A stretch of DNA of 50,636 nt from NCBI GenBank assembly GCA_020723005.1, contig DYJS01000006.1, positions 1 through 50,636 of the forward strand, read 5' to 3'. Below are positions 1-50,636 of this stretch, one piece after another (within the stretch, counting starts at the first letter, position 1; every line of letters starts with the position of its first letter). The stretch is from Candidatus Methylomirabilis sp. Lineage in GTDB: Bacteria > Patescibacteriota > DYJS01. The notes beneath the pieces were generated by a model. The model had not been told where the DNA came from. It ran no database searches and saw nothing but the letters and a program-made list of their open reading frames with translations. A program made the translations under genes and the position numbers.

Positions 1-36
1 TTGTCAAGAGATTTTTTAAAAAATTATTTTTTGAAA

Positions 37-354
37 ATGAAAAATATAGAGATTGAAAAGATTGTTAATGAATTTGCAAAAAATTTTGATGCAGAGGAGA
101 TTTTTATTTTTGGATCTTTTGCTAGTGGAAAATCTCGCAAAGATAGTGATTTGAATCTTCTTGTCATCACTAAAAAAATTTTTGGGACAAAGGAAAAATT
201 TGAAATTGCAAGCAGGATAAATGAAGATTTTCCAGAAATTTTAATCACTCCACTTATTTATGAAAAAAAAGAATTTGAAACTTTGAAAAATATGAACCAT
301 CCTTTAACAATGGAGATTTTGGCAGAGAGCAGTTTAGTTTTTAAAAGTCTATGA
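37..354 (+). CDS. Minimal nucleotidyltransferase (MNT-type, antitoxin-like partner of a HEPN protein)
   Basis: The motif FGSFASGKSRKDSDLNLLV matches the GSxxxG...SDxDL signature of pol-beta-fold NTases. The first ATG is at 37. The TTG at the window edge (1) may be an artefact, so the true start could lie upstream of the window. The gene overlaps the next gene by ATGA. Confidence 0.8.
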   Translation: MKNIEIEKIVNEFAKNFDAEEIFIFGSFASGKSRKDSDLNLLVITKKIFGTKEKFEIASRINEDFPEILITPLIYEKKEFETLKNMNHPLTMEILAESSLVFKSL

Positions 355-842
355 ACAAAAAAATATTTAAAAATTCATCGGAAAAATCTTCTCATATTTT
401 CGGAATTTCTTGGTTTCAACAATCTATTCAAGACTTTGGTGCTTCAGTTTTTCTTCGTAGTGGAAATTTTTTTGAACATTCCTGCTTTATGGCACATCAA
501 TCAACAGAAAAAGCTCTTAAAGGATTTTTGTTTTATTTTGGTTTTCGTGGATTAAAAAAACATAATTTATTGATGCTTGTTTCTCTTACTGAAAAGGTTG
601 ATAAAGGCATAAAAGAAAAAATTTTAAAACAGATTAGTATTTTAAATCAATTTTATCTTTTTTCACGATATCCACTTTTTGATCATGGAAAATTATTAGG
701 TCATGAAACTTTTAACACAGAAGAAAATGCAACAGAAGCGATAAAATCTGCAAAAAAAATCTTTGAAGAGTTGGTTTTATTTTTAGAAGAGAGTGATCGT
801 GAAAAAGTTTGGGAATTTGCAAAAAAACATATAAATGTCTAA
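351..842 (+). CDS. HEPN domain protein (toxin-like partner of MNT)
   Basis: The sequence is an all-helical type with AHQSTEKALKGFL and KKHNLLML motifs and SRYPLFDH (an R-x5-H arrangement), as in HEPN domains. It overlaps the upstream NTase gene by 4 nt. Confidence 0.75.
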   Translation: MNKKIFKNSSEKSSHIFGISWFQQSIQDFGASVFLRSGNFFEHSCFMAHQSTEKALKGFLFYFGFRGLKKHNLLMLVSLTEKVDKGIKEKILKQISILNQFYLFSRYPLFDHGKLLGHETFNTEENATEAIKSAKKIFEELVLFLEESDREKVWEFAKKHINV

Positions 843-1524
843 AATTGTAAAAATTAAAAAATTAGAAAAACTTTATGGAGAGATGGAGTTTTTACGAGGA
901 AAACTTGAAATTTGTGCAAGTTGTAAAAATTTTGTGAAAGGAACGGGAGATGTTGATTCAAAAATTCTTTTTGTTGGTGAAGCACCTGGAAGAGATGAAG
1001 ATTTACAAGGAGAACCTTTCGTTGGAAGAAGTGGAAAACTTTTTATAAAAATTTTAGAAGAGAATAATTTTTTACGAAAAGAAATTTTTATCACAAACAT
1101 TGTGAAGTGCAGACCACCAGAAAATCGTGATCCATCTATTGAAGAGATAAGCCTATTTTCAAAAATTTTAAAACAAGAGGTAGAGATTTTGAATCCAAAA
1201 ATTATAGTGACACTTGGAAGAATTTCGTTGGGATTTTTTTTAGAAAATGTAAAATTTAAAAATCAAAATACAAAAGAGATTGTAGAAATAATGGATTTAA
1301 AAAATAAAAAGGACAATCATAATGAATTGTCCCTACAGAAAAATTTTCTAAATTTTAAAATTTCAGATCTTCATGGAAAGTTTTTTAAAATTTCAAAAAA
1401 TCGTTTTTTATTTCCAATGTATCATCCATCTTTTGCACTTCGTGGAAGAAAAAACTTAGAAAGTTTTAGAAAAGATTTTGAAATTTTTTCGAAAGATTTT
1501 TTAAAGATTTATGAAAAAATTTAA
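835..1524 (+). CDS. Uracil-DNA glycosylase, family 4-like
   Basis: Motifs GEAPGRDEDLQGEPFVGRSGKL, NIVKCRPPENRDP and HPS near the C-terminus are present. The N-terminal CxxC (CASC) is present. The ATG overlaps the HEPN stop by 8 nt. Confidence 0.8.
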   Translation: MSKIVKIKKLEKLYGEMEFLRGKLEICASCKNFVKGTGDVDSKILFVGEAPGRDEDLQGEPFVGRSGKLFIKILEENNFLRKEIFITNIVKCRPPENRDPSIEEISLFSKILKQEVEILNPKIIVTLGRISLGFFLENVKFKNQNTKEIVEIMDLKNKKDNHNELSLQKNFLNFKISDLHGKFFKISKNRFLFPMYHPSFALRGRKNLESFRKDFEIFSKDFLKIYEKI

Positions 1525-1577
1525 AAATTATTTGATACTTTTAAAATCATTTTTATTTCTTTTTTGCATAAAAAAGT

Positions 1578-2660
1578 ATGAATAGCTCAATAAAACTTTC
1601 TGATTTTGATTATGATCTACCAAAAAATTTGATTGCAATTTATCCACCAGCTCTTCGTGGAACAACGAGACTTTTGGTTTTAGATCGCAAAAATCAAAAA
1701 ATTTTTCATAAAAATTATAGCGATTTTGTGGATTTTTTATCTGAAGGAGATGTTGTTGTTCTGAACAAAACAAAGGTGATTTATGCAAGAATTTTTGCAG
1801 AAAATGAGTTTGGTGGAAAGGTTGAAATTTTTTATCAAAATATGAAAGTTTCTGAAAATCCAGATCCAAATAGGTTTCGATTTTTTGCTCTTCTTGGTGG
1901 AAAAGTTTCTTATAAAAATTTCTCTTCAAATGTTGAAAAAACTTTTTCAAATTTGCGAGTTCAAAATTTTGAATTTAAGATTTTAAAACAGGTTGAATCT
2001 TCACTTTTTGAGTTAGAATTTTCTGGAAGTAAAGATGAGTTTTTTGATTTAATGAAGAAGGAAGGACATGTTCCAATTCCAAAATATCTAAAGCGAGAAG
2101 ATTTGGAGATTGATAAAGAGAGATATCAAACAGTTTTTGCGAAAATTTCTGGTTCAGTTGCTGCACCAACTGCTTCCATAAACATTACGGATGAAATTCT
2201 TGAAAAACTTAAAAAGAAAAAAGTTAAAATTGTTTATGTGAATTTAGTTGTTGGTTGGGATACATTTAAACCTATTGAAGAGGAAAATATTTTGGATCAT
2301 AATATGCATTCTGAAGAAATTGAAATCACAAAAGAAACTGCAGAAATTATTAATAATGCAAAAAAAGAGAATAGAAAAATTTTAGGAGTTGGAACAACTG
2401 TTATGCGAGTTTTGGAATCTAGCTCTGATGAAAATGGAATTTTAAAAGAATTTTTTGGAACAACAAAAATTTTTATTTTTCCACCATATAAATTTAAAGT
2501 TGCAAACATGATGATTACAAATTTTCATGCACCACGAACAACGGTTCTTATTATGGCATCAGCTTTTGCAGGACGGGAATTTTTGCTTTCTGCATATGAA
2601 GTTGCAAAAAAAGAAAATTATAAATTTTTGAGTTATGGAGATAGTTGTTTGATTTTATAA
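1578..2660 (+). CDS. queA: S-adenosylmethionine:tRNA ribosyltransferase-isomerase
   Basis: The N-terminus LSDFDYDLPKNLIAIYP, then GHVPIPKYL, VAAPTAS, GTTVMRVLES and NFHAPRTT, match QueA along the full length. Confidence 0.9.
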   Translation: MNSSIKLSDFDYDLPKNLIAIYPPALRGTTRLLVLDRKNQKIFHKNYSDFVDFLSEGDVVVLNKTKVIYARIFAENEFGGKVEIFYQNMKVSENPDPNRFRFFALLGGKVSYKNFSSNVEKTFSNLRVQNFEFKILKQVESSLFELEFSGSKDEFFDLMKKEGHVPIPKYLKREDLEIDKERYQTVFAKISGSVAAPTASINITDEILEKLKKKKVKIVYVNLVVGWDTFKPIEEENILDHNMHSEEIEITKETAEIINNAKKENRKILGVGTTVMRVLESSSDENGILKEFFGTTKIFIFPPYKFKVANMMITNFHAPRTTVLIMASAFAGREFLLSAYEVAKKENYKFLSYGDSCLIL

Positions 2661-2726
2661 ATTTTTTTGTTTTTTTAATTTTTAAATTATTAAAAGGTAA
2701 TTTAGATTTTAATTTTTAAAAATCTC

Positions 2727-2754
2727 TTGCATCAAAAAAATTTTTTTTTAGAAG
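2727..2754 (+). promoter_or_regulatory. Candidate sigma70-type promoter for rpsF operon (TTGCAT-N16-TAGAAG)
   Basis: The -35-like TTGCAT sits at 2727-2732 and the -10-like TAGAAG at 2749-2754, with a 16-nt spacer. Several other genes in the window show the same architecture. Confidence 0.35.
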
Positions 2755-2772
2755 TTTTTTGCATTTAGCTTT

Positions 2773-2794
2773 TCTTGGGTGTGTTTCCCCAAGA
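2773..2794 (+). promoter_or_regulatory. 5'-leader hairpin upstream of rpsF
   Basis: TCTTGGG (2773-2779) pairs perfectly with CCCAAGA (2788-2794) around an 8-nt loop. It is a locally GC-rich stem in AT-rich DNA, 24 nt before the rpsF ATG. Confidence 0.4.
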
Positions 2795-2817
2795 AATCAA
2801 TCCAAAGCGAACTAAAA

Positions 2818-3255
2818 ATGAAAAATTTTTACGAATTCATTTTTGTATTACCGGGTTCTTTATTGCCAGATGAAGCAGAAAAACATAGGAAAGTTGTCAT
2901 TTCTCAGTTAGCAAAAAACGATGCAAAAATTGTTGAAGAACAAAATTGGGGAAGAAGAGAGCTTGCATATAACATCAAAGGAGAGAAATCTGGTTATTAT
3001 AGTCTCGTTTTTTTTGAAGCTGATAGTGAAAAAATCAATACTTTTAGAGATGAATTAAAGGTTCTTCCAAAAGGTGTAAAAGTTTTGAGATTTCTTTTTA
3101 ACAAAACGACAGAATCAAACTTTTCACAAACAAGAAATATGAAAGGTGAATTTGATATGCCAAAAGAATTTGAATCAAGATTGAAATCTGCTCCAGTTGT
3201 AAAAACTTCAACAGAAGAAGTTTTTGAAGAAGAACCTGCAAATTTAGATAATTAA
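2818..3255 (+). CDS. rpsF: 30S ribosomal protein S6
   Basis: MKNFYEFIFVL... and WGRRELAYNIKGEKSGYY are typical of S6. The ATG at 2818 is preferred over the GTG at 2779 in the track. The gene sits in the classical rpsF-ssb-rpsR order. Confidence 0.9.
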   Translation: MKNFYEFIFVLPGSLLPDEAEKHRKVVISQLAKNDAKIVEEQNWGRRELAYNIKGEKSGYYSLVFFEADSEKINTFRDELKVLPKGVKVLRFLFNKTTESNFSQTRNMKGEFDMPKEFESRLKSAPVVKTSTEEVFEEEPANLDN

Positions 3256-3264
3256 ATTTTTATA

Positions 3265-3708
3265 ATGGATCTAAATAAAGTTATGCTTATTGGAAATGTG
3301 ACACAGGATCCACGAGTTTCCCAAACTCCAAGTGGTCAAATGGTTGCCAGTGTTACAATTGCAACAAATCGAACTTGGACAGATCAAAATAATGTTAAAC
3401 AAAACGAAGCTACTTTTCATAATGTAATATTTTGGAGAAAACTTGCAGAGATTGTTGAAAAATATGTTAAAAAAGGTGGAAAAGTTTATGTTGAAGGCGA
3501 ACTTCGCACAAGAGAATATGTTGCAAAAGATGGAACTAACAGAAAAATTACAGAGGTTGTTGCATCAAATTTAATTCTTTTAAATAGAGTTGGTGGAGAT
3601 TCTGCACAATCATCTTCCTATTCTTCATTACAAGATTTTTCAAAAAATAATTCTCAGGACGATGAGATTCAATTAGATGAAATTAATCTTGATGATATTC
3701 CAGTTTAA
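3265..3708 (+). CDS. ssb: Single-stranded DNA-binding protein
   Basis: LNKVMLIGNVTQDPRV, an OB-fold core, and an acidic C-terminal tip LDDIPV identify SSB. Confidence 0.9.
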   Translation: MDLNKVMLIGNVTQDPRVSQTPSGQMVASVTIATNRTWTDQNNVKQNEATFHNVIFWRKLAEIVEKYVKKGGKVYVEGELRTREYVAKDGTNRKITEVVASNLILLNRVGGDSAQSSSYSSLQDFSKNNSQDDEIQLDEINLDDIPV

Positions 3709-3725
3709 ATTTAAAATTTTCGAAG

Positions 3726-3956
3726 ATGTCAAAAATCACAGATTTTTTTAGTCAAAACAGAGATATTCCAGTTAGTTTTAAAGCTCCTTGGAGTCTAAAA
3801 TTTTATTTGAACGGAGAGTATGGTCTTAAAACAAGATCAGACAATAAAACTTCAAATAAGATGCAAAGAAAAGTTGAGAGGGAAGTTAAAAAAGCAAGAC
3901 ACCTTGCACTTTTACCTTTTGTTTTATTACATTCAAATTTTGAAAAACATGAATAA
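3726..3956 (+). CDS. rpsR: 30S ribosomal protein S18
   Basis: The C-terminal KMQRKVEREVKKARHLALLPFV matches the S18 signature (..AIKRARxLALLPY). The gene follows ssb. Confidence 0.85.
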   Translation: MSKITDFFSQNRDIPVSFKAPWSLKFYLNGEYGLKTRSDNKTSNKMQRKVEREVKKARHLALLPFVLLHSNFEKHE

Positions 3957-4467
3957 AGGACAAATTTTACAAAAAATTTCGGAAAAAGATTATAGAAAAA
4001 ATGACTTATCTGTTCGTGTTGGAGATAAAGTCATTCTTTCTGTTAGAATTAAAGAAGAAAAAAGAGAGAGAATTCAGGCTTTTGAAGGTTTTGTTATTGC
4101 AATAAAACATGGAAAAGGCATCAATGGAAGATTCACGGTTCGAAGAGTTGGAAAAGATGGAATTGCTGTTGAAAGAATTTTTCCACTTCATTCAGAATTT
4201 ATTGAAAAAATTGAAGTTGTAAAAAGTTATAGAGTTCGAAGAGCAAAACTAAATTTTATCAAAGATAAAATTGGAAATGTTAAACTTCCAGAACTTCGTG
4301 GAAAAAAGAAAGGAAAATCTATAACTTTTTCCGTGAAGGCTGAAAATTCTGAAGTTGCTCCAGAAGAAAAAAAGAAATTAGAAATTGTTGAAGAATTGTC
4401 CTCGGCAGAAAATTCTTCTCAAGAAAACGAAACTTTAATTGTTCAAAACGAAGAAAAAGTTTCATAA
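3949..4467 (+). CDS. rplS: 50S ribosomal protein L19 with long C-terminal tail
   Basis: VRVGDKVILSVRIKEEKRERIQAFEGFVIAIKHGKGINGRFTVRRV..GIAVERIFPLHS matches L19. The ATG at 3949 (MNKGQIL) overlaps the rpsR stop by 8 nt. The track start at 3820 lies inside rpsR and is rejected. Confidence 0.9.
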   Translation: MNKGQILQKISEKDYRKNDLSVRVGDKVILSVRIKEEKRERIQAFEGFVIAIKHGKGINGRFTVRRVGKDGIAVERIFPLHSEFIEKIEVVKSYRVRRAKLNFIKDKIGNVKLPELRGKKKGKSITFSVKAENSEVAPEEKKKLEIVEELSSAENSSQENETLIVQNEEKVS

Positions 4468-4468
4468 T

Positions 4469-5092
4469 ATGTTTTCTAAAAAAATAAATTTACGTTCTAT
4501 TTTTTGGTATTTTGGAATTCCAATTCTTTTTGGTTTATTTTTTTTACTTGGAGCAAGTTTTGTAAATTCAAATATAAAACTTTCAAGAAAGTTTTCTGTT
4601 GCAGTTAGTGTATTTGGTTTTCAAAATCCAGATTTAGAATCTTCCTCGACAGAATCAGAAGGAACAAATGAAAGCTCTATTCAAGAATCAGCAAATTCAA
4701 AAGCACAAACTATTGCTGTTTTTCTTCGTAGTGGTGCAGTTTCAGAAAAAATTCTTTCATTGGCAGATGCAAAAAAATTTTGCACACCAAAAGAGAAATT
4801 TTTTATTTCAGAATCAGCACAATTTTCAAGCTCTGTCACAGTAACTTTCTCTTGTTCAAACGAGATTTCTGAAAAAAAACTTTTGGAAATTCAAACTTCT
4901 TTAGAAAAAGTTTTGAATGAAAAATTAAGTGAAAAATGGAGTTCTAACAAAACAATTTGGAAAATTGATGTTTTAGAACCTGCAGATGTAACAATAAAAA
5001 TCTCTGAGGAGATAATTTTATCACTAGCTTTTTTAAGTGGAATCTTGATGGGAATCTTCGTGAGTGTTGTTTTTGAAAAAAAAGAAATCTAA
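4469..5092 (+). CDS. Hypothetical bitopic membrane protein (N- and C-terminal TM helices, Ser/Glu-rich exposed domain)
   Basis: The ORF runs from the ATG at 4469. Hydrophobic segments are IFWYFGIPILFGLFFLLGA and LSLAFLSGILMGIFVSVVF. The topology resembles Wzz/PCP-like proteins, but I recognise no motif. Confidence 0.5.
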   Translation: MFSKKINLRSIFWYFGIPILFGLFFLLGASFVNSNIKLSRKFSVAVSVFGFQNPDLESSSTESEGTNESSIQESANSKAQTIAVFLRSGAVSEKILSLADAKKFCTPKEKFFISESAQFSSSVTVTFSCSNEISEKKLLEIQTSLEKVLNEKLSEKWSSNKTIWKIDVLEPADVTIKISEEIILSLAFLSGILMGIFVSVVFEKKEI

Positions 5093-5599
5093 ATTATTTT
5101 TCTGTTAAAATATAAATTCTATTTGAAGATACTTTTTTTGTTGTGTTCTTGTAAAGAATTTGTCTAAACTATACCATTTATTTTATTTTGAAAAATTCTT
5201 ATTTTTAGAAAATAGAAAAGGATTTTGTTTATAAAATGAAAGAATATATACAAAATATTTTTTAAATTATTTATGTTTATACTGAAATTTGATTGGCAAT
5301 TTTTAAAAACTATAAAAGAAATTCTTCATTTATATACAATTTTCCATTTGAATTAGAAAACACAAACTCCCATCACTAGATCAATTTTAAAAACGATTAT
5401 TATAATCTTTGAAAAAAATTTATTAAATCATTTACCTTTATTTGTTTTGAGATTTAAATTTAAAATTTTTTGAAGTTTTTGTTGATTACTTGATAATATT
5501 TCAAGAGGGATCATAAATAGGATTTTTAAAATTTTTGTATTTTGAGAAAACATATTTTTTAAAGATTTTTTTAATAAAGAACTTTTTTGAAATTTTAAG

Positions 5600-6571
5600 T
5601 TATATTTTTTGAATTTTCCAAATTCCACCAGAATTTACAAATTTTCCGGGCAAAGAAAACCCTGCAGCACGAATATGTCCACCTCCTGTTGGGGAAAAAA
5701 GTTTTGCAAGTTTATTAACATCAACATTAGAGCGAGATCTGAAACTTCCTTTAATAGTTCCTTCTTCTTTTTCGGAAAGAACAAGCGAGATATCTGCTTC
5801 TTGAATTGTATTTAAAAAATTTGATAAACCACTTAAAGTTTCTCCTGCTTTTTTATATTTTTCTATATCGCTATGTGTTAAAAAAGTATGAGCTATCTTA
5901 CTTTTTTCATTAACACGAAGTCGAGAAAGTGCTAAAGACCAAACAGAAATTTCTTCTTCTGTAATGTGATTTAGAACATTTTCCATAACAGATGAAATTT
6001 CTGCTCCTTTTTCTAAGAGTTTTGAAACAGAGTAAAAAGTGCTTTCAAAAACATTCGCATTTAAAAATCCGGAAGTATCGCCATATATTCCAGCTAAAAG
6101 AAGATTTGCAATTTTTTTATCAATTTCAAAGTTCATATTTTCTAACATATAAAATATGATTTCTGATGTTGAAGAGATTTCGGTTGTATGAATATGAACA
6201 GAAGATTCAGATAATTTTTTTTGGTGGTGATCAATTTCTATGATTGGATAAAAATTTTTTAGTAAAAAACTATGAGATTCAAAAAATCCTGTTAATTGTG
6301 GATTTGTGTCAACAACAATTACTGCTTCAACATTAGAAATTGCAGGTGGAATTTTTGAAAATTTTTCTAGTCCAGAAAGAAACCGAAAGTTTTCAGAAGG
6401 TGTATCATAATTTACAACATAAACTTTTTTTCCAATAGATTCTAAAAAAATAGCCATTGATAATTGACTTCCAACACAATCTAAATCTGGTCCTCTGTGT
6501 CCAAAAATTGCAAAACTATTTTTTTCTCTAAAAATTTTTGCGACTTTTTCTAGTTCGGTTTTTTCAAGCAT
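5600..6571 (-). CDS. nrnA: DHH-family phosphoesterase, NrnA-like (oligoribonuclease / pAp phosphatase)
   Basis: GHRGPDLDCVGS, DTN, DHHQ and GGGHIRAAGF are the DHH/DHHA1 motifs. Confidence 0.8.
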   Translation of the reverse strand: MLEKTELEKVAKIFREKNSFAIFGHRGPDLDCVGSQLSMAIFLESIGKKVYVVNYDTPSENFRFLSGLEKFSKIPPAISNVEAVIVVDTNPQLTGFFESHSFLLKNFYPIIEIDHHQKKLSESSVHIHTTEISSTSEIIFYMLENMNFEIDKKIANLLLAGIYGDTSGFLNANVFESTFYSVSKLLEKGAEISSVMENVLNHITEEEISVWSLALSRLRVNEKSKIAHTFLTHSDIEKYKKAGETLSGLSNFLNTIQEADISLVLSEKEEGTIKGSFRSRSNVDVNKLAKLFSPTGGGHIRAAGFSLPGKFVNSGGIWKIQKI

Positions 6572-6622
6572 AAATTTAAATAAACATTTTGGTTTTTGTT
6601 TCTCATTTTTTTTGAAAAAAAG

Positions 6623-6958
6623 TCAAGGATTATTTTTGTCTAAATATATTCTTTCCTCAATTTTAACAAATTCTGGGTGTTTTGAGATAAATTCATCTAT
6701 GCGAGATTGTTTTTCAGAAATTGCAATATCTGATTCAATAAGTTCAATCTCTGTATTTAAATTGTTGATTTTTTGCTCTAAATCATAATTTTGAAAATTT
6801 TGAACAGAGCTTAAACTTTGAATATAAATGTATAAAAGTAATTCTAAAATTAAAATAAATCCAATTATTGTTATGAAGGTTGAATAACCAATGTAAAAAG
6901 AAGTTAAGATTGTTTTTTTGATTATTATAGATTTTTTAATTTGAAATTTTTTTATCAT
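6623..6958 (-). CDS. Small bitopic coiled-coil membrane protein (FtsB/FtsL/DivIC-like by architecture)
   Basis: It has one TM helix followed by a heptad-like segment (LEQKINNLNTEIELIESDIAISEKQ). It is divergent from mreB. The architecture is typical of septum-formation initiators, but this is not a sequence-level identification. Confidence 0.4.
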   Translation of the reverse strand: MIKKFQIKKSIIIKKTILTSFYIGYSTFITIIGFILILELLLYIYIQSLSSVQNFQNYDLEQKINNLNTEIELIESDIAISEKQSRIDEFISKHPEFVKIEERIYLDKNNP

Positions 6959-7029
6959 AATTTTTCTAAAAAATTTTCACTTTTTTTCAATAAAAAATCT
7001 TTTAGAGTGTTTTTGGTTAAGATCTATTT

Positions 7030-8082
7030 GTGTTTAAAAGATTTTTTAAAAAATTTGTTATGGATATTGCAATTGATCTTGGAACAGCAAATGTTTTGGT
7101 TTATGTAAAAGGAAAGGGAATTATAATAAATGAACCATCAGTTGTTGCACTAAATAAAAATACTGGAAAAATTATTGCAATTGGTAGAAAAGCAAAAGAG
7201 ATGGTGGGTAGAACACCTGCTTTAATAATTGCCTCAAGACCTTTAACAAATGGAGTCGTTGCAGACTTTGAGATAACTGAGCAGATGCTTAGATATTTTA
7301 TAGATTTAACGAACAAAGATAATATATTTGGATTTTTTAAACCTCGTGTGATTATTGGAATTCCATCAGGTGTAACAGAGGTAGAAAAAAGAGCTGTTGA
7401 AAATGCTGCAATCAATGCTGGTGCTCAAAAAGTTTTTTTAGTTGAGGAGCCAATGGCATCTGCAATTGGTGCAAGACTTCCGGTTAATGAAGCAAGTGGT
7501 TCTATGATTGTTGATATTGGTGGTGGAACTTGTGAAATTGCAGTAATCTCTCTTGGTGGAACTGTTGTTAGTAAATCCGTGAGGATTGCTGGAGATAGAT
7601 TTACACAAGACATAATAGATTATATGAAAGAAAAATATAATCTGATTATTGGAGAACAAACTGCAGAAAAGGTTAAAATTCAAGTTGGCTCAGTTTTTGA
7701 GCCAGACAAAGATTTAAAAACTTTTGTTTATGGAAGAGACCTTATTTCTGGACTTCCAAAAGAGATTGAATTTTCTGCAAAAGATTCATCAGAAGCTTTA
7801 TATAAATCAATAAAATCAATTGTAGAATCAATAAAAGAAGTTATAGAAACTGCTCCTCCAGAACTTGTCACAGATATTTTTAAACAAGGGATTGCACTTT
7901 CTGGTGGAGGTGTTTTGCTTCGTGGTTTTGATTCTTTGCTAACAAAAGAAACGGGAATAGAATCAAAAGTCACCGATGATCCTCTAACGGCAGTTGTTCG
8001 TGGGGCAGGAATTATTTTAGAAGAGTTGGATACTTTGGAAGGAGTTTTGTTGAAAACGGACTATAAAGATGCACCTAGATAA
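7030..8082 (+). CDS. mreB: Rod shape-determining actin homologue MreB
   Basis: DIAIDLGTANVLVY, IINEPSVVA, EEPMASAIGA, VDIGGGTCEIAVIS and GIALSGGG are present. The start is a GTG at 7030; an alternative ATG lies at 7060. Confidence 0.95.
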   Translation: MFKRFFKKFVMDIAIDLGTANVLVYVKGKGIIINEPSVVALNKNTGKIIAIGRKAKEMVGRTPALIIASRPLTNGVVADFEITEQMLRYFIDLTNKDNIFGFFKPRVIIGIPSGVTEVEKRAVENAAINAGAQKVFLVEEPMASAIGARLPVNEASGSMIVDIGGGTCEIAVISLGGTVVSKSVRIAGDRFTQDIIDYMKEKYNLIIGEQTAEKVKIQVGSVFEPDKDLKTFVYGRDLISGLPKEIEFSAKDSSEALYKSIKSIVESIKEVIETAPPELVTDIFKQGIALSGGGVLLRGFDSLLTKETGIESKVTDDPLTAVVRGAGIILEELDTLEGVLLKTDYKDAPR

Positions 8083-8087
8083 AAAAT

Positions 8088-8771
8088 ATGAAATATAAAA
8101 ATTTTATATTATCAATAGCTTCTTTTTTAATTTTATTTTTTGTTTTTTTTTCAAAAACAGATTTTTATAGAATTTTTTTCTATTCAAAAATAGATTCTGA
8201 AAAATATAATTTAGAGTTAGCAAATCTTCTATATCTTTCTGAAGAAAACAAAGACTTAAAATCAAAAATAAATTTTTTATACGAAGAAGGAACTAACGAT
8301 ACTGAGGTTTATGAAGTAAAATCTGATGTTTTGTCAATTTCTTATGATCAAGGGAAAACTATTTTAGTTTTAGCAAAAGGAAGAGATTCGAATGTAAAAA
8401 CTGGTTGTTTTGTATCAAGAAACAATAATTTTATTGGTTTGGTGTATTCCATAAAAAAATCTACATCTTTTGTTCATATCTTAAATTCTTCAGATTTTAA
8501 TATTGAAGCTGAAGTAAAAGATGCAAATGTAAAAGGTGTTTTGGAATACAGTTTAGATGGTTTGTTTTTAAAAGAGATTCCTTCAAACAAAAATTTATCA
8601 GAAGGGGCAATTATTACAACAATTCAAACAGAAGATATGCCAAAAAAATTTGTTGTTGGAGTTGTTAGCTCAATTATTAAAAATGAAAGTTCTCCAACAT
8701 TTTCTGCAGAGATCTCTCCTGCATTGAATTTTGAGAATCTTGGGTTTGTTAATATTTATTGTAAAAAATAA
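8088..8771 (+). CDS. mreC: Rod shape-determining protein MreC
   Basis: It lies immediately after mreB. It has an N-terminal TM, a coiled-coil (NLELANLLYLSEENKDLKSKINFL), then a beta-rich domain. Confidence 0.7.
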   Translation: MKYKNFILSIASFLILFFVFFSKTDFYRIFFYSKIDSEKYNLELANLLYLSEENKDLKSKINFLYEEGTNDTEVYEVKSDVLSISYDQGKTILVLAKGRDSNVKTGCFVSRNNNFIGLVYSIKKSTSFVHILNSSDFNIEAEVKDANVKGVLEYSLDGLFLKEIPSNKNLSEGAIITTIQTEDMPKKFVVGVVSSIIKNESSPTFSAEISPALNFENLGFVNIYCKK

Positions 8772-8777
8772 AAAAAT

Positions 8778-9188
8778 ATGTCAGTAAAAAAATATATAAT
8801 ATTAATTTTTCTCTCTTTTCTCCTTTCTTCCTTTGGATTTTTTTCAATAGTGTTTTTAACTTCACCAGACGATAGGTTTGGAAATTTAAATAAAGTATTT
8901 TTCTTTCTCTCTTTTCTCTTTTCGTTAGTTTCGATTCTAACTTTAATAATATATTTTTTATCAATTTTTTTCACAAAAAATAAGATTTTTATAAAATATT
9001 TTGATCTTTTAGAGGTTTCTTTTAAAAGATCTTTTTTTATCACACTGGGAATTATAATTTTTTTAATTTTTAGAATGATAAAAATTTTTGGCTTTTATAT
9101 TCCATTCACCCTTCTTATTCTTGTTGTTTTATTTGGGGAAATCCTAATCCGATTAAAGATAAAAAGAAATGAATCAAAGTTTCTATAA
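8778..9188 (+). CDS. Small polytopic membrane protein in the MreD position
   Basis: It has about four hydrophobic helices and lies 6 nt after mreC. The call rests on position only. Confidence 0.4.
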   Translation: MSVKKYIILIFLSFLLSSFGFFSIVFLTSPDDRFGNLNKVFFFLSFLFSLVSILTLIIYFLSIFFTKNKIFIKYFDLLEVSFKRSFFITLGIIIFLIFRMIKIFGFYIPFTLLILVVLFGEILIRLKIKRNESKFL

Positions 9189-9275
9189 CATAGAATAAAA
9201 ACTATCTAAAATTATTATTTCAAAATTTAAAAATTTTTTTAAGAAGGGTTTTATTAGATTTTGATTTTTTAATTT

Positions 9276-10565
9276 CTAAAAAATAGAGTTCCAAAAAAAT
9301 GTATATTCTAAAATTTTGACAATATCTCCATCTAAAATTCCAAGTTTTTTTAGTTCTTTGTCCAGTTTTCTTCTTTTTAGTGCCAAAAAAAATCTCCTTA
9401 AACTAGATTCGTTTTCCCAATTTGTTCTTCTTGCAAGTGTTTCAAAAGGCTCTCCAAAAATTTCAAATTTATGACTTTTTATTTTTTTTACTCCAAAAAA
9501 ATTTTTTCTAGGGGTTAGTTCTATAATATTTTCGTTTTTTTTACTCTCTTTTTTTTCTTCAAGTTTTTTAATTCTTATTTTTTCTTTTTCAGAGATTTCG
9601 AAAATTTTTATCAAAAGTTCCTTCAACCCTTCTCCAGAAACAGCAGAGATTTGAAAAACATCTTTTCTAGAATTTGAAAATTTTGAGATATTTTTTTTAT
9701 TTTTTTCAGAAGAATCAATTTTATTGATCACCACAATTCTTTTTTTCTTGAAAAGTTTTGTAGAAAATTTTTTTAACTCATTTTCAATAATTTCGAAATT
9801 TTTTTCTAAATTTTCATCTGTTCCATCAAGCATATGAACCAAAACAATACATCTTTCAACATGTTTCAAAAATTTATGTCCAAGACCCTTTCCATTTCCT
9901 GCACCTTCAATTAGTCCGGGAACATCTGCAAAAACCAATCTTTTTTTATGTAATTCAACAACTCCAAGGTTTGGTTCAAGGGTTGTGAATGGATAATTTG
10001 CAATTTTTGGCCTGCTATCAGAAATTTTTGAGATGAGCGTAGATTTTCCTGCATTTGGCATTCCAATAATTCCAACATCTGCAATTAACTTTAGAGTTAG
10101 TTTACAAAAAATTTCCTCACCAGAAAGTCCAAGTTCTGCAAAATCTGGCCTTTGTCTATTTGAAGATGAAAAATGTGCATTTCCAAATCCTCCAATTCCA
10201 CCTTTTGCAATTACAAAACTTTCTCCGTGATGTGTAAAATCAAAAATTAATTTATTATTTTTTAGATTTAAAACTTGTGTTCCAACAGGCACTTTTGCAA
10301 TTAAATTTTCTCCAAATTTTCCTCTCATCTTTTTTCTTTTTCCGTTTTCACCATTTTTTGCAAAAAAGTTTTTATCACGAAGAAATCTCATTAAAGTATG
10401 TTCACTTTGATCTGCAATAAAAATTACATCACCACCTTTTCCACCATCTCCTCCGTCTGGACCACCATTTGCATTAAATTTTTCATGAAGAAAAGAGACG
10501 AGTCCGTCTCCACCTTTTCCTGCCTTGATATGAATATCTGCTTCATCAATAATATGAACCATCAA
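9276..10565 (-). CDS. obg: GTPase Obg/CgtA
   Basis: The glycine-rich Obg fold (AGKGGDGLVSF, GGPDGGDGGKGGDV), GTPase motifs GMPNAGKST, DVPGLIEGA and NKID, and a C-terminal OCT-like domain are all present. Confidence 0.95.
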   Translation of the reverse strand: MMVHIIDEADIHIKAGKGGDGLVSFLHEKFNANGGPDGGDGGKGGDVIFIADQSEHTLMRFLRDKNFFAKNGENGKRKKMRGKFGENLIAKVPVGTQVLNLKNNKLIFDFTHHGESFVIAKGGIGGFGNAHFSSSNRQRPDFAELGLSGEEIFCKLTLKLIADVGIIGMPNAGKSTLISKISDSRPKIANYPFTTLEPNLGVVELHKKRLVFADVPGLIEGAGNGKGLGHKFLKHVERCIVLVHMLDGTDENLEKNFEIIENELKKFSTKLFKKKRIVVINKIDSSEKNKKNISKFSNSRKDVFQISAVSGEGLKELLIKIFEISEKEKIRIKKLEEKKESKKNENIIELTPRKNFFGVKKIKSHKFEIFGEPFETLARRTNWENESSLRRFFLALKRRKLDKELKKLGILDGDIVKILEYTFFWNSIF

Positions 10566-10665
10566 AAAATTTTACATAAAAAAACTAATAGTTAGATTTT
10601 ATTTTACAAATTTTTGACTTTGTTAATTAAATAAAATAAAAGATTTCTAGTTTAATGAATTATAA

Positions 10666-11241
10666 ATGAATAAAAAAATGATTTTTCCTTTTTTCTTGAC
10701 TTTTGTATTTTTTCTTTCTGGTTGTGATATGAAGAAAAACGATAATAAAAATCCTAAAAATTCTAAAAATTCTGATTCAAATTTCAGTGAAAAAGATTAT
10801 GAAAATTATTCAAAAGTAGTTTTTGGAAAAGTCTCTTATTATGTTCCAAAAGATTGGGAGAAAAGTGGTGAAAATTTTTATCAAGCTAATAAGGACTCTA
10901 AAAAAGCAGGAAACAATTTTATTTTACAAATTATGACCTCTCCAGTTTCCATAATAGTTAATGAAGAATTTTGTGATATGATTTCTGAATCGGCAATAAA
11001 ATCTTTTAAATCTTCAGGTGAAATTGAACCTAATTTGCAAAAATCTGAGTTTTTGAAAACAGACGAAAAAGATTCTTGTGCTTTGTCTTGGAAAAATTTA
11101 TACAAAGGAGTTGGCTTGATTCAAGATCAGTTAATTGTTTTTGATAACAATAATCAATATACATTTACAATAACTCAAATTTATGGGAATGAAGATGAAG
11201 ATTTAGATGAAATGATTTTTAAATCTATTAGATTTGAATAA
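10666..11241 (+). CDS. Putative lipoprotein, function unknown
   Basis: A signal peptide ends in the lipobox FLSGC, followed by an Asn/Lys-rich linker. Confidence 0.6.
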   Translation: MNKKMIFPFFLTFVFFLSGCDMKKNDNKNPKNSKNSDSNFSEKDYENYSKVVFGKVSYYVPKDWEKSGENFYQANKDSKKAGNNFILQIMTSPVSIIVNEEFCDMISESAIKSFKSSGEIEPNLQKSEFLKTDEKDSCALSWKNLYKGVGLIQDQLIVFDNNNQYTFTITQIYGNEDEDLDEMIFKSIRFE

Positions 11242-11345
11242 AAACTTAAGTTTATTTTTTTAAAAAATATTTAGAGTGTTATTAGTTTAGTATATCTTTT
11301 ATAGTTTCATAAAGATAAACTATACATTTTAGTTTATAAAATTAT

Positions 11346-13253
11346 ATGAAGAATAAAATCCAGAAATTTAAGGAAAAGTATAAATTTTTATTTGAAAATT
11401 TTCAAAAATTTTTTCCCTTAATATTTCTTGTTTTTGTAATTGAACTTTTAATGAATTTAACTGAAGTTTTTGTTCCATTTTTTAGTAAATTAAAATTGGA
11501 TCAGCTTGAGCTACAAAACAGAGAGATGTTTGGAATAAATTTCAATTCTCCTGCAGGATTATTTATTGCAATCGTAGTTTTTGAAGGAATAACAATGGTT
11601 TTTATTCGTTTTTCAAACATTTTTCGTTCTTTTTTTAATGATCTTGTTTCATACAAAGTTGATTCCGAAATAAAGATAAAAATTTACAAGAGATTTTTTA
11701 ATTTTGATTATGGAATTTTTTTAAATCCAAAATCTTCAGCACTTCTTTGGAGTGTTGATGGAATGTCATATATTTTAAAAAGTATCACAGATTATTTTTT
11801 TAATTTTATATCAGTTTTTATTGAGCTTGTATCAATTGGTGGAATTTTACTTTTTATTGATTATAGAATTATTCCAATAGTTTTTTTTACAACCATTTTA
11901 TCTGCAGTTATTAGAAAAAAAAGATATTTGTCTGAAGTTGAGCGAAGAATAAAAAACACCCCACTTCGAAATAAACTTAACACACTTTCTAGTTCACTAA
12001 CTGGAAATTTTCACAGATTGATTCTTGCTGGTGCATCAAAAGAGATTATTTTGAAACAAACTGAATTGATCAGCGAAAGAAGAAAGATAGATTTAGAAAA
12101 TTTTAAAATCAATAATTTTTATGGAATTTTAGAAGAGTTTATTTTTCTTATTTCTCAAAGTATAATTTATGTTTTTTTAGGTTTTCTTGTTTTGGATCAA
12201 AAAATTACAATTGGAACTTTTGGAATGATTCTCGCTTACAGCACAAGAATTGGATCAACTTTTAGCAGAATATCAGATTTTGGAAGAAGAAAAAATGATT
12301 TAATATTAGAACTTGCAAAAATTAGGTTTGTTTTGGAGATAAAATCAAAACTAGATTTTTCAAATATTGACGAGAGCATTAAAAACATTTCTGTTCAAAA
12401 GATAAAAATTTTAAATTTAATTTTTAAATATCCAAGATTTTCTGATTTGGAACTTAGATATTTAAAAGAGAGTGTTGACAGTATAAAAATTACAAAAAAA
12501 GACGATTGGTTGGTTCATATGAAAGAGAGAATAGAAAAGTTTATTTTAGAAGAAAAAAAAGAGAATAAAGTGGTTTTAAAAAATATAAATTTAGAATTTA
12601 AAATTGGAGAGATTACTGCTCTTGTCGGGAGAAATGGGAGTGGAAAAACAACAATTACAAATCTTCTTTTGAGAGGATTTGATCCGGATTCTGGAGATAT
12701 ACAATTTGATGATTTTGATTTAAAAAATATTCATCCAGAAATTGTTAGATCAAATATTTCAATCTTACAACAAGAACCATTTTTTATTCACGATTTTTCA
12801 ATTCGAGAAAATTTGTTAATCGGTGCAAATAGAGATGTTTCTGACGAAGAGCTTTGGAATATTTTGGAAAAAGTAAAATTGAAAAATTTTATTGAAAGTG
12901 CTCCAAAAAAACTTAATACAACAAGTGAAGATGATTTTCAGCCAAGTGGAGGGCAAGAGCAGATGCTTGCTATTGCAAGAGTTCTTGTTCAAAATCGTCC
13001 AGTTATAATTTTTGACGAGGGGACTAATCAACTTGATGCAGAAAAGGAGATGGAGGTTTTGAAAATTTTACAATCTATTAAAAAAGATAAAATTATAATT
13101 TTTATTACACACAGAATTACAACAGCAAAAAAAGCAGATAAAATTTACTCAATTGATGATGGAAAAGTTGTTGAAGTTGGAACGCATGAAGATCTTGTTA
13201 AAAATCAAAATGGAATTTATAAAAAATTTTGGGATTTACAAGTTGTTGAATAG
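11346..13253 (+). CDS. ABC transporter, fused permease/ATPase (exporter type)
   Basis: The N-terminal half has about six TM helices. The C-terminal half has Walker A GRNGSGKTT, signature PSGGQEQMLAIARVL, Walker B IIFDEGTNQLD and an H-loop ITHR. Confidence 0.9.
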   Translation: MKNKIQKFKEKYKFLFENFQKFFPLIFLVFVIELLMNLTEVFVPFFSKLKLDQLELQNREMFGINFNSPAGLFIAIVVFEGITMVFIRFSNIFRSFFNDLVSYKVDSEIKIKIYKRFFNFDYGIFLNPKSSALLWSVDGMSYILKSITDYFFNFISVFIELVSIGGILLFIDYRIIPIVFFTTILSAVIRKKRYLSEVERRIKNTPLRNKLNTLSSSLTGNFHRLILAGASKEIILKQTELISERRKIDLENFKINNFYGILEEFIFLISQSIIYVFLGFLVLDQKITIGTFGMILAYSTRIGSTFSRISDFGRRKNDLILELAKIRFVLEIKSKLDFSNIDESIKNISVQKIKILNLIFKYPRFSDLELRYLKESVDSIKITKKDDWLVHMKERIEKFILEEKKENKVVLKNINLEFKIGEITALVGRNGSGKTTITNLLLRGFDPDSGDIQFDDFDLKNIHPEIVRSNISILQQEPFFIHDFSIRENLLIGANRDVSDEELWNILEKVKLKNFIESAPKKLNTTSEDDFQPSGGQEQMLAIARVLVQNRPVIIFDEGTNQLDAEKEMEVLKILQSIKKDKIIIFITHRITTAKKADKIYSIDDGKVVEVGTHEDLVKNQNGIYKKFWDLQVVE

Positions 13254-13486
13254 AAAGGGAAAATGAAATTAGATTTTAAAAGTATGAAAATATTTATTTT
13301 ATTTTAAGAAGAGTTTTTATTTTTCTTTTCTAAATATATTTATAATTTTAAAAATTTTTATCTTTAGGAAATAATTTTGATAAAAACCAATAATATAATT
13401 TTTACTTGATCTGTAGTGAAGATAAAATAAATAAATCAAAAAATTTGTAGAAAAAGTTTGATTTTTAATGTTTAAAAATGAAGAAT

Positions 13487-14998
13487 TTATTCAAAAAATT
13501 TTTCTAAAACTTCTTTGATTTTCTCTTCAATTTCTTCAGTTAAAGCTTTTTCTTTTTCAATTTTTTCAATTAAATCATTAAATTCAGTTTTGACAAAAGT
13601 AATCAACTCTTTTGTTTTGTTAGAAATTTCAGATTGTAAAATTTTATTAAAATATCCATTTATTCCAGCATAAATTAAAACAGAGTGTTGCCAAAGAGAT
13701 CTTGGTTCTCCATTTTTCTGTTTTAAAATTTCCATTAAAATTCGACCTTTTTCAATCTTTTGTTTTGTGGATTCATCAAGGTCTTGCGAACCAAATTGTG
13801 CAAATGCTTCTAGCTCACGAAATTGTGCAAGTTCAAGCTTTAGTTTTCCAGCAATTTTTTTGATAATCTTTGTTTGTGCAGAAGATCCAACACGAGAAAC
13901 AGAGAGTCCAACATTTACAGCAGGTCTTTGTCCTGCATAAAAAAGTGCAGATTCAAGATAAATTTGTCCATCTGTGATTGAAATTACATTTGTTGGAATG
14001 TATGCAGAAACATCTCCAGCTTGAGTTTCAATAATTGGAAGAGCAGTTAAACTTCCTCCTCCTTTGCTTTCTGAAAGTCTTGCAGATCTTTCTAAAAGTC
14101 TTGAATGTAAATAAAAAACATCTCCTGGATAGGCTTCTCTTCCCGGTGGTCGTCGTAGTAAAAGTGATATTTGTCGATAACTTTGTGCATGTTTGGAAAG
14201 ATCGTCAAAAATTATCAAAGCATCTTCTCCTCTTTCCATAAAATATTCTCCAATTGCACAGCCAGTATATGGTGCAAGATATTGCAAAACTGCTGGATCG
14301 GAAGCGTTTGCAGAAACAACAACTGTATTAGCAAAAGCTTTTTTGGATTTTAAAAATTCTACAATTTGTGCAACTTTTGATGCTTTTTGACCAATTGCAA
14401 CATAGATACATTTTACACCAGAATCTTTTTGATTGATGATTGTGTCTAGTGCAATACTAGTTTTTCCACTTTGTCTATCACCAATTATCAATTCTCTTTG
14501 TCCTCTTCCAATAGGAATTAAAGCATCAATTGCAGAAATTCCAGTTTGAAGAGGTGTATCAACAGATTTTCGGAAAATTACACCAGGTGCTTTTTTTTCA
14601 AGTAGGCAATCTTCTCCGTCCGAAACTTTCTCGTTTCCATCAAGTGGATCTCCGATTGAATTTATCACTCTTCCTAAAATTCTTTCAGAAACATTTATTG
14701 AAAGTGTTTTTCCAGTTGCAAAAACTTCGGTTCCAACTTCAACATCACGATCGTCTCCTAAAATTAAAGCCTTTATAGAAAATTCTTCAATGTTTAAAAC
14801 TAAACCTTTTAAAATTTTTTCATTTGCTTGGTTCACAAATTCCACAACTTCATTCATTCCAACAATTTGTTCAATTCCAACAATTTCTGCAACTCCATCT
14901 TTCGTAGAAATAACTTCGCCAGAAATATTTGATTTTTTTAAATCATTTGAATCTTTTGAAAGCAAAGTTTTAACATTTTCGACTAATTTATTTTCCAT
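13487..14998 (-). CDS. atpA: F1 ATP synthase alpha subunit
   Basis: GDRQSGKTSIALDTIINQ (the alpha-type P-loop), ELIIGDR and PAVNVGLSVSRVG match along the full length. Confidence 0.95.
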   Translation of the reverse strand: MENKLVENVKTLLSKDSNDLKKSNISGEVISTKDGVAEIVGIEQIVGMNEVVEFVNQANEKILKGLVLNIEEFSIKALILGDDRDVEVGTEVFATGKTLSINVSERILGRVINSIGDPLDGNEKVSDGEDCLLEKKAPGVIFRKSVDTPLQTGISAIDALIPIGRGQRELIIGDRQSGKTSIALDTIINQKDSGVKCIYVAIGQKASKVAQIVEFLKSKKAFANTVVVSANASDPAVLQYLAPYTGCAIGEYFMERGEDALIIFDDLSKHAQSYRQISLLLRRPPGREAYPGDVFYLHSRLLERSARLSESKGGGSLTALPIIETQAGDVSAYIPTNVISITDGQIYLESALFYAGQRPAVNVGLSVSRVGSSAQTKIIKKIAGKLKLELAQFRELEAFAQFGSQDLDESTKQKIEKGRILMEILKQKNGEPRSLWQHSVLIYAGINGYFNKILQSEISNKTKELITFVKTEFNDLIEKIEKEKALTEEIEEKIKEVLEKFFE

Positions 14999-15002
14999 AT
15001 TT

Positions 15003-15419
15003 TTAGGTTAAATTTTTTAATTGTTTTCTTACACTTTTATCAATTATAATTCCTTTATTTGTTTCCAAAATAACTCCAGCAATAAGAGTTTTGTCTAAAA
15101 CTTCTTTTAATTCAACTTGTTCTCCTAAGACAACTTCTAGGTTGTTTCTTGTTCTAGCTAAAGTTTCTTCTGAAATTTTTACAGGTGTTCGAATTGTTAC
15201 AACAAGTTTTGTAAGATTTGAAAGTTCTTGCAAAACAGATTTTCGCTCTTCATTGCTCAAAGAATCAATTTTTTTGATAGTTTTTCCAACTCCAGATTTC
15301 AAAATTTTTTCCATAACATCGACCAATCCACTATTTATGGCATCAACTAAAACAGAAACTTTTTTTCTGTCCCCAGACAATTTTAATTGCTTAGAAATTT
15401 TTCCAGCTAATTTGCTCAT
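15003..15419 (-). CDS. atpH: F1 ATP synthase delta (OSCP) subunit, short form
   Basis: It lies between atpF and atpA. The C-terminus LIAGVILETNKGIIIDKSVRKQLKNL is delta-like. At 138 aa it is shorter than the usual ~180 aa. Confidence 0.7.
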   Translation of the reverse strand: MSKLAGKISKQLKLSGDRKKVSVLVDAINSGLVDVMEKILKSGVGKTIKKIDSLSNEERKSVLQELSNLTKLVVTIRTPVKISEETLARTRNNLEVVLGEQVELKEVLDKTLIAGVILETNKGIIIDKSVRKQLKNLT

Positions 15420-15438
15420 TGTTTAAATTTTAAAGATT

Positions 15439-15660
15439 TCAAAATTTTGTCTTTATTGGCATTAAATTTTCAATTTTAATAAAAACTTGTTTTAATTTTT
15501 TAAAGTTCTGTAGTGTCCAAACAAATATTAACACAATAATATTAATAAGTTTGAAAACATCTAAAAGATTTGTGTAAGGAGTAAAAATGTAAAATAAAAT
15601 AATTGTTAAAAATGATAAAATAAAAATAGTTAGAAATAAAAATAAAATTTTTTTAATCAT
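15439..15660 (-). CDS. Possible small two-TM membrane protein embedded in the atp operon
   Basis: This 73-codon ORF starts 1 nt after the atpF stop. It is very hydrophobic, but it lies on a T-rich strand where Phe/Ile/Leu-rich ORFs can arise by chance. Confidence 0.35.
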   Translation of the reverse strand: MIKKILFLFLTIFILSFLTIILFYIFTPYTNLLDVFKLINIIVLIFVWTLQNFKKLKQVFIKIENLMPIKTKF

Positions 15661-15661
15661 C

Positions 15662-16183
15662 TTACCCTTTTAATGATTTTATCAGATCTTTTTCTGCTTC
15701 TTCAAGAGATTTTAAAGTTAAATTTTCAATTGTATCATTTGCTGTAGCATTTTTACTCTGTGCGATTAAAATTTTTGCAAAATCTTTGACAAGCTCTTTA
15801 CTGCTTCCAGAAATCATTTTGGAAATTTCATTTTTTGCTTCCTCTCTTGCTTCTTTCAAAATCTTTTCTTTTTCTGCTTGAGCGTCAACTTCTGCTTTTT
15901 TGAAAATTTCATCAAGTTTTGATTTTTGGGAAGAGATAATCTCTTTTGCTTCTTGTTTTGCAGAATTTATCATATTTTCATAAGACTTACGACTTTGCGA
16001 AAGAGCATCTTCTGCTTTTCGAAAGTTTTCTTCCGCATCTTTTTCTTTTTTTTCTTGATCTTCAAACATTTTAATTATTGGTTTGTAGAGAAGTTTTGTG
16101 AGCAAAAACAAAACAAGACCAAAATTTATAAAATACAAAATGAAGTTTGTAAAATTAAATCCAATTTCTTTTAATGCTTCCAT
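15662..16183 (-). CDS. atpF: F0 ATP synthase subunit b
   Basis: It has an N-terminal TM (FILYFINFGLVLFLL) and a long charged helix (EAKEIISSQKSKLDEIFKKAEVDAQAEKEKILKEAREEAK). The operon position supports the call. Confidence 0.85.
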   Translation of the reverse strand: MEALKEIGFNFTNFILYFINFGLVLFLLTKLLYKPIIKMFEDQEKKEKDAEENFRKAEDALSQSRKSYENMINSAKQEAKEIISSQKSKLDEIFKKAEVDAQAEKEKILKEAREEAKNEISKMISGSSKELVKDFAKILIAQSKNATANDTIENLTLKSLEEAEKDLIKSLKG

Positions 16184-16379
16184 TTAAAAATTTTAATTTT
16201 TCAAAAACTTTTTATCTTTATCGTTGCAAGGATTTTGTAAAAATTCGTAGTAATCCTGTTTTTTTTAAATCATTTTGAACCGCTAAAAATTTTTTTAAAA
16301 TCCTGAATTTATTCAAAACGAAAATCCGTTCTGAAAATGATAATTTTGAAATTTATTTAGCAAATACGAAATTTTGTAT

Positions 16380-16601
<222 letters not shown>

Positions 16602-16635
16602 TTAATTTTAAAAATTTTTAATAAACAAAATAAAT

Positions 16636-17475
16636 TTATGCTTTTTCAATCTCCAAAGGAACTTTTTCAGAAAACGAATGATCAGAGACATTCTTTTTTT
16701 CATAAGAATTCTCACTTTCTTCATGTTCGTGTGGGGTTGTTGCAATTTTTATGAAAACAGAGGTTAAAAGTGCAAAAACAAATGCTTGAATAAATCCAAC
16801 AAAAATTTCAAGTCCATAGAAAATTGCAGGAATTCCAACTTTTGTTAATTCTGTCATCACAAGAAGAACAACTTCACCAGCAAAAATATTTCCGAAAAGA
16901 CGAAAACCAAATGATAAAATTTTTGCAAATTCTGAAATAATTTCAATTAATCCAACAAAAAGTTCTGGCCATTTTGCCGGTTTGAAAAGATTTGCCGGAT
17001 TAAAAAATTTTTTAAAATAAGAAAATTTAAGCTCTTTAACACCAAAAAATTGAATTGCCAAAACTGCAAAAAGTGCAATGGCAAATGTTAAATTTATGTC
17101 GCTTGTTGAACCGCGAAAAATTGGAACATGTATATGTTTTCCATGAACTTCGTGAATCACATAGATTGATTCTCCCATTCCTAGAAAAAGTCCAAGCCAG
17201 TTTGAAAAAAGAACGAAAAGAAAAATTGTTGCAAGAATTGGAAAATATTTCTTTGTTTTTTCTTTGTTTTCAATTACTCCGTCAAAAATTCCAAAAAGAC
17301 CTCCAACTATCATTTTCATCAAAGTTTTGAATCTACTTTTTTTCTTTCCAAAAGAAAATTTAAGAGCAATTCCAATAAAAGTAAAGAGAACAACAATTGC
17401 AGAAAGCATTGTGTTGGTGATTGCAAAGTGTCCAATCTCAAAAACATTCCCCGGTGCAATGTGAATTGATTCCAT
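16636..17475 (-). CDS. atpB: F0 ATP synthase subunit a
   Basis: It is polytopic, with LSFGFRLFGNIFAGEV (the conserved Arg helix). It is the first gene of the atp cluster. Confidence 0.9.
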   Translation of the reverse strand: MESIHIAPGNVFEIGHFAITNTMLSAIVVLFTFIGIALKFSFGKKKSRFKTLMKMIVGGLFGIFDGVIENKEKTKKYFPILATIFLFVLFSNWLGLFLGMGESIYVIHEVHGKHIHVPIFRGSTSDINLTFAIALFAVLAIQFFGVKELKFSYFKKFFNPANLFKPAKWPELFVGLIEIISEFAKILSFGFRLFGNIFAGEVVLLVMTELTKVGIPAIFYGLEIFVGFIQAFVFALLTSVFIKIATTPHEHEESENSYEKKNVSDHSFSEKVPLEIEKA

Positions 17476-17613
17476 AAATTTTTCTCAAATCAAAAATTCA
17501 ACTATTCTTTAAATTTGAAATTCTTTTAAGTCAAGAATAAATATTTTTTTTAGAAATAAAATTTATTGATTTAAAAATTTCAAAAATTATTTACCCGTTA
17601 GAGATATTTTTTT

Positions 17614-18717
17614 ATGAATACAAAAAGAGAACTTTTTCTATATTTTTACACACTATTTTCTCAATCATCATCAAAACTTTTATATTTAGATCAAAATTTT
17701 GATATTTTTCAAATTTATGATGATAGAAAAAATTTTGATTTTCTGAATAAACTAAAATTGACAGAAAATCAATTTCAAAATCTTAATAAATTTAGAAAAT
17801 TAAGTGTTGAAGACCTTTTGTCTTGGTTAAAAAAATTTAATCAGGATTTTGTTACAATTCTTGATGAAAATTATCCACAAAATTTAAAATTTACAAAGAA
17901 TCCACCCCCTATAATTTTTTTTAGAGGAGAATTTCCATCAAGCAAAGATGATTTTTCAATTACAATTGTTGGAACAAGAAAATTAACTTTTTATGGAGCA
18001 GAAGCAACGAAAAAGTTTTCAAAAGAATTGGTTAATAGTGGTTTTTCTGTGATTAGTGGATTGGCGATTGGAATTGATACAGAAGCACATATTTCAACAT
18101 TAAACGAAGGTGGAAGAACATTAGCTGTTTTGGGAGGCGGAATTGATGAAAAATCAATTTTTCCAAAAGAAAATTTAAAATTAGCAGAAAAAATTATTGA
18201 TAGTGGTGGAGCCGTTATTTCTGAATATCTTCCGGAAACAGAAATTCAAAAATTTAATTTTCCAGCTCGTGATAGAATTATGGCAGGAATTTCAAAGGGT
18301 GTATTAGTTATTGAATGTCCAGAAAAATCTGGAGCTTTGATTACTGCAAGTGTTGCATTAAATGAAGGAAGAGAAGTTTTTGCAGTTCCTGGAGATATTT
18401 TTAAACAAAATTCATTAGGAACAAACAATTTAATTAAATCTGGTGGTGCAAAACTTGTGACAAATGTTCAAGATATTTTAGATGAATTTGGTCTTAAAAA
18501 AGAAAATGCTAAATCTTTTGTTGATGCAAAAAGTAATTTACCAAAATCAAAAGCAGAGATTTTGATTCTTGAAATGTTACAATTTTCAGATTTACATATT
18601 GATGAAATTGTTAGAAAATCAGAGCTTTCTCAAGCAGAAATTTTACAAACAATTACAATGATGGAGATTACAGGAGCAATAAAGCATATTGGTGGAATGG
18701 TGTATAGAAAATTATAA
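17614..18717 (+). CDS. dprA: DNA-processing protein DprA (Smf)
   Basis: TIVGTRKLTFYG, ISGLAIGIDTEAH, AVLGGGID, FPARDRIMAG, SGALITA and the C-terminal winged-helix segment match DprA. Confidence 0.9.
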   Translation: MNTKRELFLYFYTLFSQSSSKLLYLDQNFDIFQIYDDRKNFDFLNKLKLTENQFQNLNKFRKLSVEDLLSWLKKFNQDFVTILDENYPQNLKFTKNPPPIIFFRGEFPSSKDDFSITIVGTRKLTFYGAEATKKFSKELVNSGFSVISGLAIGIDTEAHISTLNEGGRTLAVLGGGIDEKSIFPKENLKLAEKIIDSGGAVISEYLPETEIQKFNFPARDRIMAGISKGVLVIECPEKSGALITASVALNEGREVFAVPGDIFKQNSLGTNNLIKSGGAKLVTNVQDILDEFGLKKENAKSFVDAKSNLPKSKAEILILEMLQFSDLHIDEIVRKSELSQAEILQTITMMEITGAIKHIGGMVYRKL

Positions 18718-18730
18718 ATTTTAAAATTTT

Positions 18731-20068
18731 TCAAAAACTCAAAATTTCAACAACTAATAAAATCCATTCTGTTAAGACAAAAAGAGAGAATCCAAAAATT
18801 GTTGCCAAAAAATTTGAAAATAAAGAAATAGCAAAAAGTAAAAATCCAAAAATTGTGATGATTGGAACGATTGGAACAACTAGGAGATTTGCTAAAATTC
18901 CAAAAATTGAAATAAAACCAAAATTTAGAAAAATTATTGGTGCTGTAAAAATCCAAGCAAAAACTGAAAAAACTAAAGTTTCAAAAAAAAGTGACTTTTT
19001 CTTATTTTCTAAAAATTTTGATGATAAAATTATTCCAAAAGTTGCCCAAAAGGAGAGAAGAAAACTGATGTTGTATAAAATAAAGTATGGATTAAAAATT
19101 GTCATAAAAAATCCTGCAACGAACAAAGCTCGTCTCGCGAAATAATCTCTTCTCGTCATATTTCCAAAAACTAAAATTATTCCCATAATCAAAGCACGAA
19201 GAACAGGAGGATCAAAACCAACAATTGTTGCATAAAAAATTGCAAAAAAACCTGAAAAAATAGAAGAAAGAAAAGATCCAAGTTTTTTTGTAAAAAGATT
19301 TGCAATCAAAAGAATAAGAGCGATGTTGCTTCCGGAAACAACTAAAATATGAGTTAAGCTAGTTTTTCCAAAATCTTCCTTTGTTTTTGGTAAAAATCCA
19401 GAATCAATTCCGACAGTCATTCCAAGTACGATTGAAAGGTTTGGTTCTGGTAAAATTTTTTCCAACTTTTCTGCAAAAAAGAATTTAAAATTTGAAATTT
19501 TTGATAAAAAATTTTTATCTTCATTAACTTTTAAAATTTTCGGAAATCTGCAAACATATTTAACATCATAAGTTTTTAAATAGTTTTTATAATCAAAAGA
19601 TTCAAAATTTTTTGGTTGATAAATTTTACAAGAAAATTTTATATTTGATTCATTTTTCATTTCTGGATAAAGCTTTCCATAAACTAAAATTTTTTCAGAA
19701 ATTTTTTTTCCATCAACTTTAACATTTTTAACAAAAAAGTCTTGTCCAGAAATTTTTGGATTTAATTTTTCAATTTTTCCTTCAATTTGATAATTTTGAG
19801 ATCTTAAATCACTTTCGTTTCTCTTTTTTTCTGCATCAAAAATTTTGAAAAAAGATGATCCAAGAAAAATTCCTAAAATTACAAAAATAAAAAATTTAAA
19901 AATCCGTTTCTGATTTTCTTTAAAAAGTTCAATTTTTTTCTCCCAAAACTCTTCTCTAAAAATTATTGTGTATACGATTAAATAAAAAAGTAAAAGCCAA
20001 AAAATTTCAAAATTTTTTGCAATAAACGAAATTCCAAGAAAAAAACCAAAAACAAAAATTTCAAACAT
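18731..20068 (-). CDS. comEC: ComEC/Rec2 family DNA-uptake channel, short form (no C-terminal metallo-beta-lactamase domain)
   Basis: N-terminal TMs are followed by an OB-like exposed segment (YQIEGKIEKL...FDYKNYLKTYDV), then the polytopic competence domain (THILVVSGSNIALI). The gene ends at 445 aa. Confidence 0.75.
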   Translation of the reverse strand: MFEIFVFGFFLGISFIAKNFEIFWLLLFYLIVYTIIFREEFWEKKIELFKENQKRIFKFFIFVILGIFLGSSFFKIFDAEKKRNESDLRSQNYQIEGKIEKLNPKISGQDFFVKNVKVDGKKISEKILVYGKLYPEMKNESNIKFSCKIYQPKNFESFDYKNYLKTYDVKYVCRFPKILKVNEDKNFLSKISNFKFFFAEKLEKILPEPNLSIVLGMTVGIDSGFLPKTKEDFGKTSLTHILVVSGSNIALILLIANLFTKKLGSFLSSIFSGFFAIFYATIVGFDPPVLRALIMGIILVFGNMTRRDYFARRALFVAGFFMTIFNPYFILYNISFLLSFWATFGIILSSKFLENKKKSLFFETLVFSVFAWIFTAPIIFLNFGFISIFGILANLLVVPIVPIITIFGFLLFAISLFSNFLATIFGFSLFVLTEWILLVVEILSF

Positions 20069-20173
20069 AAAAAATTTTGCTCTAAACTATCTTTTTTAAA
20101 AAATTTGAAAAGTATTTTTTGGTAAAAATAAAATGAAACTATTTTAGAATTTTTTAAAAAATATAGAGAGAGT

Positions 20174-21088
20174 TTGACAAACTTTTTTATGTTAAATTTT
20201 CAAAAAGATGTTTCGCTGAAAAATTATTCAAATATGAAAATTGGTGGAACAGCAAAGTTTTTTGTTGAAATTTTTTCTTCTGACGAACTTGTGGAAGCTA
20301 TAAAATGGGCAAAAAAGAATAATAAAAAATTTTTTGTTTTAGGGCTTGGTGCAAACACGGTTTTTTCAGATAGTGGTTTTGATGGGGTTGTGATTTTACA
20401 AAAAAATGAAAATTTTGAAATTAAAGATGAGATAGTTTTTGCAGAGAGTGGAGTTTTGATGAAAAATTTGATTGAAAAAACTTTAGACTCAAATTTAGTT
20501 GGACTTGAAGAGTTTTCTGGAATTCCTTCAACAATTGGTGGAGCAAGTTTTATAAATTTACATTATTATAAAACTTTATTTTCTGATTTTTTGATTTCTG
20601 CAAAAATTTTTGATTTTGAGAAAGAGGAGATTTTTGAAGCAGATCTTGATTGGTTTGAATATGGCTACGAAAAATCAAAACTTCAGACAGGAAATTTTAT
20701 CCTTCTTTCTGCTAATTTAAAACTTAAAAAATGTTCTGATGAAGAGAAGTGGTTTGCAAAAGGGAAAAGTTTTGAGATAATTCGTGACAGAAACTTTAAA
20801 TATCCACTTGAACCATCTGTTGGATCAATTTTTCAAAATTTACCACCTTCTGCAAAAGAGTTTTACGGAGTTCCAACACTTTCAGCAGGTTTTTATATTG
20901 ATAGTTTGGGTTTCAAGATGAAAAAAGTTGGAGGAATTCAAGTTTCTGGTCGTCATGCAAACATTTTTGTTAATCCAAAAGGGGAGGGAACTTGTAAAGA
21001 CCTGCTTGAACTTATGGAGATTGTGAAAGTTGCCGTGAAGGAAAAATTTGGAATTGAACTTGTTCCAGAGGTTCGAATTGTTAGGTAA
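20174..21088 (+). CDS. murB: UDP-N-acetylenolpyruvoylglucosamine reductase
   Basis: NMKIGGTAKFF, VLGLGANTVF, FSGIPSTIGGA, SVGSIFQN and HANIFVN are present. The start is a TTG at 20174 or an ATG at 20189. Confidence 0.9.
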   Translation: MTNFFMLNFQKDVSLKNYSNMKIGGTAKFFVEIFSSDELVEAIKWAKKNNKKFFVLGLGANTVFSDSGFDGVVILQKNENFEIKDEIVFAESGVLMKNLIEKTLDSNLVGLEEFSGIPSTIGGASFINLHYYKTLFSDFLISAKIFDFEKEEIFEADLDWFEYGYEKSKLQTGNFILLSANLKLKKCSDEEKWFAKGKSFEIIRDRNFKYPLEPSVGSIFQNLPPSAKEFYGVPTLSAGFYIDSLGFKMKKVGGIQVSGRHANIFVNPKGEGTCKDLLELMEIVKVAVKEKFGIELVPEVRIVR

Positions 21089-21185
21089 AAATTTATGAAA
21101 AAGTTATAGAAAATACGATATTAATGATTTTTTAAATTTTTAGTTTTTTCAATTTGTTTTTTTCTTAAATTATTTTAGATAATTT

Positions 21186-22142
21186 TTGAAAATTATTTTT
21201 TTACTGATGAATGGATTGAGATTTTTTTTATATGGAATGGTGATGGGATTTGCAGAAACAATTCCGGGAGTTGGTGCTGGAACTGTTGCTTTTATCATTG
21301 GAATTTATGAAAGGTTTATCTCTTTTATGAGCTCTGTCTCGGGTTTTATCAAAAAACTTTTTATTAATTTTCCAAAAATTTTTCAAAAAAATGGAGTAAA
21401 AAATATAATCAAGGATTTTAAAAATTTGGATTTAGAGTTTGCAATTCCACTTTTTTCTGGAGTTTTGATTGCAATTGCAATTTTTTCAAACCTTGTTTCT
21501 TTTTTGCTTTCAAATTTTGCAATTCAAATGATGTCTATTTTTTTTGGTATAATCATTGCTACAACATACATTTCAATAAAAAATTCACATTTTTCTAAAA
21601 ATTTTTTATTTTTCTCTTTTCTAACATTTGTTTTATCTTTCATACTTTTTGGAATTTCTGTAAAAGAAACATCTTCTCCAAGTTTTATTTTTCTTTTTTT
21701 TGCAGGAATGGTTGCAATTTTGGCAATTTTACTTCCAAGCATTTCTGGTTCTTTTGTTTTGCTAATTCTTGGATTATACGAATTTATTCTTTCAAGAGTT
21801 GCAAAAATTTTTTTATTAAATTTTTCATTTGAAGTTATTTTTTCACTTTTTATTTTTGGAGTTGGAATGATTTTTGGCTTAATTCTTTTTTCAAAAATCT
21901 TTGAAGATGCTTTAAAAAAATTTGAAAAAGAATCGTATGCAGTTATCACAGGATTTCTTTTAGCATCGCTTAAAACTTTATGGCCATTTTTAGATGTAAA
22001 AAGTGGAGAAACTGCAGAAAAGATGACGAAAATTTCACCTTTTGATCTAGGTTTTTTTGAAAATTTTCAAATTGCAATTTTCTCTTTGATTGGATTTTTA
22101 ATTGTTTTTTTTCTTCTAAAAAATAAAAAAACAAAGAGGTAA
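21186..22142 (+). CDS. DUF368-family polytopic membrane protein (candidate polyprenyl-phosphate translocase)
   Basis: GFAETIPGVGAGTVAFIIGIYERF, and a second copy of the motif LLPSISGSFVLLILGLYEF, match the duplicated PGVSGG-type repeat of DUF368. The start is a TTG at 21186 or an ATG at 21207. Confidence 0.7.
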   Translation: MKIIFLLMNGLRFFLYGMVMGFAETIPGVGAGTVAFIIGIYERFISFMSSVSGFIKKLFINFPKIFQKNGVKNIIKDFKNLDLEFAIPLFSGVLIAIAIFSNLVSFLLSNFAIQMMSIFFGIIIATTYISIKNSHFSKNFLFFSFLTFVLSFILFGISVKETSSPSFIFLFFAGMVAILAILLPSISGSFVLLILGLYEFILSRVAKIFLLNFSFEVIFSLFIFGVGMIFGLILFSKIFEDALKKFEKESYAVITGFLLASLKTLWPFLDVKSGETAEKMTKISPFDLGFFENFQIAIFSLIGFLIVFFLLKNKKTKR

Positions 22143-22147
22143 ATTTT

Positions 22148-22981
22148 TTACAAGTTTTCTTCAAAACTTTTCACAACATTTTTGAGAAGTGCATAAACGG
22201 TCATCGGTCCAACTCCGTTTGGAACTGGTGTGATTTGACAATCAAAATTTTCAAAACTTTTGAAATCAAAATCTCCGCAAAGTTTTCCATTTTCGTCTTT
22301 GCTTGTTCCAACATCAATCAAAACAGATCCCTTTTTTACAAAATCTTTATTGATTAAATTTGAAACCCCAGTTGCAGAGATTACAATATCAGCGTTTTTT
22401 GTTAAAATTTGTAAATTTTTTGTGTTTTTATCACAAACAGAAATTGTTGCACCAAGGTGTTTTAAAATTGCAAAGAGTGGAATTCCAACGATTAAGCTTG
22501 ATCCAATGATACAGACATTTTTTCCAAGAATATCAATTTTGTAAAATTTTAAAATTTCCAAAATTCCAAGCGGTGTTGCAGGAACAAATTTTGGGGAGTT
22601 TTGAAAAAGAAGTCCTAAATTTTCATTTGTCAGTCCGTCAACATCTTTTTCTGGATCAATTGCATTTATAATTTTCAATTTATCAAATTTTTTTGGAAGT
22701 GGCAATTGAACAAGAATTCCAGAGACATTTGAATTTTGATTTAAAGTTTTGATTGTTTCTAAAATTTCTTCTTGGTTTGAGTTTTCTGAAAATTTATGAA
22801 TTTCACAAAAAATTCCAATGCTTTCTGAAACTTTTTTTTTGATATTAACATAAATTTTGCTCCCAAAATCTTCACCAACTAGAATTATATGTAATTCCAA
22901 TTTTTTTGAAAATTTTGAAATTTTTTCTTTTAGAATTTTTAAATTCTCATCTGCTAAAATTTTTCCATTTAAAATTTTCAA
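22148..22981 (-). CDS. folD: Bifunctional methylenetetrahydrofolate dehydrogenase / methenyl-THF cyclohydrolase
   Basis: ILVQLPLP, DPEKDVDG, PATPLGI, IIGSSLIVGIPL and TPVPNGVGPMT are present. The start is a TTG. Confidence 0.9.
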   Translation of the reverse strand: MKILNGKILADENLKILKEKISKFSKKLELHIILVGEDFGSKIYVNIKKKVSESIGIFCEIHKFSENSNQEEILETIKTLNQNSNVSGILVQLPLPKKFDKLKIINAIDPEKDVDGLTNENLGLLFQNSPKFVPATPLGILEILKFYKIDILGKNVCIIGSSLIVGIPLFAILKHLGATISVCDKNTKNLQILTKNADIVISATGVSNLINKDFVKKGSVLIDVGTSKDENGKLCGDFDFKSFENFDCQITPVPNGVGPMTVYALLKNVVKSFEENL

Positions 22982-23086
22982 AAATTTTTTAAAATCAAAG
23001 GAAAATTAAAATTAAACTTATTAAAGTAAAATTATTTGAATAATTTTTATTTTTTCTTTAATTTGAATCCGTAAAATAAAATTTTT

Positions 23087-24229
23087 ATGAACTACAAAGA
23101 TTTATCTCTTAAAAAACATCTTGAAAAAAGAGGAAAGATTGAAATTATCAGCAAATTTGGATCTGTAGAGACTCGTGATGATTTGAGTGTTGCATACACA
23201 CCGGGAGTTGCTGGGGTCTCAACTTTTTTGGCAGAACATCCAGAAGAAGCAAAAAATTATTCAATCAAGGGAAATACAATTGCTGTTGTTTCCGATGGTT
23301 CTGCTGTGCTTGGGCTTGGAAATATTGGACCTTTTGGGGCCTTACCAGTTATGGAAGGAAAAGCTTTGCTTTTTAAAGAATTTGGAGGTGTTGATGCTTA
23401 TCCCATCGTTCTTTCAACACAAAATGTTGAAGAGATTATTGCAGTTGTGAAAGCAATTGCACCAACTTTTGGTGGAATAAATCTTGAAGATATCTCTGGA
23501 CCAAGATGTTTTGAAATTGAAGAGAGATTAAAAGCAGAGCTTGATATTCCAGTTTTTCACGATGATCAGCATGGAACTGCAATTGTTGTTTTGTCAGCTT
23601 TGATAAATTCTTTAAAACTTTCTGGAAAAGAAAAGGAAAAAATTAAAGTTGTTGTTTCTGGAAGTGGAGCTGCTGGAATTGCTATTACAAAACTACTTTT
23701 AAAATTTGGTGTAAAAAATATTTTAATGACTGATTCGAAAGGAATTTTATCAAAAGATCGAAGAGATTTGAATCCTGAAAAAATCAAGATGTTAGAATGG
23801 ACAAATTTAGAAAATTTTTCTGGTTCGCTTTCTGATGCAATAAAAGGAGCTGATGTTTTTATTGGTGTTTCTGTTGCTGGAGCATTGAAGCCTGAAATGG
23901 TGAAAACAATGAATGAAAAACCAATAATTTTTGCAATGGCAAATCCAACTCCAGAAATTATGCCAGATATCGCAAAAGAAGCTGGGGCATTTATTGTTGG
24001 AACAGGAAGGAGTGATTTTCCAAATCAGATAAATAATGTTATTGCTTTTCCGGGAATTTTTCGTGGTGCTTTAGATAACGGTGTGAAGCAAATTACGGAT
24101 GATATGAAAATTTCAGCAAGTTTTGCAATTGCAAATTATTTAAGCGAAGATGAACTTTCTGTTGAAAATATTATTCCAAGCCCCCTAGACAAAGGTGTTG
24201 CAGTTGCAGTTTCAAAGGTGATAAAATAA
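23087..24229 (+). CDS. NAD(P)-dependent malic enzyme (short, ~380-aa type)
   Basis: LSVAYTPGVA, VVSDGSAVLGLGNIGP.GALPVMEGKALLFK, INLEDISGPRCFEIE, FHDDQHGTA, GSGAAGIA and ANPTPEI are present. Confidence 0.9.
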   Translation: MNYKDLSLKKHLEKRGKIEIISKFGSVETRDDLSVAYTPGVAGVSTFLAEHPEEAKNYSIKGNTIAVVSDGSAVLGLGNIGPFGALPVMEGKALLFKEFGGVDAYPIVLSTQNVEEIIAVVKAIAPTFGGINLEDISGPRCFEIEERLKAELDIPVFHDDQHGTAIVVLSALINSLKLSGKEKEKIKVVVSGSGAAGIAITKLLLKFGVKNILMTDSKGILSKDRRDLNPEKIKMLEWTNLENFSGSLSDAIKGADVFIGVSVAGALKPEMVKTMNEKPIIFAMANPTPEIMPDIAKEAGAFIVGTGRSDFPNQINNVIAFPGIFRGALDNGVKQITDDMKISASFAIANYLSEDELSVENIIPSPLDKGVAVAVSKVIK

Positions 24230-24302
24230 AGGTTTTTTAATTTTTTATTAAAAAATTTTTTTTAAAATATTTCTTTGATTAAAATCTTTTTTGAAAATAA
24301 AT

Positions 24303-24330
24303 TTGACAAAACTTTTAAATTTTTTAGAAC
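24303..24330 (+). promoter_or_regulatory. Candidate promoter (TTGACA-N16-TAGAAC) of the zinc-ribbon/DUF134 operon
   Basis: A consensus -35 TTGACA sits at 24303-24308 and a -10-like TAGAAC at 24325-24330. Confidence 0.4.
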
Positions 24331-24331
24331 G

Positions 24332-24351
24332 AAATGGGTATATGCCCATTT
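24332..24351 (+). promoter_or_regulatory. Perfect inverted repeat (operator-like) immediately after the -10 element
   Basis: AAATGGG-TATATG-CCCATTT has 7-bp arms and overlaps the predicted transcription start. It lies 10 nt upstream of the AAAGGAGG ribosome-binding site. Confidence 0.45.
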
Positions 24352-24374
24352 AATAATTTTTAAAGGAGGAAAAA

Positions 24375-24539
24375 ATGAGAAGACAAAACGATCAAAACCA
24401 AAAACAAAAACAAAACGGATCGCAATTTTGTTATTGTCCAACTTGTAAGACACGATTTGAACATCAAAGAGGTCTTCCTTGCAGAAATCAAGAATGTCCA
24501 AAATGTGGTGAAAAATTAGTTGGAGAAAATTGTAAATAA
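24375..24539 (+). CDS. 54-aa zinc-ribbon protein (not in ORF track, below size cutoff)
   Basis: My own translation is MRRQNDQNQKQKQNGSQFCYCPTCKTRFEHQRGLPCRNQECPKCGEKLVGENCK. It has two CPxC knuckles. A strong SD, AAAGGAGG, ends 5 nt before the ATG. The stop is 7 nt before the DUF134 ATG. Confidence 0.65.
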   Translation: MRRQNDQNQKQKQNGSQFCYCPTCKTRFEHQRGLPCRNQECPKCGEKLVGENCK

Positions 24540-24546
24540 AAAATTT

Positions 24547-24822
24547 ATGAAAATTAGATCTGCAAGAAAGATAAACTTTTCTTTCAAGGAGGTTTTTTAT
24601 AAACCAGCTGGAGTTCCAATGAGAGATATAAAAATAAATGAAATTACAGATGAAGAGCTTGAAGCTCTTCGTCTTCGTTTTGTTGAAAATTTAGATCAGA
24701 AAAAATCAGCTGAAAAAATGGGAATTTCTAGAAGTCAATTCCAAAGAGATTTAAAAAATTCTGCAAAAAAAATTGTTGTTGCAATGATGAAAGGAGAAGC
24801 GATTAAGATCTCTTTAAAATAA
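24547..24822 (+). CDS. DUF134 / UPF0251 family HTH protein (sigma-70 region-4-like)
   Basis: FYKPAGVP, then LEALRLRFVENLDQKKSAEKMGISRSQFQRDLKNSAKKIVVAMMKGEAIKI, match the DUF134 pattern (FKPxGxP ... ELEALRL.D.egL.QeeAAe.MgvSR.Tf.R.l..ARrKva.AL..GkAi.I). The ATG at 24547 is preferred to the TTG at 24520. Confidence 0.8.
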   Translation: MKIRSARKINFSFKEVFYKPAGVPMRDIKINEITDEELEALRLRFVENLDQKKSAEKMGISRSQFQRDLKNSAKKIVVAMMKGEAIKISLK

Positions 24823-24915
24823 GATAAAAAAGTTCTTTTATATTTTCTAAAATTTAATTTTTTATTGACTATTTTTTTGGAATTCGTCAAATAAATATGG
24901 ATAAATTAAAATTTT

Positions 24916-26205
24916 ATGAAAATTGTAAAAATTACAGCACTTGAAATTTTGGACTCTCGTGGAAATCCAACGGTTGAAGCAAATGTTTTTTTGGAAGATG
25001 GATCAATTGGAACAGGAATGGTTCCAAGTGGAGCATCAACTGGAAAATATGAAGCAGTTGAACTTCGTGATGGAGATAAATCAAGATTTTTAGGAAACGG
25101 AGTTCAAAAAGCAGTTGAAAATATTGAAAAAATAATTGCACCAAATTTGATAGGAATGGATGCAAACGAACAAAGAGAAATTGACAGAATTTTGATTCAG
25201 CTTGATGGGACAGAAAATAAAGAAAAACTTGGTGCAAATGCAACTTTAGCAGTTTCGATGGCAGTTGCTCGTGCAGAAGCCGTGAGCCAAAAAAAGCCAC
25301 TTTTCAAGTATTTATCAAAATTTAATCCAGATTTTTCTGGGAAATTTATTATGCCAATCCCAATGATGAATATTATGAATGGTGGAAAACATGGAAATTG
25401 GGCAAGTGATATTCAAGAATATATGATTTTGCCAGTTGGTGCAAAATCCATAACAGATGCAGTAAGAATGTGTGCAGAAGTTTATCAAAATTTGAAAAAA
25501 ATTTTAAAGAAAAAAAATTATTCAATTGCAGTTGGTGATGAAGGTGGTTTTGCACCAAGTTTTCAAAATAATGAAGAACCTTTTCAGCTTGCTAGTGAAG
25601 CAATTTTGGCATCTGGATATGAATTTGGCAAAGATTTTGTAATGGCAATTGATCCAGCATCAAGTGAATTTTTTGAAGATAATTTGTATGTTTTGCGAAA
25701 AGAAAACAAAAAATTAACAAATTTAGAAATGTTAGATTTTTATGACAACTTAGCTCAGAAATATAAGTTAGTTTCAATAGAAGATGGTTTTGCAGAAGAT
25801 GATTGGGATGGATTTAGAATGCAACTAGAAAAAACAGAAGGAAAACTTCAAATTATAGGAGATGATCTTTTTGTAACAAATATTAAAAGATTACAAAGAG
25901 GAATTGATGAAAAAACTTGCAATTCAATTTTAATAAAACTTAATCAAATTGGAACTGTTTCTGAAACTATTGATGCTGTTCTTCTTGCAAGAAAAAATAA
26001 TATGACCTCTGTAGTTTCTCACAGAAGTGGAGAAACCGAAGATTCTTTTATTGCAGATTTTGTTGTTGCGATGGGAACTGGGCAAATCAAAACTGGAGCT
26101 CCTGCAAGATCAGAGCGAACTGCAAAATATAATCAGTTGATGAGAATTGAAAAAATGCTTGGTGAAAATTGCGAATATGCGAAATGGCCATTTTGGAAAA
26201 TATAA
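24916..26205 (+). CDS. eno: Enolase
   Basis: ILDSRGNPTVE, SGASTG..EA.ELRDGD, GANA.LAVS, IKLNQIGT and SHRSGETED match along the full length. Confidence 0.97.
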   Translation: MKIVKITALEILDSRGNPTVEANVFLEDGSIGTGMVPSGASTGKYEAVELRDGDKSRFLGNGVQKAVENIEKIIAPNLIGMDANEQREIDRILIQLDGTENKEKLGANATLAVSMAVARAEAVSQKKPLFKYLSKFNPDFSGKFIMPIPMMNIMNGGKHGNWASDIQEYMILPVGAKSITDAVRMCAEVYQNLKKILKKKNYSIAVGDEGGFAPSFQNNEEPFQLASEAILASGYEFGKDFVMAIDPASSEFFEDNLYVLRKENKKLTNLEMLDFYDNLAQKYKLVSIEDGFAEDDWDGFRMQLEKTEGKLQIIGDDLFVTNIKRLQRGIDEKTCNSILIKLNQIGTVSETIDAVLLARKNNMTSVVSHRSGETEDSFIADFVVAMGTGQIKTGAPARSERTAKYNQLMRIEKMLGENCEYAKWPFWKI

Positions 26206-26415
26206 AAGTCAAATATAAAATATATGATTGATTCTTTATGGTTAATCAGATTTTTAGGCAAGAAATAAAAGATATTTTTTTAAAATTTAAAAACAAATTT
26301 TTGTCTTAAAGAAATAATTAGATTTTGTTTTTATTAAATTAAAAAAATTTAATATTTTTTAAATCTGTTAATAATTAAGAAGTTAAAAAAAGAAGAAAAA
26401 TAATTTAAATTTTTT

Positions 26416-27375
26416 ATGAAACATCATATAAACAAATTTGCAGAATTTATTGATAACGAAGAAAGATTAATTGTTAAATTTTTGAGAATTTGGATGGCAC
26501 CGATTGTTGCGATGTTAATGTATGTTTTGTTTATTATCTCAACAAGGTTGATCATAAAATTTTTGATAAATCCATATGTTTCAAACGATCCAGTGTTAGA
26601 AATTCATTTTGTTGATTTTGTTTGGGGTTTTATACTTTACTTCATAACAGCTGTTGATTATGCAATTTTGGTTGGAAGAATTCAAGTAAAAAATCCCGGT
26701 ATTAAAGCAAGATTTATTATGAATATTTTTACCTGTCTTGGGGGATACATTGGTGTGGAACTGGTTTTACTTATGTGGGGACATTTTAAAGAGATTGATT
26801 TATTGATAATTCCAATTTTATTTTTTGCAGGAAATGTGATGATTCGTCTTGCTCACGAAGGGCACGAATACTACACTGAAGACAAAGAGATTCCAACTTT
26901 TTTCAAGAATTTTTTGTATAATTTAGTCAAATTTTTCTATCCTTTTGCAAAATTTTTTACATTTTGGATGCCATACGTAACTCCTAAAGCAGAAAAATTT
27001 TCTAGTTGGAAGCTTGCATATCTCTCTTTTATCTTACCATTTTTGATTGGGCTTGATGATCTGGTTGGATATTTTGGAGCAATGACAATTTTTAATGCAT
27101 TTGGACTTGTTTCGGGAATTTTATTTGCAGATGTTTTTATTGATATTTTGCTTTTTACAAAACCAAAATTCACTACAAAAGTTGTTCAAAATGGAATTGT
27201 TGCAGTGCTTGGAACTTTGGCATTTTTATATCTTGGTTATAAATCTTTTTCTGAAATGGTTCATATTTTAGAAGATTTTAATTTTGGAAATTTTGTTTTA
27301 ATCATTATAGTTGGACTTTTTATAGTTATAACTTTTTTCGATCCTTTGAAAACAAGAAGCAAAAAATATATTTGA
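26416..27375 (+). CDS. Polytopic membrane protein with internal two-fold repeat, function unknown
   Basis: It has about eight TM helices. Each half carries an intramembrane acidic motif (ITAVDYAILVG and IGLDDLVGYFG), separated by a His/Glu-rich loop (HEGHEYYTEDKE). This is reminiscent of small cation-transporter families, but I do not recognise the family. Confidence 0.55.
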   Translation: MKHHINKFAEFIDNEERLIVKFLRIWMAPIVAMLMYVLFIISTRLIIKFLINPYVSNDPVLEIHFVDFVWGFILYFITAVDYAILVGRIQVKNPGIKARFIMNIFTCLGGYIGVELVLLMWGHFKEIDLLIIPILFFAGNVMIRLAHEGHEYYTEDKEIPTFFKNFLYNLVKFFYPFAKFFTFWMPYVTPKAEKFSSWKLAYLSFILPFLIGLDDLVGYFGAMTIFNAFGLVSGILFADVFIDILLFTKPKFTTKVVQNGIVAVLGTLAFLYLGYKSFSEMVHILEDFNFGNFVLIIIVGLFIVITFFDPLKTRSKKYI

Positions 27376-27419
27376 AGATTGAATTATCTTTGAAAAAATT
27401 TTAGAAATTAAAAAATTTT

Positions 27420-28943
27420 ATGAAAAGAAAGGTTTTGCTTATAATACGAGATGGTTGGGGTTTTCGAGAAAGTTGTGAAGAAAATGCAGTTTGTAGTGCA
27501 AATTTACCAACTTCAAAATTTTTAAAAGAAAATTTTCCAAGTACTTTAATAGAAGCAAGTGGAGAAGCAGTTGGACTTCCAAATGGAACGATGGGAAATT
27601 CTGAAGTTGGACACACAACAATTGGAGCTGGAAGAATAAAATTTCAACCATATTTGCAGATTAACAAAGCTATCGAGAGTGGAGAATTTTTTAGAAATTC
27701 TGCAATTTTATCTGCAATTGAAAATTGTAAAAAAAATAATTCTACACTTCATTTGATTGGACTTTTGCAAATTGAGGCAGTCCATTCGCATTTAAGTCAT
27801 CTTTTTGCAATTTTAGATTTTTGCAAAAAAGAAAATTTCAAAAATGTTGCAATTCATATTATTACAGATGGTAGGGATTCTGGAGTTCATAGCAGTTTAA
27901 ATCGTCTTCAAGAATTGAATCAAAAAATTTTTGAAATTGGTTTTGGAAAAATTGTTTCAGTTTCTGGAAGATATTTTTCAATGGATAGAGATAATCGTTG
28001 GGAACGAACAAAAAAGGGTTTTGATGCAATAGTTTTTGGAAATAGTGCAGAAAAATTTAAAGATCCGGAAATTGCGATAAGATCTTCTCATGAAAAAAAT
28101 ATAACCGATGAATTTATTGAGCCAATCGTTTATGAAAATTATTTTGGTTTTTCTGAAAACGATTCTGTGATTTTTTGGAATTTTCGAACAGATCGCACAA
28201 GACAACTTACAAAAGCGATTGTTGAAAAAGATTTTGAAAATTTTGAAAGAGAGAATTTGCCAAAAGTTTACTTTGTTGCGATGACAGAATTTTATAAACC
28301 AATGAATGCAGTTGTTGCTTTTTATGATGTGAAATTAAAAAATACCTTAGGTGAGGTTTTGGCAAAAAATAGTTTAACTCAACTTCGAATTTCTGAGACT
28401 GAAAAATATGCACATATCACATTTTTTATGAATGGACAGGTTGAAATTCCAAATATTGGCGAAGAGAGAATTGTGATTTCTTCTCCAAAAGTTGCAACCT
28501 ATGATCTTCAGCCAGAGATGAGTGTTTTTAAGGTTAAAGAAAGATTAATAGAGGAAATTAAAAAAGAAAAGTTTGACTTTATTGTTGTAAATTTTGTAAA
28601 TGCTGATATGGTGGGTCATACCGCAGTTCTTCCTGCAATTATTAAAGCTTTGGAATCAGTTGATTCTTGTACAAAAGAAGTTGTTGATGTTGCTCTTTCA
28701 AAAAATTATGAAATTTTAATTACCGCAGACCATGGAAATGCAGAAGATCAGCGAGAAATTTTTAGAACTTCGCACACGACTCATCCAGTTGAATTTTTTT
28801 TAGTTAGTAATGATGAAAAATTGAGAAAAGCGAAACTAAAATCTGGAAGAGGTTTGCAAGATATTGCACCAACAATTTTGGAACTTTTGGAAATTGAAAA
28901 GCCGTCTGAAATGACAGGAGAGAGTTTGATTGAGAAGATCTAA
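27420..28943 (+). CDS. gpmI: 2,3-bisphosphoglycerate-independent phosphoglycerate mutase
   Basis: LIIRDGWG, GTMGNSEVGHTTIGAGR, ITDGRD, SGRYFSMDRDNRWER, ADMVGHT and TADHGNAE are present. Confidence 0.95.
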   Translation: MKRKVLLIIRDGWGFRESCEENAVCSANLPTSKFLKENFPSTLIEASGEAVGLPNGTMGNSEVGHTTIGAGRIKFQPYLQINKAIESGEFFRNSAILSAIENCKKNNSTLHLIGLLQIEAVHSHLSHLFAILDFCKKENFKNVAIHIITDGRDSGVHSSLNRLQELNQKIFEIGFGKIVSVSGRYFSMDRDNRWERTKKGFDAIVFGNSAEKFKDPEIAIRSSHEKNITDEFIEPIVYENYFGFSENDSVIFWNFRTDRTRQLTKAIVEKDFENFERENLPKVYFVAMTEFYKPMNAVVAFYDVKLKNTLGEVLAKNSLTQLRISETEKYAHITFFMNGQVEIPNIGEERIVISSPKVATYDLQPEMSVFKVKERLIEEIKKEKFDFIVVNFVNADMVGHTAVLPAIIKALESVDSCTKEVVDVALSKNYEILITADHGNAEDQREIFRTSHTTHPVEFFLVSNDEKLRKAKLKSGRGLQDIAPTILELLEIEKPSEMTGESLIEKI

Positions 28944-29224
28944 AAGTTTTTCTTATTTTATCTTTAAGAAAGAATCATTAAAATAAACATTTTTTTAATT
29001 TTTTCTATATTTATTAAGGAAAAAATTTTTCTAAAATAGAGGAAAGATCGTTGTTTGAATTAAATATAGAAGAGATCAAAATTATAAAAGTTGATAAACC
29101 AATTGAAATAAAAAGTGTAAAGATAAAATTTAGAAAAAATGTTTTTTCTTTGTCGTTTTCCATGCTTTTAAAATTATTTGAAATATTTGAAAAAAAACTA
29201 GTTTGAAAATGAAAAAAAACAAGT

Positions 29225-29731
29225 TTGACAATTTTGAAATATAAAATTTTTCAAGACGATCATCCAATTTTGAAAAAAAAATGCGAAGAAGTTTCAAAAA
29301 ATACAGAAAATCTTCAAGATATGATTGATACACTAAAACATGCGCTTTTTGTTGATTATAAAAAAACAGGAGCTGGATTGGCAGGAAATCAGATCGGTTT
29401 TTCATATCAAATTTTAGCAATAAATTTTAGAAATGAAGAACAAAATGAAAAACATTTAAATGAAATTTGGATTAATCCAAAAATTATCTGGTCTTCCAAA
29501 AAAAGTTATGAAATGTTTGAAGGATGCCTCTCTTATCCAAATATTCTAGTTCCCGTTATTCGTCCTTCTGAAGTAAAAATCGAAGCATTTAATGAAAAAT
29601 TTGAAAAAAAAGTTTTTCGTGCAAAAGATTTTTATGCTCGTGTTTTTCAACATGAAATTGATCACTTAAACGGAATAACATTTTTAGATCGTGCCTCAGA
29701 TCTTTCTAGGATAAAAAAAATTAAAAAATAA
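29225..29731 (+). CDS. def: Peptide deformylase
   Basis: GAGLAGNQIG, EGCLSYP and QHEIDHLNG are the three PDF motifs. The start is a TTG. Confidence 0.9.
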   Translation: MTILKYKIFQDDHPILKKKCEEVSKNTENLQDMIDTLKHALFVDYKKTGAGLAGNQIGFSYQILAINFRNEEQNEKHLNEIWINPKIIWSSKKSYEMFEGCLSYPNILVPVIRPSEVKIEAFNEKFEKKVFRAKDFYARVFQHEIDHLNGITFLDRASDLSRIKKIKK

Positions 29732-29732
29732 A

Positions 29733-30671
29733 ATGAAAAAATTTCTGATTTTTCTATTTCTTCTTTTTCCAAATTTCGTTTTTGCAGAAAACAGAACATA
29801 TTACGAAAGAGCAAAAGTCTTAGAAAAAAACGATTTAGAGTGTAAAATTTTAGTAGAAAGTGGAAAATTTTCTGGAAGAGAGTTTTCTACAATCAAAACA
29901 AAAGAGTGTCAAAAAAACAAAAATGTTTACATAAGAATTATTGAAGAAAACAAAACAAATTTTGAATCTATTGTTTCTGCAACAATTATTTCAAAATCAA
30001 TAGATTTTTTTGGAATTTTGGTTTTTGGAATTTTAGTAATTCTAACTTTTTTAATTGGAGGTTTTTGGTTTGCAATTTTTCATATTTTCATAACCTCTCT
30101 CCTTTTTCTAAACTTCTTTTTTTGGGATCAAATTAGTAATTTTCTGAAAATTATCTCTTTTTTTTCAATTTTCTACATATTTTTTATAAACCGATCAAAA
30201 ATTTTAATCAAAAACTATTTAAAATTTTTTGAAACAATTTTTATTTCTGTTTTTTTTGGAACAATTCTTAATCTGACAATAAATTTTTTAACATTTCAAA
30301 GTGTAAAAATTTCAATCAGTAAAATTTTTGCATTTTTTTTTGGAAGTATAATTATATCTTTTTTTACAAAGAAAAATTCAGAATTTAACATTCTTGAAGT
30401 TTTTGATTCAAAGAAAATAGATGTGGAAAAGTGGCTTATAGCGAGTATTTTCTCTGGAAATTTAATAATTTTTTTTTGGACAAAAACAGATCTTCCATTT
30501 CTAAAAGGAATTTTTAGCAACATAGATTTTCTCTCTGCAATAGAATCTGCAATCTCTCTTGTTTTTGTTTCAGTCGTTGCATACATAATAATCAATACAG
30601 ATTTTATGATTATGTTTAAGAAAAAACCAAAAAAAATTTCATCTCAATTTATCAAAAAAGATCTTTCGTAG
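29733..30671 (+). CDS. Membrane protein with signal peptide, small exposed domain and ~6-7 TM helices; unknown function
   Basis: It starts 1 nt after the def stop. The signal peptide is FLLFPNFVFA. About 70 soluble residues are followed by hydrophobic helices. Confidence 0.5.
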   Translation: MKKFLIFLFLLFPNFVFAENRTYYERAKVLEKNDLECKILVESGKFSGREFSTIKTKECQKNKNVYIRIIEENKTNFESIVSATIISKSIDFFGILVFGILVILTFLIGGFWFAIFHIFITSLLFLNFFFWDQISNFLKIISFFSIFYIFFINRSKILIKNYLKFFETIFISVFFGTILNLTINFLTFQSVKISISKIFAFFFGSIIISFFTKKNSEFNILEVFDSKKIDVEKWLIASIFSGNLIIFFWTKTDLPFLKGIFSNIDFLSAIESAISLVFVSVVAYIIINTDFMIMFKKKPKKISSQFIKKDLS

Positions 30672-31923
30672 GAAAAAACAAAACTTCGTTTATATCTTTT
30701 TGATTCAAAACTAATTGGCAAATTCTATCAAATCCAATTGCAACTCCACCACTAGGAGGCATTCCAACTTCCAAAGCATCAAAAAAATCTTTATCTAATG
30801 GAGTAATTTGTTTTTTTAAATTTTTTCTAATTTCTCCTTCTTCAACAAATCTCTCTTCTTGTTCTTTTGCATCGTTTAGTTCAGAAAATCCATTTGCAAT
30901 TTCAAGTCCTCCAACAAAAATTTCAAATCTTTCTGCATAAAAATTATTTTTTGTTGATTTTCTTGCAAGGCTTGCTTCAAAATATGGATAATTTTTTACA
31001 ATCACAATCTCTTCGCTTTTGTTAATTTCGTTCTCAAAAAACTCAATGAAAATTTTGTAAAAAATATCAGAGATTAAATCTTCTTCTAAAATTTCTAAAT
31101 TCAAGCTTTTAGCAAAAGATTTGAAATTTTCTAAATTTTCTGCAACTAACTCTAATTTTTTGCCAAATTTTTTTTCAAATTCTTTCTCAATTTCAAAAAT
31201 TTTTATTTTTTTAAAATCAAACTTTTTTCCGTTGAACTCTAAAAAATCTCTTTCATTAATTTGAAAATTCAAAAATTTTAAAAGATCAATTGTGTCTTTG
31301 CAAACATCCATATAATCTGCAAAAGATCTATAAAATTCTAAAATTGAAAATTCAAAATTATGTCTCTCGTCTGTTGGCTCTCCATTTCTAAAGCTTTTTG
31401 TGAGAGAATAAATTTTATCAAATCCTGCAACCAAAAGTTTTTTATGCTGAAGTTCTGGAGAGGTTGAAAGGAACATCTTCTGTTTTTTTCCATTTTGAAA
31501 ATTTATCTCTGTTTCAAAATAGTTTAAACTCCATTCTGTTGCAGGAGATAAAATCATAATCGGAACTTCAGTTTCTAAAAAACCTTTTTTATCAAAAAAT
31601 TTATGAGTCAAAAATTTCATTTTTGCCCTTTTTTTTACTAAATTTTTTAAATTTCTATCTAACAAAAATTTTTTCCAACTTTTATTTTGATTATAAACTT
31701 TTTCAAAATTTTTTGGTCGGTGCAAAAGTTTTATTTTCAAAATTTTTAAAACTTTTTTTTCATTAATTTCTCCAGAAATCTCCACAATGTCACCATTTCG
31801 TAAATTTTGATTTTTCTCCAAAGAGATCCTATTGTTTATATTTACAAAAAAAATTTCACCAGATTTTTCCGAAAGAAAAATCTCGTTTTTTTCATTTACA
31901 AAAATTCTACCAAAAAAAATCAT
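30652..31923 (-). CDS. lysS: Class IIb aminoacyl-tRNA synthetase, LysRS-like (short, 423 aa)
   Basis: It has a short N-terminal OB-like segment, motif 1 region GFLETEVPIM, SPELQHKKLLVAGFDKIY..FRNGEPTDERHNFEFSILEFY, SELNDAKEQEERF and PPSGGVAIGFDRI. HN(P)EF plus ELND..Q..RF favour LysRS/EpmA over AsnRS/AspRS. Confidence 0.6.
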   Translation of the reverse strand: MIFFGRIFVNEKNEIFLSEKSGEIFFVNINNRISLEKNQNLRNGDIVEISGEINEKKVLKILKIKLLHRPKNFEKVYNQNKSWKKFLLDRNLKNLVKKRAKMKFLTHKFFDKKGFLETEVPIMILSPATEWSLNYFETEINFQNGKKQKMFLSTSPELQHKKLLVAGFDKIYSLTKSFRNGEPTDERHNFEFSILEFYRSFADYMDVCKDTIDLLKFLNFQINERDFLEFNGKKFDFKKIKIFEIEKEFEKKFGKKLELVAENLENFKSFAKSLNLEILEEDLISDIFYKIFIEFFENEINKSEEIVIVKNYPYFEASLARKSTKNNFYAERFEIFVGGLEIANGFSELNDAKEQEERFVEEGEIRKNLKKQITPLDKDFFDALEVGMPPSGGVAIGFDRICQLVLNQKDINEVLFFPTKDLF

Positions 31924-31975
31924 AAAAGTTTTTCTCGTAAAAAAATTGAAGTAATTTTAAAATTTTGCAACAATA

Positions 31976-32496
31976 TTGACTTTTTATAGAAACAAAATAG
32001 AAAAAAATCTAACATTAAAAAGTCGATTTAAATTAAATAATTATATTATTTTGTTAAAACATTTCATTAATATTTTTTTTGGATCAAAAGAAATTCATTT
32101 AAAAGATTTGGATTTTAAATTTACTGGTTCTCCTATTTTTGAAATAACTAATAAAACAGACTCTTACGATATAAGATTTTTGGAATAATTAATAATGAGA
32201 TTTTTCATTTAAAAATTACAATCAATACTAAAGTAGAAAGGGTTAGGATTGCTATTGATGTTGAAACAGATCAAAATATTGTGTTAATACAAAAACATAA
32301 ACAAGAGATTTTGAAAAATATAATCTCTCTTTTAGAGAACTCTCTTTCAGATAACAAATCTAGTGAGAGTTCAGAAATTATTAAATTAGAAATTTCAATT
32401 ATAAAAAGTGCAATAACAATATTAAGAAAAACTGATCCAGATTCTATAATAGTTTTAATTTCATTGAATAGGCGACCAAATCAACCAGTTCCATAA
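31976..32496 (+). pseudogene. Two overlapping-frame ORF pieces, possible frame-disrupted gene of unknown function
   Basis: ORF 31976..32188 ends at a TAA. A second frame is open from 32155 to 32496, but its only start candidate is a GTG at 32281. The frames overlap by ~34 nt. Both are antiparallel to the flanking genes. I recognise no motif. Confidence 0.25.
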
Positions 32497-33279
32497 TTAA
32501 AAAACTATAAAAAACGAAATAAATGAAAGAATTATCAAATAAACTCCGAAAGGTTTTAATCCGATTTTTTCAAAAAACTTTAGGAAAAATTTTGCAGAAA
32601 AAAATCCAATAATAAAACTAGTTAGGAATCCTGCTAATAAATTTACTAAACTCATCTCTCCAAAACCTTTTTGAAAAAGATCTAAAATTCCTTCTGCAAA
32701 TGCAAGAGAAATTGCTGGAAAAAAGAGAAAAAATGAAATTTTTAAAGCTTCCTTTTTTTGGAGTCCTGACAAAATTCCACCGGCAGTTGTAATTCCACTT
32801 CGAGAAACACCAGGGAAAAGTCCAATTGCTTGAAAAATTCCAGCAACAAAAATCTGATTTTTTAAATTTTTTTGTTTAAAAGGAAAAGTTTTTATCAAAA
32901 AATTTATACTTAAAAAAATAGTTCCAGTGAATAAAAATGTGTATGGAACAAGATGTTCTGAAAATAATTTCCCCTTTAAATCAAAAAAAACAACAATTCC
33001 ACCAAAAATTATAACAGGGGTTGTTGCAAAAAAATATGGCATCCACTCAGAAAAAAAAGTTTTGATTGAAGAAAATTTTTGGAAAAACTCTTTATTTAAA
33101 ACTAAAACTAAGCTAAGTAAGGTTCCAAAATGTAAAACTAAATCAAAAAAAATTAGTTTTTCTGTATTTAAACCAAAAAGATGTTGAAAAAGGACCAGGT
33201 GTCCGCTGGAAGAAATTGGCAAAAATTCTGTAATTCCTTGCAAGAATCCAAGAAAAACTGCAATTAAAAAACTTCTCAA
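32497..33279 (-). CDS. uppP: Undecaprenyl-diphosphate phosphatase (BacA/UppP)
   Basis: GITEFLPISSSGHL and PGVSRSGITTAGG are signature motifs. The protein is polytopic. Confidence 0.9.
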   Translation of the reverse strand: MRSFLIAVFLGFLQGITEFLPISSSGHLVLFQHLFGLNTEKLIFFDLVLHFGTLLSLVLVLNKEFFQKFSSIKTFFSEWMPYFFATTPVIIFGGIVVFFDLKGKLFSEHLVPYTFLFTGTIFLSINFLIKTFPFKQKNLKNQIFVAGIFQAIGLFPGVSRSGITTAGGILSGLQKKEALKISFFLFFPAISLAFAEGILDLFQKGFGEMSLVNLLAGFLTSFIIGFFSAKFFLKFFEKIGLKPFGVYLIILSFISFFIVF

Positions 33280-33404
33280 AAAACTTTTTTACAGTAAAGA
33301 TCTAAAAATTTTATAAAAAAAAACTAGAATTTTTTAAAAATCTTTTGAAGTCTATTTTTAAAAAAAATTTTTTAAAATTTAAAAATCTTAAAAAATATGA
33401 AATG

Positions 33405-33476
33405 TATCCGTGGTAGGAATCGAACCTGCATCAAGGCCTTAGGAGAGCCTTGTTCTATCCATTGAACTACACGGAC
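33405..33476 (-). tRNA. tRNA-Arg (anticodon CCT)
   Basis: A hand-folded cloverleaf on the minus strand reads GTCCGTG TA GTTC AATGGATA GAAC A AGGCT CTCCTAA GGCCT TGAT GCAGG TTCGATT CCTAC CACGGAT A. It has one C-A mismatch in the T stem and a G1-U72 pair. CCA is not encoded. Confidence 0.8.
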
Positions 33477-33479
33477 TTT

Positions 33480-33877
33480 TGCTTCAAATTCCATAAGCCG
33501 TATTCTGTTTTAGGCAAAATTTATCTTGTTTTTTTGTTGCCAAAAAAATCTTTGCGGAACGAAGATTATCGGCTAGTCGCAAAACTCTTCCGGAGCTAAC
33601 CAATCTCGTTACCTTGCACCAACTTGGGTTTTCCTGCTCTCAAAAATCACTTCTTGAGATTGTGAGCTCTTACCTCACTCTTTTCACCTTTTCTAAAATT
33701 TTGAAAATGCTTAGATAACTCTTAAGCATTGTAATAAAATTTTAGTAGTTTTGTTTCTGTGGCACTTTCCCGATTTCAAAAATTTGAAATGGTGGGTATT
33801 ACCCACAAGTCTGAATTTTTGGTGTACGGACTTTCCTCTGAAAATTTTTATTTTCAGTATTGCCCAAATTTGAAGCA
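33480..33877 (-). ncRNA. rnpB: RNase P RNA (bacterial type)
   Basis: This is an ORF-free, locally GC-enriched block. The minus strand contains the universal P4 strands AGAGGAAAGUCCGUAC (5') and ACAGAAUACGGCUUAUGG (3'), GGUAAGAGCUCAC, and GGGAAAGUGCCACAGAAA. The terminal P1 pairing is GCUUCAAAUU/AAUUUGAAGC. The ends are approximate, to within a few nt. Confidence 0.88.
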
Positions 33878-33882
33878 GAAAA

Positions 33883-33910
33883 AAACTAAATAAAATTTTT
33901 GTGAAGTAAA
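33883..33910 (-). promoter_or_regulatory. Candidate rnpB promoter (TTTACT-N16-TAGTTT on minus strand)
   Basis: The -10-like hexamer ends about 6-7 nt before the first P1 nucleotide of rnpB. It is back-to-back with the rpsL promoter. Confidence 0.4.
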
Positions 33911-33923
33911 ATTTATTTCTTTC

Positions 33924-33951
33924 TTGACTTGAATTTAAATCTATTTAGTTT
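33924..33951 (+). promoter_or_regulatory. Candidate rpsL promoter (TTGACT-N16-TAGTTT)
   Basis: TTGACT sits at 33924-33929 and TAGTTT at 33946-33951. Its position argues against the ORF-track start of rpsL at 33929. Confidence 0.4.
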
Positions 33952-33973
33952 GCCAACTGGAAAATTAAATTTT

Positions 33974-34399
33974 TTGCCAACAATAAATCAAAAAATCAGA
34001 GGGAGATCAATTCAGAAAACAAAAAAATCTAAATCTCCAGCAGTTAACAAAAACTATAACTCAATTAAGAATGTTATAGGATATGCTAGAAAAGGGAATC
34101 CTTTTAAAAGAGGTGTTTGTATAAAAGTTACAACAATGACACCGAAAAAACCTAATTCTGCTCGTCGAAAAATTGCAAAAGTCAGACTTTCTAACAAAAC
34201 AGAAGTTTTAGCTTATATTATGGGTGAAGGACATAATTTACAAGAGCACTCCGTTGTTCTTCTTCGTGGTGGTCGCGTAAAAGATCTTCCTGGTGTAAAA
34301 TATCATATTGTTCGTGGTGTTTTGGATCTTGCTGGAGTTCAAAAAAGACAGCAATCAAGAAGTAAATATGGTGTTAAAAAACCAAAAGTATCTAAATAA
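33974..34399 (+). CDS. rpsL: 30S ribosomal protein S12
   Basis: A TTG start gives (M)PTINQKIRG, the canonical S12 N-terminus. [50 protein letters not shown] follow. There is a ~12-aa insertion ([17 protein letters not shown]) before KRGVC. Confidence 0.93.
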
Positions 34400-34420
34400 A
34401 AAATTTAAAAAAATTTTAAT

Positions 34421-34894
34421 ATGGTAAGAAAAATTGTTAAAGATAAAAGTTTTTACTACTCTGATCCAATGTATTCAAATTATTACATTGCAAAACTTGT
34501 AAATTTTGTGATGAAATGGGGTAAAAAACAAACTGCAAGAAAAATAGTTTATAATGCACTTGATATTGCTTCAAAAGAATTGAAAGCAAAACCAGACGAA
34601 ATCATAACAAATGTTTTAGCAAATGTTGCTCCAAGTGTTGAAGTTCGTGCAAAAAGAGTTGGTGGTGCTGTTTATCAAGTTCCTTTTGAAGTTTCTCCAG
34701 AAAGACAAATTACACTTTGCTATCGATGGATTGTTGATTTGGCAAGAAGTAGAAAGGGACTTCCTATGGCAAAAAAACTTGCAAAAGAACTTATAGATGG
34801 ATTTAATAATATTGGTGAAGCAGTAAAAAAGAAAGAGAGTGTTCATAAAACTGCTGCAGCAAACAGAGCCTTTGCTCATTTTGCAAGATATTAA
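34421..34894 (+). CDS. rpsG: 30S ribosomal protein S7
   Basis: DPMYSNYYIAKLVNFVMKWGKK, VEVRAKRVGGAVYQVP and NRAFAHFR match S7. Confidence 0.95.
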   Translation: MVRKIVKDKSFYYSDPMYSNYYIAKLVNFVMKWGKKQTARKIVYNALDIASKELKAKPDEIITNVLANVAPSVEVRAKRVGGAVYQVPFEVSPERQITLCYRWIVDLARSRKGLPMAKKLAKELIDGFNNIGEAVKKKESVHKTAAANRAFAHFARY

Positions 34895-34913
34895 AAATCT
34901 AAAATTAAAAAGT

Positions 34914-34941
34914 AAAAAACCTTGTATGTGCAAGGTTTTTT
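34914..34941. terminator. Bidirectional intrinsic terminator between rpsG (+) and murC (-)
   Basis: In AAAAAACCTTG-tatgtg-CAAGGTTTTTT, an A-run and a T-run flank a CCTTG/CAAGG stem, so a U-tail is produced on either strand. It lies between convergent genes. Confidence 0.6.
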
Positions 34942-34972
34942 ACTTTCAACAAAATCAATTTTCAATTCCAAA

Positions 34973-36616
34973 CTACAAAAGTTTTCTAAGTTTTAGACTT
35001 AACGGACCAGCACCAAGATTTAAAATACAATCAAAATTTTCTTTAGAAATTTGTCCCAAAATTTTTGGTAAATCATCATAACTTTCACAAACTTCAACAT
35101 CAACCCCTCTATCTCGAATTTTTTTACCAAAAATTTTATGATTTACAAAATCAGAATCAGAGTCTCGTCCCGGAACTTTATAAACTGGAAATAAAAATAA
35201 TTTTCCAAAACCTCTTTCTTGGGAGGTAGTAAAATTTCCGTTGGAAATTTTGGTGGAGTCGATTAAAGCATCAAAACTTTGAACAAAATCATCAAACAAT
35301 TCTTTTGTTCTTTTGTATTGATGAGATTCAAAAATTACTGCAATATGCTTAAATTTTTGCAAAAAAGCTAGAATGGTAACAGAGATTTGTGTTGGATGGT
35401 GAGCATAATCATCATAAACTGGAATTTCATTAAATTTTCCAACCAACTCTTGCCTTCTGTATATCCCAGAAAAATTTTTGAGAGCAGATTCTATTTCTTC
35501 AAACCTTAGATTTTGTTTCAAATTTTTTTTACTAGAAACAAATTTTTCCAACGAATAATCATTTTCTTGAGATTTTGAAATTAAGATAGAAGTTAAAAAT
35601 GTTGAAAGTGCAATTCCAGAATTTATAATATTTTTTTCTCCAATCAGTGAAGTTTCAAGAGAAAACTCAAAAATATCTGGTAAAAATTTATTTTTTAAAT
35701 TTTTTTTATTTTTTTGATTAAAAATCAAATTTTTTGTTGGAAAACCATATTCTAAATTCAAAAAAAATTTTTGAATTTCATTTTTATTAACTTCTTTTCG
35801 AATATTAAAACTAGTATTATCTTTAAATAAATTTTCTTTTTCATAAGAAACTCCAATTTTTAGAGGCAAGTGAAATTCGTTTTTTATCAAAAAATCATAT
35901 TCTATATTTTTATCTCCCATAAAACCAAGAATAAATCCTTTTCTATCTACATTTTTTGCTAGTTCCAAAAATGCATTTTTTACATCGTTAATATTTTTAT
36001 AGCAATCTGGATGATCGTGTTCAATGTTCAAAATTATAAGTCCAAAGATTTTTTTTAGTGCTAAAAAATTTCTTTTATATTCATCTGCTTCAATAATCAC
36101 AAAATCTCCATTTCCAAGTCGAAAAGATTTTCCGTCTGGAAAATTTTTATCTGCAAATTCTTTTATACTGCTACCTATTATACAAGTTGGATCTAAACCA
36201 CTTGCTGTAAAAATTATACTTGTCAAGGCTGTTGTTGTTGTTTTTCCATGAGCTCCAGAAATTGCTATAATTTTTTTATCTTTGAAAAGTTCATAGTATC
36301 CTTCGGCATTTTTGAAAGTTGAAATTTTAAGTTTTTTTGCTTCACTTAACTCCTCTTTTCCTTCACCGTCTTCGATTGCTTGAGAATAAAAAAATGCATC
36401 AGGTTGAATTTTTTGAATATTTTTTGCAGTTTGACTATAAAAAATTTTTACACCTAAACTTTTAAGCTTTTCAGTAAATTCACTTTTTTTGATCTCGCTT
36501 CCAAAAATTTGAATTTTAGAATTTTTTGGTAAAGTTTTGTTCAATTCTAAAAAATAATGTGCAATATTTCTAATTCCTGTTCCACCTATCCCAGAAATAT
36601 ATGGTTTTTTAAACAA
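34973..36616 (-). CDS. murC: UDP-N-acetylmuramate--L-alanine ligase (Mur ligase family) with internal insertion
   Basis: ISGIGGTGIRNIAHYF, ISGAHGKTTTTAL, IIEADEYKRNFL and DDYAHHP are present. At 547 aa it carries an Asn/Lys-rich ~90-aa insert in the middle domain. The start is a TTG. Confidence 0.8.
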   Translation of the reverse strand: MFKKPYISGIGGTGIRNIAHYFLELNKTLPKNSKIQIFGSEIKKSEFTEKLKSLGVKIFYSQTAKNIQKIQPDAFFYSQAIEDGEGKEELSEAKKLKISTFKNAEGYYELFKDKKIIAISGAHGKTTTTALTSIIFTASGLDPTCIIGSSIKEFADKNFPDGKSFRLGNGDFVIIEADEYKRNFLALKKIFGLIILNIEHDHPDCYKNINDVKNAFLELAKNVDRKGFILGFMGDKNIEYDFLIKNEFHLPLKIGVSYEKENLFKDNTSFNIRKEVNKNEIQKFFLNLEYGFPTKNLIFNQKNKKNLKNKFLPDIFEFSLETSLIGEKNIINSGIALSTFLTSILISKSQENDYSLEKFVSSKKNLKQNLRFEEIESALKNFSGIYRRQELVGKFNEIPVYDDYAHHPTQISVTILAFLQKFKHIAVIFESHQYKRTKELFDDFVQSFDALIDSTKISNGNFTTSQERGFGKLFLFPVYKVPGRDSDSDFVNHKIFGKKIRDRGVDVEVCESYDDLPKILGQISKENFDCILNLGAGPLSLKLRKLL

Positions 36617-36620
36617 AACA

Positions 36621-36646
36621 TTGACTTCTCTCTCTCTCTCTAGAAT
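36621..36646 (+). promoter_or_regulatory. Promoter-like element TTGACT-(TC)7-TAGAAT
   Basis: The -35-like TTGACT (36621-36626) and -10-like TAGAAT (36641-36646) are separated by only 14 nt, made entirely of TC repeats. The element is 11 nt upstream of the ATG at 36658. Confidence 0.35.
36627..36640. repeat. (TC)7 dinucleotide microsatellite
   Basis: This is a direct reading of the sequence, tctctctctctctc. It is the only pyrimidine/GC-containing microsatellite I noticed in the window. Confidence 0.95.
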
Positions 36647-36657
36647 GAATCAAGAAA

Positions 36658-37128
36658 ATGGCAAAAGATTTTCGATTTAAAATTAAATTTTTTAAAATGA
36701 GTTGTTTAAAAGCAGTAGAATCTCAAAAAGTCCCAGAAGAAGACATAATTAAAGATTATGATTATTCAAAAATCCCAGCCGAAGTTTTTAAACCGTTCGA
36801 AGCAACGGTGGCTCAGCTCATAAGAGAAGGAAGGGAAAAAGAATCGTTAGAATATGATAGTTGGTTTTTGTTGATCTGGAACGAAATTGCTTTTTGGGAA
36901 GAATATAATAGCATCGGAGGTAGAGATTTTTTAGAAAGACATTACATTGGAATTGATAAAAGAACTGGTTATTTTGTTGATATAGAAGGAAAGCTTAGTT
37001 ATTTTATGCCATCGCAATTTACAAGAGCAAGAGACCCAAAAATTCTAGCAGAAGCCAGAAGAATATTTTTTGAAAAATTTCCTAAAGATCCAAGAAAAGC
37101 ATATTTTCAAACAAAACAACCAACATAA
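36658..37128 (+). CDS. Hypothetical cytoplasmic protein (156 aa), no recognisable family
   Basis: The ORF is clean. Its composition (Trp/Glu/Arg/Tyr-rich, visibly higher GC than its neighbours) looks like a real folded protein rather than a low-complexity artefact. Confidence 0.6.
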   Translation: MAKDFRFKIKFFKMSCLKAVESQKVPEEDIIKDYDYSKIPAEVFKPFEATVAQLIREGREKESLEYDSWFLLIWNEIAFWEEYNSIGGRDFLERHYIGIDKRTGYFVDIEGKLSYFMPSQFTRARDPKILAEARRIFFEKFPKDPRKAYFQTKQPT

Positions 37129-37253
37129 AAATAAAATATAAAAATTGAAATTTTCAATATTAATTTTATAAATCTAACTTTTTTAAAACTTAAAATCTTT
37201 TTATTTTATAAAAAAAATGAAGAATTTCGTCTTGACAAAATTTTTTAATTTTC

Positions 37254-37282
37254 TTGACTTTAAAAATTTTCTTTTTTAGAAA
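37254..37282 (+). promoter_or_regulatory. Candidate rpoB promoter (TTGACT-N17-TAGAAA); second TTGACA at 37232
   Basis: The hexamers were read directly from the sequence. The element is 34 nt upstream of the GTG start of rpoB. Confidence 0.35.
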
Positions 37283-37315
37283 TTTTTCAGAATTGTAGAA
37301 TAAACTTAATTTACA

Positions 37316-40300
37316 GTGCAAACAACAAAAATAATCAAACTAGGCAAAGGAATAAAAAAACCCCTAGCCGATTTACCAAATCTTATTGAAACTCCACTAA
37401 AATCCTATAAAGATTTTTTGGAAAAAGGAATAAAATCTCTTTTTGAAAATATATCTCCAATCAGAGATTATACAGAAAATCTTTTTGATTTAACCCTTAA
37501 AGATTTTCGTATTGACGAACCTTCACTTTCTGAAGCTGAAGCAATTCGAACTGGAGCAAGTTTAAATGTTCCTGTCCGTGCAATTGCTGAACTTTTAAAT
37601 AAACAAACAGGTGAAATAAAAACACAAGAGATTTTTTTGTGTGATGTTCCAAAGATGACAGATGATGGTTATTTTGTTATTAACGGAATTAAAAGAGTTG
37701 TTATAAACCAACTTATTCGTTCTACTGGTATATTTTTTACCAAAGAAGAAGGGGTTGGAGTTTTTGATATTTATGGTGCAAAAATTATTCCAGAAACTGG
37801 AGCTTGGCTAGAGCTAGAAGTAAAAAAACAGCTTGGAGTTTCTGTAAAAGTTGATCAAGGAAAAACTGTTAACTGGTTTACATTCCTTGCTTGTTTTGGT
37901 TTTTCTTTCAAAGAGATTTTAGATATTTTTAAAAATCATCCAGACAAAGATTTGATATTAAATAGTCAAATTTTTGAAATTACGAACAATGCATCTGTTT
38001 TTCAAAAAAGTGAAAACGAAAAAGGAGTTTCTGATCTTGCAATTATTGATTTTTATAAAAAAATTCGACCCGGTGATATGATTACACTTGAATCGGGAAA
38101 AACTCTTTTTGAAAATATGTTTCAAAACGAAAAACGATACTCTCTTGGAGATGTTGGACGATTTAAGTTAAACAGAAGAGTTGGAAATTCTGATGACAAA
38201 ACTTCTAAACTGTTAGATAAAGAAGATTTGGCAAAAATCACATATGTTATGTTTGATATGATAATCAATGGATTATCTGGAGATGATATTGATCACTTGG
38301 CATATCGAAGGGTAAAATCTGTTGGTGAACAAATTGCAGATGCTATGAGAATTGGAATTTCTAGATTTGAAAGAATTGTAAAAGATAGAATGAGTACAGT
38401 TGATATGGAAGAAGAGATCTCTGCAAAACAATTCTTAAATATTCGACCAATTTCAGCTTCTATTGAAAGTTTTTTTGCTTCTGCTCAGCTTTCACAATTT
38501 ATGGATGAAACAAATCCCGTTGCAGAGCTTGCACATAAAAGAAGACTCTCGTCTTTTGGTCCTGGAGGTCTGAAAAGAGAGAGAGCTGGTTTTGAAGTTC
38601 GTGATATTCATAATTCTCATTATGGAAGAATTTGTCCTATTGAAACACCAGAGGGTCCAAACATTGGTCTTGTTACATCAATTGCTTCTTATGGAAAAAT
38701 AAACGACTATGGATTTATTGAAAGTCCATACATCAAACTTTTGAATGAAATTTCTATTGATGATGAAAGATCTGAAGGGCTTATTTTACGAAGTGATATT
38801 TTTGATTCAAATCAAAAAATTTTGGCAAAAAAAGGAGAAAAAACTACGAAAGAAATTTTAAAAAAAATAAAATCTTCTGGAATCAATACAATAAAAATTT
38901 ATCCTCTTTTAACAAACGAAATAGTTTATATTATGGCAGACGAAGAGGAGAAGAACTACATCGCTCAATTTTCCACAGAGATATCTGAAACAAATCAAAT
39001 AGTTAAAGATGTTTTAACGGTTCGTGTTGGTGGAGAGCCAGAAATTGTTTCAATAGATAAAGTTACCTTAATAGAAGTTAGTCATTATCAAATGATTTCT
39101 GTTACAACAAGTTTGGTTCCTTTTATTGAGCACAACCCTTCTGTTCGTGTTTTGGCTGGTTCAAATATGAATCGTCAAGCAGTTCCTCTCTTGGAAACAG
39201 AACTTCCTTTGGTTGAAACAGGTGTTGAAAAAACAATCGCAAAATATTCTGGACACAACATTTTTGCACCAAAAGATGGAGTCGTTGATTATGTTGATGC
39301 TGAAAAAATTATTGTAAAAGATAAAAATAATAGAAAATTTGAATTTAAATTAAAAGTTTATGAACGAACAAATCAAAACACAACAATAAGACAAACACCA
39401 CTCGTTTTTTTAGGACAAGAAGTTTCTAAAGGAGAGATTCTTGCACAAGGATTTGCTATGAAGAGAGATGAACTAGCTCTTGGAAAAAATGTTTTAGTTG
39501 GATTTATGGCTTGGAACGGATTTAATTTTGCTGATGCTATTGTGATATCTTCTCGACTTGTAAAACAAGATATTTTTACATCTGTTCATGTTGAAGAATA
39601 CATTGCTAATGTTCGTGAAACAAATCTTGGGCCAGAAGAAACGACAAGAGATATTCCAGGAAAATCAGAGTATTCGCTTAGAAATTTAGATGAAGAAGGA
39701 ATCGTTAGAGTTGGCTCCGAAGTTAAATCTGGAGATATCTTGGTTGGAAAGGTGACACCTCGTGGAAAAGTTGAACTTACCGCAGAAGAAAGACTTCTTT
39801 TCGCAATTTTTGGTGAAAAATCTCAAGACAAAAAAGATACATCTCTTAAACTTCCTCATGGAGATCGTGGAAGAGTTGTTGATGTTCAAATTTTTACAAG
39901 AGAAAATGGAGACAATCTTCCAGTTGGAATTTTAAAAATGGTTAAAGTTTATGTTGCTCAGATTAGAAAAATCTCTGTTGGTGATAAAATGGCTGCTAGG
40001 TATGGAAATAAAGGTGTTGTCGCAAAAGTTGTTCCAGAAGAAGATATGCCATTTTTAGCAGATGGAACACCAATTGATATAATACTAAATCCTTTAGGAG
40101 TTGTGGCTCGTATGAATGTTGGACAAGTTCTTGAAACACATCTTGGAATGGCTGCAAAACTTCTTGGTGTTAGATATCAAGTTGAACCATTTTCTAGAAT
40201 TGGATGGAGCGATATTGCAAATGAACTTAAAAAAGCTGGTTTTTCTGAAGATGGAAAAGTTGAACTTTTTGATGGAAGAACTGGAGAAAAATTTAAGGAG

Positions 40301-40690
40301 AGAGTTGCAGTTGGATATATGTATTTTCAAAAATTAATACATATGTCAGAAGACAAAATTCATGCAAGAAGTGTTGGACCATATTCATTGATAACACAGC
40401 AACCTCTTGGAGGAAAAGCACAATTTGGTGGTCAGAGACTTGGAGAGATGGAGGTTTGGGCTTTAGAAGCACATGGAGCATCAAAAATTTTACAAGAAAT
40501 GCTAACAATCAAATCTGATGATGTAATTGGGAGAGCAAAGGCATATGAATCTATTGTAAAAGGAGAAGATATTGGAGAGATAAATATGCCTGCATCTTTT
40601 CATGTTTTATTAAAAGAATTACAAGGAATTGGTCTTAAAACAGATCTTTTAAAACTTAAAAAAGAAACAACAGAGGAGGAAGAAGAATGA
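37316..40690 (+). CDS. rpoB: DNA-directed RNA polymerase beta subunit
   Basis: The match is full-length, including FMDETNPVAELAHKRRLS..GPGGL, PIETPEGPNIGL, NMNRQAVPL, GDKMAARYGNKGVV, and GGKAQFGGQRLGEMEVWALEAHGA. The start is a GTG. Confidence 0.98.
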   Translation: MQTTKIIKLGKGIKKPLADLPNLIETPLKSYKDFLEKGIKSLFENISPIRDYTENLFDLTLKDFRIDEPSLSEAEAIRTGASLNVPVRAIAELLNKQTGEIKTQEIFLCDVPKMTDDGYFVINGIKRVVINQLIRSTGIFFTKEEGVGVFDIYGAKIIPETGAWLELEVKKQLGVSVKVDQGKTVNWFTFLACFGFSFKEILDIFKNHPDKDLILNSQIFEITNNASVFQKSENEKGVSDLAIIDFYKKIRPGDMITLESGKTLFENMFQNEKRYSLGDVGRFKLNRRVGNSDDKTSKLLDKEDLAKITYVMFDMIINGLSGDDIDHLAYRRVKSVGEQIADAMRIGISRFERIVKDRMSTVDMEEEISAKQFLNIRPISASIESFFASAQLSQFMDETNPVAELAHKRRLSSFGPGGLKRERAGFEVRDIHNSHYGRICPIETPEGPNIGLVTSIASYGKINDYGFIESPYIKLLNEISIDDERSEGLILRSDIFDSNQKILAKKGEKTTKEILKKIKSSGINTIKIYPLLTNEIVYIMADEEEKNYIAQFSTEISETNQIVKDVLTVRVGGEPEIVSIDKVTLIEVSHYQMISVTTSLVPFIEHNPSVRVLAGSNMNRQAVPLLETELPLVETGVEKTIAKYSGHNIFAPKDGVVDYVDAEKIIVKDKNNRKFEFKLKVYERTNQNTTIRQTPLVFLGQEVSKGEILAQGFAMKRDELALGKNVLVGFMAWNGFNFADAIVISSRLVKQDIFTSVHVEEYIANVRETNLGPEETTRDIPGKSEYSLRNLDEEGIVRVGSEVKSGDILVGKVTPRGKVELTAEERLLFAIFGEKSQDKKDTSLKLPHGDRGRVVDVQIFTRENGDNLPVGILKMVKVYVAQIRKISVGDKMAARYGNKGVVAKVVPEEDMPFLADGTPIDIILNPLGVVARMNVGQVLETHLGMAAKLLGVRYQVEPFSRIGWSDIANELKKAGFSEDGKVELFDGRTGEKFKERVAVGYMYFQKLIHMSEDKIHARSVGPYSLITQQPLGGKAQFGGQRLGEMEVWALEAHGASKILQEMLTIKSDDVIGRAKAYESIVKGEDIGEINMPASFHVLLKELQGIGLKTDLLKLKKETTEEEEE

Positions 40691-43600
40691 AAGAATTAAA
40701 TATTTCAGTTGACGAAATTGATGGATTAAGACTTAGTATATCATCTCCACAAGATATACTTTCCTCTTCTTTTGGAGAAGTCCTAAAACCTGAAACCATA
40801 AATTATAGAACACAGAGACCTGTTCGTGGTGGTCTTTTTTGTGAAAAAATTTTTGGACCAACAAAAAACTGGCAATGTTATTGTGGAAAATATAAAAGAA
40901 TTAGATATAAAGGTGTTGTTTGTGATAGATGTGGAGTTGAAGTTGCACACTCTTCTGTTAGAAGATTTAGAATGGGACACATTAAGCTTGGTGCTCCAGT
41001 TGTTCATCCATGGTTTCTTAGAAGTAATCCAGGTGTTCTTGCGAAAATTATGGATATTCCACAAAAAAAATTAGAACAAGTTGTATATTTTGCAGGTTAT
41101 ATTGTAAAATCTGTTGATATTGATAAAAAAACAAAAATCTTAGAAGATTCTCAAAAATTATATCAAGACACAATGAAAGAGATCTCTAAAGAGTATGAAA
41201 TTTTAATTTCAAAGATCTCTGATGCAGAAGAGAAAGAGAAGATTAAACAGGAAAAACAAGAGAAAGAGAGGTTTGCAAAACAAAAAAATGCAGAAGTAAA
41301 GAATGATTGTGAATTTTTAAAAGTTGGAGCAATACTTTCAGAGGATCAATTTTTTGCACTTTCAATAAAATATAGCCATATTTTTACAGCTGGAATTGGA
41401 GCTTCAGCAATTTTAGATATTGCAAAAGATATTGATTTGGAAGTTTTGACTGCAGAGATAGAAACAGAGATTAAAAAACTTCTTGAAAATCCAGAAAAAG
41501 GTGAAAATGCAATTAAAAAATTAAGAGTTCGTTTAAATATTATAAAAGGATTGAGAAATGCTGGAATTAAACCAGAATCAATGTTTTTGACAATTCTTCC
41601 AGTTATTCCTCCAGACCTTCGACCAATGGTTGAACTTGACGGAGGAAGATATGCAACAAGCGATCTAAACGATCTTTATAGAAGAGTTTTGAGTAGAAAT
41701 AATCGACTTAAAAGATTAATATCTGTTTCGGCTCCAGATGTCATAACAAGAAATGAAAAAAGAATGTTACAAGAAGCAGTTGATGCTCTGATTGATAAAA
41801 ATTATCGTTCAGCTGGAAGATTTAATGATTCTGCAACAAAAGAACTAAAATCTATTTCAGATTTTTTAAGAGGAAAACAGGGAAGATTTAGACAAAATTT
41901 ACTTGGAAAAAGAGTTGATTACTCTGGTCGTGCTGTTATTGTTCCGGGTCCAAATCTAAAAATTAATCAGTGTGGTGTTCCGAAAGCAATGGCTCTTGAA
42001 CTATTCTCTCCATTTGTTATCTCAAAACTCATAAAACTTGGATATGCACATAACATCAAAGCTGCAAAGAAATTAATCTCTCAAAAAACTTCTATAGTTT
42101 GGGATATTCTTGAAGAAATTGCAAGCAACAAAGTTGTTCTTCTAAATCGTGCTCCAACTCTACATGTTCTTTCAATTTTAGCATATCAACCAGTTTTGAT
42201 CGAAGGAAAGGCAATCCAACTTCATCCACTTGTTTGTGAAGGTTACAATGCAGATTTTGATGGAGATCAAATGGCGATTCACCTTCCACTTTCTGACGAG
42301 GCACAAGAAGAGGGAAAAAAATTAATGCTTGGAAGTGTAAATTTATTGAAACCTAGCGATGGAAAACCAGTTGCAATGCCTAAAGATGAAATGGTTCTTG
42401 GTGTATATTATCTGACTTTTGTTGAAACAGATTTTGAAGAATCTGATATTAAAAAAACATTTTCTTCAACAGATGAAATGATTTTTGCTTTTGAAATAAA
42501 AAAAATTGCATTACATGATAAAATCAAAGTTTTTGTTGAAAAGGAAAATGAATTTTTGGTTACAACTGCAGGAAGAGTAATTTTTAACTCAATTCTACCA
42601 AAAAGTATTCCATTTATAAATAAATCACTTGACAATGGTGCTTTGAAGGAGTTAGTTTTAGATATTTTCAAAAAACTTGGTTCAGAAGAAACATCTATAA
42701 TTTTAGATAATATCAAACTACTTGGAAATAAATATGCAACGAAATCTGGAATTACATATGCTGGAAGTGATTTAATTGTTCCAACAGATAAATCTGATGT
42801 CATTTCTAAAACAGAAAAAATGAGAGATGATTTTTATGTAGCATATAAAAAAGGCTTTATTACAAATGATGAAAGAAGAAATTTAACAATTAATAGCTGG
42901 ACTAATGCAAAATCTGAACTTGCAAATATAATAAAGAAAAATTTAAAAAATTATGGATCAACAAGGTATATAATCGAATCTGGAGCGAGAGGAAAATTGG
43001 AAAATATCAATCAATTAATCGGTATGAAAGGGCTTGTTGCAAACCCTTCTGGAGAATATATAGAAGTTCCTGTTGCAAACTCATTTATTGAAGGATTAAC
43101 ATCTTTAGAATATTTTACAGAAAGCCATGGTGGAAGAAAGGGAAAGTCTGATACAGCTCTTAAAACTGCTGATGCTGGATATTTAACAAGAAGAATGGTT
43201 GATGTTGCCCAAGACATCGTTGTTAGCGAAGAAGAGTGTGGTTCAACGGCTGGAATAACTTTTAACCTAAAAGAAAGTTCCGAAATAAATAAAACACTTG
43301 GTGCACGAGTAAAAGGTAGATTTTTATTAACAGATATTGTTGTAAATGGAAAAACTTTAGCAAAAGCAGGAGAGCTTGTATCTGATGAATTAGCAAAAAT
43401 TATAGATTCTTCTTCTGTAGAATCCGTTTCTGTTAGATCTCCATTATATTGCAAATCACAAACTGGATGTTGTAAAAAATGTTATGGAATGGATCCTTCA
43501 AAAGGGGAACTTGTTTCAATTGGAAGACCTGTTGGAATAATCGCAGCTCAATCAATTGGTGAACCTGGACTTCAATTGACACTTAGAACTTTCCATCAAG

Positions 43601-44370
43601 GTGGTTTGGCTGGAAGCAATATTATTCAAGGTTTGCCAAGAGTAGAAGAACTTTTTGAAGCAAGATCTAGATATCCTGCAGTTTTGGCTGAAGAATCTGG
43701 AACTGTTAGAGTTGAAACAAAAATTGAAAACGGGACAACATTGGTAAATCTTTATATCAAAACAAAAAATGGAAAAACATTGACTTATCCTGATCTACAC
43801 GAAGAATCAATTATTGTAGAAGATGGACAAGTTGTAGAAAAAGGAGATCCTTTAACTCATGGAAGTTTTGATCCAAAACAGCTTTTCGATCTTAAGGGAA
43901 AAGCTTTTACAGAAAAATATCTTCTTTCTGAAATTCAGAAAGTTTATGTTGGACAAGGACAGGAGATTTTAGATAAACATATTGAAGTAATTTTGGGAAG
44001 AATGTTTGCTCTTGGACAAGTTGTTGATTCTGGAACAACAGATCTATATGAAGGAGACTATGTTGATATGAGAATTATTAATACAAAAAATAAAAATACA
44101 GAAGAAAAAGCAAAAGTTAAACCAACCGTTCTTGGAATTACAAAAGCTGCATTAAATACAGAAAGTTTCCTCTCATCTGCATCGTTTGAAGAAACTACAA
44201 AAGTTTTAATTGAAGCTTCAATAAAAGGAAAGATTGATCTTCTTTCTGGTCTAAAAGAAAATGTTATGATTGGAAGAAGAATCCCTTCTGGAACTGGATA
44301 TAGGGTTTCTGAAGTAAACTATTTTAACCTAGAAGAATATGTTGATAAATTTGAAAAAATAAAATATTAA
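40687..44370 (+). CDS. rpoC: DNA-directed RNA polymerase beta' subunit
   Basis: The zinc finger is CYCGKYKRIRYKGVVCDRCGVEV. LLGKRVDYSGRAVIVPGP, NRAPTLH and the catalytic NADFDGDQMA are present. It overlaps rpoB by ATGA. Confidence 0.98.
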   Translation: MKELNISVDEIDGLRLSISSPQDILSSSFGEVLKPETINYRTQRPVRGGLFCEKIFGPTKNWQCYCGKYKRIRYKGVVCDRCGVEVAHSSVRRFRMGHIKLGAPVVHPWFLRSNPGVLAKIMDIPQKKLEQVVYFAGYIVKSVDIDKKTKILEDSQKLYQDTMKEISKEYEILISKISDAEEKEKIKQEKQEKERFAKQKNAEVKNDCEFLKVGAILSEDQFFALSIKYSHIFTAGIGASAILDIAKDIDLEVLTAEIETEIKKLLENPEKGENAIKKLRVRLNIIKGLRNAGIKPESMFLTILPVIPPDLRPMVELDGGRYATSDLNDLYRRVLSRNNRLKRLISVSAPDVITRNEKRMLQEAVDALIDKNYRSAGRFNDSATKELKSISDFLRGKQGRFRQNLLGKRVDYSGRAVIVPGPNLKINQCGVPKAMALELFSPFVISKLIKLGYAHNIKAAKKLISQKTSIVWDILEEIASNKVVLLNRAPTLHVLSILAYQPVLIEGKAIQLHPLVCEGYNADFDGDQMAIHLPLSDEAQEEGKKLMLGSVNLLKPSDGKPVAMPKDEMVLGVYYLTFVETDFEESDIKKTFSSTDEMIFAFEIKKIALHDKIKVFVEKENEFLVTTAGRVIFNSILPKSIPFINKSLDNGALKELVLDIFKKLGSEETSIILDNIKLLGNKYATKSGITYAGSDLIVPTDKSDVISKTEKMRDDFYVAYKKGFITNDERRNLTINSWTNAKSELANIIKKNLKNYGSTRYIIESGARGKLENINQLIGMKGLVANPSGEYIEVPVANSFIEGLTSLEYFTESHGGRKGKSDTALKTADAGYLTRRMVDVAQDIVVSEEECGSTAGITFNLKESSEINKTLGARVKGRFLLTDIVVNGKTLAKAGELVSDELAKIIDSSSVESVSVRSPLYCKSQTGCCKKCYGMDPSKGELVSIGRPVGIIAAQSIGEPGLQLTLRTFHQGGLAGSNIIQGLPRVEELFEARSRYPAVLAEESGTVRVETKIENGTTLVNLYIKTKNGKTLTYPDLHEESIIVEDGQVVEKGDPLTHGSFDPKQLFDLKGKAFTEKYLLSEIQKVYVGQGQEILDKHIEVILGRMFALGQVVDSGTTDLYEGDYVDMRIINTKNKNTEEKAKVKPTVLGITKAALNTESFLSSASFEETTKVLIEASIKGKIDLLSGLKENVMIGRRIPSGTGYRVSEVNYFNLEEYVDKFEKIKY

Positions 44371-44391
44371 AAATTTTTAAGGAGTAAAAAA

Positions 44392-44718
44392 ATGACATTC
44401 GCAACATTTGAAATTTTTGGACGACAATATAGAGCAACAGAAGGAGATATCCTTTTGGTTGAAGCACCAAATGCAGAGAAATTTTCTGATAAAAAAGGTG
44501 AAAAACTTTTCTCTGATCCAATTCTAATAGAAGATCAAAATTCTGTTTTTGTTGGTTCTGATGCAAAAAAATATAAAATTTCCTTAGAAGTGGTTGGTTT
44601 TTTTAGATCAAAAAAAATCAATACAAAGAAATTTAAACAGAGAAAAAGATATAGAAAATTTATTACAACAAGAAGAAGTTTTGTAAAGTTTAAAGTGAGT
44701 AAAATTGCAAAAAGCTAA
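44392..44718 (+). CDS. rplU: 50S ribosomal protein L21
   Basis: FEIFGRQYRATEGDILLVE and the basic C-terminus match L21. A good SD (AAGGAG) lies upstream. Confidence 0.85.
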   Translation: MTFATFEIFGRQYRATEGDILLVEAPNAEKFSDKKGEKLFSDPILIEDQNSVFVGSDAKKYKISLEVVGFFRSKKINTKKFKQRKRYRKFITTRRSFVKFKVSKIAKS

Positions 44719-45454
44719 ATATATATCTTTTTTTTCATATAAAAATGAGTCTATAAACTCATTTTTTTCTATTTCATCTTCTTTCTTTTTGTCTCAAAAT
44801 GGAAAAAAAGTTCTATTTGTAGATCTTGGAACAGAAAATTTCTCTAATGAAATTTTTCAAAAATCAAACGATTGGTTAGAATCAATAAATACCCAAGAGA
44901 ATCTTACAAACTTCATTCAATCAACAACAGAACCAAATTTAGATATTTTAATTTCCAACCAAGAATTAAGAAAAAAAATTCTTACAAAAATGGAAGAAGA
45001 GAGTTCAAATATATTTACATCTGGTCCAATATATTTTTTTAAAGAAAAATTTGAAGATGAAGAGATTTCAAACTTTTATGACTTTGTCATTTTCAATCTT
45101 CCTCAAGATATTGATATGATAACAGCAGGAGGGCTAACATCAAGTTCAGAAATGATAGTTTTAATAGATCTTTTTAATTCTCCAATTATAGAAGCCTTTT
45201 CAATTTCAATGGGAATTTTAAACTTAATCAGAGAAAGATTTAATAGAGATTTAATATTTTCTAAATCGATTCCAATTGTTTCAGAAAAGAGATCATTTGA
45301 AGAAACTTCACAAGAACATCTTCTAAATCAACTTTTTTCTGGAAAGATTTCAAAAAAGTTTTCTTTTTCATCACAAAAAACAAATAGATCAACATTTTTC
45401 GATAATCTTGGAAAACCAATAAAAATTATAGAAGATTTTTCTTTTTTATTTTAA
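44705..45454 (+). CDS. ParA/Soj/MinD-fold protein with degenerate (apparently inactive) ATPase motifs
   Basis: It is collinear with ParA. KYISFFSYKNESINSFFSISSSFFLSQNGKKVLFVDLGTENF aligns to kIIai.nqKGGVGKTTta.nLa..La..GkkVLliDlDpQgN. NLDILISNQEL aligns to nLdllPan.dL. FYDFVIFNLPQ aligns to yDyiiiDcPP. FFDNLGKPIKIIE aligns to ea.s.GkPi..yd. The start is a TTG overlapping rplU by 14 nt. Confidence 0.65.
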   Translation: MQKAKYISFFSYKNESINSFFSISSSFFLSQNGKKVLFVDLGTENFSNEIFQKSNDWLESINTQENLTNFIQSTTEPNLDILISNQELRKKILTKMEEESSNIFTSGPIYFFKEKFEDEEISNFYDFVIFNLPQDIDMITAGGLTSSSEMIVLIDLFNSPIIEAFSISMGILNLIRERFNRDLIFSKSIPIVSEKRSFEETSQEHLLNQLFSGKISKKFSFSSQKTNRSTFFDNLGKPIKIIEDFSFLF

Positions 45455-45471
45455 AAAATTAAATTAAAAAC

Positions 45472-45645
45472 ATGGCAAACCCATCAAAATCAAAAAAACC
45501 AACACAAGTTGTAACTTTGAAATCAACGGTTTCAAATTATGTTTATCAAGTTTTTAAAAATGTTAAAAAACAAAAAGAGAAACTTGAAATGAAAAAATAC
45601 GACCCAACGACAAGAAAACATGAAATTTTTAAAGAAAAGAAATAA
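45472..45645 (+). CDS. rpmG: 50S ribosomal protein L33 (Cys-less form; not in ORF track)
   Basis: My own translation is MANPSKSKKPTQVVTLKSTVSNYVYQVFKNVKKQKEKLEMKKYDPTTRKHEIFKEKK. It matches the L33 pattern ...Y.t.KN......kLelkKYcp..rkH..hkE.K, with the zinc-binding Cys replaced. Confidence 0.8.
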   Translation: MANPSKSKKPTQVVTLKSTVSNYVYQVFKNVKKQKEKLEMKKYDPTTRKHEIFKEKK

Positions 45646-45781
45646 TTTTTTAAAAAATTTAACTTCTCAAAAATAAAAATTTCTAATTTAAATTTATAAT
45701 TTTGTTTAGATTACAAGTTTTTAAAATATAAAAGCTTTTATAGAAAGCATTGTTAAGTTTATTAAAAATCTTTTTAATATG

Positions 45782-45855
45782 TGGAGCTGAGCGGAGTCGA
45801 ACCGCTGACCTTCTGCTTGCAAAGCAGACATTCTAGCCAACTGAACTACAGCCCC
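45782..45855 (-). tRNA. tRNA-Ala (anticodon TGC)
   Basis: The hand-folded sequence is GGGGCTG TA GTTC AGTTGGCTA GAAT G TCTGC TTTGCAA GCAGA AGGTC AGCGG TTCGACT CCGCT CAGCTCC A. The G3:U70 Ala identity pair is present. CCA is not encoded. Confidence 0.92.
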
Positions 45856-45973
45856 AAAACAGAGTTTTTCTAGAAAAAAAATTTTTAAAAACAAGTTTTT
45901 CATAAAAATTCTAACTCATTGCTCAAAATAATTGTTCGTTTCGTTATTGAAAAAATAAATTTTTCTAAATACA

Positions 45974-46183
45974 TTGAAATTGAAAAAAGTAGTTATGAAA
46001 ATTTTTAGCAAAACAAATACAAAAATAAATTTTACAACAAGAGCAATATCAAAAAGACATGAAAACAGATTTCCAACAACAATTGAAAACAAAAGAAGAT
46101 CAATTTCAGATGCAATTTTTAAAATTGAAAGAATAGATCCAAGTCTAAAAATAGACTTTACAAAAACAATTAGAACTGCATAA
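45974..46183 (+). CDS. Possible small basic protein, unknown
   Basis: This is a 69-codon ORF (TTG start; ATG at 45995). It is Lys/Arg/Thr-rich with no motif I recognise, and it could be non-coding. Confidence 0.25.
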   Translation: MKLKKVVMKIFSKTNTKINFTTRAISKRHENRFPTTIENKRRSISDAIFKIERIDPSLKIDFTKTIRTA

Positions 46184-46196
46184 AATTTTCTATTTT

Positions 46197-47777
46197 CTAT
46201 TTTCTATTGAATTTTGAATTTTGAATTTTTCCAACAGCTTGAGCGATATTTTTAAAACCATCTTTTTCTAAAAGTTCTACTAATTCAGAATTTATATTTG
46301 AAATTATTGCAGGACCACCAAAAATCATTCCAGTAATCATTTGAACAGCACTTGCTCCAAGCAAGATTTTTTGATATGCATCTTTTCCAGAAAAAATTCC
46401 ACCAACTCCTATGATTTTAATTTTATTACCAAATTCTTGAAAAGTTTTTTCAATCAAAAAATTTGAATTTTTTTCAGTTGGTTTTCCAGAAAAATTTCCA
46501 GATTTTCCTTCAAATTTTTTTAACTCTTGTGAATCAAAATTTTTATCACGAGTTTTGTAAAGATTACTTAAAATAACAGCAGAAACTTTATATTTAATTA
46601 AAATTTTTATCAAAATTCTTGCATCGCTCCAAGAAATTTCATTTGGAAATTTTACAGCCAAAGGTCTTTTAAGATTTATTTTTGAAAGTTTTGATAAAAT
46701 ATCTTCTAAATCTTTTGGTTTCTGTAAATTTCCAGAACCAAGAACATTTGGACAAGAGATATTAAGTTCAAAATATGCAAATTTTTCTGCATTTTTATGA
46801 GTATTTAAAATTTTAAAACTTTTTACAATATCATCAATTTGTGCTTTTGTGTCGCAAACGCTTGGAGAGTTTGTTGCACCAATAGAGATTCCAATTTGAA
46901 AATTTTTATCAGAGAATTTTATATTTTCTAAAACTTTTTGAATTCCTAAATTTTTAAATCCTTTATTTACAAAAAGTGATTTTGATTTTGGAAGACGACC
47001 TAAACGAGGTTTTTCATTACCTTGGCATGAAGAAAAAGTAGTTGTTCCAACTGAAGAAAAACCAAAACTGATTGAACCTAAAATTTCTGTTAAATTTCCA
47101 TTGTAATCAAATCCTGCCGAGAGACCAACTGGAGATAAAAATTTTCTATTAAATAAATCCAATTCTAATTTTTTGTTTCTTTGGACAAAGATATCTTGTA
47201 AAATAAATTTTATTAACTTACCTTTCCCAAAAAAATTTCCAATCCAAATAAAAGCTTCATGAACTTTCTCTGCATCAAAAAGAAAAAGAATAGGTTTGAT
47301 AAAATTTTTATATAAAAAAACATAAAAAGGAATAAAATAAAAAAGATTTATTAAAAAAATCATTGTTGCAGAAATTGCTTGTATAACACAATAAAAACAA
47401 AATGTATGAAGAACAAAAGCTTCAATTCCAGTTAAATACATTGAAAATAAAAAACCAAAAATTGAAGCGAAAAAAACTGGATCAAATTTTAAAAAATCTT
47501 CAAATTTTTTAATCTTTTTTGGAAAAAAATTTTTTAAAATTAAATAAATAATTATTCCACCATAAAAAATCATTCCTAAAAATGGCATAGAAAGAAATTT
47601 GTTTTGGATATTTCCAAGATGAGAATACTCTGACATTCTAACAACATCACAACCAACTATTCCGTCTTTACTAACTGGACAGAAATCAACATTACTATTT
47701 TTTGCATACGATGGAAAAAGATATGCTGAAGCAAAAAATCCAACAGATGCAAAAATAATAAGCAAGATTTTCTTCAT
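46197..47777 (-). CDS. pyrD: Fusion protein: N-terminal VKOR-family (vitamin K epoxide reductase-like) membrane domain + C-terminal dihydroorotate dehydrogenase
   Basis: The N-terminal ~170 aa has a TM helix, a loop with C-x9-C then VVRMSEYSHLG, and SMYL...FCFYCV (CxxC in a TM helix, nt 47388-47399); these are the VKOR hallmarks. The remainder is DHODH: LFDAEKVHE, SPVGLSAGFD, QGNEKPRLGRL, NKGFKNLG, ELNISCPN, IGVGGI and GASAVQ. The ATG at 47777 (MKKILLIIF) is preferred to the TTG at 47840. Confidence 0.8.
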   Translation of the reverse strand: MKKILLIIFASVGFFASAYLFPSYAKNSNVDFCPVSKDGIVGCDVVRMSEYSHLGNIQNKFLSMPFLGMIFYGGIIIYLILKNFFPKKIKKFEDFLKFDPVFFASIFGFLFSMYLTGIEAFVLHTFCFYCVIQAISATMIFLINLFYFIPFYVFLYKNFIKPILFLFDAEKVHEAFIWIGNFFGKGKLIKFILQDIFVQRNKKLELDLFNRKFLSPVGLSAGFDYNGNLTEILGSISFGFSSVGTTTFSSCQGNEKPRLGRLPKSKSLFVNKGFKNLGIQKVLENIKFSDKNFQIGISIGATNSPSVCDTKAQIDDIVKSFKILNTHKNAEKFAYFELNISCPNVLGSGNLQKPKDLEDILSKLSKINLKRPLAVKFPNEISWSDARILIKILIKYKVSAVILSNLYKTRDKNFDSQELKKFEGKSGNFSGKPTEKNSNFLIEKTFQEFGNKIKIIGVGGIFSGKDAYQKILLGASAVQMITGMIFGGPAIISNINSELVELLEKDGFKNIAQAVGKIQNSKFNRK

Positions 47778-47895
47778 ACAATTTTTTACAAAAAAAAATC
47801 TAAGAAAAAAATTTTTAAATTCAAAAATAAAATATAACAAAAATTTACTTGACTTTTTTCCTAAATATTTGAGTTTTATCGTGTTAAATTAGATT

Positions 47896-48360
47896 TTGAA
47901 AAAAACTGCTACAATAGTAAAGATTGCTTTATTAAAAGATTTGCCTTTAGTTGGAAGAAAAGGACAGGTTTTAGATGTTAGATCTGGGTTTTTCAGAAAT
48001 TTTCTTGCACCAAATGGATTAGCTGTAAAAGTTGAAAAAAATATCGTTGTTACAATAAATAAAGAGAAGAAAGAATCAGATGAAAAATTTATAAGAAAAT
48101 TGAAAAAATCAAAAATTTCTTTATCAAAAATTTCTGAAAATGAGATTGTTTTTGAAAGAAAAGCAAAAAAAGATGGAGACCTTTTTGGTTCTGTTTCTCT
48201 TTCCGATATTAAAACAGAAATTGAAAAAATTATCTCTTCAGAACTTCCACCTCACATCTTAGATGATATAAAACCTATTAAAAAAATTGGTTCATATACA
48301 TTCCCTATTATGTTTTTAGGAGAAGAAATTCAATTAAAAATTTTAGTCAAACCTTTTTAA
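47896..48360 (+). CDS. rplI: 50S ribosomal protein L9
   Basis: VKIALLKDLPLVGRKGQVLDVRSGFFRNFLAPNGLAV is the L9 N-domain. A long helix and a C-domain follow. The start is a TTG. Confidence 0.85.
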   Translation: MKKTATIVKIALLKDLPLVGRKGQVLDVRSGFFRNFLAPNGLAVKVEKNIVVTINKEKKESDEKFIRKLKKSKISLSKISENEIVFERKAKKDGDLFGSVSLSDIKTEIEKIISSELPPHILDDIKPIKKIGSYTFPIMFLGEEIQLKILVKPF

Positions 48361-48489
48361 GTTTAAGAAAAATTTAATAAATAAAAAAACATCTTTTAAG
48401 TTTTGATTTTTATAAAAATTCTTAATTAAAAATCTTTCTTGATTTTATCTTTCAATATATTTAAGTATGAAATGAATTTGAATAAATAA

Positions 48490-49065
48490 TTGTTAATTTA
48501 CTTATTTTCTTCCCATACAAGAGTGAAACTTTTAACACTTTTTTTATCAAATCCAAATAGATCTTTTTTTGTTCGTGAAATAAGTAGAAAAATTGGTGAA
48601 AGAATAAATTCTGTTCGAAGAGAACTTGATAATTTACTACAAATTGAACTTTTACTTTCATATCCAGAGAAAAATAAAATTTTCTATAAAGCAAATACAA
48701 ACTTTTTGATTTTTCCAGAACTAAAATCTATAATTCAAAAAACAACTGATGCAAAAGATGATTTAGCAGAAAAGTTTCGAGAGGTTGGAGATGTATATTT
48801 TGCAGTTATGACAGGAATTTTTACAGGGAACTCTTCAAGCCCAACTGATTTACTCATTGTTTGCGATAACACAAATAGAGGGTTTTTGCAAAAAATGTTA
48901 GACGAAATGGAAGAAGAGGTTTCTGATACAATAAGATATACGGTTCTTTCTGTAAATGATTATAATTTAAGAGAATCATTAGGAGATCGTTTTTTAAACT
49001 CTATTATGAATGGAGATAAAATTATTGTTATTGATGAAAGACATAAAAAAAATTTTAAAAGATAA
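48490..49065 (+). CDS. Winged-helix (ArsR-like) transcriptional regulator fused to a degenerate nucleotidyltransferase-like domain
   Basis: The N-terminus HTRVKLLTLFLSNPNRSFFVREISRKIGERINSVRRELDNLLQIELL is a wHTH pattern. The C-terminal half has FAVMTGIFTGNSSSPTDLLIV, resembling GSxxxG..SDxDLLV. The start is a TTG. Confidence 0.6.
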   Translation: MLIYLFSSHTRVKLLTLFLSNPNRSFFVREISRKIGERINSVRRELDNLLQIELLLSYPEKNKIFYKANTNFLIFPELKSIIQKTTDAKDDLAEKFREVGDVYFAVMTGIFTGNSSSPTDLLIVCDNTNRGFLQKMLDEMEEEVSDTIRYTVLSVNDYNLRESLGDRFLNSIMNGDKIIVIDERHKKNFKR

Positions 49066-49243
49066 AAAATTCTAACTTTTTTGTAAATAAGATTTTTATG
49101 TTTTAAAATTTTTTCGTATTAAGTTGAGTTTTTGGATTATAGGCATAATAATATTTTTATTCATGAAGATTCTTGAATTAAACCTTTAAATTCATATTTA
49201 ATTTTTTAAAAAAAAAGATTTATCAAAACAAATTAAGAATTGT

Positions 49244-50485
49244 ATGAAATATCAAAATTTACAAAAAAATGATTCAAAAATTTTCGAAGCAATTATTAAC
49301 GAAGAGAAAAGACAATTTTTTGGAGTTGAGCTTATTGCCTCAGAAAATTATGTTAGTGAATCGGTTTTGGAAGCGATGGGTTCAATTTTAACAAATAAAT
49401 ATTCTGAAGGTTATGTAAATGCAAGATATTATGCTGGAAATAAGTTTATTGATGAAATTGAAACTATTGCAATTGAAAGAGCAAAAAAAATTTTTGGTGT
49501 GAAATTTGTAAATGTGCAACCTTATTCTGGAAGTCCTGCAAATTTGGCCGTTCATTTTGCTTTGCTTAATTCTGGAGACAAAACTTTGGGGATGAATTTG
49601 TCTGCTGGTGGACATCTAACTCATGGATATAAAGTTTCTTTTTCTGGAAAATATTATAAAAGTGAAAATTATGGAGTTGATAAAAATGGATTTATTGATA
49701 TGGACGAAGTTCGTGAAATTGCAAAGGCACACTCACCAAAACTTATTTGGGCTGGATTTTCTGCATATTCTAGAATTTTAGATTGGAAAAGTTTTCGAGA
49801 AATTGCTGATGAAGTTGGAGCATTTTTAGTTGCAGATATTTCTCATATTGCAGGGCTAATTGCTGGTGGAGTCTATCCATCACCTGTAAATTTTGTAGAT
49901 TGTATAACAACAACAACTCATAAAACTTTGCGAGGTCCAAGAGGTGCGATGATTCTTACGAATAACGAAGAAATTTCTAAAAAAATTGATAAAGCAGTTT
50001 TTCCCGGTCTTCAAGGTGGTCCGCATAACCATACAACTGCAGGAATTGCTGTTGCACTTGGTGAAGTTCTAGAGCCAAATTGGAAAAATTATGCAGAACA
50101 AATTGTAAAGAATTCTCGTACTTTTGCAGAAAGTTTAAAAAAGAAAAATTATGAAATTGTTTCTGGTGGAACCGATAATCATCTTTTCCTTGTAGATATG
50201 ATAAAAAGTCGTGGAATTTCTGGTGGTGAAGCAGAAAAAATTTTAGAAAATTTTGGAATTACATTAAATAAAAATTCTATTCCAAACGAAACCAGAAAAC
50301 CAACAGATCCAAGTGGTGTTCGAATTGGAACTCCAGCAATCACAACACGAGGGCTAAAAGAAAAAGATGTTCAAAAAATTGCAGAATTTTTTGACCTAGC
50401 AATTCAAAATCCAAAAAATCAAAATTTGAAAAATGAAATTGCTGATTTTATGAAAGATTTTGAAATACCGGGAATAAAAATTTAG
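49244..50485 (+). CDS. glyA: Serine hydroxymethyltransferase
   Basis: LIASENY, LTNKYSEGY, VQPYSGSPANL, GGHLTHG and TTTTHKTLRGPRG (the PLP lysine) match along the full length. Confidence 0.97.
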   Translation: MKYQNLQKNDSKIFEAIINEEKRQFFGVELIASENYVSESVLEAMGSILTNKYSEGYVNARYYAGNKFIDEIETIAIERAKKIFGVKFVNVQPYSGSPANLAVHFALLNSGDKTLGMNLSAGGHLTHGYKVSFSGKYYKSENYGVDKNGFIDMDEVREIAKAHSPKLIWAGFSAYSRILDWKSFREIADEVGAFLVADISHIAGLIAGGVYPSPVNFVDCITTTTHKTLRGPRGAMILTNNEEISKKIDKAVFPGLQGGPHNHTTAGIAVALGEVLEPNWKNYAEQIVKNSRTFAESLKKKNYEIVSGGTDNHLFLVDMIKSRGISGGEAEKILENFGITLNKNSIPNETRKPTDPSGVRIGTPAITTRGLKEKDVQKIAEFFDLAIQNPKNQNLKNEIADFMKDFEIPGIKI

Positions 50486-50636
50486 AGACAAAATTTAAAA
50501 CATAGAAGAGACAAAAACGAAAAATTTTTTATTATTCTAAAATTTTTGAAAATTTGTTTTAAATATTCTCATCCAAACCAAGTTTTTGTTTAAATAAAAA
50601 ACAAATTTATAAGAGAAATAAAAATTATTAAAATTT

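Follow-up and report, generated by a model that had tools for sequence, protein, structure and literature searches.

A gene fusion of a VKOR-family membrane domain and a class-2-type, cysteine-variant dihydroorotate dehydrogenase in CPR/Patescibacteria

VKOR/DsbB proteins and class 2 dihydroorotate dehydrogenases (DHODH) are textbook enzymes that rely on the respiratory quinone pool. The locus analysed here raises the question of what the two would do when joined in one protein, in a lineage reported without quinone biosynthesis or a respiratory chain. The initial annotation of this DNA had considered that the host might lack a respiratory chain. RpoB identifies the host as a member of the CPR/Patescibacteria, and the suggestion agrees with the CPR literature, in which this group is reported to have no respiratory chain, terminal reductases or quinone biosynthesis (PMC7143001, PMC8407418).

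The whole stretch of DNA that was analysed (the window) comprises 50,636 nucleotides, and all positions refer to it. The ORF list gave one uninterrupted ORF of 526 codons with an ATG start. An alternative in-frame TTG upstream at 47840 would yield a 547-aa product; the N-termini of the homologues coincide with the MKK at the ATG. The ORF lies near a tRNA-Ala(tgc) (45781-45855) and ribosomal protein L9 (47896-48360), and the Pfam annotation of the contig showed housekeeping genes only. The single ORF and its two neighbours (tRNA-Ala and rplI) had been described correctly before; the strand (minus) is added here. Databases label the fusion proteins just 'quinone-dependent dihydroorotate dehydrogenase' and leave the VKOR half unnamed.

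46197-47777, minus strand: complete VKOR-DHODH fusion ORF, 526 aa plus stop (ORF list; both Pfam domains above their gathering thresholds; a 99%-identical protein, P0001, on an independent assembly)

The fusion is real, and neither chance nor an artefact. As the initial annotation had proposed, VKOR and class-2-type DHODH domains are both present above threshold, and a survey of domain architecture found the two in frame in 53 of 125 retrieved relatives, which are 40-55% identical and lie on independent contigs. A merger of adjacent genes through a frameshift, mis-assembly or chimeric join has a negligible probability. One relative has VKOR and pyrD as adjacent but separate genes, and in such a pair the loss of a stop codon could look like fusion. 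Against such a merger, the same 526-aa ORF occurs at 99% identity in an independent NCBI assembly, the 53 fused homologues, which derive from independent samples, keep the in-frame junction (Y156, K161, F165), and the junction was modelled at high confidence by AF2 (pLDDT 91.6, pTM 0.89 for the model). The conservation figures below refer to an alignment of 34 fused homologues, and to a separate 18-sequence VKOR alignment that includes standalone VKORs.

The N-terminal half was assigned by sequence to the VKOR family, with a predicted four-TM bundle, a CxxC motif and a loop Cys pair and Ser. The family is expected to move electrons from a thioredoxin-fold partner to quinone.

47334-47777, minus strand: VKOR domain, aa 1-148 (PF07884, 67.8 bits; domain profile against solved VKORs; AF2 helices; K+R density)
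47649-47681, minus strand: loop Cys pair C33...C43 (FCPVSKDGIVGC), predicted to be extracytoplasmic (conservation; register with the loop cysteines of Synechococcus VKOR)
47388-47399, minus strand: CxxC redox motif C127-F-Y-C130, at the outer end or start of TM4 (invariant; aligns to CMYC of Synechococcus VKOR)

Pfam VKOR (PF07884) scored 67.8 bits over aa 5-144, against a cutoff of 27.5. A phmmer search of the whole protein against the PDB left the VKOR undetected; a domain profile was required, and it matched Synechococcus VKOR 4nv6 (E = 7.6e-18) and human VKORC1 6wv3 (5e-8). Four TM helices were modelled by AF2 (aa 2-26, 64-84, 100-122 and 128-146), mostly with a block-mean pLDDT of at least 90; hydropathy agrees with a four-TM bundle. 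A short helix (42-48) lies within the Cys loop, which is predicted to face outward. C33 and C43 are conserved in at least 90% of the fused homologues and are invariant in the 18-sequence alignment. S49 of S49-x-Y-S is likewise conserved in at least 90% and is in register with Synechococcus VKOR. The S112-M-Y114 motif is present and conserved among the 34 fused homologues, and C127-F-Y-C130 is invariant both in these and in the standalone relatives. Across fusions that are just 24-47% identical in the VKOR domain, the four cysteines and the loop Ser are all conserved. The hallmarks listed in the initial annotation (loop Cys pair, S-x-Y-S, SMY and CFYC) were borne out by the above-threshold PF07884 match and the conservation of the cysteines in orthologues.

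The DHODH half is full-length and of class 2 type (residues ~155-519). Pfam DHO_dh (PF01180) scored 180.4 bits over aa 204-503. Over aa 158-517, the NCBIfam model TIGR01036 ('dihydroorotate dehydrogenase (quinone)') gave 214.8, above its cutoff of 200; the half fell below the cutoffs of the narrower NCBIfam equivalogs NF003651 and NF003652. A class 1A/1B identity was rejected, as class-1 NCBIfam models scored 73-85 bits against cutoffs of 269-301 and an N-terminal extension is present. For class 1A, the PDB matches had E values of ~1e-16, against 1e-39 for class 2.

47187-47333, minus strand: DHODH N-terminal helices alpha1-alpha3, aa 149-197, the class-2 membrane/quinone-tunnel module (E. coli alignment; AF2 helices; invariant H173)
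46200-47186, minus strand: DHODH FMN alpha/beta-barrel, aa 198-526 (PF01180, 180 bits; Foldseek)
47103-47114, minus strand: G222-F-D-Y225, Tyr for the conserved Lys of class-2 'AAGxDK' (alignment to E. coli and H. pylori; Y225 invariant)
46746-46763, minus strand: active-site motif N339-I-S-C342-P-N344, Cys in place of the class-2 catalytic Ser (aligned to E. coli NISSPN and H. pylori NLSSPN)

The likeness to class 2 enzymes (E. coli PyrD 1F76, H. pylori 6B8S, M. tuberculosis 8OFW, human) extends over the full length, from E. coli residue 2, which aligns to aa 156. It takes in the N-terminal helical quinone module with its His and Arg, as well as the FMN barrel; Foldseek TM-scores (by target) were 0.94 for full-length M. 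tuberculosis DHODH (8ofw), 0.93 for H. pylori (6b8s) and 0.87-0.90 for human DHODH. The N-terminal module was modelled as helices 149-164, 169-185 and 187-197. Y156, K161, F165 and H173 are invariant in the 34 fused homologues. H173 and R261, both invariant, align with E. coli H19 and R102, which we take to be the His and Arg of the class-2 quinone site. N271, N339, N344, N405 and K376 are invariant in the 34 fusions (38-55% identity) and align to E. coli counterparts, presumably the pyrimidine-binding Asn residues and the second Lys of class 2.

Unlike the class 2 enzymes, the DHODH half is linked covalently to a polytopic membrane protein, and its active site differs from theirs at three aligned positions. 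The catalytic base, Ser in class 2, is Cys here and in the whole clade: C342 is conserved in at least 90% of the fused proteins, and unfused clade members invariably have Cys at that position. The active-site Lys of 'AAGxDK' (E. coli 'AAGLDK') is replaced by Y225, and N405 is followed by Leu, where E. coli PyrD has Thr. The Tyr and Cys occur together in 122 of the 125 relatives, and every fusion falls within this Tyr/Cys subclade. Cys-type class-2 enzymes were also found in Bacteroidota genera, which are understood to be aerobic. The class rule for Ser and Cys as the catalytic base of DHODs is stated in PMC8520639. On its sequence the DHODH half was filed as a class-2-architecture Cys variant and not as a canonical class 2 enzyme, and it may differ from E. 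coli PyrD in flavin chemistry or in the acceptor that it prefers.

A parallel exists with the Cys-type class-II DHODs from anaerobic or facultative fungi (ArUra9, SjUra9 and DbUra9; PMC8520639), which share the class-II architecture and the Cys base and are found in non-respiring organisms or under non-respiring conditions. No VKOR is fused to the fungal enzymes, and their origin is independent of that of the CPR enzyme. In ArUra9 the quinone module is lost and free flavins are used, whereas the CPR enzyme retains the module with its His and Arg. Quinone as the physiological acceptor of the predicted DHODH half is doubtful a priori, because CPR are reported without quinone synthesis and one fungal Cys-type enzyme does not use quinone.

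The arrangement of the two halves in the membrane was addressed by the AF2 model and the alignment to E. coli DHODH. The initial annotation had placed a further TM helix after the VKOR domain, and this was not found: TM4 (128-146) is followed, after a two-residue break, by the DHODH helix 149-164, and the protein has four TM helices, not five. There is direct or strong support for a four-helix VKOR that runs nearly straight into the class-2 quinone-tunnel helices. The density of K+R was 0.33 and 0.26 in the N-terminus and the TM2-3 loop, against 0.05 and 0.10 in the Cys loop and the TM3-4 loop. This positive-inside bias and the helix parity predict, computationally, an N-in, C-in protein with the cysteines outside and the DHODH in the cytoplasm, in line with the topology that the initial annotation had proposed to check. 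Both redox sites would therefore face one membrane patch from opposite leaflets. An inverted-topology VKOR, as reported in some archaea (PMC13486548), was rejected on the same charge bias and helix parity.

The Synechococcus VKOR-thioredoxin fusion (PDB 3KP9/4NV2/4NV6), M. tuberculosis VKOR and plant LTO1 have the same four-helix core, and the bacterial VKOR homologues share, in register, the outward loop Cys pair and Ser and the CxxC that starts TM4. Their partner is an exported thioredoxin or DsbA domain, whereas that of the fusion is a cytoplasmic flavoenzyme. A single extra helix past TM4 is present in 18/18 VKOR-DsbA/Trx relatives, and therefore their partner domain is exported; DHODH fusions have zero or two such helices, and the fusion described here lacks the fifth TM helix and has no DsbA-like partner nearby. 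The earlier statement that other bacterial VKOR fusions are to thioredoxin-like domains holds, as the VKOR-domain relatives are otherwise fused to DsbA or thioredoxin-like domains. No description of a VKOR-DHODH fusion was found in the openly accessible full-text literature, nor in targeted look-ups in a VKOR phylogeny, a 2026 paper on VKOR modules, a survey of quinone distribution and a study of CPR ecology, which is in keeping with the initial annotation. In the giant-virus VKOR modules of PMC13486548, VKOR lies adjacent to an epoxidase-desaturase and is likewise coupled to a quinone/quinol-using membrane enzyme. There the genes are separate, the partner, host and chemistry differ, and VKOR is proposed as the quinol supplier. 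The case suggests that VKOR can form half of a local vitamin-K-type redox module.

The spread of the fusion was assessed in GTDB and metagenome scans, which are samples and not a census; among the matches listed, ordinary class-2 or class-1 DHODHs dominate. In the metagenome sample, 5 of the 16 CPR-type loci among the matches listed were fused, a fraction that is no more than indicative. VKOR and pyrD are split but adjacent in a close unfused relative (L004/L005), and in another locus (L002) VKOR sits beside DsbA with pyrD 3.4 kb away. Within the same clade, many DHODHs of the Tyr/Cys type stand alone and lack a VKOR gene within 4-6 kb. The DHODH domains were also placed in a neighbour-joining tree without support values, which required five parsimony changes of fusion state. 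In it the fused groups are basal, with a clade of 64 unfused members nested among them, although some 'unfused' members are possibly truncated genes; the pattern may reflect either fission or repeated fusion. In the closest relative by RpoB (86% identity), the rpoBC-L21-AAA_31-L33 synteny is kept, with no fusion gene at that place. The fused, split-adjacent and nearby arrangements of VKOR and pyrD support a functional linkage, and the conserved VKOR cysteines and DHODH residues indicate that both halves are under selection.

No recurring neighbour (DsbA, pyr or quinone genes) was found across seven fused loci. No DsbA-like partner or CxxC thioredoxin-like ORF was identified in the 50-kb window or adjoining the other fused genes examined. 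Nucleotide-metabolism genes lie near several loci, namely NrdD (L089), dUTPase and NDK (L002) and dCMP deaminase (L004). The initial annotation had argued from the lack of an adjacent pyr gene to a non-canonical role. The argument is weak, as the neighbourhoods of the fused genes are wholly unconserved and the residues aligned to the class-2 pyrimidine-binding Asn positions are invariant.

The reading that we prefer, and to which we give roughly an even chance, has the two halves reducing the same quinone, which is probably scavenged. The protein would be a bifunctional integral-membrane enzyme in a subclade of CPR/Patescibacteria, with each half working in the direction usual for its family. 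Inside the cell, electrons would pass from dihydroorotate through FMN to quinone, serving pyrimidine synthesis; outside the cell, they would pass from a DsbA-like dithiol through the loop cysteines and the CxxC to quinone, serving disulfide formation. The common quinone would probably be scarce and host-scavenged, because CPR genomes are reported without quinone biosynthesis. The fusion would anchor the DHODH, set a 1:1 stoichiometry and keep both sites at the quinone, and the quinol would be reoxidized outside the fusion protein, with O2, a quinol oxidase where present, or host-linked chemistry as candidates. The sister VKOR-DsbA fusions and VKOR-DsbA gene pairs appear to favour the canonical VKOR direction, and the nucleotide-metabolism genes near several loci lend support to the pyrimidine role. 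Gene fusions more often unite consecutive steps, which counts against the preferred reading, and the fusion of two parallel quinone reducers brings little obvious benefit. Also against it stand the reported absence from CPR of a respiratory chain, terminal reductases and quinone biosynthesis, and the lack of a DsbA-like partner in the 50-kb window or beside the other fused genes. The Cys base and the Lys-to-Tyr exchange in the alignment depart from canonical class 2, and the analogous fungal Cys-type class-II enzymes are independent of respiration, one of them not using quinone.

The alternatives differ in where the electrons would go. The potential of menaquinol is about -74 mV (ubiquinol higher), that of orotate/dihydroorotate about -250 mV and that of a DsbA-like disulfide about -120 mV. 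Coupling of the halves in series, with VKOR reversed, would take electrons from dihydroorotate through FMN and a bound or local quinone to the CxxC and loop disulfides, and on to an extracytoplasmic disulfide acceptor. It is judged unlikely, though to be taken seriously, that the protein serves in this way as a respiration-independent electron outlet for pyrimidine synthesis, or for an export of reducing power functionally like that of DsbD/CcdA. The latter likewise carry reducing equivalents outward, from a donor in the cytoplasm to thiols beyond the membrane, but have no sequence or fold relationship to the fusion, and membership is not claimed; DsbD relies on thioredoxin/NADPH and a cascade of cysteines and involves neither quinone nor flavin. 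With neither a respiratory chain nor quinone synthesis reported for the host group, each half alone would be without a sink, and therefore only the arrangement in series would be self-contained. It would be downhill overall, from dihydroorotate to a DsbA-like disulfide, and the initial annotation had named such a coupling of dihydroorotate oxidation to the VKOR cysteines as the converse of its favoured scheme. The fused, split-adjacent and nearby VKOR/pyrD arrangements suggest direct coupling, all fusions fall in the Tyr/Cys subclade, and the fungal Cys-type class-II DHODs are the respiration-independent ones (PMC8520639). Against this, the step from quinol to the CxxC would with menaquinone be uphill or neutral, and related VKORs pair with DsbA, the oxidative partner. 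We know of no VKOR or DsbB that runs from quinol to disulfide in vivo. Pyrimidine flux far exceeds the periplasmic need for reductant, and therefore a catalytic external oxidant would still be required. Many Tyr/Cys DHODHs of the same clade do without a neighbouring VKOR, and the Cys-type enzymes of the Bacteroidota genera also weigh against it. We regard as improbable a self-contained transmembrane redox wire that delivers dihydroorotate electrons to envelope or extracellular disulfides through a reversed VKOR. If it were true, the cell could make pyrimidines independently of respiration, or else send reducing power outward along a path unrelated to DsbD/CcdA.

The initial annotation had favoured a flow from exported thiols through VKOR to quinone, with the DHODH flavin reoxidizing the quinol onto orotate, fumarate or O2, so that DHODH would be the terminal oxidase of a disulfide-forming pathway. 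The fusion and the missing respiratory chain fit this, the class-1-like Cys base might point to a second substrate of the class-1A kind, for example fumarate, and DHODs show low oxidase activity (PMC8520639). The scheme is nevertheless strongly disfavoured on thermodynamic grounds and is very unlikely. For FMN bound to DHOD, PMC8520639 quotes potentials of -242 to -330 mV, so a two-electron transfer from menaquinol to FMN would be 170-250 mV or more uphill, and orotate, at the potential given above, is an even worse acceptor. Furthermore, the fungal Cys-type ArUra9 did not use fumarate (PMC8520639), and the invariant residues aligned to the pyrimidine-binding Asn positions fit ordinary dihydroorotate oxidation. 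There is a similarly slight chance that the VKOR half is a mere membrane anchor for the DHODH with no redox role, like the N-terminal TM anchor of mitochondrial DHODH. Eukaryotic class-2 DHODHs bear such an anchor, and in the fusion the DHODH begins directly past TM4; the four Cys and the loop Ser are kept at 24-47% identity, however, which a bare anchor would not preserve, and unfused clade members do without one. The targeting of the eukaryotic enzymes is described in PMC8520639.

The VKOR half has been hidden by automated annotation, and the finding corrects the naming of these proteins. A Tyr/Cys subclade of class-2-type DHODH in CPR emerges from it as well, a parallel to the Cys-type class-II enzymes that work independently of respiration in anaerobic fungi. 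Two enzymes that depend on a quinone pool are joined here in a lineage reported without quinone biosynthesis or a respiratory chain. In one clonable gene, the fusion poses the questions of where the quinone originates, where the electrons go and whether disulfide formation and pyrimidine synthesis are coupled.

The VKOR and class-2-type dihydroorotate dehydrogenase (DHODH, PyrD) domains were both found in one 526-aa product, as the initial annotation had proposed. Pfam VKOR (PF07884) matched aa 5-144 at 67.8 bits (cutoff 27.5) and DHO_dh (PF01180) matched aa 204-503 at 180.4 bits. The top NCBIfam models were all named 'quinone-dependent dihydroorotate dehydrogenase' (TIGR01036: 214.8 against a cutoff of 200, aa 158-517), and scores against the class-1 models were far under their cutoffs. 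The ORF and its neighbours, which are those originally named, were located as follows:

46197-47777, minus strand: VKOR-DHODH fusion ORF, ATG start, 526 aa
45781-45855: tRNA-Ala(tgc)
47896-48360: ribosomal protein L9 gene (rplI)

Starting from an in-frame TTG at 47840 would lengthen the protein by 21 residues, but the starts of aligned homologues coincide with the MKK at the ATG. The window is AT-rich (GC ~26%), its remaining genes are housekeeping (rpoBC, ribosomal proteins, F-ATPase, glycolysis, SecY), and RpoB placed the host in the Patescibacteria/CPR. At 1-842 (+), a nucleotidyltransferase (PF01909/PF18765) adjoins a HEPN gene (PF05168), mapped from fetched locus L008 (15730-16535), a pairing characteristic of HEPN/MNT toxin-antitoxin modules.

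An independent NCBI assembly (GCA_973415815.1, 63-kb contig) encodes a 526-aa protein with 99% identity. Local HMMs identified both domains in 53/125 retrieved relatives, with two-domain proteins of 508-581 aa and 40-55% identity on independent NCBI, JGI, ENA and Logan contigs, and residues Y156, K161, F165 and H173 at the junction were invariant in the aligned fusions. The fusion is thus real, and a frameshift or chimeric join is excluded. Sampled scans added further fused genes among the matches listed, namely L009-L011 from GTDB species representatives and 5 of 16 CPR-type metagenome loci. Two of these, L010 (CAZBTU010000025.1) and L011 (CAZNKS010000003.1), are GTDB-representative MAGs titled 'uncultured Pseudomonadales bacterium' with CPR-type, Tyr+Cys fusions (35-36% identity); either the MAGs are taxonomically mislabelled or their bins contain contaminants. 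Source annotations, where named, read only 'dihydroorotate dehydrogenase (subfamily 2)' or 'quinone-dependent dihydroorotate dehydrogenase', as in a Candidatus Roizmanbacteria MAG. In agreement with the initial annotation, no description of a VKOR-DHODH fusion was found in full-text searches of, and targeted look-ups in, the non-subscription literature.

By every criterion of sequence and modelled structure, the N-terminal half is a VKOR. The CxxC motif (C127, C130) was invariant in the fusions, and the loop cysteines C33 and C43, together with S49, were kept in at least 90%; C33 and C43 were invariant in an alignment taking in standalone VKORs. A profile of the domain matched human VKORC1 and a VKOR-like protein from fish besides Synechococcus VKOR 4nv6 (E=7.6e-18), with the cysteines and Ser in register. 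The AlphaFold2 model (mean pLDDT 91.6, pTM 0.89) contained the following helices:

aa 2-26, 64-84, 100-122, 128-146: TM helices
aa 149-164, 169-185, 187-197: DHODH N-terminal helices, followed by the barrel

Only two residues separate TM4, the last VKOR helix, from the first DHODH helix. The further TM helix originally placed after VKOR is absent, as the model has four and residue 156 aligns with residue 2 of E. coli PyrD. The DHODH part superposed on class-2 structures (TM-score 0.94 to full-length M. tuberculosis DHODH).

Across 33 fusions, the N-terminus (K+R density 0.33) and TM2-TM3 loop (0.26) were richer in Lys and Arg than the Cys loop (0.05) and TM3-TM4 loop (0.10), a pattern that gives a predicted N-in, cysteines-out, C-in topology. 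Helix parity across sister architectures served as an independent control. VKOR-DsbA, VKOR-DsbA-Rhodanese and VKOR-thioredoxin proteins were found, and exactly one extra hydrophobic helix followed TM4 in 18/18 relatives of DsbA/thioredoxin type, which would export the partner. The DHODH fusions had no such helix, the two apparent exceptions being DHODH alpha1 itself. In a subgroup of 576-581 aa (P0006-P0013), a ~55-residue insertion between TM4 and alpha1 (fusion alignment columns ~193-250; L089 9018-10757) adds two hydrophobic helices and brings the TM total to six; the number being even, the DHODH would stay cytoplasmic. An outward Cys loop and a cytoplasmic DHODH, the arrangement the initial annotation had raised, are therefore both predicted. 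A three-domain architecture recurred among the VKOR relatives, with a sulfurtransferase-like domain on a disulfide-forming fusion:

P0130, P0144, P0146, P0161, P0167, P0173, P0185, P0191, P0212, P0222: VKOR - DsbA/Thioredoxin_4 - Rhodanese, 527-574 aa, one TM helix past TM4

The C-terminal half has class-2 architecture, yet it departs from class 2 at two active-site positions, the Ser base and the Lys:

47103-47114, minus strand: Y225, invariant, Tyr where the class-2 'AAGxDK' motif has Lys
46746-46763, minus strand: C342 (NISCPN), at the alignment position of the catalytic Ser in NISSPN (E. coli) and NLSSPN (H. pylori)

The catalytic base is Cys in class 1, and Ser in class II 'with few reported exceptions' (PMC8520639). 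Over fetched loci L001-L107 the combinations were nested: the canonical Lys+Ser in 49, Lys+Cys in 26 and Tyr+Cys in 25. Tyr+Cys occurred in 122/125 close relatives, and all VKOR fusions fell within this subclade. The Lys+Cys loci belonged to other CPR, DPANN archaea (e.g. L015, L017, L022) and some Bacteroidota, among them Aquimarina (L052), Kordia (L060) and Rikenella (L070). Since Bacteroidota genera that are presumably aerobic carry the Cys type, the residue cannot be read simply as a sign of anaerobic life. H173 and R261, counterparts of E. coli H19 and R102, were invariant, as were N271, N339, N344 and N405; we take these to be class-2 quinone-site and pyrimidine-binding residues, respectively. 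The class-2 N-terminal module is thus retained, and the substrate is most likely still dihydroorotate.

Upstream of the closest unfused DHODH (P0014, 57% identical), at 112-160 bp and in the same orientation, lay a 166-aa VKOR gene, and in another relative a VKOR gene adjoining a DsbA gene lay 3.4 kb from pyrD; no VKOR was found within 4-6 kb of other unfused CPR and DPANN DHODH loci. When the DHODH domains were placed in a neighbour-joining tree, built without support values, fused groups were basal and 64 unfused members formed a clade nested next to the window's group (five parsimony changes), possibly reflecting fission or repeated fusion. No conserved gene neighbourhood was found across the fused loci. 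By RpoB, the nearest relative (GCA_054682915.1, 86% identity) lacked the fusion gene at the syntenic site, so the position or presence of this gene is labile between close lineages. The rpoB-rpoC-L21-AAA_31-L33 order is kept there (L172 17079-23378 vs window 44392-48360), followed by a methyltransferase, a metallo-beta-lactamase-fold gene and small ORFs in place of tRNA-Ala, the fusion and L9.

Judged by their families, the VKOR and DHODH modules are both quinone reducers; neither could oxidise the other unless one ran backwards. The initial annotation had favoured reoxidation of VKOR-made quinol by the DHODH flavin; menaquinol and ubiquinol potentials lie far above that of DHOD-bound FMN, and this direction is thus disfavoured. 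The values quoted for FMN bound to DHOD are -242 to -330 mV (PMC8520639). A role for the VKOR half as a mere DHODH anchor is contradicted by its conserved cysteines. Electron flow in series, from dihydroorotate through FMN and quinone to the VKOR cysteines and an external disulfide, would depend on reverse operation of VKOR, a mode for which we know of no precedent, and sits uneasily with the pairing of related VKORs with DsbA. We consider it unlikely, even though overall thermodynamics permit it, it is the sole self-contained scheme, and it parallels the fungal Cys-type class-II DHODs that sustain pyrimidine synthesis independently of respiration (PMC8520639).

The favoured and parsimonious reading, to which we give about an even chance, is that both halves work in their usual direction. 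Each would reduce one shared, probably scavenged quinone. Fusion would bring anchoring, stoichiometry and proximity; the sink for the quinol would lie outside the protein. A respiratory chain and terminal reductases are reported absent from Microgenomates-type CPR genomes (PMC7143001), as are quinone biosynthesis genes from CPR, even those with a bo3 quinol oxidase (PMC8407418). The window itself carries F-type ATP synthase genes (a, c, delta, alpha) and malic enzyme (13487-17475, minus strand; 23087-24229, plus strand), which bear on membrane energetics without a respiratory chain in a host presumed fermentative. The fusion is real, recurrent and experimentally tractable, and it sharpens the question of quinone-dependent chemistry in organisms that neither make quinones nor respire.
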